Source: Sporopachydermia quercuum | Lineage: Eukaryota | DNA length: 64,000 nucleotides | Direction: 5' to 3' | Assembly: GCA_001599295.1 (NCBI GenBank) | Contig: BCGN01000001.1 | Coordinates: forward strand, 1,736,001-1,800,000 | Shown here: positions 1 to 64,000 of the stretch, one piece after another | How positions within the stretch are numbered: the stretch's first letter is position 1 | How the letters are laid out: every line of letters starts with the position of its first letter | Position numbers and translations under genes: made by a program | The notes under the pieces: model-generated | What the model was told of the DNA's origin: nothing | Seen by the model: the letters and a program-made list of their open reading frames with translations, nothing else | Database searches by the model: none

Positions 1-868
1 CTTCATCTTCCTCTTCTTCATCGTAATCGCCTTCAATTGACTTCCTGATGGATAAGGTTGGCTTGACAACAGCATTGTCTAAAGTCCAAGAAGCTAAAGC
101 TTCTTCGGCGTCAATGATAACTTGTTTAGAAGCTTCATAACCATCATAAGCAGGTCTTGTTTCACCTGGAGTGACAGGGGAGTCGTCAAGTAATTCCAAA
201 AGAGCCTTACCATATCCAGCAATCAAAGCAAGCTTTTCAGTGTGCTCACGAATAGAGTCGAATTGGTAATTGAAAGCAGCCTTTAATTTTTCTCTAGTGA
301 TATTAGATAATTGGGCTTCAGCAACAAGAGATTCGGCTTCAGCTCTGACTAGCTCTTGTTCCAAAACTGTGATCTTAGGAGAATTAGGATCCTTGTACTT
401 CAGGTAAGCAATTTGGTCGGTAATCTTTTGTTTACGATCACGGGAAGGTTGAACGGATGCTTCTATGTTTCTGATAGACTTCAAAGTGATTCTGTATTGA
501 TCATACTTATCAATGAATTGATCTTCTAATTCACCGATTTCGTAGATCAAAACACCAATCTTGTCAGTGATATCAGAAACATCATCATCATTTTCTTCAC
601 CCCAGAGAGATAATTGCTTAGCAACTTCTCTTCTTTCATTAGCAACAATCTCCATAGATCTCATCACATTTTTTTCCATCTTAATTAACTGGGCCAACTT
701 CTTCGATAACTCAGGTCCAAATGAACCAGCAGCGGTCTTTCTGAAAGAATGGGCAATGCCACCCTTGCCGAAGAATCTGCTCTTGGTAGTTGATGGAGGT
801 GGTGGAGGTGCTTGCAATTGAGAAGCTGTTGGGGCTCTTGAAGAGCGTAAAGAGTATGTTCTATGCAT
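1..868 (-). CDS. LSP1: Eisosome BAR-domain protein Lsp1 (Pil1/Lsp1 family); 3' end runs off the window
   Basis: Missing from the ORF track. Manual translation from ATG at 868: MHRTYSLRSSRAPTASQLQAPPPPPSTTKSRFFGKGG...DQFIDKYDQYRITLKSIRNIEASVQPSRDRKQKITD...LLDDSPVTPGETRPAYDGYEASKQ. The DQFIDKYDQYR and IEASVQPSRDRK segments resemble Lsp1 more than Pil1. Confidence 0.9.
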   Translation of the reverse strand, partial: MHRTYSLRSSRAPTASQLQAPPPPPSTTKSRFFGKGGIAHSFRKTAAGSFGPELSKKLAQLIKMEKNVMRSMEIVANERREVAKQLSLWGEENDDDVSDITDKIGVLIYEIGELEDQFIDKYDQYRITLKSIRNIEASVQPSRDRKQKITDQIAYLKYKDPNSPKITVLEQELVRAEAESLVAEAQLSNITREKLKAAFNYQFDSIREHTEKLALIAGYGKALLELLDDSPVTPGETRPAYDGYEASKQVIIDAEEALASWTLDNAVVKPTLSIRKSIEGDYDEEEEDE

Positions 869-997
869 TTTGTATAAAAAGTAGTTTGTTATTATTAGTA
901 GTACAATTTATAAGGGTAACAACAATCAATAAGTTACTACAGTTTGGCTCATTAATTGTTCAGTATTCCTTTCAATCAGTGTTGTTATATCAAACGT

Positions 998-1018
998 GAA
1001 GAAGAAGAAGAAGAAGAA
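998..1018 (+). repeat. (GAA)7 microsatellite upstream of LSP1
   Basis: Read directly; 130 bp upstream of the LSP1 ATG. Confidence 0.9.
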
Positions 1019-1430
1019 CCTCAAGGCGGGAATTGTTTGAAGGTAACAAAAGAAGGAGAAGCCAAAGTCAATTGAATTGGCATTGGGGTATTTGCTGTTT
1101 GCATGTACGTAACCTATTTGAGTTTTCTCAATATGAAACACAACTACAAATGTGAATCTACAGTGATGAATTGGGAAGTTACGTATACAAACACAGTGAG
1201 ATTCACCTAATATGTAAGTGAATGTGAGAAAAAGTACATTNTTGGTGTCATTATGCGTCATTAATACAGGAAGAGTGCATATATGTATGGTGATGGCGAA
1301 GGTGGAAAGGATAAGAATTCAGGGATTATTGAATAAGAAATTATTTGAACCATCATATCAAATTATTTTATTACTTAATTCATATTTCATGAATTATTTT
1401 CCTTTGAAATAGTTTCATTATATCAATACT

Positions 1431-1455
1431 CAATTGCAACNNNNNGTTGCAATTG
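1431..1455. repeat. Perfect 10-bp inverted repeat with an NNNNN spacer
   Basis: CAATTGCAAC-NNNNN-GTTGCAATTG. Confidence 0.9.
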
Positions 1456-3821
1456 TAAGAGATGATCCTAGTTTGATTGTGACTATTGAGTGGATGGTGA
1501 CGTGGTTGAGTTCCTTTTGGTTGGTGAAATAATGGAATGAGAGCTCATGTTCGTGATCATTTTACTGCGCACAGATAACGAGCACTCAAATCAACACTGT
1601 GAAGGGAATAATTGGTATGGGTTGCATTAAAAAAAGAAAACCCCTGTGAATTGCAAAAACGATAACTAGTAAGAATATGAGGATACAGGTTCTGATTGTC
1701 TGAACTTTCAATTTGAGCTGTAGCTATTTCTTTATCAGAATAGAAACGACGAAGGTAAATTATCAATCTTGTGAAAAATACGAATTGACCAAAAACACGA
1801 AAGTGTTCTAGTTGTTCTTTGTTTCATCCTGCAGGGAAAATTGTAACTTTATTACTACATAGTGAAGCTCATATGATACTTATGACAGTTCAGTATTCGG
1901 GCATCTATTTTGTTCTGTCATCACTGTTCTCGAATAGATAAAGAAATGTGGTTATCAAGATCTCACTCGACGTTTTGAACAATGTTTTACAATTTATATT
2001 AATGGATCTACTAAGATTTACTTTCTAACACTTTGTTAACTATTGACCGATAGGCATATCAGGCTAAAATGCACACGCCAAATGTTAAACCAACATTCTT
2101 TCATATACTTAATTTCTACTGAAATAATATGATTGGGCCACATTAATTTTGAGCTTTTGATCTCATCAATACGTCTCATATGTTTACAATTTTTGTTTCG
2201 ATCTCTATTCTCACCATCAATAACTTATTTCAATCAAATAAGGAACCATTCTTTTTCTCCTTCTCTCTTTCATTTATCTTTGCTCTCCGCATGTTATGAG
2301 TTGATTAGTACTGAAAATAGCCTTTTTAGGAAGTGAAAAGTTTAAGGTTTGATTCTTCTTATTTCCCGAATGGGACAAGAGAAAAGTGAAAATTGTTTTC
2401 GATTGCTATGGAAAATGTGTTTGGTTTAGAAGGAGATGAATCGATTACTACAGCAATCAATATATGACAGAGAAACAGATTTTCCAATGATTTTGTTAAG
2501 TAGTATGACAAATTTAATAGATTTATTGTGATCAGTATGTAGCTAGGTATTGGACGGGAGTATTCGCTAGAAATCATCATACTCGACAGGTATACTTCAA
2601 TTGACAAGTATCTTCAAGTATTATTAATACTGCTATATCAACAGTCTGCTTTCACCTATTTCAAAACCACCGATTGAAGTCCAGTCTGATATGGTGTTAT
2701 GTTTTATTCTTATCCGAGAAGCTGAAATGTATTCTCTAGTACTGCGTGTTAGTTCATCGTATTCAATTGACATCCGTCATCGTCCGTTTCCCTAAAATTA
2801 GTACAAGGACATGCATGTCTGACATCAAGAACTAATGTATACTATGACTTGTTTCGATGCTCGATCATGCAAATACAGAGATCTCGTGACAAATTCAATA
2901 ATCGTAGAAGTCTCATTACTCGAACAATTACCAAGAAATACTACGACAGTTATAATGGTTCTATGCGACCATTTTTTCTGGTTTTATACGCCAGGCAATG
3001 CACGCTCTCTCAGTTCAAAATCGGGTGACCCACCGGTATGATTCTTTCTCAGCCAAATGTGGCTTACGTATAAATCATTCGTCTTTGGTAAGGTTGTTCT
3101 GTATCGTTTATATTTGGATTGAAGCTTGATGAAAAGAAGGTTATACTTAGATCTAGATCTTTGCTCCATAATATATTAGTCGAATAGAATATGAATGAGT
3201 TTATTGGGAAGAACTTCCGCTCCAAATAATAGAAGTTCTAAATAAGAAGAAATGAGCTATAAGCTGATAGTTGAACGGTTTGAGCAAAGACTAGTTTAGC
3301 TGTATTCCATACAAAAGCGAATAAAATTAACATATTATTAACTTATTGAATTATGCTACTCAATTTTGTTTCCTAATGTCTCCTGGTCAGATAAAGAGAA
3401 TTATAAGTACTGGATTATGTAAGGAAGTTGGAGATTTTTGGTGCAAAAAAAAATTTCGTCCGTTGTTCATGAAGCACAAAGATATAGTTAAAGGTTCTCA
3501 GTCCAGATGCTAGGTATATTTGAATACCTCGCAACTACCTTTCTTCCTGGCAGGTTTTCAAACTGACGTAAACTGAGTGCTATGAATTACCTTTAAAACG
3601 TGAGAAATCAGTTACGAGTACGTGATTGACATTAATGAAACTTGTTTGATTCATGTATCTGAATATAGATAGTCCTAATATGGGATAAGTTGGCACTTGC
3701 TAGCAAACTTTTTGGCATTGTTCTGCGATATTCTCACAGTCGCAATAAGTACTCTCATAAACTAACTGGCGTATCACATCTTGTAATAATTTATATATAA
3801 ATATTAAAAATGCCCTTGATC

Positions 3822-4686
3822 TCACCGATTTGTCTCCTTCTCTTTCGTTCCCGTTCTCGTTCTATGCGATTTTCCTAAGTCATAGACATACAGGTCGACG
3901 CCATCTCCTAAAAGTTCTGTAGGATAATAATTTACATCGCTAACAATCTTTGCTTTGGATCCTACTTCAGTATCTTCATCGTCATCGAGTATCTGAATAG
4001 ACGCTTCCTCACCCTCATTTTCTTCAGATCTAATGAGAAGTCCCCCTGGAAGCTCTTGATTTGATGTGGCATCTTCTTCTTGTGGTTGAACTTTGTCCCA
4101 ATTGATTTCTTTCTTTATTATATCTTCAGAGCTATCAAAAATCTTCCAAGATTTCTCAACACCAGCTGATCTCATTCTGGACCATGCTCTGAAATCAGTT
4201 AACCATCTTTTTTTCATCACAACTTTCACCTGCCATCCTTCTATCTCAATCTTATAGATGTATCGATTACTTTCTGATAGCAAATCATCTTCAGGTACTT
4301 GGTGAAATAGCCTTACCAATGGGACTTTGATAGAATTCAATAGATTATGTACAGCTCTTTGATTTAATTTCAGTTGTGTAGGGGGTAGAATATTGATTGA
4401 AAGTTCTTTAGTAGTAGCTGGTGTATATAGATCCAGATTAATGGCAGCTGTTGTTAGTAAAGGTCGCGTGGTGAATATTCTTATTGGCAGAATTGTGTTT
4501 CCAGCTAATTGAACATAAACAAGACTAATATTTTATAGATCCTGTAGTTAGAAGCAAGTCAACAATCAATTTGAGTTTTTTATACAGGAGAGAAATCATC
4601 ACAACATGGTAAATACTTNTTTATAAGGCAGTATGCTTAATGCAAATAAATAGGTCAAAAACGGTCTTTACTTACCTTGGAGCCAT
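3822..4686 (-). CDS. Hypothetical protein, about 237 aa, two exons (4686-4676, 4524-3822)
   Basis: The track ORF 3822-4340 stays open upstream to 4532. ATGGCTCCAAG|GTAAGT donor at 4675, branch TTCTAAC about 4550, TAG acceptor at 4525 give MAPSLVYVQLAGNTILPIRIFTTRP in frame. No family recognised. Confidence 0.6.
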
Positions 4687-5319
4687 ACTCTCATTTGCGA
4701 ATTAAATAAACAATATAGATGACATCTGGTTTTTCATTATATCTAATCGTTAGTTTAGTAATAATCACAGACTGTTATTCACTGTAATGGGAGAATCGGA
4801 TTTCAAGGAAAGCAGCATACATGATTCGGGCTCTTTGATGGGAAATATATCTCGAAATAAATGCAATAGTGCTAACTTTCTTGCATATGAAAGAAACTTA
4901 CTGAACTTGAAAATTAAAATGCTAATTAGGTAAAATCTGTGAGAAATAACATTAACTTTATTTTAAAGTAAAAAATCTTTATGGCATTTTTGTATGTTTC
5001 TCAAAATACTAAAGTAATTCATGTTTTGCACCAATAATTGAATAATTATAATATATTTTGTAGTAAGTTGGATTATCTCATATTTACGACAAGAACAACT
5101 TCAAAAGGATAATTGCTTTACTTCACGAACACTTCATCTTCGGCGCTCGGAAAAACTTCGATATAAAGTTCAAGTTAAAAAACCTTAAATTTTGATACAC
5201 ATAAACAAGCAAGTCATATAGCCATCTCCCAGTTACATGAATAGACTAAGGCGCTGGGTATTGAATGTTTACTTTTTATTTATTAACTATGTAGACCGTA
5301 ACCAATATGATAATATGAA

Positions 5320-6756
5320 CTACAAATTTTTCAAAGCTTCAAATGTAACAGATTTGGGTCTTTCAATTGGAAGACCATAAATTCTATCCCAAATTAGTTG
5401 AGTGAGAGGACCTAATGATCTTGAGACACCGAATGTAACAGTATAGTAATCAGTATTCTTGATACCAAAATGATGGAATAAAACACCAGAGGACGAATCA
5501 ACATTGGGGAAAGGATTCTTAGCCTTTCCGTGTTTTGTCAGTACACCAGGTGCAATCTTTGAAGTACGGTGAACCAATTGCCAAACTGGATCGTTGGAAA
5601 TGGTCTCGTCATTCTTAGCGAATTGCATCAAAGCATCAAACCTTGGATCAGGTTTACGTAAAACAGCGTGTCCATAACCAGGGATTACTTGACCAGATGC
5701 CAAAGTGTCATTGAGGAACTGTTCAATGTCTTTATCGACATAGTTCGCAGGAAGAGACTTTTGCATGGTAAGGATAAATCTCAAAGCTTCTTGAGCCGCT
5801 AAACCATGAAGAGGACCAGCCAGCCCCAACAAACCAGCAGAATAGGAAAGATAAGGATCCGATAATGCAGAACCAACTAAATGTGTAGCATGCGCGCTAA
5901 CGTTTCCACCTTCATGATCACCATGTAAAGCTGTGTATAATCTGAATGCATCAACAAATCCACCCTTTTCTTCGAAACCAATCATCCTAGCATAATTGTA
6001 TGATAAATCCTTGCTAGTATCAATGCCCTTAACCAATTCACTGGTTCCAGCGTAGGTGTTCTGATAAATTTTAGCAGCAATTTGAGGCAATTTGGCAATT
6101 AGATTCAATGAATCATCAAATACATATTCCCAGTACTCAGTCTTTCTGATACCTCTTTGGTAGGCTTTAGAGAATAACGAGTCCTTATTTAAGGCAGCAA
6201 CTGCAATGCTAAATTGAGTCATAGGATGCATATCTTTTGGTAAGCTGTCGAGTAACTTGATAGCATAATCAGGCAAATTACCATTCTCAGCCAAAGTCTT
6301 ACTCAAATCCTTTACCTGTTGCTCTGTTGGTGCTTTGCCAGTCAATAAGAACCAAAACATGGACTCAGGCAACATCTGTCCATTCTTTCCTTCACCTCTT
6401 GGAAGAAATGATTGACATTCCTCAATTGTCTTTCCATGGAATCTGATACCTTCATTTGCATCTAAATCTGATGATTGCCAAACTAGTGATTTCAAACCTC
6501 TCATTCCTCCAATAACACTGGCAACAGTAACATCACCGATTTTCTTATCACTCAATGTAGATTTCAGTTCTTTGAACGCTTCCAGTCTAGCTGGGATTTC
6601 ATCCTTAACAGCTTGTTTCAAAGAAGTGGAAATCAATCGAGTCCCATTCTTTGCGATTATCTATAATCGTTAGATTAGTATATTCTAGGCGATGATATTA
6701 ATAATAAAATATCTCTTGGCCATACTTACATTAGGAATAGATTTTGAAGAAAACAT
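5320..6756 (-). CDS. CIT3: Mitochondrial 2-methylcitrate/citrate synthase (McsA/Cit3 type); exons 6756-6730, 6660-5320
   Basis: Citrate synthase motifs DHEGGNVSAH, GPLHGLAAQE, GYGHAVLRKPDPRF, PNVD. GIRFHG, MLPESMFW and LAAQE resemble fungal methylcitrate synthases. Phase-0 intron 6729-6661 (GTAAGT...CTAACGATTATAG); N-terminus MFSSKSIPNIIAKNGTRLIST looks like a targeting peptide. Confidence 0.85.
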
Positions 6757-6968
6757 TGTACAGTAATAAGAATTAAATCTCAGTATGCTAATAGTCACTT
6801 TACTTCAATTACAATGTATGATGTTATGACTACTACTGCGAGTTGATTTCTCTAACGTTTGATTTGAATTAATCTCAATGATTTACTCTCAATATAATCA
6901 TCAATATCAACGGCGGTACTTCATTTCTCTTTATATATAAATAAACCAACCTATAGCATAATCCGTCA

Positions 6969-7761
6969 ACCGAGACGGATCATCAACAGGTGAACAAGTA
7001 AAAAATAATTATGCCGATAAAGGTAATTTCAAACAATACATTAAACGAGGCCAATAGTTTTCAGCCGCTAGTATTTCACATTGAAACAAGCAACCATTAC
7101 TAGCTACTTCTCAATTGATTATTATTATCTCTTTGTTCAGTGATCACTGAATCAATCAGGTCTACCATTCCTGTTGAACATCAGTTAGCTATTGATTCTA
7201 CTTTGACTTTTATCTCACCTTTTCTTCTCTTCCAGTCTATCATCTTGTTGGTACCTGATATACTAAGCAACTGAACCCCAGTATTCTGAATTTCATAATA
7301 ATCCAATAGGTTATGCTCAGTATCAAGACCGAGACGGTGTCATATCTATTGAAAGAAATTGGCCCTTGAAGCTTAATTAGCATTTGAAGTCTGGGGTAAT
7401 TATCTCCGTTCGGATCTGGTGTGGGGCAGAGCATCTGAGGGGATAATTAACTGTATAGATCAAGAGAGGAAAGGCAGGAGGGTCAGTTTCTGTTTTCACT
7501 TTGCCAGAATAAATAGGAAAGTCAAAATAATCATGCCTCAAAGGTTATGATCTAAAGCAATTTGAATCAAATTTGAATATATATGTAGCAACTTATATTT
7601 GATTGACTGGAGGATGAAACAGATCGATATTTACAATGCCAATAAGTTTAGTTATGTTAGGACATAAAAAGTTCATTGAAGAATTAAAGTTTGTTAGGTT
7701 TAACCTAATGCCGACACCCCACATTTCCACTCTAAGTGTTGAAAATTGAGCTCCGAGTCGG
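6969..7761. promoter_or_regulatory. Three CCGAG(A/T)CGG sites (6970-6978, 7329-7337, 7753-7761), candidate Zn2Cys6 binding sites
   Basis: Near-exact GC-rich 9-mer present three times in AT-rich DNA upstream of CIT3; CCG-N3-CGG layout. Confidence 0.55.
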
Positions 7762-7793
7762 AAAACATAGAACAAAGATGAACGAGCATAACA

Positions 7794-7828
7794 GAGATGA
7801 GATGAGATGAGCTGAGATGAGATGAGAT
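7794..7828 (+). repeat. (GAGAT)7 pentanucleotide repeat, one unit GAGCT
   Basis: Read directly. Confidence 0.9.
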
Positions 7829-9054
7829 GTTGATCGTTGATGGTTATCTACCGTTCTTATGACAAAGATGGAATATACTGAGTGGAGAATGGGTACCTTA
7901 GTTTATAGCACTGATTTTACAGCGGCAAATATGATGCAAGCCAATATGAAATGCAAACCCTTGAAAAGTATAACAAAGTTGGCAATATATCAGAGAGTCT
8001 CAGTTAGAAGAGACAAAGTACTAGGTATAAGTTGGAGAGCACAATGACAATGTGGTAAAAATGCAACAAAAGAAAGTATAATGGGAAGATATTTTTATAT
8101 GCGTGGCCATGAACATATCTGAACAGTAGTAAGTTTCTAACCTGTTAAATGTTAAAAGAGCTTATGAATTTTGTTTGAAGTATTGAAAATAAAAATCCAG
8201 TTGAGAGGTATTAAATCTGTTATTCTTTTGCTTGACAGTATGAGATTGATAGAAGACGACGATTTTTTTTGTTCAATGCTTATCTTATTTTCTAGTTCGA
8301 ACTACAAAGGACGCTATTGGAAACCACCTGATATGCGTTGTAATTCAATGCCCAAAGTAAAATAAAAGCATACACGGATCGAACAATGCTTAATAGCCAA
8401 TTTAGCTGAAATCAAAATGATACTCCATTGAGGCATGGTGGAATCTGATTTACTTACGATTGATCAGCCCAAGTTATTATACAATCTTTTTACACAATAT
8501 AACTCCATAACTTTGTGCGTTTCCATCGAATCCAAATTAACAGTTTGGAATTCAATATGCTATAATTTTTAATAGGCTACAATCGAGACAAGCATTTACA
8601 ATAATGGATTTATTGATACAATATTAATAATGGTCAACTTCAGACACCTTTTAAATATAAAGGACAACACCAAATCCCTCAACCAAAAGAACAGTTCTTC
8701 TCTTCAAATCAGACTAATGCTGGTTTCTATGTTTAGTGTTTTACATTATTCTTATTATGGCTTACTCGTTAGTGCATGTTCATGAGTAGCCGATCGATAC
8801 TATCGATACAATCGATAGCCCCGATTCCCTTATAATAATGTATGGGATTTCCTCGATTTAGCCAAACACGAACCTGTATAATTTCCCGACATGGCAAGTC
8901 ACATGACACTGACGCGCTTTTCTGAGTGGTTGCTCAAATTGGGAAGTATCTCGGGATCTCTATAATACTGATTATCTCAAGATTTATTAGGATTTGCCAT
9001 AACAACCAAGCTTAGATATTAAATTATTACCTTCTAGAAACACCATTAAATTGT

Positions 9055-9080
9055 CTTCAATGAAAAGTGTTTCATTGAAG
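9055..9080. repeat. 11-bp perfect inverted repeat with a 4-nt loop
   Basis: CTTCAATGAAA-AGTG-TTTCATTGAAG. Confidence 0.85.
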
Positions 9081-10082
9081 TTGTCGATTACTTTTATTAT
9101 CTCGTTATCAATACCTGCGAGTTACTATGGGGACAGGTTTCAAATGGACAACCTCAAGTCAAATCAGTAATATCTTTCGTCAACCCCCCTAATTTGATTT
9201 CAGACGATATAATTGTACTACCAACTTACATTCCTTTCTTCAAATAAAGCATTCGAACAAATCTAAGGTTCCCAGTCTACTTATGCAAAATTTTTTTGCA
9301 ACTTACAGACAATCGGATCTACATTTTCCACCTGAAGACTCCACTATGTGTGCGGTATCTCCAGTCATATTCATGTAATATTTACGTACTGTTCATGCAG
9401 CTTTCATATCCATACTCATTTTCCATTATGTACATGCAAAACATAAAACATACCACCACTGGGTACATACAATTTAGTGTGACATTTGGTAGGACATGGT
9501 GCCCAAAAGATAAAGTTGTTAAGAATCTCTACTGCATGTACATGCATACAGAAAAGAATTACATTTACGTTCAACCGTGCTTACAGGACCCAAGTTCGCA
9601 GGTTCGCATTCAATTATACATTAATATTGCATGATATTGCAGTAGAAGTTGAGATCCCTCAAAACCCAAATTATCTCGCGGTTTCATCGAAATTCGCCCA
9701 TTTTTCTTCAATAAGAAATCGAGAAAAGAATCCAAACAAGTAGCGATCGAGACGAGGATCTTCATTCAACTGAGTAATCATTGACTTCTACGAACTGTCT
9801 GAAGACTTAAAAAGTGTTTTCTGGTTGTTATTCTCATTATACTGCAATTACAATCTTGAATTCATTTATTTCATTTGATGGATCAATAACTTCCGTTTGC
9901 AGACGCGTCAAACACATCTGTGAAAGAGAAGGACAAGAAATACGGGCAAGCATCAACAAGTATCAACTAGAATTACAGAACAACCTCATTGCAACAAAAC
10001 TCGAACCAGCTTTCCTTCTACGTGATTTTTTAATCAAAAGAAATTTAAGGGCCTTCTCACCAGTCAGTAACGGATCATAGTA

Positions 10083-13000
10083 ATGTCGACCCAGGTTGAA
10101 CCAGGTACCAAATGTTGGTACCCTGACAGCAAGTTAGGCTGGGTGGGAGTTGAAATCAGCTCAGTAGAAGAGAAAAATGGGCAATATGAGCTGATATTAA
10201 CTCGTGATAATAAATCAGAAAATGAAGAACCAATTACAATTACCACAGACAATTTGGATGAAAATAACGAAAAGTTACCTCCCTTACGAAATCCTCCATT
10301 ATTAGAAGCACCTGAAGATCTAACAAATCTATCATATCTCAACGAGCCCGCTGTTTTACACGCTATTAAAATGAGATATAGCCGATTAAACATCTACACT
10401 TACTCTGGTATTGTTTTAATTGCTACCAATCCTTTTCAAAGAGTAGATCATTTATATTCCCATGATATTATTCAGACATACTCTAGAACAAATCGCGCAG
10501 AACAAGAACCACATCTGTTCGCTATTGCCAATGAAGCCTACACTGCTATGAATAGAGATGGCAAAAATCAAACAGTGATTGTATCCGGTGAAAGTGGTGC
10601 TGGTAAAACTGTTAGTGCAAAATATATTATGAGATATTTGGCCTCTGTTGATCCTGAAGAGTCTAATGATGGTTATACTTCTTCATCTGCATTACAATCA
10701 AGAGCTCACCCAATGTCCCAAGTTGAAAAGCAAATACTTGCTACAAATCCTATCATGGAATCTTTTGGTAATGCCAAAACTACTAGAAATGATAATTCAT
10801 CGCGTTTCGGGAAATATCTAGAGATTTTGTTTGATAACAAAAAGGCTATCATTGGAGCTAAAATCAGAACATATTTACTAGAGAGATCAAGAATTGTTTT
10901 TCAACCCAAAACCGAAAGAAATTATCACATTTTCTATCAACTATGTGCTGGACTTGATGATGACTCCAGGAAAGAGTTCAGTATTAAGCCAGCATCAGAA
11001 TTTGTATATCTTAACCAAGGTGGTGATATAACTATACCCAATATCGATGATGGTGAAGAATTCAATGTCACCAAGAATGCTTTAGAACTTATTGGCATTG
11101 ACCAAGAGAAACAATTGAAAATCTTCAAAATCTTGGCTGGTATTCTTCACATTGGTAACATTAATATAACTCCTACAAGAAACGACGCTGTGTTGAATTC
11201 TGACGAACCAAGTCTCGTTATTGCTTGTAACTTACTTGGATTAGATCCTACTGCTTTTTCTAAATGGATTATTAAGAAACAAATAACAACAAGATCAGAA
11301 AAGATCGTTTCTTCATTAAATCATAGACAGGCATTAGTTGCAAGAGATTCTGTAGCTAAGTTTATTTATGCTTGCTTGTTTGATTGGTTGGTTCATTATA
11401 TTAACGTTGATTTATGTCCTTCTGAAATTTCAGAAGCAGCCAAATCTTTTATTGGTGTTTTGGATATTTATGGATTTGAACATTTCGAAAAGAACTCCTT
11501 TGAACAATTCTGTATCAACTATGCTAATGAGAAACTACAGCAGGAGTTCAATCGTCATGTATTTAAGCTGGAGCAAGAAGAATACGTCAGGGAAGAAATT
11601 GAATGGCAGTTTATTGATTTCTCAGACAATCAACCTTGTATTGACTTGATTGAAGGTAAAATTGGTATTTTATCTCTTCTTGATGAAGAATCTCGTTTGC
11701 CTGCTGGTAATGATGAGAGTTGGATCACCAAATTATACTCTTCTTTAGCTAAACCACCTACCGAGGCTGTTTTTAAGAAACCTAGATTTGGTCAAACAAA
11801 GTTTGTCGTATCTCATTATGCTCTTGATGTGACATATGACAATGAAGGGTTCATTGAGAAGAATCGCGACACCGTTTCTGAGGGCCAACTGGACACACTG
11901 AAGTCTTCGGTTGATGATCTACTGAAAGAAATGATTGATGTTGGTATGGGTTTTGGCCATGAACCGGTTCCCGATTCTTCTAGTGCCGGACCTGCTAAAA
12001 GCGTTGCTCGAGGTAGAAACAAGAAACCTACTTTAGGATCGATATTCAAATCATCATTGGCATCTTTGATGTTAACTATCAATTCCACAAACGCTCATTA
12101 TATTCGATGTATCAAACCTAATGAAGAGAGAGCTGCTTGGCTATTTGATCCATTAATGGTTTTATCTCAGTTAAGAGCTTGTGGGGTATTAGAAACTATT
12201 CGTATTTCTTGCGCTGGGTTTCCTACTAGATGGACATATGAAGAGTTTGCTGAAAGATACTATATGCTTGTTCATTCATCATTATGGTCTCCTGATTATA
12301 AAACTAGATGCGATAGTATTCTAAAGGCAACTGTTGAGGATGCTTCAAGGTATCAGCTCGGTAACAGTAAGATTTTCTTCAAAGCGGGTATGCTTGCTTA
12401 CTTAGAATCTTTGAGGTCTCGTCGTGTGTTTGAATGTGCTGTGTTGATTCAAAAGAATCTCAGAAAACTTTACTACCGGAGGAGATATCTCGCTGCTCGT
12501 GAGAGTCATATTCAATTGCAGGCTGTATTGAGAGGTCACTTGGCAAGAGTAAGATACCAGAAGGAGAAAGAAACACGCGCTGCTGTTGCTATTCAATCTG
12601 GCATAAGAGGATATCTTGCGCGACAACGATTTGTTGATACCTTGCGTGCTCTCACTTTGCTTCAAGCTTTTCTGCGTGGCCACTTGACCAGAACCCGAAT
12701 TCTCGCAGGCCGCACGGAGGCTGCTGCCCGCAGTATTCAAACTGCTTGGAGAGGATTCTCTTACCGCAGAAATTTCAAAAACACTTTATGGGCTACTGTG
12801 TATATTCAATGCTGTTTAAGACGTAAAATGGCTGTGAGAGAGTTAAAACAACTTAAGGTTGAAGCTCGCAGCGTGAACCATTTCAAGGAAATCTCCGGTA
12901 GATTGGAAAATAAGGTCGTGGAGCTAACACAGTCTTTGGCAGGTAAAACAGAGATCAACAAGGCTTTACAATTGGAAATTGCCCAGCTTCGTAATGCTTT

Positions 13001-14867
13001 AGAGACGAGCAAAGTGACTGCAGAAGAAGCAGCTACTAGAGAAGTGGAATTTACTAATAAGATCGCACTGCTAGGAGAAACACATGAAGCAGAACTTGCA
13101 GAATTGAATCAAACCATAGCAACTAACGAGCAAGAGAAAACTAGACTGAATGAAGAAATTACTGCCCTGCAAGCCAGTATGACTGAATTGGAAACTCAGC
13201 TTTCTTCTATCACTGAGGAATTGACAGCGACCAAAGAAGCTTTAGAAAGGGAAAAGGAATCGCGAGGCACAATGGATCAAACTATCAACGATCTCAAGAC
13301 AGAAATCGCCAGCTTGAATGCTGAGCTTAGTTCAGCACAAGCCGTCGCTGCCCTTGGAGTGGCTGGTGCAGCAGGTGGCGCAGCCGGGGCCATGATCTCT
13401 AGTGCCTCACCTTTAAAAAGAGGAGGTAGAAACAGTTGGAATATTTCAGGGTCTGGTCCTGGAGTTGATATTGAAGCCAGACCAGTTTCTGTTGCTGGCA
13501 ACAATTCGGTTTCTGGTAGAGCCATTGAAGCCAATAGAGGTTTAGATTCTAAGCTTATAGATGATGAATTACTGACAATTCTATGCAATGAAAGACTGCA
13601 CGAGGAAGTCGTTGAAGGTTTAATCACAGGATTGAATATTCCCCCCAGTAGTATAGCTGCTAAATTTCACGATAAAGAAGTTCTCTTCCCTGCTAGAGCT
13701 ATGATTATCATTTTATCTGACATGTGGAGATTAGGACTAATACATGAGTCAGAGCTGTTCTTGACTTCTGTATTTCAAGCTATTCAAAATCTAATCATTG
13801 ATTATAAGGATGATGAAGTTATCAACCCTGGTGCCTTTTGGTTATCAAACGTCTTTGAAATGTACTCATTTGTTACTCATGCTCATTCGTTAATTGTATC
13901 TAATGAACAACTGATTGAAGTCATGGGTGATGTCGAGTACAAAGAGTATCTCAGTTTAGCTGTTATTGTCAAGGAGGATTTCGAATCCCTTGGCTTCAAT
14001 GTTTATCATACTTGGCTGAAGAAACTAAGAAAAACTTTAGATAAAATTGCTGTCCCTGCAGTTGTGGCGTCTCAATCATTACCAGGCTTTGTTACCAATG
14101 AATCATCAGGTTTGGCATCAGCTCCTCTATTCAGTAAACTTATGGGAAATAGTCCTGAAATCAAAATGGACAATCTCTTGAGTTTCTTGAATTCCATTTA
14201 CTGGGCTATGCAAAGTTATAAGATTGAACGAGAGATTATCAATAGCACTATATCTGAGCTTATCAGGTACATTGATATCACTTGTTTCAATGATCTGTTG
14301 GTTAGAAGAAACTTTTTATCTTGGAAGCGAGGATTGCAACTCAATTATAACGTTACTAGACTAGAAGAATGGTGTAAATCACACGATGTATCTGAAGGAT
14401 CTATATGTCTAACGCATCTATTCCAAGCAGCTAAGCTACTACAATTGAAGAAGAATACTGCTGAAGATATTGAGATAATTTACGAGATTTGCTATTCATT
14501 AAGACCTAACCAGATACAGAGGTTGATTGCCCAATATTTGAATGCTGATTATGAACTTCCTATCAGTCCTGAGATTTCTCAGTTATTGGCCCAACGAGTC
14601 ATTGAACAAAATGATGATAGATTGTTTGAAGATATTCATGAAGGAAACCAAGGAGGTCCTTTTGACAATGTGAGTGTGAGAAGATTCTATAGAATAGAGG
14701 CATATGTACCTGCTTGGCTTCAAACACCATTGGTGAAGCGGGTGGCTGAATTGGTTTCTGCTAATGCTTCAGCACCGGAAAATGAAACAGGGGATGATTC
14801 ACCAGCAGGAGAAGATCCTGAGCAAGAAGAAACCGAAGAAGTTTCTGGAGTTGCAACTGAAGCATAG
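10083..14867 (+). CDS. MYO2: Class V myosin
   Basis: P-loop GESGAGKT, NDNSSRFGK, LDIYGFE, six IQ motifs, coiled coil, DIL/cargo tail (FLSWKRGLQLNYNVTRLEEWCKSH); 1594 aa. Confidence 0.97.
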   Translation: MSTQVEPGTKCWYPDSKLGWVGVEISSVEEKNGQYELILTRDNKSENEEPITITTDNLDENNEKLPPLRNPPLLEAPEDLTNLSYLNEPAVLHAIKMRYSRLNIYTYSGIVLIATNPFQRVDHLYSHDIIQTYSRTNRAEQEPHLFAIANEAYTAMNRDGKNQTVIVSGESGAGKTVSAKYIMRYLASVDPEESNDGYTSSSALQSRAHPMSQVEKQILATNPIMESFGNAKTTRNDNSSRFGKYLEILFDNKKAIIGAKIRTYLLERSRIVFQPKTERNYHIFYQLCAGLDDDSRKEFSIKPASEFVYLNQGGDITIPNIDDGEEFNVTKNALELIGIDQEKQLKIFKILAGILHIGNINITPTRNDAVLNSDEPSLVIACNLLGLDPTAFSKWIIKKQITTRSEKIVSSLNHRQALVARDSVAKFIYACLFDWLVHYINVDLCPSEISEAAKSFIGVLDIYGFEHFEKNSFEQFCINYANEKLQQEFNRHVFKLEQEEYVREEIEWQFIDFSDNQPCIDLIEGKIGILSLLDEESRLPAGNDESWITKLYSSLAKPPTEAVFKKPRFGQTKFVVSHYALDVTYDNEGFIEKNRDTVSEGQLDTLKSSVDDLLKEMIDVGMGFGHEPVPDSSSAGPAKSVARGRNKKPTLGSIFKSSLASLMLTINSTNAHYIRCIKPNEERAAWLFDPLMVLSQLRACGVLETIRISCAGFPTRWTYEEFAERYYMLVHSSLWSPDYKTRCDSILKATVEDASRYQLGNSKIFFKAGMLAYLESLRSRRVFECAVLIQKNLRKLYYRRRYLAARESHIQLQAVLRGHLARVRYQKEKETRAAVAIQSGIRGYLARQRFVDTLRALTLLQAFLRGHLTRTRILAGRTEAAARSIQTAWRGFSYRRNFKNTLWATVYIQCCLRRKMAVRELKQLKVEARSVNHFKEISGRLENKVVELTQSLAGKTEINKALQLEIAQLRNALETSKVTAEEAATREVEFTNKIALLGETHEAELAELNQTIATNEQEKTRLNEEITALQASMTELETQLSSITEELTATKEALEREKESRGTMDQTINDLKTEIASLNAELSSAQAVAALGVAGAAGGAAGAMISSASPLKRGGRNSWNISGSGPGVDIEARPVSVAGNNSVSGRAIEANRGLDSKLIDDELLTILCNERLHEEVVEGLITGLNIPPSSIAAKFHDKEVLFPARAMIIILSDMWRLGLIHESELFLTSVFQAIQNLIIDYKDDEVINPGAFWLSNVFEMYSFVTHAHSLIVSNEQLIEVMGDVEYKEYLSLAVIVKEDFESLGFNVYHTWLKKLRKTLDKIAVPAVVASQSLPGFVTNESSGLASAPLFSKLMGNSPEIKMDNLLSFLNSIYWAMQSYKIEREIINSTISELIRYIDITCFNDLLVRRNFLSWKRGLQLNYNVTRLEEWCKSHDVSEGSICLTHLFQAAKLLQLKKNTAEDIEIIYEICYSLRPNQIQRLIAQYLNADYELPISPEISQLLAQRVIEQNDDRLFEDIHEGNQGGPFDNVSVRRFYRIEAYVPAWLQTPLVKRVAELVSANASAPENETGDDSPAGEDPEQEETEEVSGVATEA

Positions 14868-15416
14868 TTATGACGAAATCAATAAATCTGGTCAAATAAT
14901 GAATATTACTAATGATGGGTTGATAAAAATATTCACGCTGTGTGATGAGCTAAGAAGAGAATATGATGTAGCAATTTATATGGATATTTATAGAGAAGAA
15001 GAGGAATGAATACAAAACACGCAGAAAAGACAATCGGACACCAACATAAAAATATCAAATATACATATAGATATATCTAGGTTACGTTAGTATAGCACTT
15101 TCTTTATAGGATATAACGAACAAGTTGTCACATTGTACAAAAAAGTATATGACAAGATCACTATAATCAATGTAATCGCGACGCAAGGAAACCCTTATAA
15201 TTTAGATTTCAACACATATTTTATAATATAGATTTACTAATACTACTATTAATAATAAAGAAAGAAAGAAAAAAAGAATAAGTAATTACACATTGGTAAG
15301 GACAAGAACAATCATTTCTTTTTTCCCCCAAGCCATTTTTCCTATCTATTTATTCTAACACCACCAAATAACTAACCTAATCAACTTCGACTTCCACTCC
15401 GAATTCAATCTTCTGC

Positions 15417-15834
15417 TTAAGTGAAATGAACAACAATTGGTACAACAATGACAATGATTATGCAAATCACACCAATGATGAGACAAAGACGCATCTTCAT
15501 ATCTTTCCACCACATTTGCTTTCTCACTCTATTGGCACTTCTTCTAAATCCTTGAGCGTTAACAGCTAAATTTTCAGCTTTATCTTGAATAGCATCAATT
15601 CTTTCTCCTCTTTCTGCTACTTTATTGATGTTGTTCCTCATTACACCAACCGTGTCATCGATTTGCTATCTATAGTTAGTTGAATGCCCACATTATCAGT
15701 TCATTATTTATGTTCAGAATACTTACAGCTTGAATAGCAGCAGGATCTGCTTTGTTGACACCTGCTGATGATGATGCAGGATCATCATTATAGGATGGAG
15801 GATCATAAGGGTCATAAGGAACAGATGATGCCAT
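15417..15834 (-). CDS. SNC1: Synaptobrevin v-SNARE Snc1/Snc2; exons 15834-15727, 15665-15417
   Basis: [10 protein letters not shown]...[27 protein letters not shown]...[10 protein letters not shown] plus C-terminal TM helix. 61-nt phase-0 intron GTAAGT...ACTAACTATAGATAG. SNC1 vs SNC2 cannot be distinguished. Confidence 0.93.
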
Positions 15835-16614
15835 TTTGTATATAGTTACTTTGTTTTAAACAACTATAATGTTGACTGTTGATATTCCGGCGCTGATCTT
15901 TGATATTCAGCACTTGACTAGTTATATAACTGTAGTTTCGATCTTTGAATTCTCAATAGCAAGTACGTAGAAACTTCAATAAACTAGATTTATTTGAACG
16001 ATCAATGTTTCAATTTATAAACTAGATGCATGGACGATTACTGTTGATTGATACTAATTAATAGTTAGAGAAAAAGTGTAAAAAAGTGTGACAGATGACA
16101 GAAGGAAAGCAGAAACCAAAAGGCTGAGACGAGAAAACAGGGGGTGTTTTGAAGACTGATTGATTAAAAAATGTGACATGCAGGATTGTGCAGGAGAAGG
16201 GAATCGAAGTTGGTGTTGGACCATTTGAAGTAGGCTGAGTGGAACTGAAAAAAAAATAATTGGAGGAAGATGCTTAAAAATAGACAATAAGTTTGGAGTT
16301 AGTTTACTGAAAAATATTTGCCTCCACCTTTGAAGATATTTTAGATCGTTAAGAACTCAACATGATCATGTCCCTTTAAGTTATCGGAAATGAAGATACG
16401 TCTTGGTTCTGTCATGAGTACAGGGGTTTAGAACTGGAACAGATTATGAGAAATTGTAATGTGACGTGACAAAAAGATAGCAGGACACAAAGATATATAT
16501 CTCATTCGCTCTAGATGAAAGAAATCTGGACTTTTTCTCATACATATTCATGATGGTTTTATTTGAAGATACAAAATGTGTTTTCAATATGTTTGTTCCT
16601 TTGTAAACATTGTT

Positions 16615-16651
16615 AAATTAACATATGAGAAATTAACATATGAGAAATTAA
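16615..16651 (+). repeat. 15-bp tandem repeat, about 2.5 copies (AAATTAACATATGAG)
   Basis: Read directly. Confidence 0.85.
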
Positions 16652-17321
16652 TCAATAGCTGCGGTCCAAAAAAATATATGTATAGTCTACACTCTCCTGT
16701 ATGTCTTGCATATATCATCTCAAATGACTGAACTCTAACTACAGATCTTTATTAGCGTTTTATTTGCAGGATATTTCCAATTTAAGTAATGAGAAAATGA
16801 TTACAGTGGCACAGCTAAGAAAGCTTATTCTAGACTTACTTCGAATCTCATCCCAGCAAAAATGTTGATTTGTTAATTCAGTGATTGCTTCATTTTATTC
16901 TTCTAGAAGATCAAAACAATCACACTTCAGTCGTTAAAACCCTATCATTAAATGATCAACAACTTTAGCTGACTTTGGTTCACCAAATCCTCTAATAGAA
17001 ATTACTATAGAGCTGAATGCTCTTCGCTTCTTTTTCCTGCTCTATGCACTGAATGTTGAGTTCCAGAATCGGATTATATAAACATATATTCTTTATCAGA
17101 TGCCCGGGGTAACTGGACAGTCGACTATCTACAATCACAACAATTATTGATTTCACTTACTCCTTCTCCTCGTTATCCTTTTATTCTTGTATGTTTACTA
17201 ATTAGTAAAAGAATTGATGAAAATCAGTAAATTCATTCAGATTAGGCTCTTTCGATTGAAAATGCAATAGTGAAAATAAGTACGGTGTTAATTGGTGTTA
17301 ACATAAAGCAACTTAGGCAAT

Positions 17322-18428
17322 ATGATACCTCTCAAAGACTGGGTCCTGATAATTGCATTAATATTCGGTGGCTGTTGCTCAAATGTGTTCACATTAGAAA
17401 AACTCATTAAAGATTGGCCAGAAGCTGGCAATCTCATAACGTTTATTCAATTTAGTTTTGTCTCGATTGAAGGGGTTTTTCGCTATTTCTCCTTTTCCAC
17501 AGGAACTTTCAAGCCTAGAGTTGTCCCTATCAAACGATATCTTATTATAGTGTTATTGTTCTTTTTTGTTTCTACTGCCAATAACTATGTTTGGAGATAC
17601 AATATATCAGTACCAACGCATATAATATTTCGTTCTGGTGGTACGGTGATAACAATGATTGTTGGGTATTTGTTTGGAAAGAGATACTCTATTCTCCAGG
17701 TAATATCAGCAGTTATCCTCACCATTGGAGTTGTCATTGCTGTAATATCTAATTCTCCAGGGAAAAGCTGTCCTACGTGCACTGACAAAATCTTAGCACT
17801 ACCAGATGAGCCAAATGATATAGAAAACGCGTCTATGCTGGTGTTTGAGGATTTTCATGGAAGTCAACACTTGTTTGGAATATTCCTTTTACTTGTGGCA
17901 GCAATAGTCTCTGCAGTGATGTCAATATACCAGGAAAATACTTATAAGATTTATGGTAAGAACTGGCGTGAAAGCTTGTTCTACTCTCACTTTCTGACTT
18001 TGCCTCTATTTCTCACAATGCGAACATCAATTGCAACAACATTCTCGCAAATCGTTCTAGCGGAACCTTTAATCTCCTTCAGATGGGGTGCCGTCTCTAC
18101 AATGTTATTATACCTTATTTTGAATGGCTTAACTCAGTATGTGTGTACTTTAGGGGTGAATCGCTTAGCAGGTAACACCACAGCACTTACTGTAACGATT
18201 ACATTGAATGTTAGGAAGTTTGTTTCATTATTGCTTTCAATATGGGTTTTTGATAATAGACTCACTCCTGGTACCATTCTAGGGTCCTCTTTAGTATTTG
18301 GAAGCGCTTTTATGTACGGATACGCAAGCACAAAACGAAATGAGGCGAAAACTGTGTCTCCTGTGGAGAAAGTTACTGAGTCCAAGGTGGTTCCGAAGGA
18401 CCAGAAAGCAGCCTCCAAGTTGAGCTAA
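17322..18428 (+). CDS. YEA4: UDP-GlcNAc nucleotide-sugar transporter (SLC35B4 family)
   Basis: IFGGCCSNV, GNLITFIQF, HIIFRSGG, WRESLFYSH, RKFVSLLLS motifs; multi-TM protein. Confidence 0.9.
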   Translation: MIPLKDWVLIIALIFGGCCSNVFTLEKLIKDWPEAGNLITFIQFSFVSIEGVFRYFSFSTGTFKPRVVPIKRYLIIVLLFFFVSTANNYVWRYNISVPTHIIFRSGGTVITMIVGYLFGKRYSILQVISAVILTIGVVIAVISNSPGKSCPTCTDKILALPDEPNDIENASMLVFEDFHGSQHLFGIFLLLVAAIVSAVMSIYQENTYKIYGKNWRESLFYSHFLTLPLFLTMRTSIATTFSQIVLAEPLISFRWGAVSTMLLYLILNGLTQYVCTLGVNRLAGNTTALTVTITLNVRKFVSLLLSIWVFDNRLTPGTILGSSLVFGSAFMYGYASTKRNEAKTVSPVEKVTESKVVPKDQKAASKLS

Positions 18429-18550
18429 ATCATACAACTATGATAGAATACCCAAATCAGACATACAACTCATTTATATAGAGAAAAACCATCTTTTCTT
18501 CAATGCAACTTCTTTAATACTCAAGTACTTGTCTTAGTATCACTTTTCTC

Positions 18551-18584
18551 TCCCATACGAGCGCTGATCCCATACGAGCGCTGA
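18551..18584 (+). repeat. Exact 17-bp tandem duplication (TCCCATACGAGCGCTGA x2)
   Basis: Read directly. Confidence 0.9.
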
Positions 18585-18960
18585 CCTCATAATTGCTTAT
18601 TCTCACTTCTTTATGCGTTACGTGATCAATAAATATCTCATCTTCATTTTAGTCATATGACCACCTCAGAATGTCTCATGTTGATACCTTATGTCGTATC
18701 AGCACAATACGGGGAAGCGGATTTTTCATGACAAACAAATGTGTATAAACATAATGAATACTATGTATGAACTTGGTTATGTTCATAGGTTGGTGCTGAC
18801 CTATCTTTGAGTCTTCAATTGGGTCCTCATTTCCTTAGAGACATCATTGATCATATTCATTCGTCATATTTATGGGACAGTTGCAATAGTGTGGTACCAT
18901 CGTCTTGAACAGCTATCCACCATCGTCAGCAAAACCACGGAATAGTGCCAAACACGTATA

Positions 18961-19929
18961 ATGCCTCTATTCACCTCAGTTCCAAAATTCCACTTTCATT
19001 TTCAAATACCTGAATCATGGTTTACCATACAAAACACCGTCAATCTGACGGTGATGATGTCCCCAATAACATCATATGGTGGAACTATCTACTCTATAGT
19101 GAAATCCAAATCAATTGGTGACTATTCTATAGACATCTCAGGCATTATGATTATATCGTGCATTCTAAGAGTATTTTACTTTTTCCAGCATCCTTATGAA
19201 CCGGCTTTATTGTACCAATCAATGGTCATGGTGTTTGTTCATTGCATCTTACTATATGTTGCATTAAAATATAGAAATAATCGGCATACGCGAGAAAAAC
19301 CTCACGACAAAGCTCATCTAAGTGTGAAGTTCCCATTCTCTCATCCTTCGCATGGAACAAGTACCAATTCAAAACCAAGGTCATCTAATTCACGATTATC
19401 TCCTCAGGAACTAACGAGCATTTTATTCAGATTTCTTATTCACATCCTTCTAGTGGTTCCTTATCGTGTGTTGAAATACATTGTGAAGTTATTTGATCCC
19501 AATACAAGAAGACCTTATGATTTTTGGCAATGGTCCCGACCATACAATTTTTGGTCCTTCCTTATCAGATTTGTTCTTGGATTAGCCCTCTGTCAATTAC
19601 TGGTTGCTCCAGTATTTCCGTATTATTCTATTTTCATTGGAAACTTTGGTTTATGCTTTGAATCGTTATTGCCTTTACCGCAAATACTGTTATTCAATCG
19701 AATCAAAAGCTCTAAAGGATTTCCTGGTTTTTTAATCTTCACATGGTTATCTGGTGATTTATCAAAAATACTCTATTTAACGTCAGGAATGGCACATGAA
19801 ATATCAACACCATTTATCTGTTTTGGATTGCTGCAGACGTCGTTGGATTTAATAGTTGGCGGTCAGTTTATTTATTACAGGTTTCATGAAGCAAAACAAC
19901 CGAAAAATTCACTACCAAGCCATCGCTGA
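18961..19929 (+). CDS. ANY1: PQ-loop membrane protein (Any1/Cfs1/PQLC1 family)
   Basis: SPITSYG, FWQW and ESLLPLPQIL (PQ motif), WLSGDLSKI; two helical-bundle halves. Confidence 0.8.
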   Translation: MPLFTSVPKFHFHFQIPESWFTIQNTVNLTVMMSPITSYGGTIYSIVKSKSIGDYSIDISGIMIISCILRVFYFFQHPYEPALLYQSMVMVFVHCILLYVALKYRNNRHTREKPHDKAHLSVKFPFSHPSHGTSTNSKPRSSNSRLSPQELTSILFRFLIHILLVVPYRVLKYIVKLFDPNTRRPYDFWQWSRPYNFWSFLIRFVLGLALCQLLVAPVFPYYSIFIGNFGLCFESLLPLPQILLFNRIKSSKGFPGFLIFTWLSGDLSKILYLTSGMAHEISTPFICFGLLQTSLDLIVGGQFIYYRFHEAKQPKNSLPSHR

Positions 19930-20549
19930 TGGATAATATAAGTACATTTTGCTTTGCTGAAAGCATATTATGGTATACTTAGCATTTCTACATTCATTTT
20001 TGATACTTTGATTTAATCTGATAGAAGAAAAGATGGTCTGATGTAACATAATATAATACCATCATCATAGCTATCATGTGTTCAAGTATATGTCCATATC
20101 GCGCCTTTTTTTGTTTTGTTAGCGAATATTACTATTCTGTATAAAAAGGATACACTAAGTAATAAGTTAAAAATCAGGTCATTCTATGACTACAACAAAG
20201 CTTATGATAGGTTTTCAGTACCTGATTCTGATCAGTTTGTCGTAACCAATAAACAATCAGTTACTTCAGTTTTCAGCACATTTTTCAAGAGTAGCCGACT
20301 TATACAACTAATCTACTGATTCCACAAGCAATCCGTTTCTATATTAAGGTTCATACACTGGTTTTATCAATTATTGGTCATTTGATTCATCTATTACGAG
20401 AATAATTCTAGTTCCTTTGTTGATATTTTATATACAAGTTGATAATAATTCATAATCAGATTTCATATTGATCTGCTCGTCCTAGCTGCACTGGCACCTA
20501 TGCATCCTTTACTCTCTATTTATACTTAGTTTCACTCTTAGCTTCAGCT

Positions 20550-23500
20550 TCACTTTTTTTTAATCACAGATTTACTTCCAGGTTCTTGCTTTTGTTTTCT
20601 AAACTCAGAGTAAGCTCTCAACACTCGTTGCAAAGAGGAATGTTTGGTGAACGACTGCAAAAACTTCTTATTGCTGAAAACACGTCCATTTGGCTCGTCA
20701 TGGTATCCCAATCGTGATTTGTCATTAGAATCAATTGCCTCATTATCGTTAAATTCAACAGATTGATTTTCCTCATCAAAATCCTTAGATGACAACTCAA
20801 TCTCGACAGAATCAGTCTTCTCGGATAATTCTTCATACTCTACCTCTTCCCCCTCTTCTGCTTCTTCCAAGTTCCTATTTCCTTCTTCTTCCTCGAAATT
20901 CTTTTCCAACTGCTCAATCTCGTTATCTTCTCCTTCCAAATCATCGAACTTGGAATCTTCATCGAAGACGGATTGTAATTCTTTGTCAGATAGATATCCT
21001 GCGCTTTCACCATAAGCAACACCTCTTCTTTCAGCCATAGCTTCTGAATAACCCTTTCGAGCGTGTTCATCTTTCATTCTTGAGAAGAGAACTCTGATAT
21101 TCCAACTATCTTGAGGCTTCTTAGGAATAGGATAATTACTTGAAGGCACTCGGACACCGTTAATGTATTGCCTGATATTGATATAATATCCAATAGTTCT
21201 ATCAGCTATTTGATTGTCAAGTTCAGCAGCTTTCTGTCGGGCTACCAATCTAGAGAAGACATACTTTGCCATTTTCTCACTTACGTCTAATTCAGATTTG
21301 ATTTTCTCTTCAGTTATTGTTTCTCCATCAAGCATCACTTCTAATGAGTCGATTTTTTTGAAAAATTCGACGAGAGATTCATCTGACTGAATTTCGTTTG
21401 AACCTGCAAGTTCTAACGCCGCCCTTTCTTCACTATCGCTTAACGTTTGAACCAAACTGATCTCTTCTTTAGTCATTGGAACGATAAATGCATTACCAAC
21501 AACTAAATTAGAAGTAGCATGAGGCTTACATTTATTCGATAAAACTAATCGGAATGATCCCTTCTCTAAGTTGTTTTGTTCTCTGACAAGATCGAGCAGG
21601 CTTCCCAATATTCCAATGGAAAATTTGTATTCTGAGTTGGCAATATGTTGTATTACTCTTCTGGGTATAAAATCTATTTCTCTTTCATTATCGTGATTTT
21701 GACTGGATCTACTATTGATCCTTTTCTTAGTGTATACTTCTCTCTTGTCCTGAAGAACTTCAGCACTTGTTGTACTATCATTGGATTCACTCTTCGCTTC
21801 AGATGATTCTTCAGTGGCCTTCCTATCTGAAACACTTTCCACATTTCCCCCATATTTTGCTTCTTTTACTGTTTCTGTTTTTGCAGTTTCTGTAGTAGTT
21901 TCTGTTTCTGCTTCGGTTGCAATTTCTATTGTTTCTGTTTCTGTTGTTGAAGCAGTTTCTGTAGCAGTGTCTGCTTCTAAAGAATTTTCTGTTTCTGCTG
22001 TCGTACTAGTTTCTGTTTCTGTTTCTGCTTCCGTTTCCCTTTCCTTGTTTTTGTTTTCCTCTTCAAGTCTACTATACAATTTGCTTGAAAGCATTCTAGG
22101 AATTAATTTGCTAACTTCGAAACCTTCGTTTACACTTTCCTTGGTATCTTTATCCATAATATCTGAGAGAGGTTCTCCAATAAGAGGAATTATATTCTTC
22201 TTCAGATACCTTCGTCTCAGTTTGGGAATAGCTAGTCGCTTAGCACTAACTTTGGCTCCAAAACCATGTATAATCTCATCTAGATCATCTAATGGGAGAT
22301 ATTGGAAGCCAAACATTTTTCTTATATTGTGATAGGCCACGAAAATTCCAGACATATGACCAATACGAGCTTGCATCGAATATTTCATTAAAGTAGATCT
22401 ACAAAGATCAAAGAGCTCTCGCTCAAATGATTCATACAAGCCAGTCCGTTTACAAATCTCATATGAAGTTGGCTCTGTATACTGTATATGTCGAATATCG
22501 TACCTAATAGCGCATACAGCTCTAGTTTTCAAATCAAAAGTACCATAGTTTGGTAAAGAAGAATCAACGCAATCAAGCTGAGACCGTAAGATGAATTTTC
22601 CTACTGAAGCATAGTGATAAGCTTCAGCTTTCTTCTTCATGCTTTCAGGAAGCATATGACTATTATCCTTATGATATAATTTGTACAAATCATCAGGCAG
22701 TGTTAAGAATTTCTCTAATGAATGTCCTAATACTGACAGGATGAGTTCTTCATCATATGATTTATCGTTATCAATAGCATGAGTCCCAGATTCAGGGTTG
22801 TAGTTAACAAACACCGAAGCAGGCATTTGATACGCCCGAGTAAGATCAACAAACTTAGCAGGGAAATTGTTAGAGAACAAATGATTAACCTTTATTGGTT
22901 TATTCTTCGATAATAAAATATGAAGCTTACCAAGTAAACCAGTCATTGAACTTGTAGATGAATAGTAAGGCTTTGATTGAGATTTGCTGAGCTCTCCAAG
23001 CACTTTATCCCGAGATGATGTTAAGTAATCCCCTAGGGCTGAGAAGTCAAAATCATCCACTGGCATAATGTACTCTAATGATGGAGAAAAATTGAAGACC
23101 CCGGTTCTTGGGTCTTTTAAGAAATGAGGTCCAGGAGATTTCAGAACTTTCCGCAAGCCATGTTGCAGCTGGGGAATTTTTACTAGTCTTGGATCACCTA
23201 AAGATCGATCAGAAACAGATCTAAGATGCAAAGAACGAAAATGAGATTCTGTCTCTGCAGATTCATCGACTTCTTCATTCTTTTCAAAAGGTGTTCCAAA
23301 AGAACCAGATTCTTCTTCATTTGTTGTGCTATTAAGAAAGTCTATATTATCCTCTGAGTTTACATTATTTAAAAGATTCTCTGATTCTTCTGATGATGGG
23401 ATTATCTTCGTCTGATTACTACCTGGCTGCTGCAGATCATTGGTAGTTATCGTCCTGAACAGTGAAGGACCATTTGACTTGACCTTTTTAGTAGAGGCCA

Positions 23501-23570
23501 AAAAAATATTGCATCTCCTTGTTATCAGACTGTATTGCTTGACACTGGATCTAGATGATAGTAATCTCAT
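20550..23570 (-). CDS. PET127: Mitochondrial 5'-3' RNA processing exoribonuclease Pet127
   Basis: LKDPRTGVFNF, YYSSTSSMT, RSQLDC, FDLKTRAVCAIRYD, YSMQARIGHMSGIFVAYHN. Start placed at the first ATG (23570, MRLLSSRSS, targeting-like) instead of the track's TTG. Confidence 0.92.
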   Translation of the reverse strand: MRLLSSRSSVKQYSLITRRCNIFLASTKKVKSNGPSLFRTITTNDLQQPGSNQTKIIPSSEESENLLNNVNSEDNIDFLNSTTNEEESGSFGTPFEKNEEVDESAETESHFRSLHLRSVSDRSLGDPRLVKIPQLQHGLRKVLKSPGPHFLKDPRTGVFNFSPSLEYIMPVDDFDFSALGDYLTSSRDKVLGELSKSQSKPYYSSTSSMTGLLGKLHILLSKNKPIKVNHLFSNNFPAKFVDLTRAYQMPASVFVNYNPESGTHAIDNDKSYDEELILSVLGHSLEKFLTLPDDLYKLYHKDNSHMLPESMKKKAEAYHYASVGKFILRSQLDCVDSSLPNYGTFDLKTRAVCAIRYDIRHIQYTEPTSYEICKRTGLYESFERELFDLCRSTLMKYSMQARIGHMSGIFVAYHNIRKMFGFQYLPLDDLDEIIHGFGAKVSAKRLAIPKLRRRYLKKNIIPLIGEPLSDIMDKDTKESVNEGFEVSKLIPRMLSSKLYSRLEEENKNKERETEAETETETSTTAETENSLEADTATETASTTETETIEIATEAETETTTETAKTETVKEAKYGGNVESVSDRKATEESSEAKSESNDSTTSAEVLQDKREVYTKKRINSRSSQNHDNEREIDFIPRRVIQHIANSEYKFSIGILGSLLDLVREQNNLEKGSFRLVLSNKCKPHATSNLVVGNAFIVPMTKEEISLVQTLSDSEERAALELAGSNEIQSDESLVEFFKKIDSLEVMLDGETITEEKIKSELDVSEKMAKYVFSRLVARQKAAELDNQIADRTIGYYINIRQYINGVRVPSSNYPIPKKPQDSWNIRVLFSRMKDEHARKGYSEAMAERRGVAYGESAGYLSDKELQSVFDEDSKFDDLEGEDNEIEQLEKNFEEEEGNRNLEEAEEGEEVEYEELSEKTDSVEIELSSKDFDEENQSVEFNDNEAIDSNDKSRLGYHDEPNGRVFSNKKFLQSFTKHSSLQRVLRAYSEFRKQKQEPGSKSVIKKK

Positions 23571-23901
23571 GACTGAGTACTGCCCTTCTTCAGAAACGAT
23601 ACAAATGTCAGTTAGTCTGCTTCCAGAGCTAACACACAAAGTGTGAAACTGAAAGAACTGCAGATTCTATCGAAACCAAAAGACGAAAGAAAGAAAAAGG
23701 AGCAGATTATCAAATTACCAAATCACCTTTCTTCTTCACTGCTGTTTCTAAAAGTATGTATCTTCTCAGTCCAAGTATTATTTTCTTAATCGTTAATTAC
23801 TACTATAATAACGAGTTATGAGTTACTTTGACAATTCTTTTCTCTGTAAATACTGCTCTTGCTCACTGAAAGTAAAATTTCCTTCCATTATCAGTCTGCA
23901 T

Positions 23902-23911
23902 ATCACGTGAT
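23902..23911. promoter_or_regulatory. Palindromic E-box ATCACGTGAT (Cbf1-type bHLH site) in the PET127/HapX divergent promoter
   Basis: Matches RTCACGTG on both strands. Confidence 0.5.
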
Positions 23912-24573
23912 TAAAATGTGTCCTTTAATAAAATGTCCGTAAACCTAACATATGTCCGGGGAAACAGATGTATGGGTGTATTCTTAAAGTTAAGGGCATC
24001 TTATTACGAACACAAAGTTTAGTCCCAGCTTCGCTCAATATTTAAAGTTGCATATTACAAAGTTTGAAGATTCAAAGTTACTGATCTTTTTGATAGTAAA
24101 TGCGTTGGAGGAGACCTGAAGATAGTAAAAGCGTACCAAACACAAATTAGTGTGAAATTCAGGGGCTCTTTAATCCCATTTTGTATTTTGTTCATTCAGC
24201 AGGTTATACTCTTCTCTTCTCTTCCTTATAGATATCATACCTCCTTTATTCTCACTGGTTAATTGTGGGTGGAAATGAATTGCTAGAGAATTTTTTTTGT
24301 TCGCAATCAAGATTCTGTGATCACAGCTTTCTATTGTTTTGTTTTGTTATTGACCACATTCTGAGAACCGTTTGTCTCTTCTGATCCTGTTACACCAACA
24401 CGCACTCAAGCTTCAGGTAGAAATCTATTGTACGAGTGTCTTAACGCTGAGGGAAGTTGGATTTTTATGGGAATACGTTGCACCTAGGGAGAGGAAAAGA
24501 CGGAGCAAAAATAATACGAAGAAGAGTTTTTCCTGTTCGAATAGCATAAATTATATATTGATCAGCGACAGAA

Positions 24574-26522
24574 ATGGCATCTTGTAAGTGGAAGGAAGAC
24601 GAAATAGAGACTGAATCGTTTTACGAGCTACTATCTAGAAGATGAATATGAATACTAACCCAGAATACCTTTTAGCACCAGCAATACAACGTAAGCCAAA
24701 TGGGACAAGTTCCCCACAAGCACAGCTTCAACCTAATATCAAGCCAACATCGCAACACACTCATATTCTGTCCAAAGCACCCATTGCTCCATCACCAGCT
24801 GGGTCTGGGTCTGTTTTGAATAAACGATCTCCAAGGACAATAGCTGGATCACCAGCATCCTCAGGCTCTCCAGATTATAGTGGGGGTCCAGTGAAAATTG
24901 TAACATCAAAGACATGGGTTTTGCCTCCAAGACCCAAGCCAGGTCGCAAACCGGCTTCAGATACGCCAGCGACTAAACGTAAAGCTCAGAACCGGGCAGC
25001 ACAACGAGCTTTCAGAGAAAGAAGAGCGAATAGAGTTGTGGAGCTCGAAGAAAAGTTAGCAGACGTGGAAAAGGATAGAGATGATCGGGAGAATATGTTA
25101 CAACGTTCATTATCACAAGCGACTAGTGAGAACTCGCTGCTAAGAGAATCTTTGATGGAAATGAGGCGCGAGATTGAACTGCTGAAGAAACAATCTCAGC
25201 TTGGAAATACTGCTAACTCTGCAATGAATTCTCAACCACTTGCTCCTGCTGCCAGAGATGTTAGAAACACATCACAAGCCGCTATGTTAAATACATCTAC
25301 TACTGTTTCAACGCCAAACTCAGTGATATCAACACCAGCAAGCACAGTGTCTCAGAATGAAGGCTTTGTTTTTCAGCAAGCATCACCTGCACCTTCATCA
25401 GCTGCTTCTCCTCATGATCTATTGGAGAAACCGAAAGACGCTTCTACTGAGAGCTGTGGCATTTGCGAGAAGGATGAATGTTTATGTGAGGAAATAGGTT
25501 TAAAAAATACACCTCAATCTATTGGTAGTATGAGCGATAACGTATCTGATTTCTCACCAATGGATGCGGTACCCTTAAGCAGAAAACGCAAGTCATCATT
25601 GGAAATTGATTTCACTGCCAAATTTTCCAGGCCAAATGCATCAGGACCGAAGAAGTTACCTCCTGCTCTCCAACCAAAGCCCCAATCTAAACCTTTATCC
25701 AAGGCAGGATCCACGATGTCATCGTTTTTGACCTTCTCTCGTCATGGATCTCTATCTATGCTAGCAGAGGAAGCCATTGCTGATATACCAAGAGCCAATA
25801 ATACTCTTGAAGTTCCGGTAGAGTCCTGCGGCTTCTGCTCAGATGACTCACCATGTGTATGCCGTGAGGCTGCTAAATCTAACATGCCTACTCCTACTTC
25901 TACTACTTCGGCCAACAACTCTGCCTCTAGTAACAATAATATGATGAATGAGCGAAAAAGTATAGGATCTACTTCATCATCTTCTTCTCTTCCACCAATC
26001 CTAGGTCCTTTCGGTGTGCAACCAAGTCGACACCAATCTTTTGAAAGAACTACCAAACTGCCAGTGTTCCATCCAGGTCCTACAAAAGAAGTTCCCAAGT
26101 CAAATTCAGTTTCCAGTGCAAGTTCTGGTTGTACTGGTAATCCAGGAACTTGTGCCCAATGTCAAAAGGATCCTATGTCAACACTTTTCTGTGCTACTTT
26201 GGCATCAAGGATTGAGAATGAAGAAGAAGCAGCAAAGACTCCAGGGAGCGCCAAAGGAAGCCCTGATGATAGCGACTCAATAAGGCGTGATAGTGATCCA
26301 TTGGCTACATCCACAACACCAATTACAGATGCTGTTCCAACTTCAGGATCTGGAGTGTTTATTCCTTGTGCAGACGCGTATAAGACTCTATCGCGACATG
26401 CCAAGTTTTCAGCTATGGATTTAGGAACAATAGTGCAAAAATTGAATACGAGGGGTATGGAAGTTGAAGTGCAAAGTGTGGCAAATGTATTAAGGGATTT
26501 GGATAAAAGGCTGTACAATTAG
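24574..26522 (+). CDS. HAP43: Iron-responsive bZIP transcription factor HapX/Hap43; predicted exons 24574-24583, 24676-26522
   Basis: Hap4-like VTSKTWVLPPRPKPGRKP, bZIP KRKAQNRAAQRAFRERR, Cys-rich CGICEKDECLC, CGFCSDDSPCVC, CTGNPGTCAQCQ. GTAAGT at 24584 and TACTAAC at 24653-24659 mark an intron. The track start (24642) lies inside it. Confidence 0.9.
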
Positions 26523-27531
26523 TTCAAACAAAGGTTATGGGTATATTTATTATTAATGTTTAGTTTTCTTTCATTTTATTTTCAGGGGTTTCTCTTACAT
26601 AGATAAGAATTCATATGGTGTTGCATGGTTAATTTCACGATGTTGTATTAGTAGGTTATTTATTGGTATATATTGTTCAGGTGCACAACGAGGATATCAA
26701 ACTGCGCTAGATCGGTAGGTAGATGGAATTCTTTTCTTCAAATAAGCAAGCCAGTTTTAGCCCATGTCGTTAGAATAGCTAATGACCGATGCATCCAAAA
26801 TCCAAGACTACGAATGCCTATACACTACTCTCAGCAGTTCTGTAAATAATCAAACAAAACTTATCAGTCATCTCACTATCACCCATATGGTTTGTAGATA
26901 TTAGTTGAAGTGTATCATTCCAGTACTACTTCACGAACCTACTTTACCGCTAAGAATAGAACCTTCAAAGCTTCAAATAAAGTAAGCCCATGTATAATCA
27001 TTATTCTACAGTTAAACCAACTGTTCAACTATCATTTCATCAAACCAGTAAACCAATATATTACTTCTTCCTTTTCTTCAATCAATCAGTAGATGTCTTA
27101 TCGACGCAGATTCTTCTCCTGTAATGAGACAAAGAATCACATTACTTGATTTACAACCTCTTTTGAAACAGTATAGGATAACTCTTGCTTAATCCTCCCC
27201 CCTTTTCAGACGCTTAGATTGTTTCATTTCCGTGCCCCTATTATTGGACAGCAAACTTTTAATCATTTCATATTAATTTTTTTTTGGCAAATCACATTCA
27301 CAGTTCCGTCCCGAATATTGATTTTCTTCCGATGGTTTGCAGCTCAATTCAGAACAATAATTCCACTACAATTTCTAACGCACTATTGAGATATCCAGTG
27401 GGAAAATAGACTCTGTTACGCACAGTATTTTCTACAATCTTACAGTGATCTCATCCTCTTCATACCACTTGTGATACTATCTAACGTCATTGTAGTGTCA
27501 ACCCCTAGATTCAACATAACCTCTATCGACA

Positions 27532-29229
27532 ATGGATGGAAGAACAGTTGGTATTCTTGGTGGAGGCCAATTAGGCCGAATGCTTGTTGAAGCTGCGCAT
27601 AGGCTAAACGTGAAGACCGTTATTCTTGACGGTGAAAATGCTCCAGCCAAGCAAATTAACGCTCAGTCAGAACATGTCAATGGTTCGTTCTCTGATCCTG
27701 CCGCTATTTCTGAATTGGCTAGCCGTTGCGATGTTCTTACAGTGGAAATCGAGCACGTCAATGCTGATCATTTAGCTCAACTAGAGAAAACAACTAAGAT
27801 TGAAATCCATCCTTCTCCGGAAACAATCAAAACCATCCAAGATAAATACCTACAGAAGGAACATTTCCATTCTCATGGAATTGCTACAGCTGAATCCCTT
27901 GCTGTTAACGGCACTGAAGAGGCAATCAAAACCATTGGTGCAACATATGGGTACCCTTTCATGTTGAAATCTCGCACTATGGCTTATGATGGTAGAGGGA
28001 ATTTTGTTGTTGAATCTGAAGCTTCAGCAAGTGAAGCAATCAAGTTTTTAGCCGATAGACCATTATATGCTGAGAAATGGGCACCTTTCACTAAAGAATT
28101 AGCCGTGATGGTTGTAAGATCCCGGGATGGTGTTGTTAATTCTTATCCAACTGTTGAGACCATTCAAACCAATAATATATGCCATTTGGTGTATGCTCCA
28201 GCTCGTGATGTCCCTGATAGTATTCTATATAAAGCACGTGTGCTTGCGGAGAATGCCGTCAAGACATTTTCTGGTGCAGGAATTTTTGGAGTGGAAATGT
28301 TCCTATTAGCTAATGGAGAACTTCTTATCAACGAAATTGCTCCCCGTCCTCATAATTCTGGCCATTATACAATCGATGCCTGTGTCTCATCGCAATTCGA
28401 TTCTCATATTCGTGCTGTCCTTGGTTTGCCTCTACCCAAAGGATTTACCGATTTTCCAACTCCTGAGACTAATGCTATCATGCTTAATGTTATAGGTACT
28501 CAAGAACCTAACGGTGAGCTGCAAGTGTGTAAGCGGGCTTTAGAAACACCCCAAGCCTCTGTCTATCTATATGGAAAGACCACCCGTCCTAATAGAAAAA
28601 TGGGTCATATAAATATAATGGCTCCAAGTATGTTTGAAGCAGAAAAGAAGCTCAAGTATATTGTTGGTGAAGATGTTGATGATGATAGTAGTACTGATGG
28701 TTCTTCTAATACTGAACAACCGTTAGTATCAATTATTATGGGTTCAGATTCAGATTTACCAGTAATGGCAGCCGGAGCACGTATTCTGAAGCAATTTAAC
28801 GTTCCATTTGAACTGACAATTGTTTCTGCTCATCGAACACCATTTAGAATGGCCTCGTTTGCTACCCAAGCGGCTGCCAGAGGAATCAAAGCTATTATTG
28901 CTGGCGCAGGTGGTGCAGCACATTTACCTGGTATGGTTGCCGCTATGACTACATTACCAGTCATTGGTGTTCCTGTCAAAGGCTCCACACTTGATGGCAT
29001 CGATTCTTTATATTCTATTGTTCAAATGCCCAGAGGTGTTCCTGTGGCCACTGTAGCTGTTAACAACAGTACCAATGCTGCATTGCTCGCTGTACGTATA
29101 ATTGGGGCCTTTGATGCCAAGTATTATTCTGCTATGGCTCAATATTTGCAATCTATGGAAGAGGAAGTCTTGGTGAAAGCTGAGAAGCTGGAAACGATCG
29201 GATTTGAGGGGTATTTGGATAAGAAGTAA
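27532..29229 (+). CDS. ADE2: Phosphoribosylaminoimidazole carboxylase (PurK-PurE fusion)
   Basis: [56 protein letters not shown]. Confidence 0.98.
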
Positions 29230-30027
29230 ATATGACTGATTTTAGAAGCACATAAATGTTTTACTAGTTTAGTAAGAACAAGTTCATAGAGACTTTAGGA
29301 GATGCAGCAAATACATAAATTATTTGTATAATTGGTTAGTTATTCTCTAAAGGTTGAATGAACACTACTATTAGTATAAATATGAATCATTATTAGTGTT
29401 ATGAGTATCATCAAACTAATTAGTTAATTAATTAGTTTGGTACATATTATATTAATTATACACAGTAATATCATTATAACAGTTCACATATACATCTCTG
29501 AATTATCATGAATTTTCGAATTATTGACATCCACAATCAACTGCATTCAATAAAGAACGATTCATGTAATTATTGTTGGTTCCTTGATATCTTAATTCAT
29601 TTAACGCTATCACTCATCTTATTACTTCTTTGGTTGAAACAGCTAGGTGTTCATTTAACGCCTTATCTTCTTCCTATCGATTTGATAGTCCTTTTTATTT
29701 TATTTATTGGAAATATGAGTTTCATCTCGCTCCGGCTATTATGCAGTTTCAGGAAACAAATCTCTGTTTGGTTCTTTCTTTTGCCATGATCATTAATAAA
29801 AGTGACTCAAAACTATAAAGATCACAATAGATAGGATCATCATAACAATAAATCGTTCGTTCTTGTTGATGGCTTCATCATGATCAATGATCGTTGGTAA
29901 AAAATATTTGATCTCACCCAGCATACATAGTAAAATGAAAGGAAAATTCTAGCAGTCTACTCCTCATAGTTCAATTGTAGGTAACAATAATGTTGCTACT
30001 CATAAATCTCGCATATCATTTGATTGG

Positions 30028-33000
30028 TCATTTGAAGTTCTTCCTTTGCTGTAATTCAGCTAATCTATTATACAACGTCTGTAGTTGTTGTAAAGGCTTC
30101 TCCAGTAAAAAGAATGATTGAGCAAACACCTCCAGGAAATCTTTCCCAATAGCAATCATCGACATCAACTCTTCTGGATTCAATAACAGTTCTTTCATAT
30201 CTGCAATAATATCAGTATCTTCAGGAAACAGCCAAGCAGGTAATTGTCTTCTTACGTTTTCGCCATTGGCATTAGCTCCCCAGCTTTGATATCCAATAGC
30301 AAAACCTTCCTCCTGCAAAGAATGAACTCCAGAAAAATAGATAGCTAATGCAGCAAATGAAGCTAATGTACATGATAATTGGCCACACATCATAGCAACA
30401 GTCCATGGATATTGCTGCCATATTTCTTTCCTTTGTCTTAACTTCTTCGATTCCTTAATAGCATCATCACCTGTTTTCGTTCCTGTGTTTAACACTTCTG
30501 GTGAAATGGAATCATCTACCAATAGATAATATCTACTGATAATACCCTCAACCCACCATTTTCTCACTGAATCTGATTCAATGGGCAATTGTATAGCCTC
30601 CTCATAATTTGTAGGTCCAATAACTATTGGGAATGGATGAATATCGTCACAGTTTTTGTCATTTGAATTTATGGTGATTGTCATTGTATTAGTACTCGTA
30701 GTAGTGGTAGTGGTCGCAGTAGTTACAGTTGTTCCCGAAGATCCTCCTGCATGTCCTGTAGACCCATTGCGGTTTCTATTGTTACCACCACCTTCATTGT
30801 CTTCTACTCCTACTTCCAGTTCCATTTCAACATCTTCATCAAGTTCCTCGTCATCAACTTCGATGCCACCAGAGTCTGTTCTCCTAGGCTCAGCGCTTCT
30901 CGGTTTACCTAAATATTCTCTTGCGTCTGCAAAATGCTCATAGTTAAAATCTGGAAGAATCACTATTTCCATGAATCTCATCGTAGCTTCTAGACATTTC
31001 CATAGATATAACTTCTGGAAATCCTTGGCTCTTCTGAAGGCATCTATCACTGTTTCTAAAGGTACTTCTGTCCAGTTGTCAACATTCTGGAATGCTGAGT
31101 TGGCATCCCAAGTAACTGGAGCAGGTAGAGGTTTGAAAGGGAAGAAGTTTTGGCACTGTTCCGTGTATAGAAGGATATGGCTCATTTCGATTGTAGCCGC
31201 AGCTGAAATAAGGTCTGAATCAAGGATTAGTACGCCTTCTGGAATGAGCATTCCCTTAGATTCCAATTGCTTGGTTAACCCTTTAGGAGAAGCGGCTGTG
31301 TTAGGTTCACTACTGGAAGCATCTTTAGTAACACCGACGTCCTTACTAGCAGCCAGTAGTGCTGCTTTGAACTTTCGACGACTAATTCTTTTTAACTTGA
31401 ACAATGGTGGGAATTTCTCCTTTTGCCATATCAATTCTTCTTCGAACTTCTCAATCACTGGTGTAGAAAGCATGCGTTCAGTAGAATTCCGCAGTTCTGA
31501 CCTGACAGCAGATATTTCATCCATGATATCTTCACACGTTTTGAATGCTACAACTACCAATGAATCACCATAAAACAACGATTTTCTTGTTTCCACTTGT
31601 CCTAAAGAAGGATTATGAAGATACGCAGGCCCCATAGGATCATCTCCTGTTCTGCCAACAGCTGGATTCTTGTATACTTTTTCTCTGACGCCTAGGAGTC
31701 GATGGCCCCGAGAGCCAATCATCTTTGATTTGTTGACCCCAGACAGATAACTTCCATGATGCACATTGGAGCTTCTTTGACTCATGTCAACTGAATGGGC
31801 TACTTTTATATGATCATAATAAACCTTTTCACCCATTCTATTACCAAAGCGGATATTAGCTTCCATCAGAGCCCAAGAATCAATAGGGAAAGCCAAGTTA
31901 TAAAAGAAATCCGGTAGATCCACTGGTAAAGGTCCATGGGGTTTCCCTCTGAGGAGTCTGAGGACTACCTTAACTCTCCAAAGCATCCATAATGAACGTA
32001 CAAGATCTTCTTGGTCCTGAAGCTGTCTTCTGTTTGCACTGGGGAATGATCGTTCCAAGGCTGATCCAGGTGAATCTATGTTTGATACGCCATCTATTAG
32101 TCCCGAGCTAGTGAGCGAAGAAGATTCTGTGGTGCGGACAGAGTTATCAACATCCTTATCGGACACTGTAATAGACGTGTTCGTTGAGTAGTTGATAATG
32201 TTGTTATGCACATTGATGTTATTAAGATACACAGCTTCAAAGTATCGTTTATTGTCCAATTTGAAGTATTTTACAATGGCCGATGCTCGTCCCAATAATC
32301 CCAACATGGTTTCAAACTGTCCAGATAATCCGAATGCTGTACCAAATATAATAAGAGTTTTAACTGAGGAAATATCCGAAATGGATTTCCAATGCTTCTC
32401 TGCCTTGCCGAGCCATTTATGAATATCACATAGATCCTCCTCAATTGTCAATTTATCGATGGTTTCCAGTGTTTGTTTAAACGACCTCATGGCGGATTTT
32501 CTCGGCAAAGAGGATTCTGGAAGAGATCTTTTCTTGCTATTATGGTTTTCTCCACCAAGAGAGTTGTCATTGTCATCATTTGGCCCTTCGCCAATCGATA
32601 TTGCATTATCAGCTGTTATATGATCTGTCTGAGTTTCTCGTATTGCTGCTAATCTGCTTCGTTTGATTCCTGCTGCTACTATAAATCCTAGACATAACAC
32701 TGCATGAACCAGTGGTGCGTCTGCTCTAATACAAACAGTATCCAGAAAATCGTTTTTGTTGGGTAGAAGGAACAAGTTCGGTTGAATGGTTTGATAGTAG
32801 ATGTCAACAATAAAACAGATCAGTTCAATATTCTCTGAAAAGCAATAGAACTCGAGAATGTCAGGATAAACGTCAAATGGGTTTGGTTTCTGAATCCACT
32901 TCTTCTTCTTTTCCCTTTTATAGCTAAGTTTGGCCTTCTGTTTGGTAAATATGTGGCTGCCAGAGTCTCGGATAGAAGGAGAGGTTCTCACGAAGGACCG

Positions 33001-34989
33001 GAGCGGATCAGAGTCTGATTTATTCGCCTCTGTCAAAAGGGATTCATCTGAATTTTCTCCGTTGGAACCGACGCCTTCTTTCGCTGGCAAAACATTCTTA
33101 TTAGACGAGGAGCCTGATGTTAAGACTTCTGGCTGAGGCCTGGTGGGGATGCTTTTGGACCTTGGGGCTAAAGCGCTGCTGGACTTGCTAGTGCGAGCCG
33201 CAGCTGACGCCAATATTGCTGTTTGGTTAGATGTGAATTCTTCAAGCTTCTGTTGCATTGACAGTTGAATATTTCGTAGCTCTGAAATTTGTAGTTGCAT
33301 CATTACAAACGAATTGTGGAATTCTGAACTTGGAATTGGAACTTCGGACAGAGACGGAATAGAATTGCGACTCATTGAAGGATAGATTTGTCGTGAGTTC
33401 AGATGCTCTGTGTGATCATTATGTGGTGGTAGATTTAGACTGTGAGTATTACTGGTGATGGTATTGTTATTGGTATTGTTAATGTTGTGGTTATTACTAT
33501 CAATACCATTATTGATGTAGGTGTTGTGGTTCCCAGAGTTATTGCTATTATCCTTATTAGCATTATTATCATTGCTGTTGTTGCTATCATTAGTACGATT
33601 ATTCCCACTATCGTTATTATTACTGCTGCTATTCGTATTGTTATTACTACTACTGCTGACATTATTATTAGTGTTTTCGTTACCAGCAACTAAGGACCCA
33701 TTGTCTATTCCAACATGGGCATTGTAGTTTCCACCACTAACACTTATATGTTTAGAGATACCGCCCACCAAGCTTGGTGGATAAAATCTTTGCTGTCCAA
33801 AAGAGTCCTGATTGATTAATTGCAGAACTGTCCCTGGTGATAAAGCAGAATCCCCCATGTAACCAGTACCAGAGTTCGGGAATGGAGACGGAGCCGAAGT
33901 GTATGGAATTGGAGGATTCAATGAGATACTCCGTCTACCTGAAATACTGCTAGGACCGGGACCTGTTGGAATTCCTGTCACAGAAGAACCTTTCGTGCTT
34001 ACAGGAGCTAGATTTGGCGGAGGAGCATTTGACATTGTCGAACCGGTGAATCGCATATTAGTACCTCGAGAATAAGAGCTTGTAGAAGGTTCGGATGTTC
34101 CGATCTTCATAGGGTTATATTTCAGAGCAGAGAATGGCGGTGGGATGTTTGAGTGTGTCATATAACTAGTTGACCCTGTTGCTGATGGTGCCGAAGGTTT
34201 CCCAAGGAGCAAGTTATCAGTTGCACTAGTAACAGAAGCGGAGGACGCGAAATCCATAGATGTTACAGGAACAGGTAGGATATTGTTTGACATTACAGAC
34301 ATACTTTCATTTCCTTGCAATGGGATATTGTTTGGAGGTTGCGAGAAAGGTATTGGCATTTGTAGGGATACCATATGACTCCCTGGTGCCGATGGGGAAT
34401 TCGGGATAGGAGTTGTGGTGAGGGACTCTACACCAAGAGGAGATCTAGCATTGGCCGCGACAATCCCCAGGGATGGAAGCAACTGGGTATTGTTGTTATT
34501 GCCCATAGCATTGATAGGGATGTTACTATTATCGTGATTTCCTAGCATCTTGTTGTTATCAACAGACCTTCCAACAAAAGAATTGTGAGGTCTATCATCT
34601 GTTGCTTCATCTGGTGGCGTATGTGCTGATACAATCTGACCTTCCGTTATAGATTTATTGCCTGAATCATGAACATTCATCTCTTCCTGGATATTAAGCT
34701 TATTCGAATCCTTTGCCCTTCTTCTGCCTCCTCTGTTGCTTCTGACAAAAATACATTCTCTGTTGATGAGTCTGCAATTAGAACATACAACGGTAGTATC
34801 AATAGGTATTCCCTGAGCATTCACCAGTGGTTCCCCGTCGCATTTAATTTTCTTCTCTCTACATGAAAGACAAGCTCTTCTAGCTACTTTTCTTTTCTGA
34901 TGAGCCAAAGGAGTCTTGATGTTGGCGCTGGCATTGGCCAGTTCATTTTGTGCATGTTCCATTGTCAACGGTGTATTGGACGTGCTCAT
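30028..34989 (-). CDS. Large Zn(II)2Cys6 transcription factor, 1653 aa, with Asn-rich tracts
   Basis: N-terminal RACLSCREKKIKCDG...CSNCRLINRECIF; fungal-TF middle-region-like segment (IYYQTIQPNLFLL ... RSLWMLW). Confidence 0.85.
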   Translation of the reverse strand: MSTSNTPLTMEHAQNELANASANIKTPLAHQKRKVARRACLSCREKKIKCDGEPLVNAQGIPIDTTVVCSNCRLINRECIFVRSNRGGRRRAKDSNKLNIQEEMNVHDSGNKSITEGQIVSAHTPPDEATDDRPHNSFVGRSVDNNKMLGNHDNSNIPINAMGNNNNTQLLPSLGIVAANARSPLGVESLTTTPIPNSPSAPGSHMVSLQMPIPFSQPPNNIPLQGNESMSVMSNNILPVPVTSMDFASSASVTSATDNLLLGKPSAPSATGSTSYMTHSNIPPPFSALKYNPMKIGTSEPSTSSYSRGTNMRFTGSTMSNAPPPNLAPVSTKGSSVTGIPTGPGPSSISGRRSISLNPPIPYTSAPSPFPNSGTGYMGDSALSPGTVLQLINQDSFGQQRFYPPSLVGGISKHISVSGGNYNAHVGIDNGSLVAGNENTNNNVSSSSNNNTNSSSNNNDSGNNRTNDSNNSNDNNANKDNSNNSGNHNTYINNGIDSNNHNINNTNNNTITSNTHSLNLPPHNDHTEHLNSRQIYPSMSRNSIPSLSEVPIPSSEFHNSFVMMQLQISELRNIQLSMQQKLEEFTSNQTAILASAAARTSKSSSALAPRSKSIPTRPQPEVLTSGSSSNKNVLPAKEGVGSNGENSDESLLTEANKSDSDPLRSFVRTSPSIRDSGSHIFTKQKAKLSYKREKKKKWIQKPNPFDVYPDILEFYCFSENIELICFIVDIYYQTIQPNLFLLPNKNDFLDTVCIRADAPLVHAVLCLGFIVAAGIKRSRLAAIRETQTDHITADNAISIGEGPNDDNDNSLGGENHNSKKRSLPESSLPRKSAMRSFKQTLETIDKLTIEEDLCDIHKWLGKAEKHWKSISDISSVKTLIIFGTAFGLSGQFETMLGLLGRASAIVKYFKLDNKRYFEAVYLNNINVHNNIINYSTNTSITVSDKDVDNSVRTTESSSLTSSGLIDGVSNIDSPGSALERSFPSANRRQLQDQEDLVRSLWMLWRVKVVLRLLRGKPHGPLPVDLPDFFYNLAFPIDSWALMEANIRFGNRMGEKVYYDHIKVAHSVDMSQRSSNVHHGSYLSGVNKSKMIGSRGHRLLGVREKVYKNPAVGRTGDDPMGPAYLHNPSLGQVETRKSLFYGDSLVVVAFKTCEDIMDEISAVRSELRNSTERMLSTPVIEKFEEELIWQKEKFPPLFKLKRISRRKFKAALLAASKDVGVTKDASSSEPNTAASPKGLTKQLESKGMLIPEGVLILDSDLISAAATIEMSHILLYTEQCQNFFPFKPLPAPVTWDANSAFQNVDNWTEVPLETVIDAFRRAKDFQKLYLWKCLEATMRFMEIVILPDFNYEHFADAREYLGKPRSAEPRRTDSGGIEVDDEELDEDVEMELEVGVEDNEGGGNNRNRNGSTGHAGGSSGTTVTTATTTTTTSTNTMTITINSNDKNCDDIHPFPIVIGPTNYEEAIQLPIESDSVRKWWVEGIISRYYLLVDDSISPEVLNTGTKTGDDAIKESKKLRQRKEIWQQYPWTVAMMCGQLSCTLASFAALAIYFSGVHSLQEEGFAIGYQSWGANANGENVRRQLPAWLFPEDTDIIADMKELLLNPEELMSMIAIGKDFLEVFAQSFFLLEKPLQQLQTLYNRLAELQQRKNFK

Positions 34990-37900
34990 ATTTCAATTTT
35001 ATAGGAGTGGAAATCTATGAATTGATCTCATAAAGATCAATCGGGAAACAACCTAATAGCTTCTGATAATAAATAATTATAGTGAACCGGTATGGTGTAT
35101 TTAATATTGATCGTGATCCCACAACTGTTGCTACTATCAAATTATAATTCACAAACAATACTTTGACGAGCATTTCTTTCTTTCTTGTAAATACTCGACT
35201 TGATTAAAACTATCTTTGTATGGTACATTAGCCGATAGTACTTAATGATAGACTTGTCGATATTCAGCGTATAACACAGAGTAAGACTGAATGTGACTAA
35301 GAGTACAACTCCAGCAAAACTATTAATAATGTGGGAAAACAAGTAACAGTTGGCACCCAAGCAATCTATTAAACAAGACAGTAAATATTCAAACGTATTC
35401 CAATCGAGTGTTGGCTATTGGTAAATTATCTTTAAGTCTGCTAAATGTATTGATCGTAAATGTATTCCTTAATTTGACTGTAATTGCTATCATTCACAAC
35501 AGGAAACCTGGTAGATCAAAATTCCAGCGATTTAACAGATCTACATACCATACCAATACTGATATTCTGAAAATCTAGTACTTGGTACTGCTCTTGAATT
35601 GTTCTTGCTAGTCTTTTGGATTCCAGCTGGAGAGTAATTGAACTGATATTGGTTGTATTAGCGAGCAGGAATACAACTCGAGGTACAATTTAGAAGCCAA
35701 CCAATCCTACGATTCTTCTTTTTCGTTAGGTCAATTCTGGTTTTCAAAAAATGACCAACTGCTCTGATAAAAAGTGCAAGGTTATTATGTATGGAAACGC
35801 AATATATTCAATCAATGAATGATTTACTATTTGCCAGAAACCAAATCTGATTCATACACTTTGTGAGAACTGAGTTACCAAAGGGAAATGAACTCCGTGG
35901 AGACACTGCAGCAGGCTGAAAACGCTGATAGAAAAACCAAGAAAAAAACTGGGTCAATGAGCCCTTTAACTAATCCCAAGGATAATACAATGATATTTCA
36001 AAGAAAAGAACGTTAGATCCTTATAATTTGTTAATAAACGATGATGTTGATGTGAAAGGAAGTGTTTGATTCTTTGCACGAAATAGTATGAGAGTTCCCA
36101 TTCCAGTTCGCAGGTAAACCCCATTCGCTTCCATTCTGTGTTTCATTTCCATTTTTGGGGTTGCGGCGTAAGGTTTCATGCATTGAGATTGAGATTCAAA
36201 CTTTATGCTAGAAACCGGAGATAGAGAAAATGATAAATAATCATGATTGGTAATCGAGTAGCCAAGCGTGATTTAGTTCAGGATGTACTGCTAACGGGAA
36301 TTATCAGATTGAATTGATATCTAAAATAACATCTGTAGCTCACTGTTGTTGTTAAAATTTGGTTTAACTGATAGCTTTGTTGTATAAAGCATTTACCATA
36401 CTCTCAGGTCTCCAATCAGATATCCCATAACGCTACTCTCCCAAAGTTAAAAAAAACTGCAATAATATATGAACATGCAAACAGATATTTTTCAGCTAAC
36501 TGCCCAAACCGGCGATTTAGTGAAACTCAAACTACTGCTTTGCATATACATGCGTTAATTACGCCAAATGCAGGTTACAGGCTTCATAAAGTTCTTCCAA
36601 GCAGAGTAATAACGTTGTGCTTTTAAATAAACTTCCCAAAGTGAATCTCAACCTAACCTCTTTTGAGTATAAGGGATTGTAAAACAATGTCATACGATTC
36701 TTTTACCTGCTTTAATAAAGCCATGAAAAAGACATTATGAATAATCAAAACTCAAAAGCTACTTGAAGAGGTTAAAGATTCAGTAACCAGAACAGCAGAT
36801 GCTTCAATTACGGGAATCGTTCGCATGAAAAGTGGATGAAAAATATTTCCGGCTTCCAATGGTGAAGAGCCAGCTGGCTGTGTGTCAACTGTACAGGGCT
36901 GACTTGTTAGTTAGATGCAGGATACGAAATAATGAATAACCTGAAGACCAATGAGCCTAGAGTTATTTTATATTACTTATATCGTGAGCGATGAGATTAC
37001 CTAGATAGGTATTTCTGATGATGAAGAAATGACTCAAGTTTAGAAGGATCATCAATTCGGAAGACTAGCGCCTTTGACTTATTGCAATGTAGTGTAAGTA
37101 ACGCAAACGATAATTGTAGTGATCAATTATATAGATCATTTTCACGCTGGCAATTCTGTTGTCCTTTTGTATGAATCTGAATATCAAAGCTGGACTAGAA
37201 TATGTAGGTATCGCAAGTGAGTTCTTTTTAGATATCATCTCTAGAATTTTCCTAATTTTACTGCTTTCTTCCAGTCAATATGTGCATTATTTGAACTATG
37301 TTTGCAATATTCTAATTTCGTTCGTCTGATCTTTCTATTGGCTTTACTGAGCATTGCCGTCATACAAAGCAAATAATTAATCGGCTTCTGAAATAGACCG
37401 AACTATGGCCTCCAACAATGATCTAAGCTACTACATCTTGAATTTCTAAACAATAGCTAATATAGATAACATAGCTTTCTGGTGTGAAGTTCGATCTTTC
37501 TTTTCCATGCTTTTTCTAGAACTTATGGATAAGTATAATACTCCCTGTTAATATTTGATAATAGCATGCTAAGTAGGTACTATTAGACAAAACCAGGAAG
37601 AGTTGTTGAACAAAATCATATTAGGTTAACGTTTGATAGTAAGCCTTTGAGTATATGCATTCTGATTTCCAATATATGCTTTGTTGCATGATTTCTTAAG
37701 CTCAGAGTATGAGATAGGTGAATATGTAATAAGTGGTTTGATCTATAGTATTGAGAAGTCAAGGCAACTTGAGAAGATAATATTCTACGCAATCTTTACT
37801 TTGGAATTTGAAGAATAGACCGTTACACTTTTTTTGATATCGTTATCAACTCCTTTGAAGAGTACTCAACCATATACTTCCTGCAAGTTTCATGTACCTC

Positions 37901-38746
37901 TCTAAATGAAAACTGAAATAGCTAACCCTAAAAATTAGGTCAGAAAGTCTCGTAAAGCTAATCTTCTCATCTCATTTCACACTATGCTATGAAACCACAT
38001 TTTTTACTTATAGAGTTTGACAACCCTTCTTAACAAAACAAACGGTAAAAGGACTCTCAAGATCAACTGAAAAGTGTTCTGTTCCAATCATTATGTTCTT
38101 TCTACTCATCTCATTGTCTATTTGCATTCTACACAGAGTTTTTCATTTAGTTTTTAAATTGTTTCAGTTTATCCTTAACCTCCAACCTTAATATCTTTTC
38201 TCCGGTATTTCAGTTTCATCTTTTCCGAAATTCCAATATTGATGTCAAGAAACAATTGATATATTTAAGGCTCATTAATAAGACTTAAGTATTTTTGATT
38301 GATTCACGATCCAATAATGCTCGACATTCCTTTAGATTTTTGATTAATTCATCTACATATGGCTTATTCCAGCATATTTTTATGTTTTCCAGTACTAAAC
38401 TCTTGAAAACTAACTAACTAGATCAGATATTCACTCTTTTAGATTCTGAATTCGCTGTTTCTAATTAGCTCCTAAATAGGCGGCATTGATACTTTCTTTC
38501 TGAGCGACAATCAAGCAAGCAAACACAAGTAAAAGCTCATCGTTTGTTCTTTTACTGTTATGATTTGCAAAGCTTTGACGAATTCACGGTACGCTTCAAT
38601 CTAGAGGAGCAAAATATTCTATCACCAATATTCCAAAGGAAATTTGAGTTATGCTGTTTTAGTCTGTTTGTCGTGTCCTTTTGCATTGTGATGCATTATA
38701 AAATCCGTTAAAGCAAGCAATCCAATCATCAGCCTGAGAGTACCAA

Positions 38747-40105
38747 ATGGTTACATTACCAACAGCAGCTATAAGGAATACCGGAATTTCTTATAGGCTA
38801 CCATTTCCTTTATTAATCCGACAAACTATTGACGATGATTCCTTTGGATGTGTTGTTTGTAATGAGGTTCCTGTTTGTCCAGAATGTTCCGAAGGTCAAG
38901 TATGTTCCATAACGATTCAAACATGTTCAAGCTGTCCTGAAACTTTCTGCGAAAGTGCAGATAATAACGGAGATGACGATGGTGGCGAAAGCAGTGCTGG
39001 AAATAATACTGAAGGTGAATCCAACACCAGTCCAAGTGGAGATTCAAATGCAACTTCGGATCCCCCAGACATTTCAACAGAAGGTTCCGACTCTAGTGCT
39101 GGGGCTACTACAGATGTGCCAACAGTGCCACAATCGACAGTAACTTCAACAAATTCTGGTAGTCAGGCGCTGCCGTCGGCTACTGAAACTGCTTCCACGG
39201 AGACTGCTACGGCTGAGGATGCTTCCTCGCCGAATGTTGGAAATATTGTCGGTGGAGTTGTTGGAGGAGTAGGTGGCTTTTTTTTACTTCTTATTATATT
39301 TTATTTTATTTGGATGTGGCGCAAGAAGAAACGTACTACAGAAATACCGATTCAGCTTGATACATTCAAAACTGAGTCAACACCTCAAAGATTACCTGAA
39401 AATGAAGAAGTGACATTTAACGTGCCCCCAAGTCTTTCATTGAACGGTCCGTTGGATATGCTACCTGTAGCATATGATCCCACAGTTACAGTAAAGCCTA
39501 GCATGGATACAGTTGATGAAAAATCCGAAGACGAATATTTAGCTAGCTCTGCCAATAATGAAAAACCTGGAAGACGGGACTATAATGTGGACATTCCTTT
39601 GGTCATTGAAGAGGAAGATGAGGAAGACCACGACTATGATGTGAACAAACGGATAGAGAGTGATTTAAGAATAGGGCAGGATGCGGACTCTTTATCTATT
39701 GTACAGACGGAAGTAATTCCGGAAGATCTTGCAAAGGAATCGTCAGATAGAGATATAAACAACGCAAATAATGATAATAGTAATAGCAATAGGAGTAATT
39801 CTATTCACGGTAACCTCAGTGACAATGATAAACATGATGATGACAATAATAATAATAATAATAATAATAATAACGACAACAACAATAACAACAACATAAG
39901 CATGCCATTACAAAACAATGATTCCAATCAAAAACCAGCATCAGATAATCGCAAAAAGGATATATTAGTAGCATTCGAAATATTAGATGATACGGGAAGT
40001 ACTAGTAGTATTATAAGTGATAATATTATAAGTGATAATATTATAAGTGATAACCATGAAGAGTCTCAGAACAACATTGATACTGATATTAAAAAAGGGA
40101 ATTGA
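38747..40105 (+). CDS. OPY2: Opy2-family HOG-pathway membrane anchor
   Basis: Eight-Cys domain GCVVCNEVPVCPECSEGQVCSITIQTCSSCPETFC, S/T-rich stalk, TM helix IVGGVVGGVGGFFLLLIIFYFIWMW followed by RKKKR. Confidence 0.85.
   Translation: MVTLPTAAIRNTGISYRLPFPLLIRQTIDDDSFGCVVCNEVPVCPECSEGQVCSITIQTCSSCPETFCESADNNGDDDGGESSAGNNTEGESNTSPSGDSNATSDPPDISTEGSDSSAGATTDVPTVPQSTVTSTNSGSQALPSATETASTETATAEDASSPNVGNIVGGVVGGVGGFFLLLIIFYFIWMWRKKKRTTEIPIQLDTFKTESTPQRLPENEEVTFNVPPSLSLNGPLDMLPVAYDPTVTVKPSMDTVDEKSEDEYLASSANNEKPGRRDYNVDIPLVIEEEDEEDHDYDVNKRIESDLRIGQDADSLSIVQTEVIPEDLAKESSDRDINNANNDNSNSNRSNSIHGNLSDNDKHDDDNNNNNNNNNNDNNNNNNISMPLQNNDSNQKPASDNRKKDILVAFEILDDTGSTSSIISDNIISDNIISDNHEESQNNIDTDIKKGN
39845..39871 (+). 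repeat. (AAT)9 encoding poly-Asn in OPY2
   Basis: Read directly. A 15-bp unit encoding IISDN also occurs three times near 40010-40053. Confidence 0.9.
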
Positions 40106-40871
40106 ATTAATAGTGTTTTTTCCTTTTTTTTTCGTATTGTCAACTAGAACTAGTTTTCAAGAATAATGAAAATGTTTGCGAATATAACCGTTATTTGTTC
40201 TGCATGACAATACACCTTCTACTAATACTACTAGGAGAATAAGAAACAGAAAGAGACTAATAAAAACAATCTGAACGACTGAGCGGTGAGCAGTGAGCAG
40301 GTATTTTTTTTTATTGTTTAGGCTGTTGATAATCTGCTATTGATATTTGTTGCTTAAAGGTAAAAACTATTAGTTACTTAACGGTGAAAAACTGACAGTG
40401 ATAACAGTTTCGATGGTAGGATTACCAATGGCAATCAGTTTACTGTTAGTGGGATTGCAAAAAAGAAATTAATACCAATCTGATAGTAGTGCTAGAAGTG
40501 GTAATAGTAATTCACGAATTATATAATTCTTGCTGCTTTCACTGTCATTTACTTACAACAATCATTTAACCAGTTTCTTACTTTCATAGTATCACCTCGG
40601 GAGTAATATAGCCAGTATTCATCTATCATCTATATACTCCCAGCAATCATCTATTTATTATTCCTATTGATTCCTACTAATATTCCTTACAATACAACGA
40701 CTCATTTATTCAATACACTAACCACAAAGGACTCTGTCAATAGTGATCCTATATGCCTTTTTCACTCGCAGTTTCTCCTATCTTAATCCATTTCTTCTCT
40801 TATGCATTATTAGTGAACTTGCCTAGTATGAAATCAATTGATTCCACTTTCTACTATATTCTCCAACAACT

Positions 40872-43375
40872 TCAGAACTCATTTTCCAGATATCTCAGTT
40901 CGAAGACAAAGTTATCCTTATCACGAAGGCCCCAAAATCCGCGATACTCAAAATATCGATAAGATCCCTGTTCAAAAGTATCCGTAACTGCTGTTGGAGC
41001 TCCTTTTAGTAAGAACCAAGTACCAAATTGCTTATGAAATTTCCAGTTCTGTTTCTTCAACTCTTTAGCAGCTAAATACTGTTCATAAGTCCCTTGCTGA
41101 TAATAGAAGATATAGAACAAAGTGTCTAGATTCATACGAGAGACGAACTCCTGAACAGAATCCAGCACCGCTTTAGTTTTGCTCTTCGTTTCACCTTCAT
41201 TACTGGCGTTGGAGCCATCAATACCGTCTGAATTGTCTGTTCTATCTGTTTCATTAGAAGGAATCCAAATAGGGTCTTGAGGGAAGAGTTCTGATGTTGA
41301 AACCAAATGTTGAGGTTGTCTTGATAATAATTTCTTTGCTACATCGTCGAGATCAAAATGACAGTTGAACGATTGTTCGAGAAACTTCGCAACAGAAGAA
41401 ATCTGCTGAGGACCTTTCGACACTCTGTTGCGAGCAGCATCATAAGCTGAAATAAGACTTTGTAGTCCAGGAGGCAGGGTGAGAAGATCTACAGTTAATT
41501 TGCTCGAATTGGTTGCTGATGCAGTTGATGATGAGTTTGATGTAGCTGTCGATGTTAATATTGATGTTGCTATTACTGAGTCTGTTGATGGTTTAGTACT
41601 TTGATCAGGATTCACTATAGAGGCATTCGTGGACAGAACCGCAGTTGTATTGGATGAAACGGCCCTAACCGGTGTTCCAGCTCTAGATGATACCAAATCA
41701 ACTTTATCCTTTGCAGCAGCATCAGGACTTGGTGTTGGTTTCCCATCACCAGAGACGGCACTGTCTCCAAACGTGCTACTTCGGCTCAAAGAGCCAGGGG
41801 CTTTCGTGGCTGTAGCTATGTGACCATTGCTTAAGGCCGCAGCGTATTTTAGTTCTCCAGGTCGAACTGGAGCAGGGGCAGGTTTTAGATTACTGGCACC
41901 TCCAGTGAGAGTTGTCGAGGAAGTAGAAGGAAATCCACTGGAAGAAGTTTTGCGAACTGTTCCAGTGCCGGTTCCAATGTTTGAATCCGAGTTGTTTCCG
42001 ATAATCGTTGAATTACCGCTTGTGCTGATATTAGTAGTAGAATTTGCAGTGGATGAAAGACTGCCTGAAGCAGCAGGCAATCCAGAAGAAGCCGAATTTG
42101 GGGCAGACGTGGATATCGATCCCGATCCGGAAGTTGTTCCCGTTGAATGTGCATCGTCTTTGCTCTTTCCGGTTTTACCCGGGATTGGTTCACTAACATT
42201 ATCATCCGCACTTATTCCAATCAAATCTTGTCCCAACACTTCCGACGCCAGCACTTCATCGCTACCTAAATCCAATTCATCATAAATACCTTCATCATCA
42301 GCAAAATCGGGCTCTTGGTTGGATTCCACATAGTACTTGATGTCTTCTTGTAATTCGTTCACTTGACCAGGCTCTAATTTCCCATTTTCCAGCAACCGAA
42401 GTATTAGTTCCATCTGAGTGATATGAAATCGGTCTCTTTGAAGAAACTCGTTTAAGTCCGCTATTCTTTCAGAATTCGCTGTTGCATTTCGTTTGGACTT
42501 CCGTGACGATACTTGGAGGCTATCCAGTTCTGCTTCCAAAGCTTCTGTTTGTCTTCCTAGTTCCTCAAGCATTGACGTTATAAACGTTGTTGTTTCCAGC
42601 TTTTCCTTCTCCCGAGGATCTAGTTTAGCTGACGAAGACAATCCCTCTTTTGAGTATGCTTTCATTTTCATTTCCTTTTCGCAAGCTTTAAATCGCTCCA
42701 TTTCCTGAATTGTGTTAGAATTTAGGGAGTGTAAAGCGAGTAACATAATTAACGGCTGTGGGCTAATAGTATATCCCATTATGTGTAGTAATACTTACTG
42801 ATTCGATTATTTTCCTGTTTTCAGTCAGCTGAGTTTTATCCTTCACATCATTACTTCCGAGCCACGACTTTATCTGATCTCTGAGTCTCTGTAGCTTTTT
42901 GATTTCTCTTTTCAGATCCTGTGGTACGTTTGTTAGTACAACGTTGTTGCTAAGCATCATGAGAGTAGGTAGAATAAATAATCCCTCTTTGACCAACGAA
43001 TTAACGTATTTTCTTACCAATTCAAGTTTTTCCTTCTGAGACTGGTTAGTCGACTGCATCATTTTGTCGTATATGCCATCAAATAGCTGAACACCTTCAG
43101 CTACTTTCTTGAACACTCGGTCCATTTCTCTGTTCATAATGTTAGAAAGGAGAACCATAAGAATGAAGTAATAAGTATCAACAATGGAGTGGGAAGCTGC
43201 CGAATCAAAATTGCATGGAATAGAGTATTGTTCCTCGAAGTATTCATATTAAATGTAATCATTGGAAATAATGCAAAGAATTATATTGCAATTTTTGTTC
43301 TTGTGAAGTGATTCATCCCACAACTGTGATAATGTAAGGAATCAACACTTACTGTTGTAGCTTCCGCTGCGACAT
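40872..43375 (-). CDS. NOT3: CCR4-NOT subunit Not3/Not5; exons 43375-43353, 43129-43018, 42918-42799, 42704-40872
   Basis: Spliced protein [20 protein letters not shown]...[26 protein letters not shown]...[27 protein letters not shown]-terminal NOT box ([31 protein letters not shown]). Three GTAAG(T/A)...CTAAC...CAG introns of 223, 99 and 94 nt. Confidence 0.92.
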
Positions 43376-44770
43376 TTTGAAAAATCTTGATTTCTATCAA
43401 ATATCTCCCCAAATGCCTGTCAATAATCAGCTTTTTCGCTCGTCTCAAACGTATCTAATAAAACCAAATTGTTGTCCAAATCTCAAGATCAACACTTCAT
43501 AACAGTCATTTGGCTTGCTAAATGTTGAATGCGCCAATGGTATATAAGAAACTGATTTGGAATACACCTAGATAATGACAAATATAAAATAAAAGTCACA
43601 GGAAGTAGTAATAACGCCTGTTGTATATTCAGAATAAAAAATATACGCGATGATTGTTATTTGTATTGAAATATAGAGTCTGATGATCATTATTGACTCA
43701 ATAGTTCAGTTGCTAACGTAGAAACGTTTGAAGCATATTACATGGGAATGAAAAAAGTGTTTTGCTGTGTGTTGATGTGCAAGTAAGAATCACTGCAGGA
43801 AGGTACAGGAAAGTGGGCGAGGGTGGTTCTGAAGATAAAGTGATTCAGAAATTTAAGTTCTGATATGGGGACAAATGTGTCCTGATTCTTGAATGAAAGT
43901 CATGGGTATTCAACAACTTCTCTATTCATGTACATGATAAATATTAATTTTATGAATATATAAATAAGTAATATTGCTACATTTTAGTTTTTATTTTATT
44001 ATAACTTTTAGTTTCAATAAATTAAGGAACTTCAAGATATAAAAATTCATTTGTAAGTAAAAGAGAAAAATGTATGACAAATCCAGTGAGACAAATGAAA
44101 CAAATGAGACAAAATCTCCAGAAAGAGTGACCAAGCCTGACATTTTAGACATAGAGAAGCGAGAATCTTAGATTTTCCGATTATGTGGATGAAATAAGAG
44201 AAATTCGGAATTTGAAAGTGGCTTCATATGGTTAAATCAATGATTTGATAAAAAAAAACATATACTGTTTCAATGCTCGTTTGGAAAAATTTTATCTATA
44301 TAAGCACCACAGGTTTTGAAGATGTTGAACTGGGGATCTGATATAAATGTACAAAGGAACTCACTTGCATCATAGTTACAGATGCTAACTATACATGTAG
44401 GGATATATAAAGCAAGGATATTGTGCTGAAATCTACGCTGCAAGTGATACAGAGAAACTGCAATCTGTCTCATAATGAGTATAGTTACTGTCTGAGAAAA
44501 GAGTCTGGTGTTCATAATCTATTTATTGTCTTCACAGAAAAACACAGTTTGTTTTCGCAGAGTGTCTAATGAAAATACATAAACTTTGAAAGTAAAATCT
44601 ACTTCTACTTGACAAGCCCCTTCATAAGAGATTAGAGTTTACTTCAGAAACAGTATTTCATCTAATTCATTAGCATTCGAATCTACAATATGTACTTTTC
44701 TTTGGTGAATTTCTCCACTCTTCACAAAGGGTCTGCAAACAAGCAATCCATATTTCCAAGAAAGATTTCC

Positions 44771-44779
44771 ATTTGTGGC
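44771..44779 (-). promoter_or_regulatory. Middle sporulation element (Ndt80-type) GCCACAAAT upstream of the SPO73-like gene
   Basis: Matches GNCRCAAAW, about 340 bp upstream of ATG 45116. Confidence 0.45.
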
Positions 44780-45115
44780 TCAGCAACAGAATTATTCGAT
44801 GATCTACATCTCATCTGTGGCTCAGCTTGTCCCTTGCATACATTTCAGCCTCTTGTTTTCTAACATCATTGATTAACGAACTATCTCTCACATTATTGAG
44901 ACTTGACTATATGCTTGCTTTCGATTGACTATATGAAGCTTTCACCTCAAATATATAGCCTTAAATTCTTAAATTACTTGCGTTTGGGTTTTCTCTATTC
45001 TGATACAATAAAAAAATAGTACTTAGCAGGCTTAACTCATTTCTTTATCACGTACATACAATCTGATCATGAGAGACTACACAAACCATTCACACTAGAT
45101 GAATAAATTATCCTG

Positions 45116-47008
45116 ATGACAAATAATGACTCCAAACAACAATCGGCAACTGGTTTGCCTGGTCTTTTGACATCTACAACGAGGCAGTCAGTTGCTTCGG
45201 AAGCTTCAAAAGCTTCGACCAGTTGGGCATCTAAAATCCTCCCATCGTCAGCTAATTCACAGTTCTCTATAGTTGGGGGATTAGCAAAAGTCAATAATTT
45301 TATGTCAGGTGAATCAGATGAAAGGGTTGATCGAAACAATGCCAATTCTCACCATTTACATGAAATTGACATGAAGGACAACTTTGCGGAAGATGAGGAA
45401 GAGGAAAATGAAGATGATGATGAAGTAAGAAGATCATCGAGTATTGGTGGCAACAGAGCATTGCACTCCTTAAATGATTCCACGAACAGTGAATCAATTG
45501 AATCAGCGAAAATTGAAACAAATTATAGAAAACTATTTACCATAAAAGTTAGGAGAATCAAATCAAAATTCAGTACTAAAGGTTATAAAGCTGAACTTTT
45601 CCAAGTTGATAATTGGGATGAAATAGGCAACGCTAAGTATGTTGCCGGTAAGGAACAAATAGGAACGAACGAAAATGATAACCAAAATGTCTTTTGCGAT
45701 GTCATTTTTGAGAATCAAAGAGGAATGTTCTTATTCGGTAAGCCTTTTTTTTCATCAAGGACGTTATTTCCTCTTGATTCGCCTGCGTGGATGACACCTG
45801 ATGGTAAACCAGCACTAGGAAGTGTCGATTTCTATTCATTGCCGGATCCTTCATGGGAATGGAAATGGTCGAAGTGGTACATCAATATGGCCCTGGATGT
45901 AGATGAGCAGGGATGGGCTTATTCTTGGAGTTTTAGATCAGAAAATTGGTATGGTATACATATTTGGTTTCATTCGTTTGTTCGTCGGAGGATGTGGGTT
46001 CGATTAAGGCAGAAAAAAGCAATTGAAATGGAAGAAGGTAATTCGGGTTCCATCCGTTTGCTGGATGATTCGGATGCAATGAAATGGAAGCTTCCGTCAA
46101 CGGTTGTTAATGACATGAGTGAAATTGAGGTGAAAGAGGAATTGATTTCTGAAAGATTGAGAGGTAAGTCACTTTCAAAACGTAGTTCATTATCAGCAGA
46201 GGAAAACTTTGATGGTGATGAAGATGGCAATACATGTTTATCTGATATTGAAGTTAATGGTGGGAAGCAAGATATTAGTGAAGGTGATAGCAAGTCACAG
46301 CGTGGAACTCGAATAAGAATCAGCAGAAACCAATCCAAGAATGATTCTAAATCCCTGGAAGGCTCTAATGACAGTGTTCTGTATGTGAAAAATGGCTATT
46401 TGACAGCCGAATCGAGAAAGAAAGACGAAAGCGTTGAAGTTTTAGAGCTAATTCGAGAAATCCAAACAATGAAACTTGATAGACAAAGAAGTGAAGCTGT
46501 CATTCACTTTTTGGATGATAATTTATTCGATATCAGACAACTGAAAGCTTTAGGAGCCCATTTGGGAAATATAATTTGCGAGTATGTATTTTATGATTCA
46601 AAGCGATTACTTCTAGTTAAACTAGAAGGATATTTGAATAGGAAAGAACTAGAAGCAACATCTGAGTTTTTAACAGCTGGATCAATGGGCTCTGTAATGG
46701 AAAACCTCACTAAGAGCAAATCATCAGAAAGTCGTATTGAGGTTCCTACAGTTGGAGGTCCCCGAATTGTGATTACAGAAGGCGATGAACTGGCCTCTGA
46801 TTCTGAATGGAAAGAAGGAATTAGAAACGAACCAGATAAAACAATAAACACTCCGACAAAAACCAAAACTAGTGAAAATGCAAGGCAGAGTGGTAATGAA
46901 TGGTTACAAGCAGTTCGAAGTCTGAAACAACATATTGAAAATGCATTAGCAAATGATGATTATTTCATTGCTGGCGGGGCAAACCAGTATAATCTTCTAA
47001 TGAATTAG
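45116..47008 (+). CDS. SPO73: Dysferlin-domain protein, Spo73/Mug65 family (spore membrane)
   Basis: DVIFENQRGMFLFGKPFFS...LPDPSWEWKWSKWY...DVDEQGWAYSWSF...SFVRRRMWVRLR; next to the ACA1/CST6-like gene as in S. cerevisiae. Confidence 0.78.
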   Translation: MTNNDSKQQSATGLPGLLTSTTRQSVASEASKASTSWASKILPSSANSQFSIVGGLAKVNNFMSGESDERVDRNNANSHHLHEIDMKDNFAEDEEEENEDDDEVRRSSSIGGNRALHSLNDSTNSESIESAKIETNYRKLFTIKVRRIKSKFSTKGYKAELFQVDNWDEIGNAKYVAGKEQIGTNENDNQNVFCDVIFENQRGMFLFGKPFFSSRTLFPLDSPAWMTPDGKPALGSVDFYSLPDPSWEWKWSKWYINMALDVDEQGWAYSWSFRSENWYGIHIWFHSFVRRRMWVRLRQKKAIEMEEGNSGSIRLLDDSDAMKWKLPSTVVNDMSEIEVKEELISERLRGKSLSKRSSLSAEENFDGDEDGNTCLSDIEVNGGKQDISEGDSKSQRGTRIRISRNQSKNDSKSLEGSNDSVLYVKNGYLTAESRKKDESVEVLELIREIQTMKLDRQRSEAVIHFLDDNLFDIRQLKALGAHLGNIICEYVFYDSKRLLLVKLEGYLNRKELEATSEFLTAGSMGSVMENLTKSKSSESRIEVPTVGGPRIVITEGDELASDSEWKEGIRNEPDKTINTPTKTKTSENARQSGNEWLQAVRSLKQHIENALANDDYFIAGGANQYNLLMN

Positions 47009-50000
47009 AATTCAAAAAATGAGTGATTTTGAGTACTGGCCATCTGGTTATCTGAGGATTACAGATGCTCAATAATGACATCAAGGTGTGTAAATTACTT
47101 CTATGTGGTGGGATTGTAGTATATATTTAGAGTGTTTAGGGTGTTTAGGAAAGGGAAGACAACAACTGATAACTGGAAATATCTAAGAAAATATAAGAAA
47201 AAGAATTATAAATTAGCTTAAGGAAATTGAAGTAAATATTTCATGTCGTAATTTTCATTGTAATGGTATCTGTTCTTTTTCCGATAACCTATTTGATTGA
47301 TATACATATGGGGACCTGACTAGGTGAGAGTGAAGAAATGATGAGGTATTTCCTCGATAAAGAAATAAACTTCGGGAACTAATAAAGTTTCAGCGCAGAT
47401 TTAACCTTAATTTATTTTCTAAGAACTTTATGAGCTGAAATAGTGTTTAACTAAATCTCGTAAACCTTTAATCAAAGGAAAATAAAATTACATCGGCTTT
47501 CAATGCTCATCTTATCTTTATTAGTTTAACTTTGAATGAACAGGGTGGAAAATACATTAGGAACTTCGGAAATCTGCGAAGCTCAAACCTTTTTGATTTT
47601 GGTTTATTTTTTCTAAATAGAGATTTGACATTTTTACATGTTCGGATATGTTCGCGACTTGTTTCATTAGTGATATTTACGAGATAAGAACGGGTGCGTT
47701 GAAGACTTACAAACCAGTTCTGGTATCTCAATGAACATCTTCTGGTCAGAACAACAGAAAGTACAAGCGGAATATTTGGAAATAGTTTCTCAGCTTTTCG
47801 CTATAATAGAACCTAAAATATAAAAGAGACAAGTACCAGAAACTTACTGCTATTAAGTGTATGCCGCTATTTTGGTACATTATTTTGACAGCCAGTCAGA
47901 TGAGATGATTGAGTTTTCAGAAAATACCGAGATGCTTGAGAGAACCGAAAATGATGATTTGATGGAACTAAATTTTATCATCTCTTAAATTTTAAGTTCT
48001 TAATTGACAACGTAGAATTATGGTATGCTCTCTTAGATTTTATATTTCTCCAACCATGTATTTTAGGTAGCTATGAAGTCAATGAAGCCGTAAAAATATA
48101 AAGAACTAGATATCAATATATAGTTTTCCCCTTATACATTACGATTTTAGACAATTAAAGGAAACGTCTCTTTCAAGTTTATTCACATTCTTATATTAAT
48201 ATCATTGTTTCGCCTAAACAGGTTTGCTGTAGTTATTCATTCATAGAACTGGAACTTTGTCAGCTTTATAACCATCACACATCAAACTTCAGGAGCAGAG
48301 CAGTTTCAAATGGTGGTTAACCTGGCTCAATATATTTACAAATGTATAATTCAAAACATGAAATGAGGAAAAAACATTATTAACTTTGTTTTCTAGTAAT
48401 TTAGCTTACTTACCCTTTGAAAGTTCCATGACATCCAGTTCTCAGTGGTCATTGTTTGCTTTCGAACTGAATGATTGATTAACACAAATCTATTCCATAC
48501 ATTTCTTTAAAGTTTGGTTCAAGCATCCAATTATTTCTCTTGGATAGTCTGCATGACATAAATGGAAAGTCCAGTTCTCATTAGTAAGGAGATTAAATGT
48601 AACTCTTCTGATAGTCTCCACTTCTGATCAGCACTGCTAAGCTTGTTACTTTACTTTTCCTAATCTGACCTTCATTCACCATATCCTTCAGAGTTTTACA
48701 CTGTAATTATAATTTAGTTTCCTTTAAACTTTGTCTTCCCAAAAAGGTTTGTAATTAGTTCATAGTTCTGAAGTCAGTGAACAAGCTCTAACTTCAGTAA
48801 TATTCTGATAGTTGGAAAAATCTTGAACATAAATTAGCCAAATGTTCTGTTCCATTTCTCCAATTCAGCCAGAATTGCTAAAAGTTAAAACTCTACTTAA
48901 AATATATTTCCAGCTTCATTATTAGAATATTTTTCTTAATGTTTTGACAACATTGGTAGAAGAAAAGGGATGAAAAGAATTTAAGCGAGTTACCAGTAAT
49001 TGATAACAAATGAATGAACTGACAGTGAAATAAAAAAGATAGTTCTTTTGAGACAGTTACTACTACTAGTACTATACTAGTATTATTATCATCCTGTCCA
49101 CGTATTTTTGGTTTTATCATGTATATTCTTTTGACCAATATTTTGATCTTTGTTTTGCTTTAGTATGTTTCCTAAGTTTCTAAAGTTTCCTAAACTTCTA
49201 CGTACTCAGTATCAGAACTAGGATGTTGAGGAATAAGTTTCTGGTTTTTGCCAGTAATTATAGATTTTCAGTTTAGTTAATGAATAACTTACCCTTGTAG
49301 GTTGTCGAACATGATATCAGAGTAAAAAGTACGATTTCTTAGAAATACAGATAGCACCATATGTATTGTATGGTATGAAATGGCATATGGTCTATTCCCT
49401 CTATTGATGATTGGAAACAGTTTTTGAAACGTTTATCAAACTTTGTAGAACCTGGAATCCAATAAAAAAGAAATTAATAACAGTAGATATTACATAAGTC
49501 AGAGTTTATTTTAATACTTGGTTTCGGTACGAAGCCTTTACTTTTAATTAGAGGAACAGATGCTTTCAACAAGGGATAGCAATCGCCAGTAGAAGTTCAT
49601 ACAGCTATATAGCTAATTCAAGTAAATTGGGTATATAATAATCTTGAAGTATCTGATTTAACGTATTTGGTTTAGCAATTAATCGATATTAATTCTGGAA
49701 CATCAGTTTTTGGTAGCCATTAAATTTTGGCTCAAAAGCATCGAGCTACTTCTTTGAAATTGCCATTTGAACTGAGTTTAGATTTCTTTATTTCAAACCT
49801 TCTTATTGACTAGAAAAACTTCTGATTCACCTTGATGATTATAAAGAGATATTCTGTTGATTAAGTTGAATTTAAATTTGCCTTATCTAATCAACATTTA
49901 TCTAATCAACACTCAATATTGAGTGATAAGGTCCTGAATTCTTCCATGGCCCATTAAAGAATATGACTATGCATAGAGTACATTCGAAAATTTCAGGATT

Positions 50001-53000
50001 ACATACTTCAACTTTCAACATATTAGTTTTCCTGATACTATACAATCGTATTAGATTTACAAGAATAATATTATAACTAATAAATTGAGTGATTGATAGA
50101 TATCGCAAGCAAGATATGTGTTATTCATCGCTAATACTGAAAATTTACATCATCCAGTAGCTCTCAAGATAAGAAAACCTCTGAATGCTATTATCAATAA
50201 GTTCATTCTTATCTAATTTGGTTAAATGGTTGGTAACTATTTCTTGAGGAACTCTTCTTATTCGTCGAAAGCGGAGTGAACAAGTCAAAATGGTAGTCAT
50301 ATATCCTACTTGGTGTGACTACTACTTCGAATATTGTTTAATTCTTACATCTCTAGTGTGAGCATTATGTAATAATGAGTCAAGTACAGTCGTGTTTTGA
50401 GTCCTTTGAAGTTAAAATGCCCCAAGAAATTTTTAGCTCAAGTACTGTTATTGAGTGAATGATATGGAAGATGCGTAGGATACTTTAATTCTTGATGCGC
50501 TTCGAGTGAATTATTTCTCTAGTAGCTCAATTACCTTTAACTTCTATATTTGGTTAATGTTTAGTTCGAAAAATGAAAATTGTCACCTTCTGTTTCCTTA
50601 AAAGGAGATTGTTTCTCCTGCAATTACAAATGTTAAAAGCTAAGTCTAACTTTATCTTCAGGTTGCCGAATTAACTTTAGTTTCTAACTCTAATTTCTAG
50701 ATTTCTTCCCTTTCCTTCTATTGTTTGTTTACTTCAGACAACCAATTTTTTATGTTGTGCAAAATATGAAGATGCTTGAACAGAGGTTGAAGAAATCATA
50801 CAGTAGACAGTATACTAATCAAGATAATGTATCAAAACATAAGGAAGGAGTAATGCAATATAGAACATGGAGTTAATAAAGTCCTTTTCTAGACATATGT
50901 CAATAACTGATATTTTCAGGAGTTTTAGAGAAGTCCATATGATCACATTACCGCTCGCGAAGGGCTAGAGTCTCCGGCTGTTATCATTCTTTTGTATTTA
51001 CCAATTTTCAGACAATTGCACATTCTGGAATAGCAAGGAGGACTATGATTACTCAGTCTATAAAGCTCTTTTCACAACAATTACTTCGATTGAGCAAGTA
51101 GTCCATAAATCTGAGCCGTTGATTTCCAGTTCTTGAAAGGTACCCTTCTGTTGATTACCAAATTCAGCTTAATGTCAAAAAGTATATGTCCAAATTTGGA
51201 AATCAATATTTTAGTTGGAGAAAGATATATCTCATCTTATGGATATCAATCTTCATAGGGCATCAAAAGCCAAGATGGTGGATTCTAGGATATTTACTAG
51301 TTACTTAATCAAAGTTATGAGTTTTCTAATAACGACATTATTCGTAGACAGTTCAGTCTTAATTCAACATGTATAAAGGATGATCATCAACTGAAGTTAA
51401 TGCTGCGATTAGCTCAATTTCATTATAATTTCATCACTTGAAATTGCAATCTCAGCGAATATTATGAAGTTCTAGTTCATCCTTTCCTCAATGTAAAATC
51501 CGTGAATCTTCTTAGACTAATAATTGTTCCAACTTCTCTGAAAGCTTCTTTGTACAGTAAATGGAATTCTTATGCTGCCCAACGAAAGAATATCTCAACC
51601 TAGAAATTATCTCACTAAAATGAAATAACACAAATTTTTATTCCAATTAACTATCAAGTACTTTATATGATAGCTTATTTTGCTGGATACTTAAGTTGAG
51701 TACAGGAAGCCCCTATGCAAGGGTAATAATCAGGAATTTCTCTCAAGGATGGATGAGTTATATCCGTCAGAAGTTTGCTTGATACATCGTTTGAAATTCG
51801 AAAAACATATCATTCTTCTCTATGGTTTCGTCATTACCTGAGAGTGAGATAATTAGTGGTTTCCCTTTTGATTGAGGAAATACTCGGCTTCCACTAATCA
51901 CTAATCTAGAAGAATCTTGACTANAAAGGTATAACTTCTCACTTCCTGTCTTCCATCGAACTAACGGACGGCCACCTTATACCTATGTTCTAATACTGTA
52001 TGTCGTAATACTTAATGTACCACTATATCTCGTATATAATAGTTACTAATCATCAATAAACTTTGCTCGTAGTCGAAGAAGACATTTTTTCTCTTCGAAT
52101 TCAACGCCAATTCTTCATGATAGCACAAGCGCCGAAGTTAACTTTTAATTGGCTAATGCTTCAATGCAATTCTGCATTTCAATTCTAAAATCCAAATAAT
52201 TAATCCGAAAACATATAAGAATCTGAAAAGGAGTTTAACTTAATACTGGAAATGATAGATGACAAGTAAAATTTAGATATAACGAACTTGCTAATCTAAC
52301 CTTATAACTTCGCAGTATTTATAGTTTTGTCTGAGATTGGTTTTGNGCATCAAAGCTTATTCTACCTGCATATGGTGGAGAATCATCGTATTGCTCATCT
52401 TCCGAAAGAACTTTCTTTCATTGAAGCGCGTTGATATCATAATTTTAATAAATTTAGTAAATATAACAGAATTTAATAGATATCATTAAGAGTATGCACG
52501 GAAAAGAAATGAAGAACTAAAAGTTAGTTGGACTATGGAAAAAATGATTTTATTGATACTGAAACTTCTCATATGTAAACATATTAGGTAGCTTTAAATG
52601 GATTTGAAATATTCGGGTTCCTAGGATTTGTTATCGCTATTATTTTCTTCGGGATATTGGTAGTAATATTCATATGCCGAAAAGTTATTGCAAATCTGTT
52701 TCCAAGTCTTAGGTGACTAATTAGGAAATATTCGAACAAAAGAAGAATAGTGCATCTACACTTCCATATAGGTATGGCAGTCGCGGGCCAGAGGTATAAA
52801 ATTGACGTGTTTATGCATTAGATGATTATAAAACCCAATTATAGGAAATAATTACCATCTTGATTTGGCACGATACGGGATGAGATTAAAGGGGATGGTT
52901 AGTTCAGTTTAATGAAAATACATCGCTAGTTTAGTGAGAGTAGAATAGAAACTAAATGATCCGAATAAGATGTGAGGAGCACTAGAGATAAATGGAAACT

Positions 53001-54449
53001 AGGCGAAAAATATGAATGTGGATGTGATAGACATTGAATTCCCGAGTATTATAAACGTAATAGAAAATCTATTGTGTTCTAAATACCGGTATTAGTAATA
53101 CTATTGCAACTAGAAGTAATAATTTGGAGGAATAGTTTTCATAATCACTTTTCAGTGTAATGTCTCATTAACATCAAAATATTAAATGTCCTCCAAGAAC
53201 TGAAGAATCATTGATATACAACTATTCCATTGTTCTTTCGTAATCCTCATGTTCTCCACTTGTGGTTTTTTTCTAATAGAAATCTTCATTTTCTCATTTT
53301 CTTATTACCCTCTTTTGTTTTCCATTCTCTCTGAAAACTCTTACAATCACATTCAAAATAGAAACCCAATTCGATCTTATCTGGCATCTTTATTTTTTAC
53401 TTTCGATTTCACTTTAGTATCAAACATATACGGCTCTCTACATGTAATTCAATTGGAGGGTATATATGTAAAGTTGAACTACTGAGGAGGAATTCTAGAA
53501 CCTCGTGTATTGAGTATTAATTTTATATTATTTGGTTGCGGGCCAAATCCGTTTCTATATTGAAGAGTAACAATATGAATATATATGATTAATGACCATA
53601 AAAATAAAGCCGAATTTGAAATTGAATTCCATAGATTTGTCCCCACCTAACACTGAAAGCCTAACATATCTCAGTATTGCAAAACTTCTCATAGTAAATA
53701 GACATTCGCATCAGTTAAAATATGTGTCGAGTAATAAATTTTTGATTTCGACATAGGGCTAAAAAAANATGTTAAGCAGAAGAAACTTCGAATTTACTCG
53801 TCTTCAATCTGCCCGTCAATTGTAATTTCTATTTCTTGTGTCTGGCAACCAATTGCCAGATGCTTGATTCCCCACCAAATATTTCCTAGCATTCTCCACT
53901 ATGTCAATCGTACTACTTTTGTTTTCATTTTGGCATGCCGCCATAGTAGAAGTTATTCCAGACCCTAGAAGTCTAGAAACATTTTTATAAGTCACAACTT
54001 AATTTTAGTTATACTGGAGATACCTAGAAAGCAAATCCCCTAAAACCAGAGTTTAAATAAGGCTAAACTTTATTATATTAATCTGTCCACGTTATCTCCA
54101 TTCGACGTTTCAATTAACTCTTGCTCATCTTTGGAATAAACTTTGACATTTGGTTATGAAGGTTTTACAATAATAAATATATATATAAGAGATAATCCAT
54201 TGCAACTAGAAAAAAAGAAAAAAGGTTACGACTGAATAAGAAATCTAATTATCCATATATTCTCATTTTACATCATTTTGCAAGCGAAGATATATTAACG
54301 TAATCTGTGATTATTTGATAAAAGCTCTTTTCATTAATCATATCTCGTAATAGAACATATACCATCTGTTACAGTGCACTACTTTCATTGGTTTTAATAG
54401 CCATCTGAAGGTCTAATTTATGAACTAAAAACTGGCTGAGCAATATAAA

Positions 54450-55487
54450 ATGTTGTATGCACCCGATTATTACGGACCATTAGGAACAAATGGTTTCCCT
54501 GCTGACAATGGATTTGATCATAGTAATCCTCAACTACCTGTTACATATCATGAACCTATTTATGATGATCGGTATCCGGATCTAAATCAGGATTCAATTC
54601 CACCATCGCACGAATACAGTCTAGCAAGTACACATTATATGTTTTATCCAAACATAACTGCACCATCTATGAACTACTCTTCAAGTGAGAATTCGGTAGA
54701 TCAATTTGAGGAACCAATTTTCAATCAATCTGATGGTGCTGCTGCTCTATGTATATCTCCCATGATCTCCGAACCTTTGATTAAAGCACCATTGTCGGAG
54801 GATAGTGAATTTGGCACGTGGCGCAATACGAATCCTAAAGGTGCTTCGTTATCACCAAGAACTTTTGAAATAGATAATGCAGAACTCAAAATAGTACCTC
54901 AGTTGGACATGAGGATATTTCATAACGATGATAGTTCCAACAATAATAATGAAGGTGGTAGTCATGAGAACACTACGAATGATTCACCAGAATTGAATTC
55001 TAGGTTCGAGCTGAGCTCTCAAAGCATTCCTAACTTATCTAGTATGAGTTCTCGGCAGTCGTCTGTTCATATGATGCCAAGAAGTGAATCAACTCGAACA
55101 AGTTCTTTGAAGAAGAGAAGAACAAGATCGAAAAGAAATAAAGAGGAAGATGAACAAGCGAAGAGAATGAAACTTCTAGTTCGTAACAGGATTGCTGCTT
55201 CAAAATGTCGGCAAAGAAAAAAGGAATGGATCGGTCAACTAGAACAAGATAACAAGAAGTATACGGAGAAAATTGAACGTTTAACTCACACAACCGCCTT
55301 CTTGACTGAAGTCATATCGAAGCTGAAAAATGTATTGTCAGAGCACAAAACATGTCCCAAATTCTTGAATTCTGGAGGAGTGTTAGAACTCTTAGATATT
55401 AACCTTGCATTGAGTGGGACCAATGCAATGATGGCAGGTGTTGATACTGCAGTGGATGGTTTACCCGAAGAGACCAAAAATCCTTAA
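54450..55487 (+). CDS. CST6: ATF/CREB bZIP transcription factor (Aca1/Cst6 type)
   Basis: KRMKLLVRNRIAASKCRQRKKEWIGQLEQ plus leucine zipper; neighbourhood matches ACA1/CST6. TATA-like ATAAATATATATATAA near 54172. Confidence 0.75.
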   Translation: MLYAPDYYGPLGTNGFPADNGFDHSNPQLPVTYHEPIYDDRYPDLNQDSIPPSHEYSLASTHYMFYPNITAPSMNYSSSENSVDQFEEPIFNQSDGAAALCISPMISEPLIKAPLSEDSEFGTWRNTNPKGASLSPRTFEIDNAELKIVPQLDMRIFHNDDSSNNNNEGGSHENTTNDSPELNSRFELSSQSIPNLSSMSSRQSSVHMMPRSESTRTSSLKKRRTRSKRNKEEDEQAKRMKLLVRNRIAASKCRQRKKEWIGQLEQDNKKYTEKIERLTHTTAFLTEVISKLKNVLSEHKTCPKFLNSGGVLELLDINLALSGTNAMMAGVDTAVDGLPEETKNP

Positions 55488-58238
55488 AACTGTCAATACT
55501 TAGTGTTGACTTATGGGTTGCATGTTAAGAATGATTATCAAGTATTCTTAACAATTGACATTTACGTGCATTTCAGTTTTAACGACTTGTTTTCTTACGA
55601 TGTTTGGGGATTATGATATATCCTTTGTATAAGTAAGTAGAGATTTTCTCTGATTAGAGAACTAAATAATACATCATATTGGCTATTGGGTTTTAAATCA
55701 ATGTAAACAATCGTCAATGTATTAGTTATGTTGGAACAACCANTTGATAGACAGTAGTTAATCTCAACCACCACTTTTCAATTCTCCGATCACACATTAT
55801 ATACATATTATGGTCATGTCGGCTTTTGTTATTCAATAAAAACANAGATCATCACAAGGTTGAACGATTAATTCATATCTTGACATGATAGGGAATATGA
55901 CAAGAATTATCAAAATTTAAGATTGCTAGCATTCTTTATAAGTTTTTCAACTTTATTATATGAAACTCAGGGTATGAATGTCTGTCATCCTAATCCGGTA
56001 ATAATTAGACCAAATTTCTGCATATTGACATCATTTCACTGAGTAACTTTATCTTTTTCTAATAAATTTTTCCTATATTTGGCCAGATTCTTAGATCGTG
56101 GATAATTCTTATTTCAATTATAACTGTAATGATTCATAATTTAGCCCTTAGGCTAAATCATGTGGAAGTGGAGATTCCATCAGAGTGAACATATTATATT
56201 AGTATTCATAAAACCTTTCACTTTCAAGATAATATAAAACTGCTTGTTCTAAATGTCTGCCAACTTTTCCAATGTTAGAATTTGCACACCTTGGTTTCAA
56301 TAAAGCGGCACAACAAAAGATTATCATGTATATTTAATCGAATTTTCTTAGTTGAGGGTAATAGAGATGGTAAAACACTCTCATATTCTATAGCTCTCAT
56401 CTCGACTAAACAATGCAATTTCTAACTGTTGTTATGTCCATTCTTTTACTGAAATGTAATGTCTAATTACTCCAGGTTTCAACTCTATTTTGATTTATGG
56501 ACTAAAAAAGTATTGCCAGGGATCTAAACCGTAAATCACCTAAGTTCAAATGCCGAACTCAAAAAAATCCACTTTTGGAAATTAACGATGATTAAGCTAA
56601 AGTTGCACCACCAGAGTAATAACTTCCAACCTTCTTACTAAACAAGTGTATGCTTTTTACCAGTCAAGGATGGCTCTTCCATTATAAGCAGGGATAAAAG
56701 AAAGATGGACAACAGTATTCTATTCCGCCGTTTGGTGGCTTGCTTCATGAGGTCAGAGCTGCGCTAACAAAAAAAATTGGAATCTAATATGAAAACTAGT
56801 AGAAAATAATGCACAACTACATATGCCTCAAGTTGAAAGCATTCAAGTACAGAAACTTCAAATGTTTTTGCTAGAACTGAATTTCCAGTATAATCATGAA
56901 ACAATCAGGACTGTTGTATAGGTTATTCGTATTGTTGCTTGCACCAAATTCGAGTATATAGTCCTTGGGTGAGTGGAATATCTTTCCCAAATTACTATTC
57001 TATATGTATAGCAAGCCGATAAAAACCAGAAAAGGAAAAATCCCCGATATCTCTTCTAGATATTGGTTTCGTGACAAAAACAATAGTCATCAATTACATT
57101 GAAAGTTCTAAGAAAACCTGATAGGACAAATATTTCACATGTTTTGGCTGGTTAAGAATTTTCGACTGAAGATTGTTTTGGGTAATTTTTCTCAGCTGTT
57201 TTCCTGTTCCTGATTGAGATGAGATAGANCTGAAATTTTGTTGGTATGATTAAATGGTCTGACAATTATCAAAGCATTTACCGAATCTCAGACAGTTCAA
57301 ACTCTCATTTGATTTTTCTATTGTTCCTCAGTTTCATCGGAGAACAATAGAATCTAATCGAAGTTTTCAGTTTTGATTAATCTCCTTGTCTTGTATTGCA
57401 TTGCAATATTCAGCCTCGTTTCTGGCAATGTTAAAGCACATATTCAACTTTGGAATTATATATACTAGAGATCTAGCAAAACTAGGTAAACTATACTTTT
57501 GCATAGTTATATAAATGTAGCCGGTGAGTACCTGTCTACATTGCAGCTCATTCATATAGCATATATATACATATATAAAGAATACAGTAAATAAGAATGA
57601 GCATATAAAATTAAAATTAAAATTAAAGAATTTCATACCCCATTCATTGTTTACTCTTGATTGAAACTGGGTGGCTAATTATTTCAAACTATTAATCTCC
57701 ACCTAACAACTGGAATTCCTTTTGATTCATTGCTCATTCACCGATCGGTGAATGAAATATTAATGTTTAAACATCGTCCTTGCAGTTTTCTTCCAGCAAT
57801 TTCGTATTACTTCACATCTCATTCCATTTTTTTATTTTTTATACAAATTATCCACCTAACTTTATTCAAACAATATGAAATTTTTTACTTAGTGTCAAAC
57901 TCTAAATATGGGTGGGTATCGAAATCTTGCATGTGACGACGGGTTATCGGCATTTAATTTCAACTTGTGTGCATTTATTTACATCCCCAACAATGAAATG
58001 AAATAACCAGAAGCTGACAATGAAGCTAGCAATAATCGTTACTTCGTTGTTTTTGTTTGTAGTAATAGCAATTAAGAACAATATTATATCAAAGATGAAT
58101 TGGATGGTAAGGAAATGTAGGGTACGATATAGAAAGAAATATATGCAAGTTAAGCTTTCTGCTGGTAGAAGCATTCAGAATATAAATTCAATTGAGGCTA
58201 GAATCAAAACACTTCGTAACATATTTTTCAATTTGACA

Positions 58239-59590
58239 ATGAAATATTTTGATGATAAGAAACCAGAATTAGCTCTCGTAAGATAATAGAGACCTTGAGA
58301 ACTAGAATACAAATCGACCAACATAAATTGCATTGCTGCAGAAGACACTGACTCCTTCGAAATATTAACGTGAATCAATAACACATGGGTTAAGGCATTT
58401 GCTCTCATCAGAAGTAAACCGAAAGGTGAATCAATTCATAGTATGTTATTTACTACTCGACTATAAACTAAAACCTATGTTTCGACCATCATATATTAGA
58501 CATGGAGTGATTTACGATCTACTTAACTAACACCAAACAATGTTGGGACAGGCTTCAGGGAAAAGCTTCTGAGAGGTCTGGTTCTCTTCGATGATTTCTG
58601 CGGCATTAATGCCTTTAAACAATCGCAAATTGGTAGAAATGAAACTAAAACCTCTTCACACTACAGAACACAGGATGAAATATTGAAAGGTAATTACTTT
58701 GAGATCTTGCGATCACCCAGTATTCAGTCAGTTGAGTTATTGAGGAATGAAGTCAAAACTACTAGTTTATTTCTAATTGTGAAGCTTGATCAAATGACAG
58801 GTAAGAGAGATTGACTTTATGCATTAGCTTGTTTGAGAATTCAGAGATCCCAACAATCTAATCTTTCATAGAGCAAGAATTTTCATGTTCAGTCAAGAAG
58901 CTCAGCCTCCTTTTGGGAGTTCAAACTCATCGGCAAGAATTCTTTGATTCAAGTTATCATTTAAAGATAGTTGATAGTGTCAAAAAATATCTCACCACTC
59001 AGAGTTCGAATGATTGTTTTACAACCAGTTATTTAACTACGAGGATACTCCAACTTGTATCTGTTTTATGTCAGTTAGGTGATCCACTTGAAGATACAGC
59101 GGAAGATACAGCTCATGACATCGTAGAGTTTTTGGTTGACTCTCTATGCTCTACGCTTATTGACATTACTTATTTACCTGATATAATAGATGTGACCATA
59201 CAGGAAGAGATTTTGAAAGTGTATAATAAGTGGAAGTTGATACCGACGAAAGGACTGGAATTTGTTTCTTTATTGATAGGGAGAATTATAAATTGTTTCA
59301 TTAAATGGAAGCTACTCAAAGTAACAATGAGCGAATATTCATTTGAAGTGCAAAAGCTATATACCACTTATCTGAAGCTCTTATGCATTCTTCAACGAGC
59401 ATTACATGAGAGTGCTAGTGATGACATTTGCATAGTGAGTGAAAAAGAATTCGTTGAGGCCATCAAGTGGAAGTGCATGTTGTTCAAGATTGTTTCCGAC
59501 TATAAAGATAATTCAATGAAAATGTTAGCCAGATTCGATTGGAATTGGTTAAATGATACACATTCTGTGAGACATCCTAAGTTGATATAG
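58239..59590 (+). CDS. MEI4: Meiotic DSB protein Mei4/Rec24 candidate, 350 aa; exons 58239-58277, 58395-58440, 58552-58800, 58872-59590
   Basis: Splicing gives MKYFDDKKPELAL|AFALIRSKPKGESIHSFREKLL, resembling the Mei4 N-terminal signature (LALALAIIRSKP in vertebrates, from memory). All junctions keep frame. Introns 2 and 3 have near-consensus signals; the gene sits next to ACA1/CST6 as MEI4 does in S. cerevisiae. Confidence 0.72.
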
Positions 59591-59682
59591 AGAAATCTCT
59601 TTGCCTCATGTCAGCTAGTTTTATAGTCTTTATATTGTTGATCAATTAATAAATAACATTATACTCTACCTTCAATAAGTTA

Positions 59683-60840
59683 TTAGATTTGTAGATTTGA
59701 AGCCTGTTTTTGCAGCTTAGCTTCTTCGGCTTCAACAACTGGTTCAAAATAAGCATGGTTCATTGCTTCGGCCGCTGTCAATCTCTCTTGATGATCATAC
59801 TTCAAAACACGATTAACTAAATCTATAGCCTCACCTGAACATATGCTTCTGTTTTCGTCATTGATAAATCTCGACCAAGCCTTTTTAGAGTAAACACCAA
59901 GTTCGTCATACTCAGGCCCGAGTGCAATAGTATACTTATCAAGATATTCAAAAAAGTCATCTGTACCCAGAACTCGCACTATTTTTACTAGTTGATCGGT
60001 ATTTGAATTACCATGGAAAAACGGTTCCCGTTTAAATATAATTGAGGCAAACATTGCTCCAAATGACCAAAGGTCCAATGAATAATCATATTGTCTAAAA
60101 TCAACTAATAACTCAGGTCCTTTGAAATAACGTGAGGCAACTCTCACATTATATTCCATTCCTCGATGATAAAATTCAGCCAAACCCCAGTCTATCAGAC
60201 GCAGTTTACGATTAGCATGATCAATCATAACGTTGTGAGGCTTAACATCCCGATGCATTATCCCCATTGAATGTGCATAGTCCAAAGCTTTCAATAATTC
60301 ATACATATAGTATCTCACATCAAAATCAGTAAACTTTGCATAAAGGCTTCTAAAATCTTGATTATCAACATATTCAAATACAAATGCCGGCATTTTGCTC
60401 TAATAGATGCCTGTTAGTCTTTACTCTTGCTTGCGACCTCGTCAAAACAAAGGATATCCAACAATCAATTAAATTTAACATACTTGAGGGTCTCTTACCA
60501 CGTCTAATAATGTGATGATATTAGGTCCACCATCAATGTTTTGCAAAATCTTGATCTCTCTTTTTATTTTCTTTCGTTTAACAGGTTTTAACACTTTTAT
60601 TATTACTTTCCTATTACTCGAATCTTTCGAATCTTTATCTATCGGTATGCGTAAATCAATACCTTCAAACACTTCAGAATACTTCCCGCGTCCCACTTTT
60701 CTAGTGATTTCATAGAAATCTGGCTTTCCCCATACTATTGATACATTATCATAATCCCAGTACGATGCTGGCATATTTTCATTCACTTCAGCATACACTC
60801 TTGAATAAGAACGCAGTTCAGGGTGAGTATCATCTTCCAT
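59683..60840 (-). CDS. CKA1: Casein kinase II catalytic alpha subunit; exons 60840-60484, 60399-59683
   Basis: [79 protein letters not shown] (Cka1-like). 84-nt intron GTATGT...GACTAAC...TAG. Confidence 0.93.
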
Positions 60841-61962
60841 AGTCACTTACTTTTGATTGCTCCAATTATTTGTAACCATATGACTACAACTTCAGTCCCC
60901 AATGAACAGAAACCCAAGTCCTAAAGCATATGCTCACTACTTGAATTCTGTTGTATTTCTGGTCTTTTAATAGAGCTCCCATTGTATCATTTAAATCGTA
61001 TTATTTAATGAGACTTTGAACGTTGTTTTGTTGTGCTCTTTTACGGGACGGGATTTGCTTTCGTTGAGGGAGAAGAAATACTACATGTGATAGAATTACC
61101 TAATACAGTACTCTAGCAAGAACAAGAATGCATGATTTATTTAAGCCGGTGGTGAAGAATCAATAAAACTAGCACCTTACCTTGCAGACGTTTTTTTTTT
61201 GAAGAGAATAGAGAAGAAAGGCGATTTGATAATGAATAACAGCACTGGCAAGNAGTAAAGAGACTGAAGTTGATGGGAATTAGTAAATCAAAACAATGGC
61301 ACATCTTGTCTCCTTTCTAATGAGCAGCTGTTTGTTCAGTTGATCTGCAATTATGGCGTATTAACTTGATGGAAATGCAAAACTCATGCAGGAGAAGTTT
61401 AAGTTTGAAACTTTAGATTTGGTTTAGCACAATCGTAAAATAGATCCATTAAAAGCTTTTTACTGGAAAGCGAAAAGTTTGAGAGATTAGTGCATAAATA
61501 GAGATATATTAGTTACAATAGAAGCTTATTGAATCATAAGTGCAAGGTACTCAGGATAGCTTGCGCACCACTATCAACTCATTCACCTCTCCTCTACAAC
61601 CATGTATTGCAGATCACATAATCATTTCAACTGTTTCAGTGTTACCCGGCCAACAGATAATCTTTATGGCAATACCTGTTTTGAGACAGGAAAATTTTAC
61701 TCAGAAATACTTCAGTTTTTATCGTACTTGACTGACGGCAACAACAATACACTACTTTCCATAGTTTATGAAGATATGTTCGGAATACTTTCACAATTGT
61801 CATTCAGACTAACTCTTTATCGGTATAGTGAAGCATTAATTTCACTATTTTTATGCATATCCGGTTCTCAATTTCAAAGTGGGTGTTTGAGAATCTGTAT
61901 AAGAAGTAACATAATTCTAATCGAAACATAGCAAATTGAAATATCGACAGTGATTGATAAAA

Positions 61963-63336
61963 ATGGAGTTCGATGCAACAAGTGTACAAGGTAAAGAGCT
62001 AGAAAGCAGATTAGCTAGTCAAATAGAACAGCACGGACTCTCTAGTGATTCGGCATTTATAGCAGAATATGTTACAGTATTGTTAGCTAATCAAAGACCT
62101 AAAGAAGAGATCGTATCGGAGTTGACGGGGTTGGTTGGTGATGGAACTGCAAGTACTATAGCTGATTTCGCTGTAGCAGAGTTGAGTAATGTTCAACATG
62201 GCACTTCTAACTCGCAAATCCAGAACGATTCATCTACCGCCAAAAGTGCCAATGAGAATGAAAATACAGGTCTTGTTTATGGTGTTCCAGCAAAGGCTTT
62301 AGATGAAATAATTGCAGAAACTAGCGTCAGATCTAATAGCAAATTCAATAATAATTATGGAACTTCTAGAGGTGGAATTTCAAAAAATCGGAAAGGAGGA
62401 AATCAAACCATTAATAGAAATAAAGCTATGGTTGCTGGAATGTTCGATAATGCTAATTCTGGAAGTTTTGGTAGTAACAACGATAACAGTAGCAATACTA
62501 CTGTCGTGAAAGTTAGAGAACGATGTCGGCATTGGCCAGGATGTAACTATCCCAATTGCAAATTTATACATCCTACAAAACGTTGCCACGCATACCCAAA
62601 TTGTACCCGACTTAATGGTACTTGCACATTTTTGCATCCTGAGGATGATCTCATCCTTTCGCAATATCAACTGAACATGATGAATAATATGATGAGTAAT
62701 CAGTTTCAACAAGCTAATAATTACAATAACTCATATAGTAACAAGGATTACAAGAACAATTCTAATAACCATCACAATAACAATAGCAGCAATAGTAACA
62801 GCAATTATTTAAACCATCAAAATCAAACTGCTCAACATGAAGAATCAAAACTCAATAGATGCAAGTTTGCCAATAAATGTGCCAACTCCATATGTACAGC
62901 TTTACATCCATCACCAGAAGCTGAAGATGGCTTTGAAATAACTGACAGTACATGGTGCCCGCAAGGTATCAAGTGTACCAATAAAACCTGTCGTATGAGT
63001 CATCCTTCACCTAGTATTATCAGGAAAATTATCCCTAAATCTCAAGAAAAAGTCTTAGAGCAGTGCAGATTTTTGGCTAACTGTACTAATCCTGTGTGTC
63101 GATATAGACATCCTAGATCAACTGTTCTGTGCAGAGATGGTTCAAATTGTCAAAGAATTGACTGTTTGTTTTCTCATCCATTCCCTACTGAATGCAAATT
63201 CAGAGCTAATTGCAGAAATACTTATTGTCTGTATGAACACCCACCGGAGCGTGAGACTTTAATAGAAAAAAATAGCGCAAATTGGGTCAAACAGGATANT
63301 CAAGCTGCTATGCAAACTGATACTCCAGTCGCATGA
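61963..63336 (+). CDS. NAB2: Nuclear poly(A) RNA-binding protein Nab2
   Basis: PWI-like N-terminus (FIAEYVTVLLAN), RGG segment, seven CCCH fingers. First ATG at 61963; one N at 63299. Confidence 0.9.
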   Translation: MEFDATSVQGKELESRLASQIEQHGLSSDSAFIAEYVTVLLANQRPKEEIVSELTGLVGDGTASTIADFAVAELSNVQHGTSNSQIQNDSSTAKSANENENTGLVYGVPAKALDEIIAETSVRSNSKFNNNYGTSRGGISKNRKGGNQTINRNKAMVAGMFDNANSGSFGSNNDNSSNTTVVKVRERCRHWPGCNYPNCKFIHPTKRCHAYPNCTRLNGTCTFLHPEDDLILSQYQLNMMNNMMSNQFQQANNYNNSYSNKDYKNNSNNHHNNNSSNSNSNYLNHQNQTAQHEESKLNRCKFANKCANSICTALHPSPEAEDGFEITDSTWCPQGIKCTNKTCRMSHPSPSIIRKIIPKSQEKVLEQCRFLANCTNPVCRYRHPRSTVLCRDGSNCQRIDCLFSHPFPTECKFRANCRNTYCLYEHPPERETLIEKNSANWVKQDXQAAMQTDTPVA

Positions 63337-63712
63337 AAGTATTTTCAATGTTCGATGTTTAACATGTGCTGTATTATATAAACCTATATACTGTATTTAT
63401 GCATTATTGATCTCAATCAAATTATTAAAGTTGACGAGAAACACAATTGATGAAACCACGTCAGTATTAAACTCTTTATTGCTAATTATTCAGACTTATC
63501 AAAGTCAGTACAAAGTAACTACACAGGTTCATTATTGAATACTGGACATTCAGCTGTCTTTATTTATTCTAATCAAACCTATAAACATGCAATCACATTC
63601 CAATGAATTGTCTTTTATTATTTTTTGCTTCAAAGTTTGGTAACAGAACCTAATTGTTAACCTATCCTACAATAATTCACCCTAGCCATAAATCATGAAC
63701 TCATATTTTCAA

Positions 63713-64000
63713 TTAATTCTGAGAAACAGCAGTAGCTGTATTTACACGCAGATGCTGTAAATACTTTTCAGCAGCGCGCTCTGCTTCCGTTCTTTCAGCA
63801 TCGCTCAGCCTTCTTTTCAGTAGACTTATTGTGCTATTCGATAGGCGTCTAAAGGTACTTCGTTAGAAAAATCGTCAAAAGGTGAACTTATTATTGAACT
63901 TATTTTCTTAGCAATGAGTATCTGCATCCTCCTGCGATACCAGAATCCTTTGAAAAGTAATTAAACACTTACTTTGAATATTCTTCTTCAAGCTCATTTC
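63713..64000 (-). CDS. 3' end of an unidentified spliced gene (exons >64000-63973, 63848-63713)
   Basis: GTAAGT donor at 63972, TTCTAAC branch, TAG acceptor at 63849. Joined frame NELEEEYSKRLSNSTISLLKRRLSDAERTEAERAAEKYLQHLRVNTATAVSQN*. Confidence 0.6.

Follow-up and report, generated by a model that had tools for sequence, protein, structure and literature searches.

Structure of the candidate gene

The locus 58239-59590 on the forward strand raises the question whether an anonymous open reading frame, situated between two genes of recognizable families, is part of a spliced gene, and which protein such a gene would encode. The locus was analyzed in a window of 64 kb, the whole stretch of DNA under study, and the comparison for Mei4 covers this part of the genome. 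The host yeast has an AT-rich genome and reads CTG as leucine. The frame 58862-59590 (+) is free of stops over 242 codons, counted from stop to stop. Its first in-frame ATG is found at codon 156, and the longest portion starting with an ATG comprises 87 amino acids (59327-59590). A frame of this kind implies that a gene must exist at the locus, and because an early ATG is lacking, upstream exons are needed.

Judged from its sequence, the locus 58239-59590 (+) most likely contains a four-exon gene encoding a protein of about 350 amino acids, predicted to be all-helical. A four-exon, frame-consistent model of 350 amino acids had been put forward in an earlier note made from the DNA sequence. All of its coordinates check, and the joined exons amount to 1053 nt, which correspond to 350 codons plus the stop, with zero internal stops and no frameshift at any junction.

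Exon 1 (58239-58277, +; 39 nt, 13 codons, ending in phase 0; MKYFDDKKPELAL) encodes the residues Met1 to Leu13, including LAL, the opening triplet of a hydrophobic helix motif. It is followed by intron 1 (58278-58394, +; 117 nt), which has a GTAAGA donor, a TATTAAC branch-like site at 58363 and an AAG acceptor representing the first AG past the branch. The signals of this intron are the weakest among the three. It contains in-frame stops, and reading exons 1-2 through it meets four of them. Exon 2 (58395-58440, +; 46 nt; AFALIRSKPKGESIH and the first base of a split serine codon) encodes the remainder of the helix motif together with Arg19. The division of the helix signature by intron 1 across exons of 39 and 46 nt, which the earlier note had described, is thus confirmed by the junction in the sequence. 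Intron 2 (58441-58551, +; 111 nt) has a GTATGT donor, an AACTAAC branch at 58525 and a CAG acceptor, the first AG, located 20 nt past the branch; these signals are fully canonical for budding yeast. Exon 3 (58552-58800, +; 249 nt) consists of 82 full codons and two split codons and lies within a stop-free frame of 95 codons (58527-58814). The subsequent intron 3 (58801-58871, +; 71 nt) has a GTAAGA donor, a TCTAATC branch-like site at 58857 and a TAG acceptor 9 nt past this site. The branch sites of introns 1 and 3 are non-consensus. Exon 4 (58872-59590, +; 719 nt), which ends with the stop TAG at 59588-59590, is the anonymous long ORF. Its proposed role as the last exon of the gene stands. 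The size of 225 amino acids ascribed to it does not, as exon 4 holds 238 full codons and one split codon within the 242 codons of the stop-to-stop frame.

The ATG at 58239 is taken as the start codon of the gene, although this choice is not certain. Other ATGs in the same frame are located at 58020, 58095, 58104, and 58143. The codon usage of the possible upstream extension 58020-58238 looks non-coding, with 1852 of 3000 null segments scoring at least as high. The sequence TATAAAT is found at 58181. A motif scan of the region 57400-58238 revealed neither a URS1 nor an MSE element, an absence that is uninformative outside Saccharomycetaceae. The candidate gene would presumably be expressed in meiosis. 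Scans for tRNA and Rfam families found no RNA genes in the window.

Similarity to Mei4

Mei4 is a fast-evolving accessory protein of Spo11 that helps to start meiotic recombination. The junction of exons 1 and 2 creates the sequence LAL/AFALI at residues 11-18 of the model, followed by Arg19. In mouse MEI4, the segment 13-LALALAII-20 is described as contacting both REC114 protomers (PMC10425845). Compared with this published segment, the motif of the model is identical at 6/8 positions and conservative at 2/8, and it lies at a near-equal distance from Met1. The unspliced six-frame translation of the window contains a single octamer reaching 6/8 in about 128,000 positions. Helix 1 of Mei4 ends "nearly always" in a basic residue (R29; PMC10393192), and Arg19, standing directly after the motif, fits this basic end. 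A feature of the SSM1 type is present in the model, namely a hydrophobic run within the first ~30 residues with a basic residue closing it. The same offset of -2 places the helix-2 contacts reported for the mouse protein (PMC10425845), T33, L36, A37, and V40, on R31, L34, L35, and L38 of the model, a stretch that spans the junction of exons 2 and 3. The SSM2 segment starts with a tryptophan that is "nearly invariant in Mei4 orthologs" (PMC10393192). This tryptophan is not found in the model, the first Trp of which is residue 232, and Phe30 is the sole aromatic candidate at the place where the predicted second helix begins. It was the motif that drew the earlier note to the locus, and it is therefore not an independent discovery.

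A blind Pfam scan was run with all 124 stop-to-stop pieces of at least 20 amino acids between the two neighbor genes against 24,736 families. From 8 pieces it returned 10 matches at E<=1, one of which is Mei4. This match, PF13971, is the sole one obtained with the 30-aa piece 58374-58463 that covers exon 2. It has an E-value of 0.062 and a score of 13.1 bits versus a gathering cut-off of 25 bits, and extends over profile positions 17-35 of 340. The scanned pieces were unspliced, and the alignment begins four residues (TWVK) upstream of the acceptor of intron 1, so that the score may partly reflect intron-coded letters, including a Trp. Evident noise of comparable or greater strength was seen in the same scan, including HNOB (E 0.031) and NCH3 (E 0.053). 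The strongest of these matches, RTG2_C (antisense, 58178-58435, E 0.0047), was rejected as a chance hit, since about 0.6 such matches are expected in 124 queries and no ORF supports it. We estimate that a chance match would land on the pre-specified Mei4 family in about 4 cases in 10,000. Exon 1 gave no match to PF13971, and no Mei4 similarity was found by the Pfam scans in exons 3 and 4, which make up about 320 of the 350 residues.

The upstream neighbor of the candidate is an ATF/CREB-type bZIP gene (ACA1/CST6-like; 54450-55487, +) identified by Pfam bZIP_1 with an E-value of 1.3e-10, and its best relatives are atf21-type bZIP proteins. The downstream neighbor encodes casein kinase II alpha (CK2-alpha; 59683-60840, -) in two exons, 60840-60484 and 60399-59683. 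The candidate gene lies directly downstream of the bZIP gene on the same strand and is convergent with the CK2-alpha gene. In S. cerevisiae, the MEI4 gene (YER044C-A) presumably adjoins ACA1 (YER045C) on the same strand, and we take the pair CST6-CKA1 to be YIL036W-YIL035C. On this map, the position and strand of the candidate match the MEI4 slot of S. cerevisiae as defined by ACA1/CST6 and CKA1. The genes YIL036W and YER045C are listed as a duplicate pair (table in PMC1895995).

The anatomy of the ORF, the splice signals, the consistency of the frame, the motif, the sub-threshold Pfam match, and the neighborhood are direct observations. The motif, the PF13971 match below its threshold, and the bZIP-CK2-alpha slot converge on Mei4 and lend circumstantial support to the earlier note, which had proposed a Mei4 orthologue. 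Orthology to Mei4 is the most likely reading of these sequence data, and we consider it quite probable that the candidate is a very divergent member of this group, the orthologues of which are named Rec24 in S. pombe, MEI4 in mouse, and PRD2 in plants. It is unlikely that the locus harbors instead a real spliced gene for a lineage-specific or unrecognized helical-repeat protein, with the helix likeness having arisen by chance and the slot by rearrangement. Such a protein would account for the noise level of the PF13971 match, for the absence of the SSM2 tryptophan, and for the lack of a significant family assignment in all searches. A rearrangement would also agree with the composition of the window, which holds genes of many unrelated families and much of which departs from the gene order of S. 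cerevisiae. Against this reading, it would take a coincidence of three features, namely the motif at residues 11-18, the Pfam family, and the syntenic slot.

Evaluation of the splice model

The strict splice rules were derived from the confirmed introns elsewhere in the same window. They demand a GTATGT, GTAAGT or GTAAGA donor, a branch of the form [CT]TAA[CT], and as acceptor the first AG that lies 7 nt or more past the branch. The CK2-alpha intron (60400-60483) has the signals GTATGT..GACTAAC..TAG, which are of the same type as those of intron 2. Further upstream in the window, an Opy2-Not3/5 gene pair is located. The Not3/5 gene contains three introns, one of them with a GTAAGA donor (42919-43017), and the Pfam family Not3 is matched in two stretches flanking this intron with an E-value of 2.3e-30. 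Because this intron uses it, the GTAAGA donor can be regarded as valid in this genome.

In the region 57900-58900, the strict rules yield 7 candidate introns and 6 open models. Five of the six have the three introns described above in common and differ in the ATG alone. The remaining model has a single intron, starts with the ATG at 58794, and encodes 241 amino acids. Under loose rules, 8 donors and 23 acceptors give 37 introns and 144 open models, and the uniqueness of the architecture thus depends on the strict rules. The donor of intron 3 (58801) is used in every open model, strict or loose. As a null for the splice model, 2000 dinucleotide-preserving shuffles of the region 57900-58790 were examined. 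None of them contained an open model of at least 341 amino acids; at least three introns were found in 3 of the 2000, and any model of at least two introns in 44. The codon usage of the long exons is weakly coding-like, since 184 of 3000 null segments score at least as high as exon 3 and 253 of 3000 at least as high as exon 4. By every test applied, the gene model as read from the DNA is real.

The sole other architecture surviving the strict rules would be a two-exon gene with the ATG at 58794, a first exon of 7 nt, the intron 58801-58871, and a product of 241 amino acids, which would leave exons 1-3 noncoding or untranslated and open by chance. A first exon of such small size is frequent among budding yeasts, and by its codon usage exon 3 looks only marginally coding-like. 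Nevertheless, we regard this form as very unlikely. The frame in phase with the donor at 58801 is free of stops for 91 codons upstream, and a canonical GTATGT..AACTAAC..CAG intron ends 25 nt past the opening of the exon 3 frame. A long open multi-exon model, which was reproduced in 0/2000 shuffles, and the N-terminal motif would both have to be coincidental in the two-exon gene.

Searches with the long exons and predicted structure

Exon 2 had no match at E<=10 in a PDB sequence search, and exon 3 matched nothing in either Pfam or the PDB sequence search. With exon 4 as the query, none of the 609 candidates scored from 5.8 billion clustered proteins reached E<=0.01, and an exhaustive phmmer search of 1.84 billion representatives gave no matches at E<=0.001. 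The 32 matches of the bZIP neighbor are restricted to the bZIP domain alone, the best covering 25% of the query at 40% identity, and the best relatives of CK2-alpha share 72-74% identity. Close relatives of this yeast are missing from the collections, and the null results with exon 4 for this reason say little about its annotation status. The suggestion that the gene could be missed by BLAST and by automated annotation holds up in the searches with exon 4, which matched nothing in either protein collection.

AlphaFold2 without an alignment predicted exon 4 to be all-alpha with 9 helices (pLDDT 44.0) and exon 3 to be helical (pLDDT 43.6), values that are too low for a fold comparison. Foldseek found no matches in the PDB at E<=0.001; its top-ranking entries, designed helical repeats and TPR proteins, give no information on the family. 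The look-alikes in the ESM Atlas, obtained at low recognition, are the alpha-solenoid proteins HEATR5A, DOP1 TPR, Tra1 central, DNA-PKcs N, and SYO1; neither Mei4 nor an AAR2 cluster is among them. Mei4 proteins have the collinear segments SSM3-SSM6 in an all-helical core. This core is HEAT-like (PMC10393190), and the predicted all-helical fold with its alpha-solenoid look-alikes would fit such a core.

The sole match of exon 4 in the PDB sequence search raises the question whether the gene is an orthologue of AAR2, a U5 snRNP assembly factor. Residues 133-199 of the exon 4 ORF align with human AAR2 (7pjh_A, 275-342) with an E-value of 0.043 and 16 bits, and the C-terminal region of the Pfam family PF05282 is matched with an E-value of 0.11 (profile positions 52-120 of 160), which is as weak as the Mei4 match. 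The similarity is local, covering 67 residues of the C-terminal helical part, and this is its proper place; the length of the candidate would also suit, as AAR2 presumably is about as long. The Pfam score of 12.9 bits lies below the cut-off of 23.6 bits, and the PDB and Pfam matches are not independent of each other. The PDB contains chains of S. cerevisiae Aar2, yet none of them was matched at E<=10 in the sequence search. The N-terminal domain of AAR2 was not found in exon 3 or in the first half of exon 4, both of which are predicted to be helical, and synteny gives no support. The chance that the gene encodes AAR2 therefore appears slight. If the locus were a pseudogene in decay, or held no gene, the low codon bias, the weak signals of two introns, and the lack of relatives would be explained. 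This is extremely improbable, as a stop-free frame of 242 codons has a chance of about 1e-8 at the ~0.073 stops per codon estimated for this base composition and the four exons join without a frameshift or stop.

Comparison with known Mei4 proteins and proposed role

Mouse MEI4 likewise has an N-terminal helix with an alternating Leu/Ala/Ile run. The hydrophobic contacts of its helix 2 are collinear with the model at the common offset, a comparison that covers the published residues only. The rest of the mouse protein is helical, as predicted for the candidate, and we assume the overall sizes to be similar. In contrast, no similarity to mouse MEI4 is detectable past the first ~40 residues, and in the candidate an intron divides the motif over two very small exons. 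The S. cerevisiae protein likewise has a basic residue at the end of helix 1, and its body is helical and HEAT-like. Its gene presumably contains one intron, versus three in the candidate. S. cerevisiae MEI4 is known as an intron-containing meiotic transcript (Table 1, PMC3082912). The SSM2 tryptophan of the S. cerevisiae protein (W34, PMC10393192) is absent from the candidate, which has no detectable sequence similarity to it, the Pfam match being below threshold and the searches of the protein collections giving no match.

The MEI4 gene of Saccharomycodes ludwigii shows "little or no similarity" and owes its identification largely to synteny (PMC8567612). For Candida albicans, a Mei4 homologue was reported not to be recognizable (PMC2365976). 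Compared with these yeasts, the candidate adds the N-terminal motif as sequence evidence to synteny, and its multi-exon structure provides a second reason for being missed, beyond the divergence seen in Sd. ludwigii and C. albicans.

We propose that the first helix of the putative Mei4 protein would form only once exons 1 and 2 are spliced, which brings LAL and AFALI together ahead of Arg19. By analogy, the protein may bind Rec114, and the helix would insert into a ring to which two Rec114 molecules contribute their C-termini. Exons 3 and 4 would encode the helical body, which would constitute the HEAT-like core. The resulting 2:1 Rec114-Mei4 complex would help to assemble the machinery that enables Spo11 to make meiotic double-strand breaks. 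The ATG at 58794 is in frame, and a form of 241 amino acids without the helix is thus allowed. That this yeast gates break formation by splicing MEI4, or by choosing its start site, in a regulated and meiosis-specific manner seems a quite unlikely idea; if true, it would provide a switch between Rec114-binding and non-binding forms.

The finding is an annotation-level result on a known family, and what is new is a probable, very divergent member. The apparent absence of Mei4 in some yeasts, for example C. albicans, feeds arguments on the loss of meiosis or recombination. The locus illustrates how the absence of MEI4 can be an artefact, because the sole recognizable motif is divided between two micro-exons and because an ATG near the start of the long exon is lacking, as are detectable relatives of this exon. 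In surveys of the meiotic toolkit in poorly sampled, intron-richer yeasts, the ACA1-CKA1 interval should be inspected with spliced models before the loss of MEI4 is called.

Results and Discussion

The candidate gene contains a stop-free frame of 242 codons (58862–59590, plus strand). About 7% of random codons are estimated to be stops at the base composition of the window (36% GC, AT-rich and of budding-yeast type), so the frame is not due to chance. Its first in-frame ATG occurs at 59327, and its longest ATG-started ORF has 87 aa. A non-random frame with such a late ATG requires upstream exons. The earlier note had proposed four exons, 58239–58277, 58395–58440, 58552–58800 and 58872–59590, and a MEI4 identity. 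When joined by script from their coordinates, these exons gave 1053 nt (350 codons plus TAG) without internal stops, and their translations match the description exactly. This confirms the observation, apart from the size of "225 aa" given for the terminal ORF: exon 4 has 238 full codons and a split one.

The upstream neighbour, an ATF/CREB-type bZIP gene (54450–55487, +), lies on the same strand as the candidate, and Not3/5 (−) and Opy2 (+) are located beyond it. The downstream neighbour is the two-exon casein kinase II alpha (CK2-alpha) gene (59683–60840, −), which is convergent with the candidate. In S. cerevisiae, NOT3-PRM2-CST6-CKA1 are YIL038C to YIL035C, and the sister region carries ACA1 (YER045C) and MEI4 (YER044C-A) on one strand. 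By comparison with this map, the candidate thus occupies the expected MEI4 slot and orientation. The duplicate pair YIL036W/YER045C appears in a table of PMC1895995. A precedent for assignment by synteny is the MEI4 of Saccharomycodes ludwigii (PMC8567612): its identification was "mostly based on synteny", as the gene showed "little or no similarity". In C. albicans, Mei4 homologues are termed "not recognizable" (PMC2365976). Table 1 of PMC3082912 lists MEI4 of S. cerevisiae among spliced transcripts of meiosis, and the candidate is likewise spliced in the predicted model.

Upstream of the bZIP gene, a 7.4 kb region (47009–54428) has 30–34% GC, four single N, no stop-free frame of at least 100 codons on either strand and no tRNA or Rfam matches. 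Budding-yeast intergenic regions are rarely of this length. Multi-exon genes missed by the ORF listing may be present here, or else a centromere or the remains of a mobile element. The preceding 630-aa ORF (45116–47008, +) contains a Trp-rich stretch (WEWKWSKWY...GWAYSWSF) and matches no Pfam family at E ≤ 0.01. The stretch is reminiscent of dysferlin-type motifs, for example that of Spo73, whose gene is the other ACA1 neighbour in S. cerevisiae.

In mouse MEI4, REC114 is contacted by the helix-1 stretch "13-LALALAII-20" and, in helix 2, by T33, L36, A37 and V40 (Laroussi et al., PMC10425845). Residues 11–18 of the spliced candidate, LAL|AFALI, are identical to the quoted mouse stretch at six of eight positions; the other two are Leu/Phe and Ile/Leu. 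Both proteins carry a Leu/Ala/Ile-type N-terminal run, but that of the candidate is split by an intron, and the octamer arises only when exon 1 joins exon 2 as proposed. When the whole window was translated in six frames without splicing, giving ~128,000 octamers, 6/8 was reached by only one and 5/8 by 14. At the same offset, the mouse helix-2 contacts fall on R31, L34, L35 and L38 of the candidate, spanning the exon 2/3 junction. According to Liu et al. (PMC10393192), helix 1 terminates in a residue that is nearly always basic (R29 in S. cerevisiae), and W34, the first residue of the signature motif SSM2, is nearly invariant. The candidate has Arg19 where helix 1 ends. Hinman et al. (bioRxiv 10.1101/2021.05.14.444243) describe Mei4 homologues as being missed by standard BLAST and defined by six short signature motifs. 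The SSM2 Trp, a defining Mei4 feature, is absent from the candidate, which has no Trp ahead of residue 232.

None of the tools returned a significant family match for the candidate pieces. A blind Pfam scan covered all 124 stop-to-stop pieces of at least 20 aa between the two neighbour genes. The sole match of the 30-aa piece containing exon 2 (58374–58463) was PF13971, Mei4 (E 0.062, 13.1 bits, profile positions 17–35 of 340), in an alignment starting four intron-coded residues ahead of the acceptor. The match is noise-level in strength: the scan gave 10 matches at E ≤ 1 from 8 pieces, the strongest being RTG2_C on the antisense strand (E 0.0047). Because this noise is comparable, the match is informative by its identity and not by its score; the chance that one of about 10 noise matches among 24,736 families falls on the family predicted beforehand would be ~4 in 10,000.

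Exon 4 had no sequence relatives among 609 word-sharing candidates, and an exhaustive search of 1.84 billion representatives gave 0 at E ≤ 0.001. The best identity of CK2-alpha in protein collections is 72–74%, the top matches that carry a name including Brettanomyces, Saccharomycopsis and Kuraishia, and the bZIP neighbour matched only distant bZIP domains. This lineage is without a close relative in the collections searched, and for that reason the exon 4 results are not evidence for the label "unannotated".

Mei4 has been modelled as N-terminal Rec114-binding helices and an atypical HEAT-repeat helical core (Daccache et al., PMC10393190). Single-sequence AlphaFold2 predicted exon 4 (9 helices, pLDDT 44.0) and exon 3 (3 helices, pLDDT 43.6) to be all-helical; at this low confidence Foldseek gave nothing usable, and no match reached E ≤ 0.001. 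For exon 4, the look-alikes in the Atlas all belonged to eukaryotic alpha-solenoid families, with low recognition. The predicted helical body is compatible with Mei4 without being specific to it. That it belongs to an unrelated helical protein and not to Mei4 is considered unlikely.

Local splice rules were drawn from two confirmed genes of the window. The CK2-alpha intron (60483–60400, −) reads GTATGT..GACTAAC..TAG, and its removal restores the kinase frame. The Not3/5 gene (40872–43374, −) has three short introns, GTAAGT..TTCTAAC..CAG, GTAAGA..TACTAAC..CAG (43017–42919) and GTAAGT..TTCTAAC..CAG; on the read-through frame, Pfam Not3 matches two stretches flanking the GTAAGA intron (E 2.3e-30). 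GTAAGA donors and multi-intron genes are thus normal in this genome. Candidate intron 2 is fully canonical, with GTATGT, AACTAAC and, 20 nt beyond this branch site, CAG as the first AG. Weaker branch sites (TATTAAC and TCTAATC, respectively) and GTAAGA donors are found in introns 1 and 3, and the acceptor of intron 1 is AAG. CTG is decoded as Leu: three of the four CTG codons of the CK2-alpha exon fall on columns with Leu in 118–120 of 120 homologues, the fourth being in the unconserved tail.

The second Not3/5 intron, of 99 nt, preserves the reading frame and contains no stop, and its retention would add 33 residues inside the conserved Not1-binding N-terminal domain. A candidate intron at 24584–24675 (+, 92 nt, GTAAGT..TACTAAC..TAG) overlaps the annotated-looking ATG of a Hap4-like gene (24642–26522), so the true start of that gene may lie in a short upstream exon.

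Under strict splice rules derived from these confirmed introns, 57900–58900 contains seven candidate introns, and six models are open into exon 4. Five carry the three proposed introns, with starts at 58020, 58095, 58104, 58143 and 58239 (423 to 350 aa). The sixth has a single intron, with ATG 58794, a 7-nt first exon and 241 aa; it survives the strict rules, yet this short two-exon form is very unlikely to be the true gene. Dinucleotide-preserving shuffles of 57900–58790 (n = 2000) gave an open model of at least 341 aa in 0 cases, at least three introns in 3 and any model with at least two introns in 44. The uniqueness of the three-intron architecture depends on the strict rules, since loose rules leave 144 open models at the locus. 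Codon usage is weakly informative for exon 3 (184/3000 null segments score equal or higher) and exon 4 (253/3000). Ahead of ATG 58239, the exon 1 frame (58002–58286, +) has a further 79 codons without a stop. This extension includes four other in-frame ATGs, and from 58020 it would begin with a hydrophobic, signal-like sequence. By codon usage this extension looks non-coding (1852/3000), and TATAAAT is found at 58181. ATG 58239 is most likely the start codon.

The most concrete rival is an AAR2 orthologue. Residues 133–199 of the 58862–59590 frame align to human AAR2 (7pjh_A 275–342, E 0.043), and the Pfam AAR2 C-terminal region matches the same residues (E 0.11), so the similarity is seen in two libraries. 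However, both matches are sub-threshold, the N-terminal AAR2 domain was not found in the candidate, S. cerevisiae Aar2 was not matched, and neither Atlas nor synteny lends support. The local similarity is probably chance, and an AAR2 orthologue is still less likely than the two-exon form. A pseudogene, or no gene, is the least likely of all.

The locus quite likely encodes an orthologue of Mei4 that has diverged strongly, and so adds a member to a known family; the MEI4 interpretation is supported circumstantially. The candidate would be expressed, bind Rec114 and function as Mei4. It had been suggested that annotation and BLAST could miss this gene, which agrees with its structure: the recognisable helix is divided over two micro-exons, and ORF-based annotation and BLAST would therefore miss it.
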